This document shows, piece by piece, positions 1 to 64,000 of a stretch of DNA of 64,000 nucleotides (its first letter is position 1; each line of letters starts with the position of its first letter). The stretch covers positions 15,872,001 through 15,936,000 of the forward strand of contig OZ287757.1 in the NCBI GenBank assembly GCA_965649765.1, given 5' to 3'. The notes beneath the pieces were generated by a model. It did not search any database. It had not been told where the DNA came from and saw nothing but the letters and a program-made list of their open reading frames with translations. The DNA is from Bispira polyomma. Lineage: Eukaryota. Position numbers and translations under genes: made by a program.

Positions 1-1799
1 TTTAAAAAAAAAACCTAATAATTTACTATAACTTGTAAAAAGGGAATAACTTGTGAAAGGGAATTATAAAATTAAATTACCTCCTTACATCCTTATTCCA
101 TCAGTTGGACTTTGACTGTGGTTACCTTTCTATTATTCTAATATATTGAACTCATTTGCTTGGATGGTCACATACTCTATTTTGTAAAGTCTATTGTAAA
201 CAATTTTGTTTATTCCCCGAATCCCATGCAATATTTATGAGTGTTTATTTAGCCTGCAAAATGGGGTATTTTTTGGCATCGGCACTTGATAACAGTGGGT
301 TTATCAGAGGAATACAATGGCTTACTTGTAACTAATAGTTGTAGTATAAGTCAAATACATTTTCAATAAGAGCAACACTCCGCCATCTTGGGGTACAAGA
401 TCGAAAGACAATAACAATTGGTAAACATAATAGCACTCAGCCAAAAAACTTATACGTCAACTTCACAATAACATACATTTTTTTCAGTGTGTGAACATTA
501 ACAAACCAAAAGGATCAAAAATAGTATAATCTAACAACCTCTCAAAGTTATCCATTAGATAGCATATCAAAAAGTAGATTATATTTCTAAAAGCAATTTC
601 CCTGGTATTGGGTCAAATGCTTATTGAGTTATTTAGTAAGTATTCAGTACTCACTCAGCTTTATCCAGATCTCTATCAAATTTCAATGGTTGCTTCCACT
701 ACCCATAATAATAACATGTCAAATCAAAATAGACCATTATATTACTAGTATCTACATGAAAGTGTTAAATGTAGACCAAATTGGCTTCCTTTGCTGTTTT
801 ATCAACGTCCCTAATATCTCATATCATACTTTAATACACAAAGGCATTTTTAAAATATTTAAATACAACCTTCTATAAATTACCAGATAAACAGTCCTTA
901 AAAATATAATCGCATCACTCATTCATAACTTTTGAGTCATTTGATTGCAGAACTCATTCTTAGAAAGTGGTTTTAATTCTAACAAACATGAACAACTGCG
1001 GCCTCTAGCGGTGGTTTTGAAAACTACGATACCCATGAGCACTAGGGTGCCACCTAGCGGCAATATACAGAACTATATTGAACAGACCAGTAAGTGTGTC
1101 CGTCTTCCCTTTGCATGGAAGTGTAGCATTTGTCATGTTAAGTTTACTTTATCGGGTTTGTTGAATTATACATTTTTGTTAATGTTCACATACTTATAAA
1201 CTTGTATGTTATTGTGAAGTTGACTTATAAGCCCTTTGGCTGAGTGCTATTATGTTTACCCATTGTGATTTGTAAAATATACCTGTACAGCATATTGTCA
1301 GTTTAATAAAAAAATCTATCTATCATAGTCTTAAAATGTCCACATATAAAATTAAATAGAAAACCATTTAATACTTAAACTAAAACAAATAGCTATCGAT
1401 AATTTTTGGTGTTTTTTTGAAACATAAGTCCTCTTGTGTGGATCAAACTTTACATTTGATGCAATGTGTCTTTCCACTTTTTGTATGTTTTTCCAGCCTT
1501 AAATTCCTATTCCTAGCAATAATACTATATAACTGTGAGGCATGTGGTGTAAACCAAATTGGTTATATATTATATGAACAGTACTACAAAGTATACAGTA
1601 AACACACATGACTGTCTTTTTTGGGCCATCTATTCACTTCCTGTAATAATTCTACAGCATCCTTACATTTGGTATTTTTATAGGAGTTACGCCCCATAAA
1701 ATCACACATTTACACGGGTAGAGTATAAAGGTATTTGCAAGCCCTTTGGGGCAGTTCAGCTTATCAATATTATAGGTCTCATTTAGATAGGTCCTATGG

Positions 1800-2046
1800 C
1801 CTGGGATACCGTTCACTATAAGTGTGAATCCACCACGGCTTAAACTCATACTCATCTCAAATATAGGCTTTGTGTAAATACTTGTACATAGAAATAACCT
1901 ATACTTGTGACCATTAATTTTAATAAACCTTTCGACACTGAATTTATTAATACATAGAGTCAGATTATAGACATGTGTTTTCTGTATCTAGAGTTGTAGA
2001 GAATCCATATTTGAGTTGAGAAAACGTTCAAGAATACAAACCCTGG
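1800..2046. mobile_element. Family E copy
   Basis: Reverse core at about 1880-1950. Confidence 0.55.
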
Positions 2047-2451
2047 TTAATATTGTCACACTACATCTTGCTATTCTCAAACTGTTGACAGTAAAACATA
2101 ATCCTATATACTCATCTCATTTCAATGTCTGATGATCAGATCCCCTCACTGCTAAGCGAAAACTATGTCACTGAATAAATACAATAATTAAAACATAGTT
2201 TTTCACATAATTAATGTGTATGAGAAATTAAACTACTAACACATCCACCCACATTAAATGACCCCCCCCCCCCCCCCCCCAATCGGTTCATGTAGCTTTA
2301 AAAACACAAAGAAAATAACCATGTTTTTATGTTGCTTAATTTAGTGTTAAATAAAGTAACTTTAAAGTTATTTGTGGGTTCTTGCTTTAATACATCAGTT
2401 CCAATTCTTTAAAATACCTTCTGTGGTCTTGTATTTAAAGTAACACTCACC

Positions 2452-2697
2452 ACATTTATTTCCTTTTATCTGCATATATTTAAAGGGTATACAGCCAACC
2501 AGCACCACTAACTGTCATTCACCCCTGACCGTCCACTGTGAATAAGGGAGCCAATGGCAGAGGACACCACCATTTTAAGTCATCCAAGTCATCCGAGCCA
2601 CTAGGTATCCGCCCGTACCTGAGATTCCCACGTTGGGGTCAAAGTCAGGTCCTCTGTGTTCATAATCGAATATGTTACCTAATAGGCCACAGTGGCA
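2452..2697 (-). mobile_element. tRNA-derived SINE, Deu/Nin-like central domain (family C)
   Basis: Minus strand tRNA-like head, then GGATGACTTAAAATGGTGGTGTCCTCTG..CAGTGG; homologues near 3622, 51785 and 62795. The domain assignment is from recollection of the consensus only. Confidence 0.6.
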
Positions 2698-3244
2698 TCG
2701 ATGTACATGTATATATATATATATGCCAGGTTTAAAACAAATTTAAACTTTCATACACACAGTTTTTATATAAGCTTTGCTTGTAACAGTCTCAAACCTT
2801 GCACCTTTACATCACTAAAATGCCAACTTTCTCTCTATTTTACATTCTACACACATGGAGAAATTATCATTTGTCTATATACTAGTTCTTTGCTTTCCCC
2901 GATTTTCTCCCGATTTGTTTGTATCTCTTTTCTAGCCATTTTTTTCTCTTCCTTTTTCACCTCTCCCCAAAACCCCACAGAGCTGGAGTAGGGTATTAAA
3001 AGTCCCAGTAATTTGTGCCATGCCGTGAAATAAGACCAGAACATTAATAAAGACATACCTCATGGAATCTTTTTGGCTTCAATAAGAAAGCTTTAAATCA
3101 GGGAGAATTTTACAATTACTGGGTTTCTTTATCATTCCAAGTCATGTATACTAAAACCTGGTAAGAGTTCATTAGACATCAAGATATATATTTTTTTAGC
3201 ACATAGATATATATTACTAAATGTAAAACTTAAATTAGAAGTCT

Positions 3245-3405
3245 CAGCCCTGGTGTGCATCTGACAAAGTTGGCAGTAGACTTGCTGAAGGCTGATGGTT
3301 TGCAGAGCAGAAAACCTTGACCAACTAACCTGCTCTGAATTCAATGTGTTTGGAGGTGTCTTTAACAGGATATTGTGATATTGCACTTAGATACAGTTTT
3401 ACTTT
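3245..3405 (+). mobile_element. Older family-A-related SINE fragment
   Basis: AAGTTGGCAGTAGACTTGCTGAAGGCTGATGGTTTGCAGAGCAGAAAACCTTGACCAACTA. Confidence 0.6.
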
Positions 3406-3413
3406 GGTTTTGG

Positions 3414-3503
3414 ATTCTGAACATGCATGTGAACATGCATTCTGAATTTCTGAACATGCATTCTGAACATGCATTCTGAATTCTGAACATGCATTCTGAA
3501 TTT
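3414..3503. repeat. TTCTGAACATGCA short tandem repeat
   Basis: Direct inspection. Confidence 0.9.
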
Positions 3504-3621
3504 CCTTAAAATAAAAACTAGTACAAATGCATCTGTATACATGCATACTAATTAGAAGTAAAACAATTATTTAGATCTCATTTCTGTTGCTTACTTTTTT
3601 TTTTATTTTACTGGTATGGTA

Positions 3622-3848
3622 CCACATTTAGTTCCCTTTATCTGCATGTATTTAAAGGGTACAGCCAACTTATTGGTCACTGTCATTCATCCCCTAAGCT
3701 ACCACTGGGGATAGAGGACCCAGTGACAGAGGGTACCACCATTTTAAGTCATTCAAGTCATCCAAGCCAAGTCATGGGATCAAACCCAGGTCCTCTGTGT
3801 TCCTAATTTACATAATCTTGTACTGCTGTAACCATATTAGGTGCCACT
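3622..3848 (-). mobile_element. SINE family C copy
   Basis: Aligns by eye to 2452-2697 (CACCATTTTAAGTCA..CAGGTCCTCTGTGTTC). Confidence 0.65.
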
Positions 3849-4738
3849 CTAATAGAACCAGCACAGATATCTCTCATTTTTTCTGACACACTGTAGTATC
3901 TGTGTTGTCAGTAGGGTATTTGGTGTGTGTATCTGACTAAAGGCTGTCATACTGTCACTCATATCGTCCCTAACAAAAGCCAGACTATATTGGTAAGACA
4001 TATAGGATAAGCATGTAGGTAATCTAAAATATGTTAAAATAGTCAAAACAAATTTGAACCAATATGAATGAGTTCTGGTCTATTTTACAGATAGGCTGCA
4101 AAATCGTATAATGAGGATCCAAAGTTAGGCTATAGGCCATGTTAAGATTGGCCCCAACATGAATAATATCACCTCTGATCCCCGTGTTCTAGTGTTTCTA
4201 CAATAATCCAGATAGAAGAATGCCAACCCCAACGGTTGGCATTGTCTTATTGGAGAACACTTTGCATTATATGCTGACTTGCACAAGCTTAAGGGAAGTT
4301 GACGTCATAAACACGTCACTTATGACGTTGTTGTGATATATCGCGGAAGTAGAATTGGCGATTTTTTGTAAAAAGAAAAATATATCTGTAAATATTAGGT
4401 GAAATAAGTAATTCACCAAACTAACGTCAGATACCAAGAATGTGTATTAATATTACATATTGGCAACTATTATTGAAGAACTCATTTGTACATGTGTATG
4501 TGGTAAAACAGGTGTAAAACATGGCCACAAATTCCAAAAAAATGCAGAAATAAACCTCGACACAGAAACTGTGCTCAAAGGCTGTATGTTTTACTTGTAA
4601 ACTCCACAGGGTATAGAACTGATTGAGTGTTTAACATGAAGGAGATTTGTGTAGGGTTTTAAGGGATACTTCTGTCTTTTTCTAGCAGTATCCAGTGACG
4701 TGATATACCACTGGGAATGTTTACTTGATACGTGAGGA

Positions 4739-4798
4739 GAAAACTCTAACAATAGTGAGTCTAGTCAGAAAACTCTAACAATAGTGAGTCTAGTCAGA
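4739..4798. repeat. 29-bp perfect tandem duplication
   Basis: GAAAACTCTAACAATAGTGAGTCTAGTCA x2. Confidence 0.9.
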
Positions 4799-6354
4799 CA
4801 CTACATAGTATAGTGAATCTAGTAAAACTGATATAGGCTCACAGGGTATAGGATTATTTGTTTGATGTAGTTCTTTCAAAAAAGGTAAACACAACAATAA
4901 AATACAAGGGCAACAGAAAATTGAATGTTGATTTTTAACAAGATGTATAAACACGAAGGAAATTTTGTTAAAACAAATTTTCACAATTATTTGAGTTACA
5001 AGTATTTGAGTTTTTATCAGAAATTGTTTTTCATTGGTCGAAACACAGTAACTAAAATAATTTTATTTATATATCACCAAGGTCAATTTAAGGTCAAGTT
5101 GCTGGATGTAGAGATTTGAACTATATGTCTCCATCAGACAGTTAATAAAATACAGTTTGAGATGATTCAAGTACCTGTAATGAGATAGTTCACTAGAAAA
5201 GAAAATCACAACAAGGTAATTCGTTAAGGTTTTCTGGTGTGCAAACTGCGGGCCTTCAACATGTCTACTACCACCTTTCCCACATGTATACTGGGGTGAA
5301 GACTTAAACCCACAATGGTATAGATGCGAGTTGAGTGTGTTACTGTTACATCACTGCGGCCTTGCTTTGTATTTGTAACTAGAATATACGGTGAATCTAG
5401 TAGTACATTGAAACATTTTACATTTGGTTTCTTGAAACATGCCTCTTGTACACAAAAAGGGGGAAAATATTTGTGAAGTATCAGTTTCTGTTGCATTTGC
5501 TGCTGTTATTTGTTTGTATAGAAATACATAACTTGCCCCTCTTGTTGCAATATGTATCTCCATTGTAATCGTTTTGTATTTAGGCAAGGCTCCTATAAAG
5601 TATAGTAGTTAACTGACCTAGAAACGTTTTGGGAACCTTACTTAACACACACACACACACACACACACTGTCCATATTTACTGTAGAGGCAACCCCCTTG
5701 TCCACTTAAGGATAAAGTGTTATCTAATGAAAACAAACTTGGGATATGGGAATACAGCCTCCCAATTAGGGACCCTCAACAGATCCATTACTTCTCATTT
5801 CACTACCTTTCTCTGGTCATACATAATTCAGTGGCAACTACTGAGTAACTTCTGTTTTAACTGCCACCACCCCCTGCCCCATTCCCGCCGAGCTATCACT
5901 ACTTCCCTCCGGCAATCCACAGTTTTAGCTAGTACCAGATACTTAGTACAACCCGTCAGCCTCGCTTTGGATATCGGGAAGGAGGGATTTCCCGCCGAGC
6001 CCCGTACTATTCATCACGGGTCCAATCAGACTTGCCGCTTGCGGTGAGGGGACACCAAAAGCTTGGTACAGGGCGCAAGAGAGCGATTTGGAGGGCGAGA
6101 ACTCTGGCGTGATTCACGTGGTGCCACGCACTCCAGAGTTGGCGGGGAGATATTTTCTGCTCCCCAGGCTTGCTGGCTAAACAGAGGGCTCTGGGCGGGA
6201 GAGGATTAAGGGTACAACTAGTCTGGTGTAGGCTCTATATATAATGACCATGGTTTAGTTTGGGTTTAATACAATGGGGAAGTTGGTCAAGATTTCCTGC
6301 TCTGCAAATCACCAATATTTAGCAAGTATGCTGGCAACTTTTAACATCCATATC

Positions 6355-6650
6355 AGACTTTAGATCTTAGGTATCTTGAGAGCCAAGGTTCAAGCCTCGC
6401 CTGCAGGCCCGGAGATTTCACCCTTAGACAAGGTGCTTTACACAAAAGTGTATGAATGGGTACCTAGCCGCTAATGGGTGCTAGTCTTTGTACGCCATAT
6501 GTGGCAGCACGGCTAGTATGCTCCCTGAGGGAGCTGAGGCTGAACAATTGGTTGACAAGTAAAAGAACCCAGGCTGGGGGTGTAAACTGTGAAGTCGGCT
6601 GAGACCTCAATAGAGGTGATATCAGACTGTAAACCTGGCATTTACATTTA
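6355..6650 (+). mobile_element. CORE-like SINE (family B)
   Basis: B box GGTTCAAGCC; CORE-like CCCTTAGACAAGGTGCTTTAC..TGAATGGGTACC; 3' part GTATGCTCCCTGAGGGAGCTGAG..AACCCAGGCTGGGG; homologous copies at 10818 and 20188. Confidence 0.7.
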
Positions 6651-6859
6651 ATACATGTGGTATGTTAGAGCATAATAGAATGGTTTAAATACAGTCAAAC
6701 CTCATTTTTGTTCAATTAATTTTTTTCAGATTTATTTAAACCATAATATAGGGCTTAGGTGGCATTTTATGTAAGAATTACAAATATCCCTATACGGTGT
6801 GATAAGTTTGTGATTCAGACGTTCACGTTGTGCACTAATTATTTTGTGTTCATCTCTGC

Positions 6860-7010
6860 GCTGAATGTAACAGCATGACTGGTATACTCCATCAGGGAGC
6901 TGAAAGTGAACAAAATTTGTTGACAACTATAAGAACCCAGGCTGGGGTGTAAACTGTGAAGTCGGTGTTAGGTCATAGGGCTGATATCAGACTATAAACC
7001 AAATATTTAC
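6860..7010 (+). mobile_element. 3' fragment of SINE family B
   Basis: Repeats about 6505-6645 (AAGAACCCAGGCTGGGGTGTAAACTGTGAAGTCGG..GATATCAGACT). Confidence 0.7.
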
Positions 7011-7437
7011 AGAGTATAGAGTCTTGTACCAGACTAGTAGAACATTTAGAAGAGATTTGGGGAGAGTTTGAGTGGATGGGATTAGCAGAGATTTCCCTGC
7101 AGGAACCAGAGGGCGGGGAATTTCATTAGCTGAGAAAACAATATGGTCCCCAGTCGGGGAGAGAAGGGAGGGCTCATTTCTTGCCAGTAAATGGAACAGG
7201 TGTATTTTTGGTACAGTTATATAGAGTTAGAGGGAGTTACTGATGTCCTAGGGTAATGAGATTGGGTAGTAAAAGAGGTAGTAAAGATATTCATTAAACG
7301 TCTGGTGGTGTAGGCTATTAACGTAGCTAGGTTATAGATTATGAGTTAGGTCTTATTTGATGTTATGGAATGTATTTAGTAGTTATTATATAATGAATAT
7401 GATAACACATATTTTTTATTCAGTTGTGGTGTATATC

Positions 7438-8340
7438 TGGTAAATAATGACTCAGTGATGGTAAATAGTGGCTACTGGTGGTAAATAGTGGTTGTATGGT
7501 GACTTATTGCTGGTAAATAGTGATTGTATGGTGACTTATTGCTGGTAAATAGTGGTTCTATGGTGACTTATTGCTGGTAAATAGTGGCTAATAGGGGTAA
7601 ATAGTGGTTATTAGGGGTAAATAGCGGTTGTAAAGTGACTTATTGCTGGTAAATAGTGGCTATATAGTTACTCATTGATGGTAAATAGTGGTTATTAGGG
7701 GTAAATAATGGTTATTTGGGGTAAATAGTGGTTGTAAAGTGACTTATTGCTGGTAAATAGTGGTTATATTGTTACTCAGTGGTGGTAAATAGTGGTTATT
7801 AGGGGTAAATAGTGGTTGTAAAGTGACTTATTGCTGGTAAATAGTGGTTATATAGTTACTCATTGATGGTAAATAGTGGTTATTAGGGGTAAATAGTGGT
7901 TATTTGGGGTAAATAGTGGTTGTAAAGTGACTTATTGCTGGTAAATAGTGGTTATATTGTTACTCAGTGGTGGTAAATAGTGATTATTAGGGTTAATAGT
8001 GGTTGTAAAGTGACTTATTGCTGGTAAATAGTGGTTATATAGTTACTCATTGATGGTAAATAGTGGTTATTAGGGGTAAATAGTGGTTATTTGGGGTAAA
8101 TAGTGGTTGTAAAGTGACTTATTGCTGGTAAATAGTGGTTATATTGTTACTCAGTGGTGGTAAATAGTGGTTATTAGGGGTAAATAGTGGTTGTAAAGTG
8201 ACTTATTGCTGGTAAATAATGGTTATATTGTTACTCAGTGGTGGTAAATAGTGGTTACTGGTGGTAAATAGTGGCTTTATGTTGACTTATTGCTAGTAAA
8301 TAGTGGTTAAATATTGACTCAGTGGTAAATTGTGGTTTTT
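7438..8340. repeat. Minisatellite with GGTAAATAGTGG core and ~188-bp higher-order repeat
   Basis: About 33 cores in 20- and 32-bp units; marker CTCATTGATG at 7671, 7859 and 8046. Confidence 0.95.
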
Positions 8341-8374
8341 AGTGACATTGTTTTGTATTAAATATTTTTAACAT

Positions 8375-8525
8375 GCCTCATTGATGTGAGGCATCTTCTA
8401 AAGCGCAACAATCGCATCAATCAATCCTGAGTCGAACCAGGGACCATCCGATCACAAGACTAACTTCCCGCACTTCCCGAGTTGAATCCGGGACTTTCTG
8501 ATCAACCACTAGACCACGAGAGACC
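8375..8525 (-). mobile_element. SINE family D, duplicated head and internal deletion
   Basis: Minus strand TGGTCTAGTGG, two B-box segments, GCGCTTTAGAAGATGC tail (also seen near 18400). Confidence 0.55.
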
Positions 8526-9981
8526 ATAACGTGTTATATTTAGCTGTGGTTAGAGTGCATAAGGTACCAAGTAGTTTAAAACAGCTTGGTGTTTCTCAGA
8601 TTTATACACGTGAATGTTATTGCTCTGATAAAAGAATAAACAAAAACACATAAAAAATACCGAACACTTTTTTAACTGTACTTTAAGCACACAATAAGAT
8701 TCTGTCTTACTTTTTTATTATTTTATTTGTTAATGTGTGGCTGTATTTTGTATTTAGTATTTTGAAAGTAGATATTTTGCAACTTTATTGCCGAGTAATA
8801 CACGTACATGTAATTGTTGTATTATTTGTTTAATTTTTTCATACTTACTTGGTTTTAGTGCATTGATACTTTTTTAGTAAGGTTGCACACTGTTGTAAAA
8901 ATGTCTACTTAAATTAAAATTATATATATTAGACAGTTCTGTTAAATGAAACCCAAGTCAGCCTATTTTGTACATGTGTATGACAGAACCCTAAAGATGT
9001 GACTTGTGTTAATTGCACACATAAACAAGATGAGCCCATTTACATCTTAAGTTGGCGGTAACCCAGGGTTAGCTGATAGGAAGACTTTAACCCTGTGTAA
9101 CCTCCACAAAGTGCTCTGTCTGCTCATAATTACTCTCTCCTATCTCTAATCAATAATTATACTCATTTTAATCAAGGTCTAGGTCAATTCCCATATATCT
9201 AGACATGAATCACACAATCTAGACATTTAGAGCAGGGTATTTTCCATTTGTAATATGTGTGTAAAATCCGACCAAGACCTCTTTATTCCTGGAATTGTTC
9301 CCAATACACACACATATACATGTATATGCATATTTCAGAATACACATTGTTTCAGCAAGACTTGACAGCTACTTTGTAATATGACGGGGTGGACATACTA
9401 ATTCTACAGTTCTCTGATAGAACTATTAAACCTCAACTATTAATTATTGTACACATTTTAAGTTGCTGGCTATATTCAACGGTAATTGATTTTGCCTTTC
9501 GTCTAAATAGGTATGACACTTCCCAAAGTTTAAAGTTTTAGTTATTCAATTACCATAATTACCATTAATTTTAGCTTCTATACTGGCTGGAAACATTACA
9601 GACCTTTTGCATTCGTTATTGAAAGATACTTTTCAAGTTTTACAAATCAGGAATTAAAAGAAATGATCAATTTTCTAATTGCATGATATCAATCTTAAGT
9701 TTTCATTGAATGTATTTATTTATTTGTAAATGTGCTTTATTTAGCTGTTATTATCATTATTTCACTTCTACTATCACACAAAATGGACATGCTGAAACTA
9801 ATAGAAATTTCTACTTTAGCTTCTATTAAGTGAACAGGTGATCTGTTCTGATTAGGTACAACTCCAATAATACTACCATTTTCAAATGGGTGGATGGTTA
9901 TCTGTGTGAGATATCTTACTATTAACAATCTGTACAATTATAGTGGAGGAAATTGAGTTAGATTTGACAAGGCAGCCATTG

Positions 9982-10220
9982 CTGGGTCTGTGTTTTTGAA
10001 AAGACCTAAAACTTAGACTTAACTCGAAAGAAAGCTGATATGGACATTTCTTGTATATGGAAATAACCTGTACTTGTGATCATTCATTTTATTAGAACTT
10101 TCAGCACTGAATTCAAATATGCAGTAATTTTATTTTATTTAAGTTTTCTCCAGCCAGAGATATGTGGACATTTGTTTTAAGCTGGAGTCTGAGTTGGAGT
10201 CTCAATTGTGGAGATATACC
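9982..10220. mobile_element. Family E copy
   Basis: Reverse core at about 10050-10125. Confidence 0.6.
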
Positions 10221-10429
10221 GTTTTTACTGGTGTCTTTCTTTGTATGACAAAATGACACATAATCAGACAACTAAAGCTAATTCCTGTCCATGTCTTGTC
10301 AGTCTGCCTAAATACGTGTTAACATGCGAGGGTATAGTGTGAGAGATTACCATCAGTACATTAGTCAGGTCACCAGATATCACCCCCAATCTCTCTGTCC
10401 ACAAGTATACAGGCATCACACCTGTGTAA

Positions 10430-10665
10430 AACTGTACACAGTATTCTAAAAAAAAAACCATCTCAAGCTGAACTCATAGCCAAAACTCAAGGCCTGCCTA
10501 TGTCTCTTGTGAGATGGAACACACATAAAATCTAAAGGCATATTTGAATTCAGTACTAAAATCTCTATTGAAATGAATGGTCACAAGTATTGGTTATTTC
10601 CATACACAATAGTTGTTCACAGCCTTCATTTGCGTTGAGTTTCTCCATTATTGAGATTCAGACAG
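10430..10665. mobile_element. Family E copy
   Basis: Core at about 10538-10610. Confidence 0.6.
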
Positions 10666-10813
10666 TTGTGCTATTTTCAGGTGATTCTTTGTTAGCATCA
10701 GATCAGTTGTACCATTTTCAGGTAATACTTTGTTAGAATCAGATCAGTTGTACCATTTTCATTAATACTTCGTTAGCATCAGATCAGTTGTACCATTTTC
10801 AGGTAATACTTTG
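10660..10813. repeat. ~41-bp tandem repeat, about 3.5 copies
   Basis: GATCAGTTGTACCATTTTCA at 10701, 10742 and 10782. Confidence 0.9.
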
Positions 10814-10817
10814 TAAA

Positions 10818-11000
10818 CCCGTGGTATCTGTGGTCTAGCAGTTAGAGTGTTCGACTTTGAATCAGATTGTCCCATAGGGTAACAGGTTCGATCCTCCATA
10901 CAGGCCTGAAGATTGTACACTTATACAATCCACTTCACACAAATTTGTCCCTCACCACCCAGATGTATAAATGGGTACCTGGCTGCTAATGGGTGTTAGC
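10818..11000 (+). mobile_element. 5' part of SINE family B
   Basis: A box TGGTCTAGCAG, B box GGTTCGATCC, CACCCAGATGTATAAATGGGTACC. Confidence 0.7.
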
Positions 11001-12954
11001 ACCAGTTGGACCATTTTCCGGCATTAAGTCTGGTGCTGTAAACCAGCCTTTCCCCATATAACTTTGTCAACATTAGTACACAGTGGACGGTTGGCTGTAC
11101 TACTTCTATATCATGACACACTCTTCTGCCACAGAACATCTTGGCCACATGTCCCAAGCGACATCTATTAGCCAGACTGTCGCACTATGGCCTTCCTTGG
11201 ATCCATGCCCTATACTTATAATATGATCTTTTTAGTTTAAAAATGTTACTTTCAGCACCTCAGGTCATATCACGACATCCATATTCAATGGTGAAAGAAA
11301 ACCAATGCTGAAGCAGTGTAAACCACTAACCTACGGCAAGAACATGACAAACCTTATTTATTCCAACAAGCCTTGGATTCACTATAACAGACTTGCCAAC
11401 AAGGCGTTGGACTAGGATGTGGCAACATCATCGATAAGGATCATCAGTGCTTAAAATTTCACATTTTTTGTGTGAGATTGATAGCACCTGCAAAGAAGAA
11501 CAGAACAGATCTGTAACAAGTACCATAAGATGAGTGTTTTACTGCCCTTACAAATAAATGTACAGGATTTAAGATGGAAATTAATATGCCACCCAATGCT
11601 AATAAAAATAAAATCAGGAGAAACCGGTGTATCTGTTAGTTTTGTGTCAACACGCGATGGAAGTCCACTAACCACTGGTGAACACACAAACCAGTTACGT
11701 CATACACACGTCATCACGGGGAACTGAAGCACTAAATGAGACGTCATTAATGGCACCAGTTTCCTGGTTGGACATTATTTAAGATCTGACACCTGTTTTT
11801 GAATCATGCTTTAGTTGAAAATTGTTGATTATGTAGTCAAAACTCAAAAACAATTTTTTTTAGTATATTTTTATGCTTATGTGCCTTATTATAAACTATT
11901 TTATTTAAAGGTTGATACGTGTAACTATAATAAATTCACTAAATCCAGCCTTTACTAATTACATTATTTACAGTGTGATACTGATTCACCTAATATCGCC
12001 CAATATCTCATCCACATTTCCTTTCTTTGTTTTAGCCTTGATTCAGTCTAGAACCACTTTAGTATTCTGACTGTGTTTGTAGTCACATGTCTTACAAATA
12101 GCATTTAGTTGTCATTTGTGATAAGGTGGAAAAAATGTCTTTGTTTTCTTGCTAATGAATCCAATGAATTCAATATTCTGTGCAGTAAGGATGTAAAGTC
12201 TCATTACTAGGGGTATTAAAGTGAATGCCTTCTGGCCCTTGGGGAGGTAGGATTCCCTGAGAAACTGTAGCTCTACTAGAATGGGTTTTATGTCCGGCTT
12301 TTACGGAACATGAGTGTAGAAACCCAAAAAGCATCCTTTCATGAACTGTTAATCAGATAATGCTCCACATAATGTCAACTGGTGACTTGTGGTTCCTGTA
12401 TTAAGTGCAGGATTATAGAGGAAACTTGACAGTCACTTTAGAGTAATCAGTTACACAGCTGAGAGGGGGTACTAAGTGGGGGAACTTAAACTGGTATTAT
12501 ATACAAATATAGTATAAATAATGCCATCTAATTACTCTACACTAAAACAAATAATACACTATTAGAAATTGAAAGTAAAATATCTTAAAAAATTGCCGTG
12601 ATATATAAAACATGTCGAGGTTTAGCTTTTCAGTGAGTGAGAGTTTGTGTAGTTGTATGACTTTGTCTGTGTGTTTTACCCTAGCACGCCCCCCCGCACG
12701 CCCCCCCCCCCCCCCCGAGACACGTTTAAGCTGTGTATCAGCTACAAATGATCATAAATGGTTGCTAGTGGGTGTTTATGTGTGTGTTTTAAAGGTTTAA
12801 AAGACCATTTCTTAATCACCCAGGACACACTGATTACAGTTTACAGAATTACCCCCATGGGTTATGTTTGTGTGTCCTTTTTGTGGACAGATTCATCTTC
12901 ACTAACACTGTGACAGCAGCACTTCTAATCTATTATGTAGTTACTTAATCCAGT

Positions 12955-13220
12955 GGTGCCAGCATTCCAGGTCAAGCTCAGACTTAACTTAGCTGACAGT
13001 TATGTGAAGTAATTACTCCTGTATACATGGGAAGCACTAATACTTGTACTTGTAATGACCTTTCATTTTAATAAAGCTTTTAGTGCTGAATTCAAATGTA
13101 CATATGTCTATACATATGATTGTGTATTCACTCTTACTGTAGAAGATAGGGGACCCTTAGATTTAAGTTTAAATCTGTATTTAGATTAAGGATTTTTGGG
13201 AATCCTAGGATATGGCCCTT
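12955..13220. mobile_element. Family E copy
   Basis: Reverse core at about 13040-13100. Confidence 0.55.
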
Positions 13221-13799
13221 GAATAGGGCTACTTGAAGTAGGACAATCATTATGTTAATAGAAAGCTGTTTAGGAATGTCACGTGACTTAACAAGACACT
13301 TTTTGGTTTGGTGGGGTTTTTTTGGGGTGTCAATGTTCTAGTATTGCTTTAAGGTTCATATTTGTCAGAAATATTTATAGGTTTTGGAATTAATTCCTAA
13401 TATGGACACATTTCAGACGTATTTTTGGCCAAGACAGGAGCTGTTACTTATAGGAGTACCTTATGCTGACTTAAATGGGGACATAGTTTTTTATGGTAAA
13501 CATTGAGCCCTGTTCTTAATTGACTGAGTGAAGATATACATTTAGACCTTTGACATTTACCTTGATAATGGTATATATCTTCAAACTCAAGTTTGATTAC
13601 CCGTCAGTGTCTTTGTTTGCACAAAAAAGTACTAAACCAATTTAACCAAATTTACTGAAAGGTTTGAGGTATGGATCAAGAAATTTAATTCTGGAGCATA
13701 TCCAGATAGAATTGTGGAGTATTGACAGAGGTATGTACTCTACTGAGTGCCCTTCTGATTCAATGAAATGAATGAATCTTAAGACAATGACTTCATGCA

Positions 13800-14036
13800 A
13801 AATTGTCAAGATTCTAACACACTTGTCTGCTACCTCTATGGTTCTGGTTTGAATCTCGGCCGCAGCTTAAAGTGGGAAAATTGGTAGTTCCGTGCCAATG
13901 GTCGCTGGTTTACAGTGTAGAATCTTGACCAACTAGTATACACTGGTAACCTCTAGTACTGAAACTGACCGTGGTGACCTTTGATATGACATTTTTTAAT
14001 GTGTTGAAAGCCACATTAAAACCCAAATCAAATAAA
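13800..14036 (+). mobile_element. Older SINE related to family A
   Basis: Degenerate B box GGTTTGAATCTC; body GTGGGAAAATTGGTAGTT..GGTTTACAGTGTAGAATCTTGACCAACT; tail GTTGAAAGCCACATTAAAACCCAAATCAAA. Confidence 0.7.
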
Positions 14037-15289
14037 AATTTTATTTATTTGTCGATTTCCTCTTGACAACTAAGTTTTGGTATGCGTTTTATCAGTTCAA
14101 TAACCACCAAGCTCTGTAAATGCTATTATAAATTGCTCTCTCTAGAAATATATCTTTGTTTACATCTTACACTCCCATATTGCATGATAAGGTCTGTTTA
14201 ACCTTTGTATGTAATCACCTTAGCTCGACATGACTTGTGTAAGCCAGTGAAGTCTATTTGGCCGCCTATAAATTAGAAACAGGACCCCCACAGTAAAACA
14301 TCTAGCATTGTACAACCCCAGCTCACCCCTATACTAACATTCCGTGTACATTCGGGATAACTCGGCAATAAGAACTCACGATGTTGTGATCCGAACTAAC
14401 ACCTTGCTCGGCAAATCATAGGTTATCCCCAATCACTTAATTTCGGTCAATCATATATGTTGGGCCTGGGGCGAAAATTTGAACCCTGGGTTTGAATTGA
14501 CCAAAAGAAAAAAACTTTAAGGGTTATGTTTTGGTATGTTCCATAGACAGACGATAAAAGGGGAGTTTATATGTAACACACCACGGCCTACCGACCGGGG
14601 CTATTTCTATAATTAGAGGGGTAAATCGTGGTAAATCTGTCATTATCGCCAACATAAAGAGTAATATTTTTCATGCTAATTGTTTGGCCTGCCAATCAAA
14701 CTTTCTGCTTGGAGGGGTGAAGTGTAAAAGGGGGAGGGGATTCAATGAAGGCATCTCTTTATAACGAGGCTTTTATTCAGTGTGAGAAAAAAACACCAAA
14801 CCCAAGTTATTTTAGTATTTTAAAATAGTAGTGAGTTTATGGATAATGGGTTAAGAGTTAAAGGTTTGGTACTAATAGGGGGTTAATGTGAAAGAGATTC
14901 TGGGTTAAAATAAGGTCAGGTGATGAGAGTGTTTAAATTGTTTATTGTTTAGACATGTACAGGGTTGTTTGTGGACACACCTTGTCTAATGAACATGTCA
15001 ACACTAACTGTTGTAGAGGTGTACATTTCCACAGAGAATACATTTTGCTAAATTAATTCACACTAAAAATTTAAACTAGTATTGATGTTTCAACTAAAAA
15101 CAGCCAATAGTGTATATTAATTAACTAGATAATATTTTTTTTCAGTATCATTGACATAACTACTAGGTCATTGTGGGCAAAATATTGAAATCATATTATC
15201 ATGAATCAGTCATGATATTTCGAAGGCTTTAGTCGGTTAAAATCTTCAGAAGGTTACAGTCAGTTGTAATCTTTTAGTATAATCTTTAG

Positions 15290-15530
15290 AGTTACATGAA
15301 ACATATTTACATGCGACATAATCAATCGCATAAGTCATAGTCAGTTACACGAAACATAGTCAGTTATCTTAGACATAGTCAGTTATATGAGACATAGTCA
15401 GTTATATGAGACATAGTTACATAAGTTATAGTCAGTTATATGAAACATAGTTACATAAGTCATAGTCAGTTTCATGAGACGTAGTTTGTAAGCTAAGTCA
15501 TAATCAGTTAGCTTAGATATAGTCAGTAAA
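15290..15530. repeat. Degenerate ~19-bp repeat (CATAGTCAGTTATATGAGA)
   Basis: Recurrent ATAGTCAGTT. Confidence 0.85.
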
Positions 15531-15908
15531 AGGTTAGCTGAAACCTTCTCCCGGGGAGTGTTGGGGAATGGTTTTATTAATTTCTGCATATTTGTTACAC
15601 AACTGTAATCTATGTTTTAAAAAAAGATAAACTACCATAACCATTCTTCAGGAAATAAAAGAAGTGCTACACAGATATTACATTTTCATGGTTATTTTTA
15701 AATATTAAAAAAACAGTTCTTATAATTAATAACTGCAATTTGCAAATTCCCCATCTAATGAAGACTTCCTATTTTTTCCCCTGTAGGTAATTGGCTTGCC
15801 ACTGTGATATCAAATAAGTCGGTGATATTGTCTGTCTGTGGGAGGGAGGAGGGTAAGACTGTCTAGGGGTTCTGGTTTACCAACTAGGTCCCTGTAAACT
15901 TCAAATAC

Positions 15909-16104
15909 CACCTCTGGGCGGCGTGAGTTCGAATCCCGTCAATGCCTATGTGGGAAATGTGGTAGTTCCTTACTGTGGGCCGCTGGTTTCAGTGCAGAAC
16001 CTTGATCAACTGTATGCAGTGTTTCCTCCAGTGTTCCAACTACCCGTCCCAATATAACCTAAACAGGTACAAGAGTGGACGTTAAATATCCCAATTCAAA
16101 TTCA
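15909..16104 (+). mobile_element. SINE family A copy, 5'-truncated
   Basis: B box, body and TTCAAA tail; 13-bp TSD AAACTTCAAATAC (15896-15908 / 16105-16117). Confidence 0.9.
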
Positions 16105-16191
16105 AAACTTCAAATACATTTAATGCCCTGCATTGGCTTTCTTCAGAATACATCAGATACATAATAACATAGGATCTCCACCACTGGCTAA

Positions 16192-16539
16192 TGGCTCATT
16201 TACCGAATACAGATTTATCAAAGAATTCAGCAATATATACAAAAATTTATTTCATAAACTTGCCATACATACACTGCCGAAATATTCTTCCGAATCATGT
16301 GCACTATGTCAATTTTTTTTATGTTTTCACATAGTATTTATAACAAAATTTTGGTGGATTGACGAGATCAGTAAATCTCTCGAAAATGTATGTATACAAG
16401 TTCGAAAAAAAATTGTGCAACTTTTGATCGCGACTGAATTTTCGGATCAATATCCTGATTTAGTGCAGTGTGAATGCCCACAATAATTTATAAGGATCAA
16501 CAAATTTGTATATACGCATTCGGTGCAGTGTGAATGGGA
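16192..16539. mobile_element. Decayed inverted-repeat DNA element
   Basis: GTGCAGTGTGAATG occurs twice at the right end, with partial complements (CACTGCCGAA, ACCGAAT) on the left. Confidence 0.35.
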
Positions 16540-16839
16540 TGTAACTAACAGTACCGAAATCTGTCCACAAAATAACCCAACAATAGTTTTTTCATACAGT
16601 GTTCCCGAGGTTAGGAACAGCTTACCAATTAGCCAGATTAAAGAACTGTTAAGTTTTTAAATGTGCAATTAAAACATGTTCCTTTAAGGTTGGGACCTAA
16701 TTTAATCTATTGCGGTGTCAATCAATAGTTTTTAGACAGATGTCCTGACTATGTTGGTGGATTCTTGTCCTTTTAGATCTTAATCCAATTAATCAAATGA
16801 TATGTATAGGGAGACAAACCCTAAAATATTACATTAGCT

Positions 16840-17000
16840 TCATATTCACTAGAAAATTTAGTTTAAAATCCACTTTCAAAGCTATTGTCTCTCAACAGCC
16901 CTCCTACCTGGCCACTCATTTTTCTTTCAGTAACCATAGAAAGGGAAAGAGACTTTCTGTTTTATTTGTAAAACCTACCAAGAAGGCTGCTTTACATCAA
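16840..17000 (+). mobile_element. Older L2-like fragment
   Basis: KSTFKAIVSQQPSYL; GAAAAGAGACTTTCTG shared with 53105-53315. Confidence 0.45.
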
Positions 17001-17008
17001 TAAAGCGC

Positions 17009-17490
17009 ATTAATATTGAGTATAGAGTAACATTCAAAACTGCTACCTTAGTCTATAAATATCTTAATTCAGGTTGGCCTCGGTATTTCAGTCCTTACTT
17101 GTCTCCCTATGCATGTCAATGCAATACAAAGCGTCGTAGACCTGAAAATGCATTTGTAAGTGTCCCTATCTTTGTACGATCAGTTCACAATTCAAAAAGA
17201 CATTTTAACAATAGTTTCTCCAATGATGCTCCTGTGCTGTGGAATGATCTGCCTCATGATATTTGCACTCCCTTATCACTTGCCTGTTTTAGGAAAAAGC
17301 TCAAAACCTACCTATTCGGCAAGGCTTTTTCGCCTCAGTCTCCTCACCTTTTTCTGGTGTCTCCAAGGTCACGACTCTTGTACGACCAATAGCTATATGA
17401 AATTGTCAAAATTATTTGCTGTCTCAAGCACCTTACAATCTCCTAGTACAGAGATAATTGCTATAAAAGTTAGATTAGGTTAGATTAAAA
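17009..17490 (+). mobile_element. L2/CR1-clade LINE 3' end (ORF2 C-terminus and tail)
   Basis: Open frame IEYRVTFKTATLVYKYLNSGWPRYF..SFSNDAPVLWNDLP..FRKKLKTYLFGKAF, typical of the L2 ORF2 end; tail (TTAGA/TTAGG)n near 17470. Confidence 0.8.
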
Positions 17491-19365
17491 ATGTATTATA
17501 CAATACATTACAAATTAAACATTGCAATTTGTGTAGTTTTTAATGAGCTAAAAAAAATGAACATACACTATAACTTTTACAAGGTAAAGGTGTGTCAGTT
17601 CATGTATCACACGTGTCCGTTAAAATGCTGTACTTGTTATATATACATTTAAAATTATAATCAAATCAAATAGTCATATAATGCTGATTGTTTTTACTTG
17701 TATGATTACCATCATATCTCTAAAACTATCACAACTAGTACAATGAAAAGTTTCCACATTCATTCCCTCCACATTAAATCTGCCCTAAAACAGACAATGT
17801 CTCCCTAAACTGACGGAATTCCCTTCAAAAGTCCCACAGATGAGGCCCATTTCTGAGGCAAGGCTTTCCATCTAAGAACACCATCCAACATTGTTACGTC
17901 ACCACCTCTAGCACCTGATCTCATTAACACTTGACAAGCTGCCTAATCTGCCAAGGTGTGTCTGTGTATATTGGTGTATGCAGAGAGGTATTAAAGTACT
18001 AACCACTTTTATGTGTGAGGGCTCTGTGCACATATGTCAGATTGTTGTCACATGATGGTGACAGCCCCTTAATACTAATACAGGTGTAATCTTAACAAAA
18101 GGAAGACTGTTGTAAGATTTTGATTTTTTTTTTCTAGAATTTTCTATTCTCCTCCACAGCCTGAATTGTAATTCATAGTATCTATAAAATAGAAAAATAT
18201 AAATAAATCATTGTAAGTAATAACAAGATAATATGTGGTGGCTTACATGCTGTAAGTGAGGTAATATGATATTCATAAAAAGACGTTTGAAAATGGATGA
18301 CGTCACAATACAAGATACGATGGGGGACCTATTGACAGAGGACCACGCCCTTTTTAAGTGGTCATTATTATTATACATTTTAATGTGCTTTATTGATACT
18401 AAGCATCTTCTAAAGCGCAACAACAGAATCAGTGTGTTAATCGTTTAGTCCATAGACACAGCAAATCCTGCCTAACGTAATATACTCCAGTTAAAGTATA
18501 TATGATCTTGTTACCTCAGCCATGAGATGATGGACTAGGGCAAGGCCCCATTATATTTTGGTGGATGGCCCTAATATGTTTTGGTGGATGAGTCAAAATT
18601 CCTGCAGGGTAATGGAAAAAACTAATGAACTAATCTTGACCAAACTTGGTGGAGTGCAATGACATTGGCCTAATTTTGCTAGACCAAATACAAACAGACT
18701 GTTGTAAGATTATAGAAAAGTTTCGAGAAGTAGGCTAAACTAACAGACTCCAGTGAAAAAAAACTAGGTCTAGTTAGGGCTTAGAAAATATTATGTCATG
18801 GGGTCATGTTAGGGGGGGGGGGGCTATGTCAGGGGGGGGGGGGTGCTACGGCCACGTACAGTTGGTGGGTGTAATGGGGTATCAGAAGATGATGACAAAC
18901 CAAAAAAAACAAAAACATTTTGCAGTCCGGTGGTATAACTGTAGAGGTTTTGTCGAGTATTTATTTGATTGACCTTCCACAAGACTTATAATGTATTCCT
19001 AAACTAATATACTCCATCTATAGTAAACTATCACATCATCCACATGTGTTATGTAATACATCCTGTAACAGTTATTTACTGAGGTTTTAAATGCTAACAC
19101 TTACATCTCAGTCTAAAGAGTCATCTCTTATCTGTAACAAAAAGGGGAAAAAGGGAAAAAATTAATTTTTATTTTCCTTATATACATATATACGGCCTTA
19201 GACGTGTATAAGCAAATAGTATCAATGGTGTTTGACAGTGGTGAGAGAGGTTAGGAAGGATTAAATGTCAACCCTGAGAACACAGTATGGTATTAATCTG
19301 TCCCATATTCTTCCTCCTAACTTTGTCCAGATCTCATTATCCACCAACTCTCTCCTCCCCAGCAT

Positions 19366-19620
19366 CCCTAGTCACCCCCACCCTCTCCCTGGTCACCCCC
19401 ACCCTCTCCCTGGTCACCCCCACCCTCTCCATGGTCACCCCTACCCTCTCCCTGGTCACCCCCACCCTCTCCCTAGTCACCCCCACCCTCTCCCTAGTCA
19501 CCCCCACCCTCTCCCTGGTCACCCCCACCCTCTCCCTAGTCACCCCCACCCTCTCCCTGGTCACCCCCACCCTCTCCCTGGTCACCCCCACCCTCTCCCT
19601 AGTCACCCCCACCCCCTCCC
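19366..19620. repeat. 21-bp tandem repeat (CCCTRGTCACCCCCACCCTCT), about 12 copies
   Basis: Direct inspection; it explains the three overlapping low-complexity ORFs. Confidence 0.97.
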
Positions 19621-20019
19621 TGCACCTTTGATACAACCAAGGCCCCAACCCAGCAGCAGTCATTTTATAACTCCATTGAGGTGAGGATTGTGGGACTAAT
19701 GATGTCAAGACTCTTATAATATTGTCACACACACTAAGAGGGTCATTGTGTTAGGTAGAATCACACAGTCCAATGGGTTTTTCTTGTGAGCTGATCACTC
19801 AAAATTGCTTACCTTTGTCCATTACCTAAAAACTCACCACTTACTTAATCATATGTATAACTATTACAACCCACCTTAGAATTTTGTTCTTTGTTGTTGT
19901 TTTTTTTTATTCTAAGAATTTGGTCAATCTTAAAATGGGCGTTAAGCCCAACATGTCTAGAACATCAAATGTAATTCCTCGAAACATCAGTACAAATATC
20001 CAGATCTGTGGTAATGTTC

Positions 20020-20187
20020 TCCAAAAATATCAAGCCTCACAGAGTAAATCTCAAATCGGATAATCCCCTAACTCTGGCTAGAGTCAAGTAAATCTTTACT
20101 GCATATTTGATTTCAGCAATTAAATCTCTATTAAAATTAATGGTCACAAGAGTAGGTTTATGTCATCTACAAGAGCTTCCACGTAAC
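20020..20187. mobile_element. Family E copy (truncated by SINE B)
   Basis: Core at about 20098-20172. Confidence 0.55.
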
Positions 20188-20800
20188 CTTGTGGTCTTTG
20201 GGGCCTAGCCGTTAGAGTTTTTAACTTTGAATCAGAGGGTCCCAGGTTCGAACATCGCCGCAGGCCCAGACATTGTAACCTTGGACAAGGTACTTTACAC
20301 AAAATTGGGTCTTTCCATCCAAGTGTACCAATCAGTACCTGGCTGCTATTGGGTATTAGTGTATGTACAGATGTATGCGGCTCCCAATGTCAGATGTCCA
20401 ATTTGCTACTGTGATTTTTTTCTCTCCTCATATTTTTTGTTTATTTGTTAACATGTATCAGACTGCGAATTGCGACACTCGATAAGCGGCTCTCGACTCC
20501 GAAATTTTCAGTCCGGGAAGGAAAAAATCGGATGAGAATGAAAAATCGCAGGTACTACAATAGTTTTCATATAAGAGGAGGTGTGTGTGTTGGGGGGGGG
20601 GGGGGGGGTATGAGAAATCTCATTTCACAAATCTGATGTCTGATATCGGAGGTTGCTTACATGTGTACATACACTAAGTCTATACATCGTATGTGGTAGC
20701 ATGGCTAGTATGCTCTCTTAGAGGGCTGAGAATGAACAATTAGTAGACACAAGTGGAAGAACCCAGACTGGGGGTTTAAATTGTGTACAGCACTTTGAAA
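20188..20800 (+). mobile_element. SINE family B interrupted by a MITE
   Basis: Head and CORE-like part 20188-20355; it resumes at 20678 with the same 3' part as 6485-6590. Confidence 0.7.
20356..20677. mobile_element. MITE (about 320 bp) with ~45-bp imperfect TIRs
   Basis: Ends TTAGTGTATGTACAGATGTATGC and GCTTACATGTGTACATACACTAA; inverted homologue at 50251-50562. Confidence 0.8.
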
Positions 20801-23800
20801 GAAAATTGACATTAGTTGAGTCTAATTTTTTTGAGTTTGTTTTGACAATAAGAAGTAATCCGAGAGATGTCATTGACATTAGGTAACATGCTCATCGTAC
20901 AGCTGAGGTGTCCATGTTTTACAAGATTCTCCAATCCTTTTGTGTCACACATCACCTTGGCCATATTGCACACATGGCAGTCATTTGAACATTTTACACT
21001 CCATGGGTTTTAGTATTATTATTCCTATAGTCACGTGATCTTACCAGCAGACCACCAATTTTTCCCCCATCAAGCCCACTAGCCGCAGACAAGCTGATCT
21101 TTTTCACATTACCTTCCGATCGATTAGACATACTGAATGAACTTGTGGCCAAGGGGGGCTCCAGATTGGGTCCCTCGCCCCCAGGGGGTTTCCCCGACCG
21201 TGGGGCGAGCCAAGAGGGGGTAAATCACTGGTTATGTCAAGGACAATTCTTCCTTCTCGTCAGAGCACACGAAATAATTGCAAATAAATTGGGCAGTCTA
21301 TTCGACCGTGAAAAGGTCATATGTTACCACTAATTTCAAAGGGGAGATATGACCTTCTAGTCCATACAATTGTCACATTTCAACTACAGAAAACAGGTTT
21401 TCTGTATTGGGAGATACTAAAACCACACTGACCACCCTTTTCAATAAATTACAGCCATATTCTAATTTGAGTTTGATTGACAAGGGGTTGGGGGAAAAGG
21501 GGCGGGGTTATTGCCATAGTAATAACATGTTTATTACACAATTACAGGTGAAAGAATTTCAGTACAACTGTCATCCCTGAAAAAAAATTATCTAATTTTT
21601 CCAATTTTAATCAAGAGATAATTTGTTTTTTGCCTGTTTTTTAATATTCATATCTTCATGCAACCCTCTTTGGGCATCACCTGTTTGTTTGCTTTTGCAT
21701 GAAACTTGAACTAAAAACTGCTAGAAAGTTATAATAATAAATGTCAGTTGAGTGCATAGGGATGGATGTTTGTTTATGGAAACTTAGGTTGAAAATATAA
21801 AGTGGTGGTGTGGAAATGGCCACTGTACACAGTGAAGTTATTGTAGCCTTGTTGAAATAGGAATTTAAATCTACCTCTCCGTCAAGTAAAACCAACCTAT
21901 CACCTCCACAAAACTGCCAGTCAGCATCCATCACTGCCAGAATATGAAACATTAACGACTTTTACAAATCATATTCCAAACCGCGGTTTCGTATTACGAA
22001 AACGTCTAATCAACTAGACACGCACAGATCAAAAGTTAGGATAACTTTGGGCGGCCCCTTGCTGTGAGTTTTATGGTTTGATTTCAATCCAGGTCCATAT
22101 ATCTCCCTGGCTGTCTTGTACTGGAGGTTTTGGGCCTGGCACCCAGTGTTGACGTTATAATATGAGCTATAGAGATATCTTTCTTTTTCTGGAGTCAATC
22201 CAGATTTGATGCGTTTAGAAGGACCATTGTTGATTGTGTTGTGACGTGTTGTAAACAGTGTAAACAGGTAAAAACAGATAGCCAGATTTATATAGATGTA
22301 TTTATCATTACACTAGTGACAGACAGACCTGAAGAAAGAGAATGGTTTTATCTTAACTTCTCGAGGTAGTAAACATTTGTTAACATATTTTTAACAATGA
22401 CTAATCTGTTAACAAACTCTTTTTAGAATATATTTTAAATTTAATGCTCTTTATAGTGTTTCTGCAAATTAAAATCAAGTTAAAATAAAAGTTATATCAA
22501 AACATTTGGTATACATATCGGTGAAATTGTAAGAGCGTATGTTTAAATATGTAGTAATTTCTAGGGCGACTAAATTTTTTTGGGATGAATGAATCTATAG
22601 ATCCAAATATCTAAACACATTAATTTAAATATAGCTTGTATTATTAGTCTTCTAGTTATTGTTGTTTAGTCAAGATTAAATAAACACTTGACCTCTCTCA
22701 CAGTCAGAATATAATGTCGGCCGCAAATTTACAATTGAGCACAATGATAAATCATTACACTTTATACAATTAAAACTTGTTTTTACTTAACTCTTTACTT
22801 GAATTGGGTGATGTGTGTGTGTGTGTGTGTGTTTGGTTGTTGTTTTTTTGTTTTGTTTTTTGTGATCACGGTACATTTAATATTTGTGCAATGTGCAATA
22901 CATTATTTTACAGAAACTAGTTTTACAGTTTATCAATTTATAAATTGTTCAAGCGATTTCGCAATTGCAATTTTCTTTACATTCGTCCAACATATAGTTA
23001 TGTACATATGTAATTTAAATAATACAAAAAGCATCCCATTTTTTTTGTAAACTTCACAACAGTTCAAACATTTGATATAGAGAGGAAAATACAAGTCCAT
23101 CCATCATCCCAACTGACCAGCACTACGTGACAATAGAAGTCTGCACACACCCGAGCCTGCTTCAAAGAAACAGCTCTTTCAAAGGCCCTACCTTATGATC
23201 TTTTAAAATGATGAGAGACACTAGACTATAACCAAAAAGACGAATCATATTCATATTTAGACACCCCACCCCGTAGTTTAACTACCAACAGGTATCAAAG
23301 TACAAGAAATAGAAAAGCCCGCGTCTTTTGTCTTTCCGCATTTTTTTATATCTCAAGTACGCAAGACGAGGGCCATATTTAAAAAGACGCGTGGCTCAAC
23401 CATATTTCACCGAACCGTCATTACACCCAAAGGCGATTAAACCCCGGGGAAGCTCTCTTTCTCTGGAGACCCCTGGGGTCGTTTTAGGGGAGGTGGTAGT
23501 GGTGGGTGGGGGCTTATCAGAGACTCTGAGGCCCTTATATATTGATGGCCACAAATTGGGGGTGAGTGGGGAGAAGGAATGATGAGCCCAAACTGCCAAC
23601 CCTTCTATGAAAAACTCGTTTGTGAGAGTGGGGTAGTCCTTTAGAAGACCCCGGGACCTCCACTGTTTTATCATATGGACGCTTTTCAACCTTTTCACTC
23701 TTCATTTCCTTTGAAAAGGTGAAAGTTTATACATGAAAAGCTGGTGGAACATTGTATACATTTGTGAGGTGCTGTTTTTTAATGGGGGAGGCTTCTATAA

Positions 23801-25810
23801 TTAGGAGACCTTTATTCAAGTACCCGGCTTGAATGGTACCAAAAACATATAAACTAAGGGAGTTTACAGATAAATGGATAGGAATTTAGTGAATCTGAAA
23901 TTCAAAATATATTTTGTTTTAAATATTTTGGTCAGTTTTTTATCAAAATATATTGTGTATAATGTAATTGCTATTTTTTTTATTAAAATATATCGTGTAT
24001 AATGTGATCTATAGCTTCTATATTACATAATGTACTGCAAACAGTCTTTATTGCACTACATCAAGGGCCAATTCAAGAAGTAGAGTCCTAAAACCTGGTC
24101 TAATCCATATAACCATTGACCACCATAAAACGGAACGGGTTTCAACTGTCCTGGTTTAAGTAGGAACTCATTCTGAAGTGACTGCCACAATGCAGACATA
24201 AGAGTCATATTAACTGGATGGGAACTTGCGCCTAGTCCAGACTAGTATACACCATATATAGAGAGACACTTGGAGCACAATGTTGTAATCACTCAGATCA
24301 ATACTGTACTCAAATCACCCTGGTGACATTTCCCTCACTACCTGGGGGGGCCATCCAGTGCAGTTCTTAGTAGTTGACTGTTCATATTTTAATGATCAAA
24401 TTACAATTCATTGTTAGACAAATGTCTAGGTATAAGTGTGGTATTGTGGGGGCAATTTCTACTTTCAATATACCTATTTATATCAACAAAAACATCAACA
24501 ACATTTTTTTAAATAACAGACACATATTAAAAGTAGAGTGCGGAACATTGCCAAAAAAAGTTTTTAAAAATCTTAGATCAGGCCTTACACACAGATTGGC
24601 TCATAAGTTTCATGGATATTTATGAGACAATGTCTCATCCCTCTACCAAATTTTAGCTATATCGGTGCAGTTGTTTTTTTTTTTTTTTGTTTTTTTTTTT
24701 TGGTGTAAAAAAACAACAACCACTTTTATTGATTATGACCACACTACACATGCTTTCTTAAAACCAAGAAAAATACAAAAATGTCCTGAGGAGCTTTCAC
24801 TGGATGATGTCGTGTTTGCCTTGTTTGGTGTTTACTTTTTCGACCCCTAGATTTTTGGCCAGCAGCAGACACTATTTGTTACTCCCAAAACCTATATCTA
24901 TTGACAAACAGTCGACACCCAAAATTATTATTTTATTTTATTTAATTTTACACAAGCCCTTTATTGCCGGAAGTCAAGTGTGCGGTATGTGTTTTAGTGA
25001 TTCCAGCAATCTGTAAACTATTACCTCAAAGTTTCCTTTTTCTTCTATGGGTCAAAAGGGTGATGGTCAAGTAACCAAGTTTAGACAGTTAAAATACACC
25101 TACCTTCATATTATCATAACTAGTGCTAAGGTGTGTTTATATTGTATAAATGTTTCTAAGCATCAGTGGTGAAGAACGTCATTAAATTTGAAACAGTAAA
25201 GTAGAAAAGTGGAGATGCACACTTGGTAACATCCTATACAGCTTCTTATAAGCTTGGTGCTGAGTGCTTAATTCAATTACTAGAGTAATTGTGGTTGTGA
25301 AATGACAAAAGAAAGAAGATCAAACCTGCTCAGTGCTATTATAATACTTAATTAAAACTATTCCAGATAAGAAAGGTTAATGTTTCATCGTTCTCACAAA
25401 AAAATACAACCTTCGGTATTTACACATAAGTCTGTAACTTAACATTACTGCATTTAATATATTATTAGATAAAAACATAATTTGTGATTGCATAGGTGCA
25501 CAGATTAAAAATTAGTTCTGCAAAATATTGTATGTTTTTAATACTCTACTATATACTGGGCTCAAAATTATTACCAAGTAAAGTTAGTCCTGTTGAGAAA
25601 GTTTAAGGTTTGTCGTAAACTCACAGAAATTGTCGTCTGCTTCCATAATTAGCAGGCGATAATAGGGGTTTTTAGAGCCACAATCAGCTTTCTAAAGTAA
25701 TTAGCAGAACAGTATGTGTGTGTTGTTGGTGGTGTGTTTGAGGATTCGTGGGGAGGTACAGAATAAGCCTCTCAGTGGAGAGCACTGCAGAGGCCTTTTA
25801 ATTAACACCA

Positions 25811-26040
25811 CTGGTCGGATTCTCCAAGAGCTCACAAACTCAGCTTTAAGGGCACTCTATATCTAACTAGAGTGAAGATACCAAATATTTGACTGCATAT
25901 TTGAATTCAGCACTGAAAGCTCTATTAAAATGAATGGTCACAAGTACAGGGTATTTTGGTATACAGTAGTAATACACAACGGCATCACCTGAGTGCAGTA
26001 GGACTTTGAGCTTGAGTTTCTTTGTAGAATGCAGGCCCAG
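25811..26040. mobile_element. Non-autonomous DNA element (about 230 bp MITE-like, family E)
   Basis: Core TGCATATTTGAATTCAGCACTGAAAGCTCTATTAAAATGAATGGTCACAAGTACAGG seen eight times in the window; degenerate TIRs CTGG..ATTCT.CAA. Confidence 0.65.
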
Positions 26041-29000
26041 GTTTTGACTGCAGTAAAAAAAGGTAGGGGTTAGATTTGATAATGTGAGAACTGCTAATCA
26101 ATCTAAATAGTGATCAAGTTTGAACATTCATCTAGAGCAGCATCAATAGGATTCTAATCAGTTCTGTGGGTATTAACGTAATTTAAAACTAGATACATTA
26201 TTTACGTTGTTTAAAAAAATGTCCCTCTAAAATGTCCCCTGTTTTAACAATTTACTGTCAAATATCAGGCAATCCTTTATGTGTTCAGATTTTTGAGACA
26301 TATGGGTTCCAGTGATTACAACTGATAAATGCCAAATCACCACATTGATCAATCTCTGTTTTAATCTCTTCACATGGGAGATGTCAGGTTTTGTTTTGTT
26401 CTTACCATCAATGTATTTTATCAACAAACGCTTACAGCGCCAAACATTGTTTTTTTTTTAAATTATTTACAGAGATGATAAAACTAGAACTGTGCTGTGA
26501 TACATTGTAAATGCAAAAAGTGCCAGTATTTTAATTTATTAAATGCAACAATATAATTGTTTCTTTACCTTCCGATTTAATTTTGAAGAAACTACTTCTC
26601 CATGACTTCATGTTTCTAATCAAGCACCTTTATCTGTTTTACCAGATTGTATTTATTATTCCACATGAGTTTTGCATTGAAATCTCCCTTTATTAGTATT
26701 GGGTTCAATTCTGTAGTAAACCAGCAGTGTACCAGGTATCTGGTCACTATTTACACTCACTCTGACACTTCCTGCAACAGCTTTGCTTGCCCAAGATAAA
26801 GCATTTGATAGCTGTGGCACTTTGCTGGTAGATGAAATCTCTGCTGGCAAAGTGACACTGAAAAATGATACATCCCAGAAAAAACAGGAAATTGGGTAAT
26901 TTTGGACCCATCTGGTTGATCCTATTTTTACAGTAGGGTTTTAGAGATAGCCCCTAATTTTATTTGCAAAACCACGTGTGAAAATAACAACCTGTCCACC
27001 CTTATCGTTGTACAGAGCCTGCATTAAGAGTTGTTCTTCAAGTATTTGTGTTATAACAGGTGTCATTAATAAGACAATCTGTACAGATAGACTAGGGGTG
27101 GGGTGTCTATGGGTGAAGAGATATCTGGAGGTTAAAATAACTGTCAGGTCTTGTGACAAATCCATTACACACCCTAATGAGATGACACAGTATGTATAAC
27201 AGAAGGAAGTAAACAAACGGAAGTGCCCCCTATCTAACGTCACTGCTAGCCTTAAGACAATCTGGGAATATATATTATTCAATTTCAAACTGCCAAACTT
27301 TATTACTAGGTGAGATTCAAGACATTTGTCAGATTCATTCGGCAATTGAGTGACTTTTGCTCTCAAAATTCCATTTCCAATTGAAAATAGGTAATTGTAT
27401 AAACTTGGTCTAAACAAATTTCCTGTCCAATTTAAATTGGCTTTCAGAGATTTTTTTAAAAATTTTAATCTAACTCAAGAAAAATTAGGATGACATTCAA
27501 AGTTTAATAATCCAAGATTATTTAGGAAATTGTATGAACTTTCTCTAAAAATGTCCCCCCCCCCCTCCTCTTCCAATTTAAAACAGGTTGCCAGGGATTT
27601 TATTGGACAATTGAGCATGACAAGGAGAGCAGATATACAAAACTAAGCGTCTGCAAGTAAAGAGTTTCTGCTGTTCAGGCTATTATATTTGTTGTCTGTT
27701 CAATTGATATAGTTACAAAAATTATTATGATAAAGCTTATCGATTTGTTTTCAGTTAGATTGTTACCTGAAATGGGATTTAATAAGTCCCTGCAATACAT
27801 GAGACTCTTTATGTGTCAAATAAATTACCTTACCAAATAAATGTTCAAATATGTCTCACTAAATATTCTTTTTTATTTTTAAATTGTAGTTAAGCACATT
27901 TTTTTCTCTAACAAACAGATAAAAAATTGGGATATCCCACGTGCAGAAAAAAAAGAGGGTTTAGTAATCCCCCAGAGCCAAGAGGAAAACCAATCTATTG
28001 CACACAAATTGACTCGGCAGGGGGCGTGGGAGGGCATGTCAACGTTACAGGGGGACAGGCTAAGAGAAATGGCTTTAATGCCTTCTCCTATTATATTGAT
28101 TTCATTTCAAACTTTCAAAAGGGGGGGGGTTTTAAAGCCACAGTGGCCCAAGTCATTGAAAAGGCTAGGAATGTATTATGTTCGGGGTGATTGTGATTTA
28201 TATTGATTGTAAATAATGGGTATGTTGGATATAAATGTTTATATATTTGATTCAAGACCTCAGTGGGTGATGTATGTTAGTTCTTACAATCTTTTCAAAT
28301 GGCCTGCCTTTAATGAAATGACAAACAAATGAGTAAAATCTTGTCTTACTACTCCATTAAAAATCCATATTCATTTATATTTACTACCCCGACTGACATC
28401 ACTGCCAAATTAAGGAAGAATTAAAAATGTCAGGTTGCTTCCATATATGTCACACTTATTTATTCTGTCTTGTCTGCAAAGTTTCAAAAACAAATGTCTG
28501 GTTTCTAAAAGTTGGAAAGCATTTTTAATCAGACCAAGCCAATAATGCTATACTTGTACTCTGAAGGAAGTACATATGAAAATTTTCTATGATGCCATAC
28601 GTGACCATACAAGTACAAGGGATATTTCACCTAATTACATCTCCAAATGAACAGAACATACCATTTTGTGAACACAATGTTCTTGAGAAAGCGTCTAAAT
28701 GATCAGGATTTGAAAGTTTGAACTTGTTGTGTCAGAACAAATTGTCTTCTGATATCAGCAACATCCTTGTACCAGCCAATGTGTGAAAAACTCATTGAAT
28801 CTTTACATGTAAGGCAAAACGGTAACTCAATGTATTCCTACCCATCCTCATGTAGTGTCTTGTGACTGAAACCAATGTGTAGAATCTATCTGTGAAATAA
28901 CTGTTGAATGAAGGTTTTGCCACACGGCCTTCACTGGCTGGTGATGTTTGGGCTTTCCCAATTCCCCATGTCTGTGTAGTGGTCAGTTGGGCAGTAGCTG

Positions 29001-30409
29001 TACCCACCCAGCCACAGCAACAGCACAGGAACTTGGTGTTAAGTAAAGTTCTTAGAATCTTCTTAGTTTTAGCCAATCAGACTATTTCCGAGAGTTTGGC
29101 CAGCCAATCAAAATTTCTTGATACAACATTTCAAGAGTAATCATTTTTATGAATACCTTCCCTAATCTTCAACCTGGTTCTTTAGTTGAACTATTCTTCT
29201 GGTGTATATCTCATGCATCAACTGCGAGAGTATGTTCTAATTAATGCTGAAATAACTACATATTGCAACATTTAGACATGCTTACTCATTATTTCAATGT
29301 CAAATATCCAAATACCATATTCGAAATGACAGTGACATTAAATTGTATCAAGGACTTGTTAGAAAAGATTGATCATGGAAAATATTCAGTGCAATTATAT
29401 ATTGTCTGCATTACCTATTATTACAATGCTGTCAATCACAACTCACATCTGTCATTGGTGACCTGTTTCTTAACTAGAAAAGTGTCAAAAAACTATTATA
29501 TCACCTGAATTTAAAACTTAAAGTCTGTATGTTATATGAACGTCTGCATCTAAATTGGTTGAGATGAACATTACCAAGTCAATCTAATTAATGAGTTCTT
29601 CACAATATTATAAGAAAGCACTTTTTCTCTTTTGTTAAGATCAAACCTCCTAACTCATCTTCCATACAAAAGCTTTACACTACAAACACCACACCCCTGA
29701 ATCCTAATTTCCTCTCTCTACTTCTGTTGTTCCAGGTTATAAATAGGACTGGGGGTTGAGCCTGGCTGTTGAAGCAGTTCTTCAAGAAAACCTCAAATTA
29801 TTGGTTATGTCAAGATGGCATTGGGAGTGTGACAGGCTGGACACAATGTGAGAGGAAAAACCCTTCCTCATTACAAATAGACCACCTGTCAGACACGTTA
29901 CCAGGAGAGTGGCAGTATTAGCCAAAGCTCTCTGATTCTCATCCAAAACCAGAGAAACTTTCTGTGAAGCTCCTCATCAGAGAAATAATCTAATGGCTTT
30001 TTCTTGATCATGAAATAATTGTTATTTCTAACAGAAAGGTTTTTTTATCCCCTCCGTTAACACTTGGCGGTACGGTAGACTGTCACTTGTTTTACTGCCT
30101 GTTAAATCGGCTGTTCCATCTAGGCGACATACACCATCTGAAACTTTTCAAGATAAGTTTTACAGATCAAAGTCAAGTTACGGTATCTTCTGCTACCGCC
30201 TACCATACCATTGATAATATGCATATCCAAACCGTCATAGTGTGAACGCCACATAAGCTTTCACTGCCATGCTTGAAATATATCTCACCTCCCGAGACAC
30301 ACATTAGGTAAACATGAGTTTAAAGATGTTTTTTGATAATATCACGAGTTTAACCATCAGTTCACGTTATAGACTTTCTGTTAAGATAGCACTAGGAACT
30401 GTATATGCT

Positions 30410-30590
30410 TCAAGCTTAAAGTAGAACTTAACTACTATCCATGTGGAAATCCTTGTATATGGAACTAACCTATAGGTGTCATATTAATTGAGCTTTCAGC
30501 ACTAAATTCAATTATCCAATCAGATTTTACTTTTAATATATAAATTTTAGTGATGAGTTTAAGTCTGAGTTTAAAACTTTTATTGGAAAC
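30410..30590. mobile_element. Family E copy
   Basis: Reverse core at about 30450-30512. Confidence 0.5.
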
Positions 30591-30854
30591 TTGTCACTAT
30601 TAATTATAGTAATATGAGATATTTTCAGAATTATCCCAATACAATATGTTCAAATTTATAGTGTAATTAAAATATGGTGTATCATATAAATTTTTTATTT
30701 TCTGATATCATTAATTTCACTGAAATTTTTACTAAAAACATTTTTTGACTTTTAAAATTTATTAGAGAAAATTTGTAAAATAAGTTCAACTGATATATTT
30801 CATTTATATATAACGGTCTGGTGGGTGACCACTAGCATAGAGGACTTGGGTTTA

Positions 30855-31050
30855 ATCGCAGCCAGGCTCGGCAGTGTAGATGTAACACTCTCACCTCTAC
30901 TCCCACATCTGCTTTCAGAGTTTGATTCTCGGCCACGGCATGTATGTAGAAAACTTGGCAGTAGACATGTTGAAGGCTGATGGTTTGCGCTACAGAAAAT
31001 CTTAACCAACTACCATGCTGTTGAAGGCTAGGCTAAACTAAAAGTAAATA
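30855..31050 (+). mobile_element. Older family-A-related SINE, internally deleted
   Basis: tRNA-like head plus GGCAGTAGACATGTTGAAGGCTGATGGTTTGC body. Confidence 0.6.
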
Positions 31051-31187
31051 AAAAAACCAGTGGCAGGCTCAAGTGCTCATCCTTCGACTTTTGTCTTAGA
31101 TGAAAATGTTGGCTTGTCTTAAGAGAGTGGAAAATTCTGACCTAAAAATGTACAATACAATAACATGAGCAATATCAGATTGTTATC

Positions 31188-31400
31188 TCCCGTGTCCTAG
31201 TTGTTGGGTAGTTGGTCTGGTGATCAGAAGGTCCCTGGTTCGACTACGACTGATGTTGCGATATGTTTATTTGTGGAATAACATCCTTATGCAAGATGTG
31301 AATGTGCCATTACCTAGTGATGACGACCCAGACTATGTTATAGGACACGTGATTGGGTGATTGATTCAGTTATACTTTAGAAGATGTCTCTCATCAATAC
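31188..31400 (+). mobile_element. SINE family D
   Basis: GGTGATCAGAAGGTCCCTGGTTCGACT head; TTTAGAAGATG tail. Confidence 0.6.
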
Positions 31401-31420
31401 ACCGTGTTAAAATATATGAA

Positions 31421-31665
31421 TTTTTTTAATTGGGACATTTTAACGTCCACTCTAGTACCTTTTTTAGGTTATATTGGGACGGGTAGTTGGAAACGCTGGA
31501 GGAAGCATTGCATACAGTTGATCAATGTTCTGCACTGAAACCAGCGGCCCACAGTAAGGAACTACGACCTTTCCCACATAGGCATTGACAGGAGTCGAAC
31601 TCACGCCAGCCGATCCCAGAGGTGAGAGACCAGTGCTTGCTAACCACTAGGACACCGCAGCCCCC
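31421..31665 (-). mobile_element. SINE family A copy
   Basis: Highly similar to 36669-36930; 14-bp TSD TTAAAATATATGAA (31407-31420 / 31666-31679). Confidence 0.9.
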
Positions 31666-33994
31666 TTAAAATATATGAAAGACATTACAATAACATAACT
31701 GCAGTGATGTAGCCATAAACATTTTGAAACACATTTAGAGACAACTTTAAACACCATATGTGACTTCGTTATGCAACAACATCAGTTCCTTTTTATTAAT
31801 TATCTGTATCATGAACCTTTGATTCGGCAAAAAGAGGCAATCTGAGGGTGTAAATTAAAACTAAACAATTAATCACAAATTAATGACAGTTGATAATCAG
31901 ATGTGTATCTGTGTCCTAAAAGCCTTTGTCTATAAACTCTGACATTACATGTGTTTTTACCGTTGATGTTATTCATTAAACCTCGCTAGCTAGCCTCCCC
32001 CCAAAATATACTTACATTCTGTAAAAGCACTATAAGCGATATCATAAAGAGACCTAATTGCCTTTTTGGCATTAATTAGATGCTTCTCACTTAGATTCAT
32101 AGCCCCGTTTGACCTTTTGTGGGGGTATAGATAAAAAACAGAGTTAAATGTCTGGTGAAAATAATGAAGTTAACACAATGTTGTGAATATATTCTGGTGT
32201 AGTAAAAGGAAGGCAGAACGGTCTTGAAGAACTGAAGTGTTGCCTGCCTATAATTATCACCAATGAAATCAAGTTAATCATATCTTTTGAGCCACTCTTG
32301 TAAATTACCCGCCATTCCAACATGTGTTTTGCCTCGGGCTGGGGTGAAATTTGTCATATATTTCAAGTTCCTTTCCCCCCATCAAGTCCCCCTAAGTCCC
32401 CCCTACACTTCTAACAAACCGTATTCTAATATGTGAAATTAATAAAACTCGGGTGATGGAGGGTTCAGTGATGTCACATTTCACCCAGCGTGGGGGTTTT
32501 GTAATCAAAATTATATAGCATTTGATTTGAAATGAATCTACGGGAATCTCTGCGCAGAGGTGGAGTTTTTCTTTACCCTTGATATTACTGGGGGCTAAGG
32601 TCCCTTGTTTTACAGGGGTGTAGAAAATAGGGGAACCCAGTAGGGGTAAAGACTTTTATAGTCTGCTTTCTATGGGCCCCGCCACTAGCCAACAGCCACC
32701 TGCAATCCCCCACAATTCGACAATTCCTTCCCTACCTAGCTGCGCTGTTTGTGTTTACACTGTCATACGGACAAATGGCCAAAGATCGCAACAGCACAAT
32801 GGCGCGAAACGACCAAACGACATTTAGCTTCTCTCCGCCGAGAAGCGCGGCAAAAAACAAACTGTGGCAGACGACAATTGACATGGTGCTCTGTGTGAGT
32901 GGAGTAGGGATCCCGTGGTGGATGCCTTCTGTTGTCTGGTGGACGATATAAGAGATTGGGGTCATGATAAAATACACCAAATCAACAGGATTAGGTCAAA
33001 AATCAGCCGTGTGCTTAGTGGGGTGTGGATTGCTATATAGATTTAGTAATCATATTATAAAGGTTATGTAAACGTCCACAGGTTGTGATGTATAGAAACA
33101 AATTTGGCAAGATTTTTGGTGAGCAAATTAAAACATAATAGAGCAGTGACAGTGTTCATGACTGTTTGACTGCCGATTTTCCAATACTTAAAAGTAATTT
33201 CGGATAAACCAGTCTAATCAGATAACAAAAAGTAATTAAGTAACAGATTTTAATAGACTATTAATACTGCTACTTCTTCCAGATAACATGTATATGTTAT
33301 GTACATAATTATATTGTAAGACGGATATGCATTTTACTGTATTATATGTCTACAATAATCTTAAACAAAATAAAATTAATATCTTAACATATTAACTCTC
33401 TCTTACTTTTTAATTCCGCCATTTTTAGTCACGTGATATTCTTATTTCAGAAATTCTAGAGACATATATTAATTACTTCCATTGTTTTTCCAGTAATATC
33501 CAGTCGAACAGTAATTGATTATTTTATTGTTTATTTTTACTAATACTATTTAAAATATGAGAATTACTTATTGCCAGTTAAACAATAGATATTAAGTCGT
33601 CCACAAGGGAGGATATTATTTGTAGTCTAAAAAGAATAGTTATCTGCAAAGATTTTTTTTTATTCTTTTTATCAAGTTTACTTTTATCTTAACAAAGCAA
33701 GGCATTAAAATTTCTGGCTAAGTGACTTATTTGGTTGAAACCTTAACATTTTAAATGTGGTACCCTAATCTTAAGATGCACAAAGTAAAACCCTTTTAAA
33801 AAGTAAAATAACAATCTATGGTAGAAACATGTATATAAATAAGCAGAAACTTCTAATAACTATGTTTTAACTACTTTTACTTGGTATTTATTCTCACTCT
33901 ATCTTTTATATAAGTTATATTCACACTTCACTATTACAGTACTGGAAACAACACAAGACAAAACAAATATTAAAATAATTAATCTCAATACTTT

Positions 33995-34170
33995 GCGCCC
34001 CGCCCAGGTAGCACATTTGCGAAAGTTGGCAGTAGCTTGGTGAAATCAGAGGGTTTGTAGTGCAGAAACCCTCTACCAACTGCCAGCTACTGCTTTCCCT
34101 CCAGCAATGGAACTGGTCGGCGTGATGTAATACTCACATGTTGATAGCAACATTAAACTGAAACTAAACC
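33995..34170 (+). mobile_element. Older family-A-related SINE fragment
   Basis: AAAGTTGGCAGTAGCTTGG..GTGCAGAAACCCTCTACCAACT..GTTGATAGCAACATTAAA. Confidence 0.6.
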
Positions 34171-34614
34171 TAGTGTAACAATTTGTTAATAAATCACAGG
34201 TTTATTGTCAGAACTTGAAGAATCCCTTGTTTTCATTCAAACAATATAGAGACCGGTTATGTAATACAGTCAAGCCTGCTCGTGAGACCACCTCCACAGA
34301 GAGACAACCTCTGCATAAAAGCCACACTTTTAGTTCACAAGACTAACGTTTATTAATGTCTAACCTCTATATAAAGAGCCCCTGTCAATAAAGATCAATT
34401 TTGAGGGTTCCCTTGGGTGGTCTTTATATACAAGTTCCACGGTACCTGTGTATATCTCTTGATTTCTTATGAACTACACTGTTCCCTATTTGATAGGCTA
34501 ATCCCCAGAGGAAAAGCCTTAACATCTGTCTGAACTATTCACTTATTAACCACCCCATAAATCACACTCACCAAATTAATCTCTACATGTTGCAAAACAG
34601 ACGGTCTATATAGG

Positions 34615-34845
34615 AACCCTGGGCGTACAGTCTTCAAATATACCAAGTTCACATCAGACTCAAGCTATCCATATCTTTGATTATAGGGAAGATACATAGA
34701 AACTGACTGCATATTTAAATTCAGCACTGATAGTTTTTCTAAAATGAATGGTTACAACTACAGGTAATTTCTATATATTTATTTTCAACATATCCTTCAA
34801 TTGAGCCGAGTTTGAGTTAGATCAACTTACTGAATTCTTCATAAA
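34615..34845. mobile_element. Family E copy
   Basis: Core at about 34703-34775. Confidence 0.55.
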
Positions 34846-35374
34846 GTTGTAATGGTGGCTACCTGAACCAATTTACAATGTTTTTTGTAATAAAGAAACA
34901 CACTAGTGTTTAGGAACGAACTTTGACAGAAACAACTTCTGAGCGTCTGTCTAACAACCTTAAACACAACATTCACATTTTAAATGCAACAATTGTCATA
35001 TATATCAAATCTGTGTTGGCCTGGTGTGCTTTAATACTTTAACCCTATGGTCTGAACTTTGAAATACATCATAATTCTGTAATATTTGATTTTGATTGAT
35101 TTGTAATAATAATGTGTATTAAAATCCAAAATACAATCAAATATCTATCACCTGGCTTTAGCACCTGAAGCCAAATCAGTTAAAACAGCAGTATGTTGGT
35201 TGTATATCTTGCTGACCAAATCGTTTGATACTATTTCTTATTTTATGTTTTAACCAATTTTGGACAGGTTTGCAACCCTAATACATCACACGACCAATAT
35301 AGTAATGTTGAGTGGTGTTATATATATTTTACACAAAATGGACTTGGCCTTGTTGGATGGTCATCAACTTGACA

Positions 35375-36305
35375 CTATGCCTTTTTGATCTACCAGTACC
35401 TTTTCCATCTATCAGTGTACAATGGTCTGTGTCTTATATGCTATGCATTGTTTGATCTTCTAGTAACTTTTCCATCTATCAGTGTACAATGGTCTATGTC
35501 TTATATCCTATGACTTTTTCATGTACTAGTAGCTTTTACATACCAGTGTGCAATGGTCTATTTCTTATATGCTAAGCCTGTTTGATGTGCTAGTACCTTT
35601 TACATACCAGTGTGCAATGGTCTATTTCTTATATTTAAATATGAATTTGGATATTTAACGTCCAGCCTAGTACCTTTTAGTAAGTTATATTGGGACGGGT
35701 AATTGGAAATGCTGGTGGAAACACTGCATACAGTTGATCAAGGTTCTGCACTGAAACCAGCGGCCCACAGTAATGAACTACTACCTTTCCCACATAGGCA
35801 TCAACGGGATTCAAACTCACGCCACCCAGAGGTGAGAGACCAGTGATTGTGAAGCGCAATGCTTGCTAACTACTAGGTCACCGCGTCCCCTGTACAATGG
35901 TCCATGTCTTATATTCTATGCCTGTTTGATTTACTAGTACACTTTACATACCAGTGTACACTGGTCTGTGTCTTATATTATATGCCTTTTTGATCTACTG
36001 GTAGCTTTTCCATACCAGTGTTCAATGGTCTGTGTCTTATATTGTATGTCTATTTGATCTACTGGTACATTTTACATACCAGTGTTCAGGGTATGTGTCT
36101 TTTATGCGGTTTCTTTTTGATCTACTGGTACTTTTTATATATATCAGTGTACAGTGCACTATGTCTTATCTGCTATGCCTTTTTGATCTATTAGTACCTT
36201 TTACATACCAGTGTGCAATGATCTGTGTCTTATATGCTATGCTTTTTTTATCTATTAGTACCCGTTACATACCTGTTACATACCATTACAGTTCAATGGT
36301 CTATG
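35375..36305. repeat. 64-bp minisatellite, about 10-11 units, split by a SINE
   Basis: CAGTG anchors at 35413, 35480, 35544, 35608, then 35952, 36016, 36080, 36145, 36209. Confidence 0.92.
35635..35890 (-). mobile_element. SINE family A copy inserted in a 64-bp minisatellite
   Basis: Full-length match to 36669-36930; the flanks duplicate about 24 bp of the array unit imperfectly. Confidence 0.9.
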
Positions 36306-36344
36306 TATTTTTCTATAACCATTGGTCAGTAGTGTAAAAAGGTC

Positions 36345-36540
36345 TTTTGTTTCAGTTTAGTTCGGGTTTAACACATTTGTCTCATATCACAAGGAACTTG
36401 GAGCATAGCTGTAGGTCGAGGTCTTCTGCAACTTTCCCACATACATGCCAGGGTGGAGATTCAAACCCACAATGTCAGAGGTCAGGAAATTTGTTTAGTA
36501 ATCAGAAGGTCTTTGATTCAACCGATGCTTTACTGGAGAT
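36345..36540 (-). mobile_element. Degenerate SINE (tRNA head, family-A-related)
   Basis: Reverse B box GGAGATTCAAACCC and CTTTCCCACATA shared with family A. Confidence 0.5.
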
Positions 36541-36668
36541 ATAAACATTCTTGCACACAAGCTACGCCAAGTTGTATGATGATCACTTTCAAAGTGTCTT
36601 ACAAAGACCTTAGATAATGAAATATAATTTTGAAGTTATATCTATGCTTTAACATTGAAAAACATGGT

Positions 36669-36930
36669 TGAATTTGAATTTGAATTTGGATATTTAACGT
36701 CCACTCTAGTACCTTTTAGTAGGTTATATTGGGACAGGTAGTTTGAAACGCTGGAGGAAACACTGCATACAGTCGGTCAAGGATCTGCAGAGAAACCAGC
36801 GGTCCACAGTAAGGAACTACCACCTTTCCCACATAGGCATCGACGGGATTCGAACTCACACCGCCCAGAGGTGAGAGACCAGTGATTGTGAAGCGCAATG
36901 CTTGCTAACCACTAGGCCACCGCGGCCCCC
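36669..36930 (-). mobile_element. Full-length young tRNA-derived SINE (family A)
   Basis: Pol III A box TGGCCTAGTGG, B box GAGTTCGAATCC, (TTCAAA)3 tail; perfect 14-bp TSD TTGAAAAACATGGT (36655-36668 / 36931-36944). Confidence 0.92.
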
Positions 36931-37259
36931 TTGAAAAACATGGTATGTGTCCTATGTTCTTTTACAGCACAAAACAAAATTTGATATATCTGTATCAAAT
37001 AGTTAAGGATCTGCTTTGCAAAGACTTTGAGCATTGTTTGATATAAAATTAAGTTACCATATAAATGGTAATATAAAATTAATATCTATGTGTTTTGGGG
37101 AGCTACCAAGTGCTAAAGTAACAGCATACCATTGTATCCGGGCATATGTCATTGGTGTTGGCGTTTTAGGTAAACAAGTCAGAATGCTAAAAATTGTATC
37201 GGACAAGTTTATTTGTATGGTCCAATGTGAGCACAAATAAAAAGGAAATAATATCAATA

Positions 37260-38766
37260 TATCATTCAATAAATATTTTTATTTACAATTTTTACATTAT
37301 ATGTACTTTTGATTTTCATTTGTATAACAAACATATAAAACACATAATGTTAAAAACAACAAAAACAATGTTTAAATGCTGAGACTAAGTCCAATTAAGC
37401 TTGATTTGACTTAGTGTGGGACTTTGAATCATATTAATTAACACTTATACATGCAACTCAGACCCCAATTATCACTGGGTAACCCTTTTTATGACTGTCC
37501 TGCCTTTCCCATAAAAAACATACATAGACCACAATAAAACTAATATTCAATTAAACTTTATATAAGCACTGATTACTTTACTATGACTTTTGAACACATT
37601 TGTGTTGTTTTATCAGCATCTTAGGGCAGGTATGCTGGACTCAGTATCCCTCAACTAGTTCACCTGTTTCACAGTGTTTTTGCGGAAACAACCAGTGCAC
37701 AAAAGGTGATTGTTTTACTTGACATATATTATGTTTTAGTTTGGTCTTTTCAAAATACCAGATCAAACACTGAAGCATTTCGTCCATTGAACAAGTTATG
37801 TTCTGAATTCAATCTCACCAAAAATATATGGTAAGATCTGTAGTTTGTAGATAGCTTATTATTTTCACATACATCAGATACTCTTACCTATAATCTCCAA
37901 CCTCTCACTTAGGTTTAACACATATATACTATGTATAGAATGTTGAAATCACTGGAAATACTTAAAACAAATCAAAAGGCACTGAAATGGTTGCAATGGA
38001 CATAATAATGGACTTCTCATAAAAACTAATATAGCATTGTCTGCATGAAGATATTCTAATTAGGCAAGGTACATCAAAATTTTAAAAAGTAAGACAATGC
38101 TGTACTAAAACTGTCGTTAATTTAAGCTCTAACTTGTGGCTAACTACTTTTCAAAGGTTTAGGGAATTGATGAGTTACATATAACCTGGTTACAACATCA
38201 ACCAGTAACAACAAGCAGTTAATATCACTTATTAGATATGTGTACTGCACTTGGAGATTTCTACATGTTGTTCATTGAATCCCTTCCCAGATACAAAACA
38301 TCTGACTAGTAGGTGGTTACATAAACCAGTACTTTAGCAATAACACATGATACTTTTTTAGAAACAACAACATATATATAAATGAAGACACAAGTACTTT
38401 TCATAATTGAACGGCGACATGTACATTTTTGTGTGGTATTTTTGATAATACATGTTTACAATATCAAACAGCAAGGCAGTGACGTCAGCTATGGGTTGTT
38501 GTACTCTCCAACAAACGTACTAAGATAATTACAAAGGTTACTGTATTATTAAAATTATTATTAAAAGCCCTTTGTTGTGCTTGAAATTAACGGATACCAG
38601 CTGACGTGTTTTACACAAATATCTACCCAAGCACTGTATTCATACATAGAGTCAGCAATTGACGCAATGCCTTTTCAAAAGCAAATATGATTCCATGGAC
38701 GTTTGTAAAAGTGGGCATCTTATTTTGGTCAACGAAGGATCTAACATAAATAAGAAAGACTATATA
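37260..38766 (-). other. Probable Zic 3'UTR with polyadenylation signal
   Basis: Stretch free of recognisable repeats after the stop. AATAAA on the minus strand at 37283-37278 is followed by a U-rich tract; SINEs resume just beyond it. Confidence 0.5.
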
Positions 38767-39440
38767 TCAGTGTAATAACGGCGCATGCGCAGTAGTGTGT
38801 GAGAGAGGATGCTGCCCTAGACTGGGGAGGTGGTAACTTCCGGTGTGGGTCATTGACCCAAGACCAGCCTGTCCATTTTGACACACATACCAATCCCTTA
38901 AATTGGAGGCGCTAGTAGCAGATTGATGGTGTTGTCCCAAACCAGTGCTGTAACCATGACCAACGGACGGCATACTGCCCAGAGTGGCGTGCGCATGCAT
39001 ATGCGCGTGAGGATGCGCATGCGCATATGCGGAGGACGTGTGTGACGTGCTATTGGGGCTGCTCATCTCACTGGGGCTGGACGCCGAATCAGAAGCCGCT
39101 CTACCAGAAATGGACTCAGTTCTTTGCCGCTCTACGGCGGAAGTTGTCTCTTGACTTCCGCCTCCCGACGAAGACGTGTTTGTTGTTGATTCTTTTTTGA
39201 TAGAGTTTGGAGAGGATGCCTCATCCCCTGCCGATTTGGTTGTGGTAGAGGCGGCCGAGGCCTCGTGCATTTTCATGTGTTTTCTTAGTGATGAGGGATG
39301 AGTGTATGTCTTGTCACAGCCCTCCACTTTACAGGTATAGGGCTTATCTGTGGTGTGGACAAACATGTGCTTCTTTCTGTCTGAACTGTTAGCAAACCGT
39401 CTGTCACAGCCTGGGTACTCACACTTAAAGGGTTTCTCTC
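38767..39440 (-). CDS. Zic: Zic coding exon 2 (ZF4, ZF5, Ser/Thr-rich region, His/Ala repeat, NLRDWYV C-terminal motif)
   Basis: Acceptor TGTGTTGTAG|GA completes [59 protein letters not shown] in frame with exon 1. SNLRDWYV matches the Zic C-terminal NFNEWYV-type motif. Stop TGA at 38769-38767. Joined protein 499 aa. Confidence 0.96.
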
Positions 39441-42400
39441 CTACAACACAGAGATGGATGGGTGAGTGGAATATAATCAATACTACTCCATATGTAATAC
39501 AATCCTATTTACTGGATTTGACAAGAGAATATGGTACATTATTTAAAAATTCTGTTATAAAGTAAACCAATATTAACATAAAAATATATTAATTTATTTT
39601 TATATATTTTAATTTTATTGCATAGTCCTCACTATTGTATTAAATACTATCAGATATTTTATTTATAATGGTATATTGTTGAAAACCTCACATTTATTTA
39701 TTTAATTATCTTTAATTGATTAAATTGTGAACCAAAGTTTTAATGTAACACTATATATTCATATTATTAATATTTTTTTACTTTCTTAGAAAAAAAACCT
39801 AGTAATTTTGTTAAATAATATTCGGAAATCGGTAACTATAGAAATGTCACATTTTAGTTCAAACTTTCCTTATTTCTACTTGAGTCGGGTTTTTTTTTTA
39901 TTGGATCTAGACTTTTCTTGTGGTATTGAAAATCACTTGTGTGTGTTAAGAACATCTGCTGTTTTTGTCAACCAGTAAAGACAAGTTTTATGTGTATTAT
40001 CCTTTTATTAATGACATTCCCAGATTTTTTTTCTACTCCATTAATAAAGTTGACAGATAACCACAACGTGTCCAAACCAATGACCCATTCTTCCTTTATG
40101 ATGAGGCTTAATCGTTGTCTTAGTCAACCACTTAAATGTTTAAGTATTTTTCTTATGTAGTTTAAGTCTGAATTGTAAAAATTGTTAAGAAAAAATGGGC
40201 ATCTTTGATTTAATTAGGTACTAAATAAAAAAATTACAAATATTAATAATTTTGGCAAGTAAACATGATCTTAATAATTGTCATTTTATGTTTATCATTG
40301 CAGTAATAACTTAATATATCTGTCTTCCTTATCACAGACTTAATGTAAAGACCAGTGAAGCCCTTAGAGTGTGCACAGAGCATTAGGTGAAATGAGCCAA
40401 AACAGCAAGGTGACAGCTTCTGTTTAAAGCCTTGTGTTAATTGTAGTGTGTTGTCAGAGAATCCCTCACACAGAAAAAAGCAAGCAGAAGCTAAGTTTGC
40501 TCCCCGACAGTGGGGACACAAGGCAGATATCCTAATCATGAGCAGGACGGGGTCATTTGGACTGTGTGTGAGGGGGGAAGACTGTTTGTGAGAGAAAGCT
40601 ATGGGTTTTGGAATATTTTTAATAAAGCATATGATCTCAGTGTTATATTTATAATGTTAGGAATATTGACTTTCTATGTGGAGTATTTTACAAAAATGTA
40701 TTAGTTAAAGTCACTAGTGACCAGCTCTTACTTATCCTTAACCTTATAAAAAAACTCTCCAATTAGTGTAGCATACAAAAAAAGTTTACTAGTGACAGTG
40801 ACCATTTTAGCTAATAAAACTTACTGGCAGCAAAGAATTACTTACAACTAACCTTTATAACACCCATCAGACCAGTAAGTCAGATATGACCAGTTTAAAT
40901 TACTAATGACAGCCTATTACTTACTCCTAACCTTATAAAAGCCACAAATAGTTCATCAGATAAAGCCAGTTTAACTTACCAGTGATATATTTTACTTACT
41001 CTAAACCACATAAAGCCCACAACCAGCCCAAGCAGACCAGGACCCCATAGCCACCGACTGCCCCTCGTGGTGTCTCCCCTACCCCTGCCTCGCCCCACAC
41101 ACGGGGGGCAGATGTGGTTGTATTGAGCCCGACCCTGTGGGGGCACACCCTTCTCTTAGCCCCACACCACGACCCCGAGTATCCCTTGTTTTATTTCAGC
41201 CACCCCTACCCCCCACCCGTCCCGAGTTTAATGCACTGATTTCCTCTCCACCCAACCCCCTGTATTAAAGGCATATGCCTGGGCCCTGGTTTTACATTTC
41301 ATTTTGTAGCAAATTTGCATTTCATTGTGTTACAAATTGTCAAACAACTGTTGAATTGAGCTGAGTGTTGTTTTTTTTTTTTCTTGGTGTAGTTTTAGCC
41401 TTAATGGAGAACTGTCAGAATTTATACTCAGAGTTATAAAGAGATTGTGCTGTACAAGTGTAGGGAAAGTAGACCTACTCACACACTCAGTGGGGGATGG
41501 GGAGACTTGACACCAGAAAGAGTCAGCAAAAATATCATATTATCGCCCACCTAAAAAAGGGGGGCTCAGCGAATACTCTCAGATAATACAAGGCACAATA
41601 ATAGGTATATCTAGTAGTGCAAGATTATAAAATGTTTAATAAAATAGTCTCAATATTACAATAACTAACCTAGACATAAACAGAAAAGTGATGTTATCCC
41701 CCACCTAAACCATAGGTTAGCTCCTACAATGGAATTATCTCAAATATTACAATGTCTAAATCCAGTATTGTCACTTTGTCATATGTATTTACGGTTAAAC
41801 TGTTTTCATACATTTATTCAAAATAATACCTTAAAAATATTTTGTGACTATCTAGTAATTCACCAAAGAATAGCTCATTAGCAAAGCATCATTTTAAATT
41901 TAACGTGTTTTATTCCAGTATATAACTGTAAAATCATATTATAGATCTTCAGTAACTTGGTTGGATAAATGTCTTACAACAATGAGGTAAATTTTATTTT
42001 CAATACTATTTTTCCACACAACAAGTAAACAATTACAGATACATGTAGATTAATTTTATAATATCACTCTGTAAAGACCTTTCTGTGTAATATTTTATTT
42101 ATAAAAAGCAGAGTATTTTCAGTACACTGTTTGCTCTGAAATCTGTAAATCAGAAGTCTGTGATTACTATCCAGCTAACAGCATTTGTTTACAGTAGTGT
42201 GGTAATATTATGTACCAGACAAGGAGATCCAGTCAGTACATGATTAGTCTGCAGTCCCTCCAGTGGGCCTGCTGTGAATGGCTGATTTTTGGTACTATAT
42301 TGAGACTACAATGAATAATTTAGGAAGTCAGGCTGGCATATGTGTGATGTTGATGTACCAAGATATACCGTGGAACAGGACATTTCAGCTCATTCACTAA

Positions 42401-42944
42401 ATTCACTAATTTACTATTTTTCAATGAATTTACTAAAAATAATTTTCACATTGAGCAGTTGTTTTAGTTAATAAAATTTATACAAAATTCAATTTTTCCT
42501 TTCTCTGGGAATTTAATTTTCACTATGCAAATTTATCCCTCGTGAACTTTTTGATAGACCTTTCCATATATTTGTTGATTCTTATTAAAACTAGCAATCC
42601 CTTTAATAGTCCTACATTTAATATAAAAACCATTCTATACTTCATCCCTTATACATAGGTTTTCTTGTAGTCTCTCAAACACCAGCCCAGTACCGTGTAG
42701 GGTTAATAAATGTCAGCAAGCCCTTGTTATTGATGGTGCTGGAGACTCACCCTTTGACCTTGGCCTTTTCTCATTCCACCATACACAACCACACACCATT
42801 GAAGGGCTTTCTTCCCTATTTACACCTTGTAAAGTCTATTTATCTGATGTGATTCACGAAGTCTCCATATACAAAAAGACAATTATAACAAAAAAAAATT
42901 CTCTTAGAACAGTTTTAACTCACTCTAATTAAAATACAGACGAT

Positions 42945-43123
42945 NNNNNNNNNNNNNNNNNNNNNNNNNNNNNNNNNNNNNNNNNNNNNNNNNNNNNNNN
43001 NNNNNNNNNNNNNNNNNNNNNNNNNNNNNNNNNNNNNNNNNNNNNNNNNNNNNNNNNNNNNNNNNNNNNNNNNNNNNNNNNNNNNNNNNNNNNNNNNNNN
43101 NNNNNNNNNNNNNNNNNNNNNNN
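42945..43123. other. Assembly gap (179 N) inside the Zic intron
   Basis: Run of N. Confidence 0.99.
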
Positions 43124-46100
43124 TAAAATGCAAAAATTTCTTACTCTAACCTCTGTGTGTTTTTTTGGTGATTATTTAGATGGACATTCAAAAATGTAAC
43201 TCTAATTGATCATTTTTAAACTTGACACATTTCTCCAATTATGATAAACCAGGTTACAATAGTTAAATACACAGTCTACATCCAAAGTAATACTAGGTTC
43301 CATCCTCAATATTTGTAATTTTATCATTAACGACATATCCATAAATTTAATGAAGTATGTTTGTTTCCATTCCTTCAATGGTAAAAGGTAAGTTTCTTCC
43401 TTTAAAACTATTTCCAGCAAATTTGTGAAAGTGTGGTTTGAATGTGACAGTATATTTACAGGATACATGACGAGATTAATAATGTGTTGCTTTATTATTA
43501 ATTATTTAAGACCTTTAGTTCATTATCTGAGAAGGTCATGTACATTTATGTATCCGTTCTAGCTTTAAACCGATTAGACTTGCTGAAAACTCGTAGTTTG
43601 CAGAGCCCAAAAATACTTGGTCAACTTCCCTGTTCTAAATTTCCTGTTGTGATGTGTGGAAAGTGACGTTAAACTTAAAACTGACGTTTGATACCAGTAT
43701 GTATCAGACCTACAATCTCTGGACACACACACACATTTTCTAGAACCCTTGTCAATCATTTTTTCTCACCCTGTACACGAATAATGTGAAAACCCGGAAG
43801 AATCCTTATATTATCGCCCCCATTGTCCCGTCATCATCCTCTGGTTTTCTATCCATCCCCTAGAGCCATTGAGTAGTAGTCATGTAGTTGTGGTTCTCTA
43901 TATAATCTCCTCATTACCCACACATTAGCCCAATGTTTGTAAACATTAAGACAAGGGGGCAGAGAGACTAGCTCAAGTGTGTATAAATGAAATGAATGGT
44001 GGGGGAGGGGAGAGTTAGCTTTAGTGGTCCCCCCGCCACAAGGGAACAATTAACAAATCCGGGGAGCTTATCCAATTGAGACAAATTGGTTTAGACAGTT
44101 CTGTTTGGTTTACGCCTTGCTAACAATAACACAGCAAAATGATGATAAGGAGATTTGGGAGAGAATATGCTACCCAGAATGCACCACAAGAAGAAACAGT
44201 AGCTCAGGTGTACATTATATATTGATGTTTTAAAAGTACACTGACGTTTAAACCAAGTTCCTACTCACTACTAATACACACACTCACAGATTTGTTATTA
44301 TGATATTCTGTGTATAAACTGTTGTGTCTCACTGTATAAACAACTGGCTGGGTTTAATCATGCACTGTTGTTTTTGTTGAATGAGGAAATAGTAGTTGGA
44401 CTACGATGTTGGTAGTAACAACTAGTTGACTGCCATAACATTGCATTGTATACACACACATAGAACTTCTTGAAAGTGAATACAGGAGAAAAGCCCTCAT
44501 GGAGAAAAAAACTCTTTAGAGAAAAAGTCCTGGATTTGCATATATGAACAAAAGCCTATAGCTTTCTCTAGTAGCTGAAAATAATCCCTCAGTCAGTTAT
44601 AACGAAAAGAAAATCAGCCCTCAATTATTTTTCATTTTAATTTCATATAATCCTATTTTCTTTTCATATACTGTTGTTGCGGACTATCATATCAATAATC
44701 TATGAAAGGAATAACATGCCTTTAATAGTATTCAAGATGGTCTACTCCAGTAAAAGTGATCTAAGAAAATCTCAAGTAACAAACACAAAATTTAACAAGT
44801 GATTTCATGGCTTTTCACCAAAACTAATTTAGGGGTTTCTCCAAAGGCTGTCAAAAGTTGGGCATGGATTACAATTTTTCAAAGGGCTATTCTCCTAAGG
44901 GCCTTTTCCATGAGAGCTTTTGTCCATCTACCCAGAAGAGTACCTGCCGTCCCTTTGTTATGTTTTTGTAGGTTTACCATGCAGGATATCCAAGTCTTTG
45001 CACAGTGACACGTTAAGATAAATACTAGTGTTTAACAAGTTACAGATTTGTAGAGTTTATATAGTAGATGTCATTGAGGTCTGGTTAAATCCCCTCGGGG
45101 GTAGAATCCTGATCCACTGGGGGTATATAAGTTTTAACTGTTACAACATACAATTGTAAGCACGTCAGCTCCCAAACCAGGTAAACTCAGTAGTTAATAC
45201 AAGTAGTCAAGTGTTACATAGATAGACTGTGAAAATTTACTAATTTTAAGATATTCACTGTCATTAATTTTCACTGTTGGCCATTTTTTAGTTTAATTGT
45301 CAATATTAGTTTAAATATTTCACTGAAAATTTCGTTTGTTTCAGTATAACAAAAAAAAAACTTTATTAAAAATATTGTTTATGAATTTTGAATTAATGAG
45401 ATTCAATTGTACTTGTATAATATTATAAACACATTTTTTAAATGTAACAAAAGTGATAAAATTCTGTGTAATGCTACATTTTTTATATCTTACTCGCCTT
45501 TCCTTTAACTGTGATAAGCTTAATTAAAATTACTGTCAAATAATTCCTGTACCTAATAACAAATAGTCTTCATAGTGTGTCTTTTGTGTCATATTTAACT
45601 GATATGGAGTCCCCTCCCTTCTTTCCATTTAGAGCATAATTACAAGCATATTAAAGTTCAATTAAAAGAGACACCAGGTCCATTTAGACAGTGAGTGAAT
45701 ACAGGTGATTAGATTGCTGGTCACTAATGGTCTCTATATGTACAGGTCATCTCCTAGACCCACCCCTGAGAGGCTTGACAACTACTTCCTGTGGAAGCCA
45801 CCCAACCCCTTACCTCCCAAACCCCCACCCCAACACCTCAGATACATTAACTTCCTCAAACCAACGGCTTCTCTTAAACCACTCAACCGCTCAGATTTTA
45901 TCATAGTTCTCCTAAACTGTAAATCTATTTTAACAAGTTTGCAAATTGTAGGGCCGTCCAAATAGTTATTGGCCTCTATTAGTAAGGGTGTCAAACTTCA
46001 CATCCAGACAGTAAATAGGGCATACTTTCTTCCCCTCCCCCTCACTCAAATTAACCCTCCTATTTAATATCAAGCAAAATAAACTACAGAGCCCTTCCAC

Positions 46101-47175
46101 CAAATATATAACTACTGCCCACATCTTACGAGTATAGAAAATCATCTGGTAGGTTGGTAAGGTCTGTCTTATGAAGAGATAAAAGAACTTTAGGCTGATT
46201 GTCAGTGACATAACCTAATTACATACTCAGTTAAACCTGTAATATGAAGTAGTTTTGTTTACTAAACAGTCCATTTACTTTTTTGTTCTTCCAGGATTTT
46301 ATGGGCCAGTAGGTTCTAGTGTGTGTGTATGTGTGTGTAATTCTAGGGATTATTATGTGTGATATGAGAGATTATGTAGTGGTAAAGAGAATATCTCTAT
46401 ATAATAAAGACTGGACCTTCCACCCCCCCTCTCTCTAATGATGTACCAGGGGAGGACCATTAAATATCTGAGGAGGAAAGGGGTAATTTGTGTTTTGAAC
46501 ACATGTACCAACCTCTACACAATAACAATTTTCTGGTCTTTTACCCCAATCAATAGAGGCAGGGATTAAGACCGCCTGTTGACCGACATGTTTGGGGAGG
46601 TTTAGTCAATGATAAAGTGCAATGGAGAATTGTGGAGTCTTTCTAAATCCACCGATAATCTCATTTTAATTGTGAGGTTTGAAAAATATCAAAAGACAAA
46701 CAAACAATTGATGTTTGGTGTCTGTATAGGTCACGAGATTTTTTGATTTTTTTGCTGTTTGTGATAAGGGTCTTGTTATGTTTCAAAATCTGTTTGAATT
46801 AAAGCAATAGGTTTACATGCAGTGACAAATAGTATTGAAGATTTTTAATGAAAGCAAAACCCTTCTGTTGGCAGAAGTCATGATGATTTGCAAAAGGTAT
46901 GTTTAGCTAGATTTGAATCATTGGAGCCTCAATATATTTAAATTATCTCATCTATTCCGAGAAATTTGACAGAAAGATGGGTAATTAAAATGTTATACTA
47001 GAAAGGTGTCTGGTTCTACAGGTGTACAGGGAACTGTCCACCAGATAAACTGCACACCGCCCATATTATGCCAAGGTAAACTGCCCATTATCAGGTAAAC
47101 TGCTGACCACACAAATTTACTGTGGAGGAAAACTGCCCATCAATAGCAACTACAGAATTTTCATAGTTTGAACCA

Positions 47176-47380
47176 ACCTCTGCGTCCTCTTGTGTACATT
47201 TTTATTTATTTATTTACTATTTACACATGTTATTTATTTGCACCCACCTGTGTGTGTTCTCTTATGCACCATCAGTGAATGTTGTACTATTGGCTCTATA
47301 GAGTATGACATATATTGTATATGTAACCTGTATGTGTTGTCTTATGTATCTTGGGTGAATGATATTTTCCGGCTCTATAG
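47176..47380 (-). repeat. Three degenerate tandem copies of the ZF3 3' end plus splice donor (possible micro-exons)
   Basis: Copies end at 47328, 47248 and 47178, each followed by GT. They read KIHKTTHTG, LMVHKRTHTG and VHKRTQ. The first two are preceded by ATACTCTATAG. Confidence 0.8.
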
Positions 47381-47419
47381 AGTATATAACATGTTAAAAT
47401 AGATCCACATGTAACTGAC

Positions 47420-48245
47420 CTGTATGTGTTCTCTTGTGTATCTTGAGGTTTTCACTCCTGGCAAACACCTTCCCACATCCAGGGAAGGGACAAGGGAAAG
47501 GCTTCTCTCCGGTGTGGACACGGATGTGGTTCACCAGCTTGTACTTGGCTTTGAAGGGCTTCAGTTCCCTCTCACAGTCCTTCCAGTAACAGGTATGGTC
47601 AGTCTGCTCTGGACCCCCTACATGTTCTACAGTCAGATGGGTGACCACTTCATGCATGGAGTAGAAGGTCTTGTTACAGGGCTTCTTTGGTTCTGGTTGA
47701 TGTTGGTCAATCCAGAGACAGGTATGTTCTTGCTTGACGGGGTGCCGCATATACCTGAAGAAGGAGCTTGGTCCATGGGGGCCTGCAGTCAGAGCCATGT
47801 GATTGAGGGCTCCAGACGAGCTCAGAGGATGGCTGTTGAAGTTGTGCATGGCGTGGGTGAAGTCTGAGGCATGGTTAGCCATGGGGGTCAGATGGTCGGT
47901 CCGTGGGTAAAAACTGCTGTCTGTCCCTGGAAACCGGAGCTGACTGTTCATGTGGGACATGGCGGCAGAATGTTGTGTTGGATCTGTGAGTCCCGCAAAA
48001 GAGGCCTGTCCATAGGCTGAACTATGGAGGCTACTTGATCCAGACACATAGTCTGTACTACGGAGTAGCCCCAGATCCCTGCTACTGTAGCTGCCAACCC
48101 CGGGCATACTGTAACCGTTGGTCTGCATCCCAAAGTGACTACTCTGTCCAGTGGTGCCTAACTCCCCCATAGGATGGTTAGGACTGAGCTTGAGGTGGCT
48201 GGCTGTTAGACTACTACCTGTGTCCATAAAGGGACTAATCATCAT
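47420..48245 (-). CDS. Zic: Zic family zinc-finger transcription factor, coding exon 1 (N-terminus, degenerate ZOC, ZF-NC, ZF1-ZF3)
   Basis: The translation contains [12 protein letters not shown] (ZF-NC), CLWID..C..H...EH and [20 protein letters not shown] (Trp-containing ZF1/ZF2), and [25 protein letters not shown], all diagnostic of Zic/opa. First ATG is 48245-48243 (MMISPF); the ORF-track start at 48281 is a TTG. The exon ends at a phase-1 donor G|GTCAGT (47420/47419). 826 nt = 275 codons + 1. Confidence 0.96.
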
Positions 48246-48875
48246 TACTAACACACAACCACACAGTCTGATACCACACAAATCTCTGGATGATTCTATA
48301 GACTCTCTCTATACAAAATTACCTCATGTCAGAACACCTCCAGTATTTTAGTGTATCTTATATATTAAAAATATATACACCAATGATGAACTACAACATT
48401 TACAATCCCTGCAATTTTAACAAAAGTTTATTACAAAACAGTTTTACTGTAATTGTCTCTTTTGTTACTTTGACACCTTTATTTTTAGATTTATATATTT
48501 ATTTTTCTTTTCTCATGTCTTACTATTTCCTTCTGCGAAACTGCTTCACAATCTTGCAATATCAACACTGCTATCAGTGTATCCCTCCAGGGAATAATTA
48601 TAGGTCTTTTTGATAAAGTTTTTCCCCAAAAAAAGAAAATCAAAAATTGCATACACATATACACCAGTGTTGTTTGTATACAGATATAATCTCTATATCT
48701 ATAAAGTTTGATCAAAACCCGGAGTGTTTATCCTGACTATACTGTCGTGCTAAGTTCCTGCCAGGCTTGCCGTGGTTCTATCTGATAGGAGTAGAAAAGC
48801 CCACTCAGTATGATCCAAGTAGGGTCTGAAAACCTCCCCCTCTGATCAACTCCACAAGACAGACAGTGAGAAAGC

Positions 48876-48912
48876 AACTGATCCAATCCCCCCAGTGGAG
48901 CTGTACTTTATA
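48876..48912 (-). promoter_or_regulatory. Putative Zic core promoter: TATA box plus initiator
   Basis: Minus strand TATAAAG at 48912-48906 and Inr TCAGTT at 48881-48876 (A+1 = 48879, 33 nt from the first T of TATA). Implies a leader of about 630 nt. Confidence 0.6.
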
Positions 48913-49074
48913 AAACTCGGTGGAGAGGACAGTGGAGGAGAACATAGACAAGGGACAGCCTTTTCTCACAAACCTATACTAGCACAGACTTAGGGTCCCT
49001 CTCCTCTCCATCATTAAACACACAGAGAGGTGGGAGGGGCGACTTGTTGCTTTCCAAAGCAAAGCATTTGCAAC

Positions 49075-49290
49075 AGGACCCAGCTGGATATCGCGAGATT
49101 GGGCCAATTACGTGACTTAGGCGAGACGTGTCAATAACCCGCGCTACGGGATAGAGCAGCGTCTTTGCCGCAATCTGATTGGCTGACTACAAGTCGCTGA
49201 TGTCAAAAAGCAGTGGTGACTGGCGACGGTTGGTGTGTCTTTTGGTTTGCTGTTTTTACATATCACACTGTCTTTTCCCTCGGGATCTAT
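49075..49290 (-). promoter_or_regulatory. CpG-rich proximal promoter with CCAAT boxes
   Basis: Local CpG excess; back-to-back GATTGG/CCAAT around 49097-49108; CTGATTGGCT (NF-Y consensus) near 49175; TCGCGAGA; TTACGTGA; COE-type TCCCTCGGGA at 49276-49285. Confidence 0.55.
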
Positions 49291-50061
49291 AACAACACTT
49301 TAGGGGTGATAGATCCATATGTAATGCAGTGGCTTCAAGTATCAAGTTACCTCTCCCTCCATTTAACTATACTTACTAATATTTAACCTACTTCATTGAT
49401 TATACTTACAAGTTTAACCCTCTAATGTTTCAACAACTTGCCACATGGAAAGTCTCGGCAATCAGAGTCAGTCTCAAGAACTAGTTAACATGGACTGCAT
49501 TCAGATTATCATGATCAGGAGAAATTTTTAGAAGATATTTTTTAAACCTCCTAGTCCTTCTCATGCACACAAGTATAGGAGAGAGATTTACTATTAATTA
49601 TAGGCTTACCCTGTCCTGCTGTGTGACGTCATAATATCAGTGTTATCTGGACTGGTATTATTATGTGTTGTACAAAAACGCAAGCAGACGTTATTTGTAT
49701 TTTAATAAAACTGGGAAACAGAGAGAAAAAAACAGAACTAAATCTTCATTCTAGCACAGTGGTGACTTTTTTGATTATATAAAAGTATTTTATGCATAAC
49801 AATTTGTCAGAATCCTTGTTCTTTACCACTGCTCAAGAATATCTCCAGAACTTCGAAAAGAAACTTTTCCACATATACAAATTGCATAGTTATTGTTATT
49901 AACAAATAGCTGGAAAAAAACAACACTTAGATTGTGTAATATTCTGTAAGATTACGTAAGCAATTTTATATCATGTAAAAGTCTAACCTACTTACATAGA
50001 TATTTTGTATCAGAATCTGCAGATAGTACTTTTATTACATTCAATAATTTCATACATTTGA

Positions 50062-50205
50062 AGGGACCTCAGTTATCTGGGAAGATTGGTGGTTTGCAGA
50101 GCAGAAAACCTAGATCAACTACCCCGTTCTGTTTTCCTCAACAAGTGAACTGCCCGTAGTGATATGACATAAGCCTATAGTACGAGACATATTAAATCCA
50201 AACTT
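50062..50205 (+). mobile_element. Older family-A-related SINE fragment
   Basis: GGTGGTTTGCAGAGCAGAAAACCTAGATCAACTA..TTTCCTC..GATATGAC. Confidence 0.55.
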
Positions 50206-50250
50206 AACTAATGTTGACAAATCCAATAGTGGTCAGTTAATCAAAACATT

Positions 50251-50562
50251 CTTAGTGTATGTACACACTAAGCCGCCTCCGATTTCAGACGTACGATTTG
50301 CTAATGAGATTTCTCCCCCCCCTCTCTCCACACACAACTCTCCTTATATAAAAATGATTGGGTTATTTGCGATTTTACATTCTCATCCGATATTTTCGGT
50401 CCTGGAGCAAAAAGTTCGCATTCGGGAGCCGCAAATCGTGAGTCACAATTCGCAGTCTGACATATGTGAACAAATTAACAAAATATATGAGAAGAGAAAA
50501 AATTGCAGCCGCAAATCGGACGTCTGATGTCGGAAGCCGCTTACATGTGTACAAAAACTAAG
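50251..50562. mobile_element. MITE, second copy in opposite orientation
   Basis: TIRs CTTAGTGTATGTACAC..TCAGACGTACGATTTGC and GCAAATCGGACGTCTGA..GTGTACAAAAACTAAG; interior is homologous to 20356-20677 in reverse complement. Confidence 0.8.
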
Positions 50563-50771
50563 TACAAGGTAGAGCGCAAACTGGGGTGAAAAACATCGAA
50601 ATGGTTTGTGTTTTACCTACTGATCTAGAACTCTCAAAAGCGGCTGTCTGATAGCATATTAAAAAAATTAGAGGAATAACTAATTTGAGCAAAAACATTA
50701 ATTGACTGGTAATGTTTTAGGATATCAGATAAACATTCATTAAAATACACAGTAAATAGTCACTTAGCCTT

Positions 50772-50930
50772 TTCTTTATCTGGATGTCCACCAAAATTTA
50801 ATAGTTATTTCGTTGGCCCATGCTCGCCACAAAGTTTTTATTAAAATTCGGCTCAGGAGTGTTGGTGTGATCTTGTTAACAAACCAACAGACAGGGCCTA
50901 AAACATAACAACTTTGGCGGATGTATCCAA
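50772..50930 (-). mobile_element. Helentron/HINE-like non-autonomous element remnant
   Basis: Minus strand ACATCCGCCAAAGTTGTTATGTTTT..TCTGTTGGTTTGTTAACAAGATCAC..TTAAATTTTGGTGGACATCCAGAT; similar remnants near 13600-13760 and 18505-18680. Confidence 0.4.
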
Positions 50931-51784
50931 TATTTGCTGTGTGCAGACAGTAGATACATGAATTCTTTCTAAAAAATACCAGTGCATTTATCATTGTATC
51001 CATAAAACAATGAAAATAAATAGTAGTTAGCACCCAGCCGAAAATGTAATTAATAGTTACTTTAAAATAAACATAAACGACATTGTGCATTACATAATCT
51101 TGCATAGGAAAACTATAGTTGAGAAATTACAAAAGGACAATACTACATAAATAATAATTAGCAATTTTCTTTACTCCCAGTATTTGGAGCCTTCCAGGAA
51201 ACTGTATAGACTCCATGACGTGTAGAAGCCAGCATAAATGTAGGTCCACATCAATATTAGAGTATATTAACTCATTTTCTAAACAGATAGTTGGTCTGAT
51301 GTATTTACACAGGTTACCTTCAAAATCTAGTTTGAAGGATTGTTGTAACAGGTTTGTGTGTAAGATTCTGTTGATAGTTTTTAACTTTTAATAACTTAAC
51401 ATTAAATGGATGACCAAACACCGAAGCGTCAAATAAACAGATCACATATTAGTTAATTTAACTGTATCTATCCTATTAAAGTGTTACATAATGTAACTGC
51501 TCTAAAATATGTCTTTACTCAACGTCATTAAAATAGTTACTGGGTGTTGGTTTTCTTTTGCATGACCACCTGTTCATGCCAAATATTGTTTGTTTTGGTT
51601 TTACATGACTGTGCTATCTGCTTTAGATACCTTCTTGTATCTGGTAATTACCCTGTAAATATGTGGTATTGTCGGGAACCGATAAAGATTAGTTTAAATT
51701 TGAATATAACCAATGAATTCATTATCTGTACTGACAATGTTTTATTTCTACTTATTGGCGATAAAAAGTATTAACTGGGTTTGA

Positions 51785-51908
51785 TTGGGTTGACCAGGGA
51801 CAGGCAGATATGCAGAGTTGCTCGGACGACCACTTAAAATGGCGGTCCTCTGTCAGTGGGCCCTATCCCCAGTGGCAGGTTAAAGAAACTTATGGGACGT
51901 TGATAAAT
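51785..51908 (+). mobile_element. SINE family C-related fragment
   Basis: GCTCGGACGACCACTTAAAATGGCGGTCCTCTGTC..CAGTGGCAGGTTAAAGAA. Confidence 0.55.

Positions 51909-64000: not shown

What the first reader, a model, noticed from the sequence alone, without database searches (positions are those of the whole stretch)
47176..47420. Stack of duplicated 'HKRTHTG|GT' modules inside the Zic intron, including an in-frame 48-nt candidate cassette exon in the ZF3-ZF4 linker
Seen: after the true donor (47420), three further copies of the exon end follow at 47328, 47248 and 47178, each still followed by GT (GTTACA, GTGGGT, GTTGGT). Copy 47295-47248 is flanked by CTCTATAG and GTGGGT, is exactly 48 nt and phase 1-1, and lies 124 nt from the main donor. 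Inclusion would give ..HKRTHT-EPIVQHSLMVHKRTHT-GEKPF (+16 aa, no stop). Copy 47374-47328 has the same acceptor but is 47 nt (frameshift) and only 45 nt from the donor. Changes relative to the real exon are largely synonymous or conservative (CTC>CTG, CAC>CAT, CAT>CAC, AGA>AGG, ACA>ACG, Ile>Val). This hints at coding constraint, but the counts are small. Established: inserting residues into a TGEKP linker weakens DNA binding, as in the WT1 +KTS isoform between its ZF3 and ZF4. Inference: this may be a splice switch producing a linker-extended Zic. Alternatively the copies act as downstream donors that read into the in-frame TAA at 47396-47394 (three-finger protein or NMD), or they are neutral decoys. 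The polypyrimidine tract is weak. I know of no such structure in Zic genes but cannot search.
Basis: partly seen in the sequence, partly recalled or inferred. Interest (0 to 1): 0.85.

Follow-up and report, generated by a model that had tools for sequence, protein, structure and literature searches.

The report
Decaying exon-end repeats in Zic intron
The end of a Zic exon and the start of its intron were duplicated a few times in this animal's lineage, leaving decaying spare splice sites that are most likely unused; one copy could in principle be spliced in, but no RNA evidence could be obtained.

Summary
Three degenerate units (92, 80, 70 nt; 52-73% alike) follow the donor of the conserved Zic A-intron; each ends in a copy of the exon end plus GT. 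Copy B would be a 48-nt in-frame, stop-free exon. New evidence: (1) a tandem paralog 70 kb away carries a homologous two-unit array, and there the counterpart of copy B has an in-frame stop and has lost CAG before GT. (2) The last 48 codons of exon 1 are homogenised between the paralogs in this species and in a relative (gene conversion). (3) Neither ortholog in the relative, nor 38 other Zic introns, has such copies. (4) The synonymous excess is not significant once changes in the real exon are counted (P 0.11-0.13), and K>M, L>P, R>T, H>Q were left out. (5) Copy B's donor scores strong, its acceptor weak, and the 124-nt intron is shorter than all 29 sampled from this genome (shortest 225). 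Best reading: a lineage-specific, decaying junction-spanning tandem repeat with mostly silent pseudo-donors, working like human F7 intron 7.

The parts
47420..48245 (-). Zic-A coding exon 1 (ATG at 48245; ZF1-ZF3), ending in phase 1 in the ZF3-ZF4 linker
   Evidence: zf_ZIC 4.4e-23; 84% nucleotide and 92% protein identity to the relative's ortholog
47421..47564 (-). Last 48 codons of exon 1, homogenised with the tandem paralog Zic-B (gene-conversion tract)
   Evidence: synonymous differences 4/46 here against 19/36 upstream, P 1.4e-5; 3/47 against 16/36 in the relative
47328..47419 (-). Repeat unit 1 (92 nt): true donor GTCAGT, in-frame TAA 47396-47394, AG at 47375, copy A of the exon end (47-nt pseudo-exon, frameshifting; next donor GTTACA weak)
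47248..47327 (-). Repeat unit 2 (80 nt), 73% like unit 1; holds the 48-nt candidate exon
47248..47295 (-). Copy B: 48-nt in-frame, stop-free candidate exon; weak acceptor (2.7 bits), strong donor CAG|GTGGGT (10.5 bits); use not shown
47178..47247 (-). Repeat unit 3 (70 nt), most decayed; 71% like the second unit of the Zic-B array; ends in copy C
39441..47419 (-). A-intron (7979 nt), colinear with the relative's intron through conserved non-coding blocks that begin only at 46696
   Evidence: A-intron position from PMC2222250
38767..39440 (-). Zic-A coding exon 2 (ZF4-ZF5 and C-terminus)

Best explanation
A 70-90 nt segment made of the exon-1 tail, its donor and the first part of the intron was duplicated in tandem in this lineage (shown: units and homology; inferred: timing after the split from the relative). 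The two tandem Zic paralogs exchange DNA by gene conversion over the end of exon 1 (shown in both species). One such tract ran into the intron, so both genes came to carry the array (inferred; direction unknown). Zic-A later gained one more unit (units 1 and 2 are each other's closest match). Since then the units have decayed by substitutions and indels. The most upstream donor, attached to the intact exon, is used; the downstream GT sites are pseudo-donors with little or no use and no selected function (inferred by analogy with F7 intron 7; not shown here).
For: Unit alignment 52-73% with many indels. The Zic-B intron start matches the stack at 91 against a maximum of 52 in 694 tiles, and cross-validated HMMs find each array from the other (11.3 and 8.8 bits against decoy maxima 3.7 and 2.6). 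Counterpart of copy B in Zic-B: 39 nt, in-frame TAA, CAT|GT. Conversion: 9 species-grouping sites in the last 170 nt, and none supporting orthology in the last 150 nt, against 23 orthology sites upstream; Fisher P 1.4e-5 and 5e-5. Absent in both orthologs of the relative (HMM -1.5 bits or less) and in 38 other Zic A-introns (best score 18). Synonymous excess P 0.11-0.13. Acceptor weaker than 24 of 29 real ones; 124-nt intron shorter than all 29 sampled. Precedent PMC1557585.
Against: Copy B's donor is among the 3 best GT sites of 466 in the intron, and copy B is the only in-frame open pseudo-exon of its strength in four Zic introns. The relative's real donor is CAG|GTGGGC, so this donor type works here. 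The 15 nt around the acceptor are identical in units 1 and 2, more than the 73% average. Only one close relative was available. The splice model rests on 29 introns from one gene family. No RNA evidence either way.
Confidence: 0.72

Rival explanations
1. Leaky or regulated unproductive splicing. Copy B's strong donor is sometimes used instead of the true donor (172 nt further on). The transcript then holds the TAA at 47396-47394, 146 nt before the junction, and is degraded by NMD or yields a three-finger protein. This would trim Zic-A dosage.
For: Needs only one site, and it is strong: 10.5 bits against 11.1 for the true donor. All three read-through forms stop at the same TAA.
Against: In the F7 model, downstream pseudo-donors do not compete with the upstream one even when strong (PMC1557585; a mammalian result). 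Not conserved in the relative or the paralog, so a selected role is unlikely.
Confidence: 0.13
2. Copy B is a young cassette exon that is included at a low level without selected function (exonisation in progress).
For: AG and a strong GT flank 48 nt in frame without a stop; best pseudo-exon in four Zic introns.
Against: Weak acceptor with no clear branch-point motif in the 32 nt after copy A's donor (read from the sequence); upstream intron 124 nt against a shortest sampled intron of 225 nt.
Confidence: 0.08
3. Copy B is a regulated, selected cassette that adds 16 residues to the ZF3-ZF4 linker and yields a Zic with weakened DNA binding, convergent on WT1 +KTS.
For: Frame, sites and position fit. 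The HKRTHT part is intact in B. P 0.027 for the synonymous excess if only the copy is assumed to have changed. Identical 15-mer at both acceptors.
Against: P 0.11-0.13 under the fairer model, before correcting for choosing the best of three copies. In frame plus open has about 53% chance for at least one of three units. Dead in the paralog, absent in the relative. None of 56 Zic proteins spanning the linker shows a duplicated-tail insertion (two have other 6-residue changes).
Confidence: 0.07

Closest known systems
Human F7 intron 7 minisatellite (37-bp VNTR spanning the exon 7/intron 7 junction; PMC1557585)
   Same: Tandem units whose first copy spans an exon-intron junction, so the true donor is followed by a row of donor copies.
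   Different: Here the units are 70-92 nt and only 52-73% alike, donors differ, units 1 and 2 also carry an AG and so look like small exons, and the array is shared with a paralog. Silence of the copies was shown for F7 and is untested here.
Tandem (exon) duplication around a splice or proto-splice site (PMC2891723, Drosophila)
   Same: Local duplication of sequence holding AG/GT copies splice signals and can shift gene structure.
   Different: No new or shifted intron is shown here; the A-intron position is unchanged.
WT1 +KTS isoform (PMC5100589, introduction)
   Same: An insertion would fall in the ZF3-ZF4 linker of a C2H2 factor.
   Different: +KTS is a demonstrated 3-residue isoform, made by an alternative donor and conserved across vertebrates (own knowledge). 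Here it would be a 16-residue cassette, with no transcript evidence and no conservation.
ZIC3-B (PMC3157443)
   Same: An alternatively spliced Zic isoform that touches the finger domain.
   Different: It uses a conserved alternative last exon that alters the end of ZF5; it is not a linker insertion.

Membership tests
Zic family gene with A-intron | Five C2H2 fingers with the Zic-type first finger | tested here: met
   PF18366 E 4.4e-23; named hits are overwhelmingly ZIC proteins; ZF4-5 in exon 2
Zic family gene with A-intron | Intron in the middle of the finger domain (ZF3-ZF4 linker, phase 1) | tested here: met
   Same position in 40 other Zic loci; PMC2222250
Junction-spanning minisatellite with pseudo-donors (F7 type) | Head-to-tail units, the first spanning the exon-intron junction | tested here: met
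Junction-spanning minisatellite with pseudo-donors (F7 type) | Near-identical units with identical donors | tested here: not met
   52-73% identity; Tandem Repeats Finder does not report the array. So it works like one but is not filed as a VNTR.
Junction-spanning minisatellite with pseudo-donors (F7 type) | Copy number varies among individuals | not testable with these tools
Junction-spanning minisatellite with pseudo-donors (F7 type) | Downstream donors silent in vivo | not testable with these tools
   no RNA runs could be obtained
Functional alternative cassette exon | AG and GT flanks, frame kept, no stop | tested here: met
Functional alternative cassette exon | Splice sites and intron length in the range of real ones | tested here: inconclusive
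   donor strong; acceptor above only 5 of 29; intron 124 nt against a minimum of 225
Functional alternative cassette exon | Conserved in relatives or under coding constraint | tested here: not met
   absent in the relative, dead in the paralog, constraint not significant; a young exon is not excluded
Functional alternative cassette exon | Inclusion in transcripts | not testable with these tools
Gene conversion between tandem paralogs | A tract where paralogs group by species while flanking sequence groups by orthology | tested here: met

The most novel reading that the evidence does not exclude
Copy B has been recruited as a regulated 48-nt exon that lengthens the ZF3-ZF4 linker of Zic-A by 16 residues: a young, lineage-specific counterpart of WT1 +KTS, built from a duplicated exon end, with a dead sister copy in the paralog as a natural control.
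Probability: 0.07. Interest if true: 0.75.

Novelty: new variant of a known kind. Interest (0 to 1): 0.3.

Why it matters
If neutral, it is a tidy natural case of splice-site duplication at one of the most conserved introns of bilaterians. It offers an invertebrate test of whether the upstream donor wins over a nearly equal one 172 nt downstream. It also records repeated conversion between tandem Zic paralogs, which can mislead orthology calls made from the finger region. If the cassette were really regulated, it would be the first linker-switch isoform in a Zic that I could find, and exon birth caught in progress.

Tried and rejected
I did not try again and could not use read laying. For the same reason I did not search the genome for the repeat unit, so a dispersed-repeat origin is tested only on about 190 kb held locally (no hit below E 0.6). 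No search was made with a joined spliced model; joins were only translated locally. Idea that copy C is the ancestral donor: shared 9-mer with the relative's intron start, but P 0.10, so not claimed. Idea that Zic-A's present donor came from Zic-B: P 0.013 in one of 12 comparisons, not significant after correction. RNA structure masking the copies: z -1.2, nothing special. Mis-assembly: rejected (see observation check). The protein tree did not place the animal, and it dropped the window's own protein through my off-by-one frame slip; the ortholog stood in. Papers: no report found of a Zic linker isoform or Zic paralog conversion; the library is incomplete. Earlier scan notes: none.

Full report
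Setting. The window lies on contig C10 of a 1.035-Gb, 75-contig animal genome. It holds a Zic gene on the minus strand (Zic-A). Exon 1 runs from ATG 48245 to 47420, then comes a 7979-nt intron, and exon 2 runs from 39440 to 38767. The nearest named proteins are mollusc and annelid Zics at about 52-55% identity, so a lophotrochozoan is likely; this is an inference, and the tree did not place the animal. The intron is the A-intron, reported in all 32 bilaterian Zic genes examined (PMC2222250).

Observation. It is confirmed. Copy A (47374-47328) is 47 nt and shifts the frame. Copy B (47295-47248) is 48 nt and would add EPIVQHSLMVHKRTHT without a stop. Reading through to any downstream donor meets TAA at 47396-47394. 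The 27-nt exon tail scores 44 on A and 32 on B against a maximum of 24 in 3080 control tiles; C scores 22 and is borderline alone. The true repeat unit is the whole stretch from one GT to the next: 92, 80 and 70 nt, 52-73% alike, with many indels. That divergence, and the absence of gaps nearby, argue against mis-assembly.

A paralog carries the same array. A second Zic (Zic-B) lies about 70 kb away in the same orientation. The first 200 nt of its A-intron align to the stack with score 91, against a maximum of 52 in 694 real-sequence tiles. An HMM of the Zic-A units alone finds the Zic-B array at 11.3 bits (decoy maximum 3.7), and the reverse gives 8.8 (2.6). Zic-B has two units. The first is 62-65% like units 1 and 2; the second is 71% like unit 3. 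So Zic-A has one extra unit, from a later duplication. The Zic-B counterpart of copy B is 39 nt, reads ELILRA-stop, and ends CAT|GT: it is dead as an exon.

The paralogs exchange DNA here. A related species (ENA ERZ22147071) has both genes on one contig, with colinear introns. In the last 48 codons of exon 1, paralogs within a species differ at 4/46 and 3/47 synonymous positions, against 19/36 and 16/36 in the preceding 55 codons (Fisher P 1.4e-5 and 5e-5). Orthologs differ at 11-12 of 46-47. Informative sites switch from orthology (23 sites upstream) to species grouping (9 in the last 170 nt). Gene conversion over ZF2-ZF3 is therefore shown in both species. A tract running on into the intron is the simplest way for both genes to share the array (inference). 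The arrays are more diverged than the exon tract, so that exchange is older than the latest exon conversions.

The array is lineage-specific. The relative's two introns show no copy (HMM scores -1.5 bits or less). In 38 further distinct Zic A-introns from metagenome contigs the best self-match is 18, against 44 and 24 in this species' two genes (a few contigs gave under 400 nt). One origin after the split is the simplest reading; loss in the relative is not excluded with a single outgroup.

Coding constraint. Over the nine alignable codons, A differs by L>P, R>T and one synonymous change. B differs by K>M, I>V and 3.5 synonymous of 6 changes. C has H>Q and a 2-nt deletion. If only the copy mutates, P is 0.027. 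If the real exon also collects synonymous changes, as it must, P is 0.11-0.13, before allowing for picking the best of three copies. AGG and CAC, cited as synonymous changes, are the states in the relative's real exons, and CAC>CAT is shared with the frameshifted copy A. An in-frame, stop-free unit is expected about 22% of the time, 53% for at least one of three. None of 56 Zic proteins spanning the linker has a duplicated-tail insertion.

Splice signals. I derived 29 introns from this genome's myosin genes. The sample is biased to short introns, yet the shortest is 225 nt; the cassettes need 45 and 124 nt. With matrices from these introns, the donors score 11.1 (true), 4.1 (A), 10.5 (B) and 5.6 (C). 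Acceptor B scores 2.7, above only 5 of 29 real ones and matched by 56 of 442 AGs in the intron; the true acceptor scores 7.1. In fairness, copy B is the only in-frame open pseudo-exon of its strength in the four Zic introns, and 15 nt around the acceptor are identical in units 1 and 2. The strong donor is expected from copying a real one, but it keeps leaky use plausible. The easiest aberrant product is then donor B alone, which carries the early stop.

Mechanism and comparison. The closest described case is human F7 intron 7. There a minisatellite spanning the junction leaves several competent donors and only the most upstream is used (PMC1557585). The Zic array works like that on paper, but fails the 'near-identical units' test and is not filed as a VNTR. 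Duplication of splice signals by tandem duplication is also documented in Drosophila (PMC2891723). WT1 +KTS (PMC5100589) shares only the position; ZIC3-B (PMC3157443) is a different kind of isoform. I found no paper on a Zic linker isoform.

Limits. No search used a joined spliced model. There is one close relative, a 29-intron splice model, and no genome-wide search for the unit.

Verdict. Real and unusual, most likely a decaying lineage-specific duplication with silent or nearly silent pseudo-donors (0.72); unproductive donor use 0.13; low-level unselected inclusion 0.08; regulated linker switch 0.07. Interest 0.3.

Noticed in passing
L004 and L005 (G000:C6:75187227 and 75190875, divergent pair 3.6 kb apart); L006 (G000:C2:52581658): Three further Zic genes lack the A-intron and have continuous open frames of 507, 521 and 432 codons; they form their own long-branched clade. 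Probably retrogene-derived. Many intron-free Zic loci also came up among metagenome contigs (27 distinct), but their organisms are unknown and may be cnidarians or transcripts.
   Followed up: partly
window 47421-47564; L003 1312-1455; L001 and L007 exon-1 ends: Gene conversion between tandem Zic-A and Zic-B over ZF2-ZF3 in two species; it could mislead orthology calls based on the finger region.
   Followed up: yes
window 47043-47140: Four short G-rich direct repeats (15 nt, spacing 19-33) just beyond copy C, absent from the relative's alignment; possibly the relic of an insertion.
   Followed up: partly
window 39931-46696, 48741-49222, 37256-37400: About a dozen conserved non-coding blocks (68-92% identity with the relative) in and around the Zic-A intron; candidate enhancers.
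   Followed up: no
P0002, P0003, P0013 (L011, L012): The next-closest Zic-A relatives (68-72% identity) end their first open frame after KLVNHIR, which suggests an extra intron inside ZF2.
   Followed up: no
window 19337-19620 and 36001-36273: An imperfect 21-nt tandem array that makes repetitive open frames on both strands, and a 64-nt tandem array; ordinary minisatellites.
   Followed up: no
L017, L018, L019 (C11, C8, C13): Near-identical myosin gene copies, introns included, on three chromosomes; recent segmental duplication.
   Followed up: no
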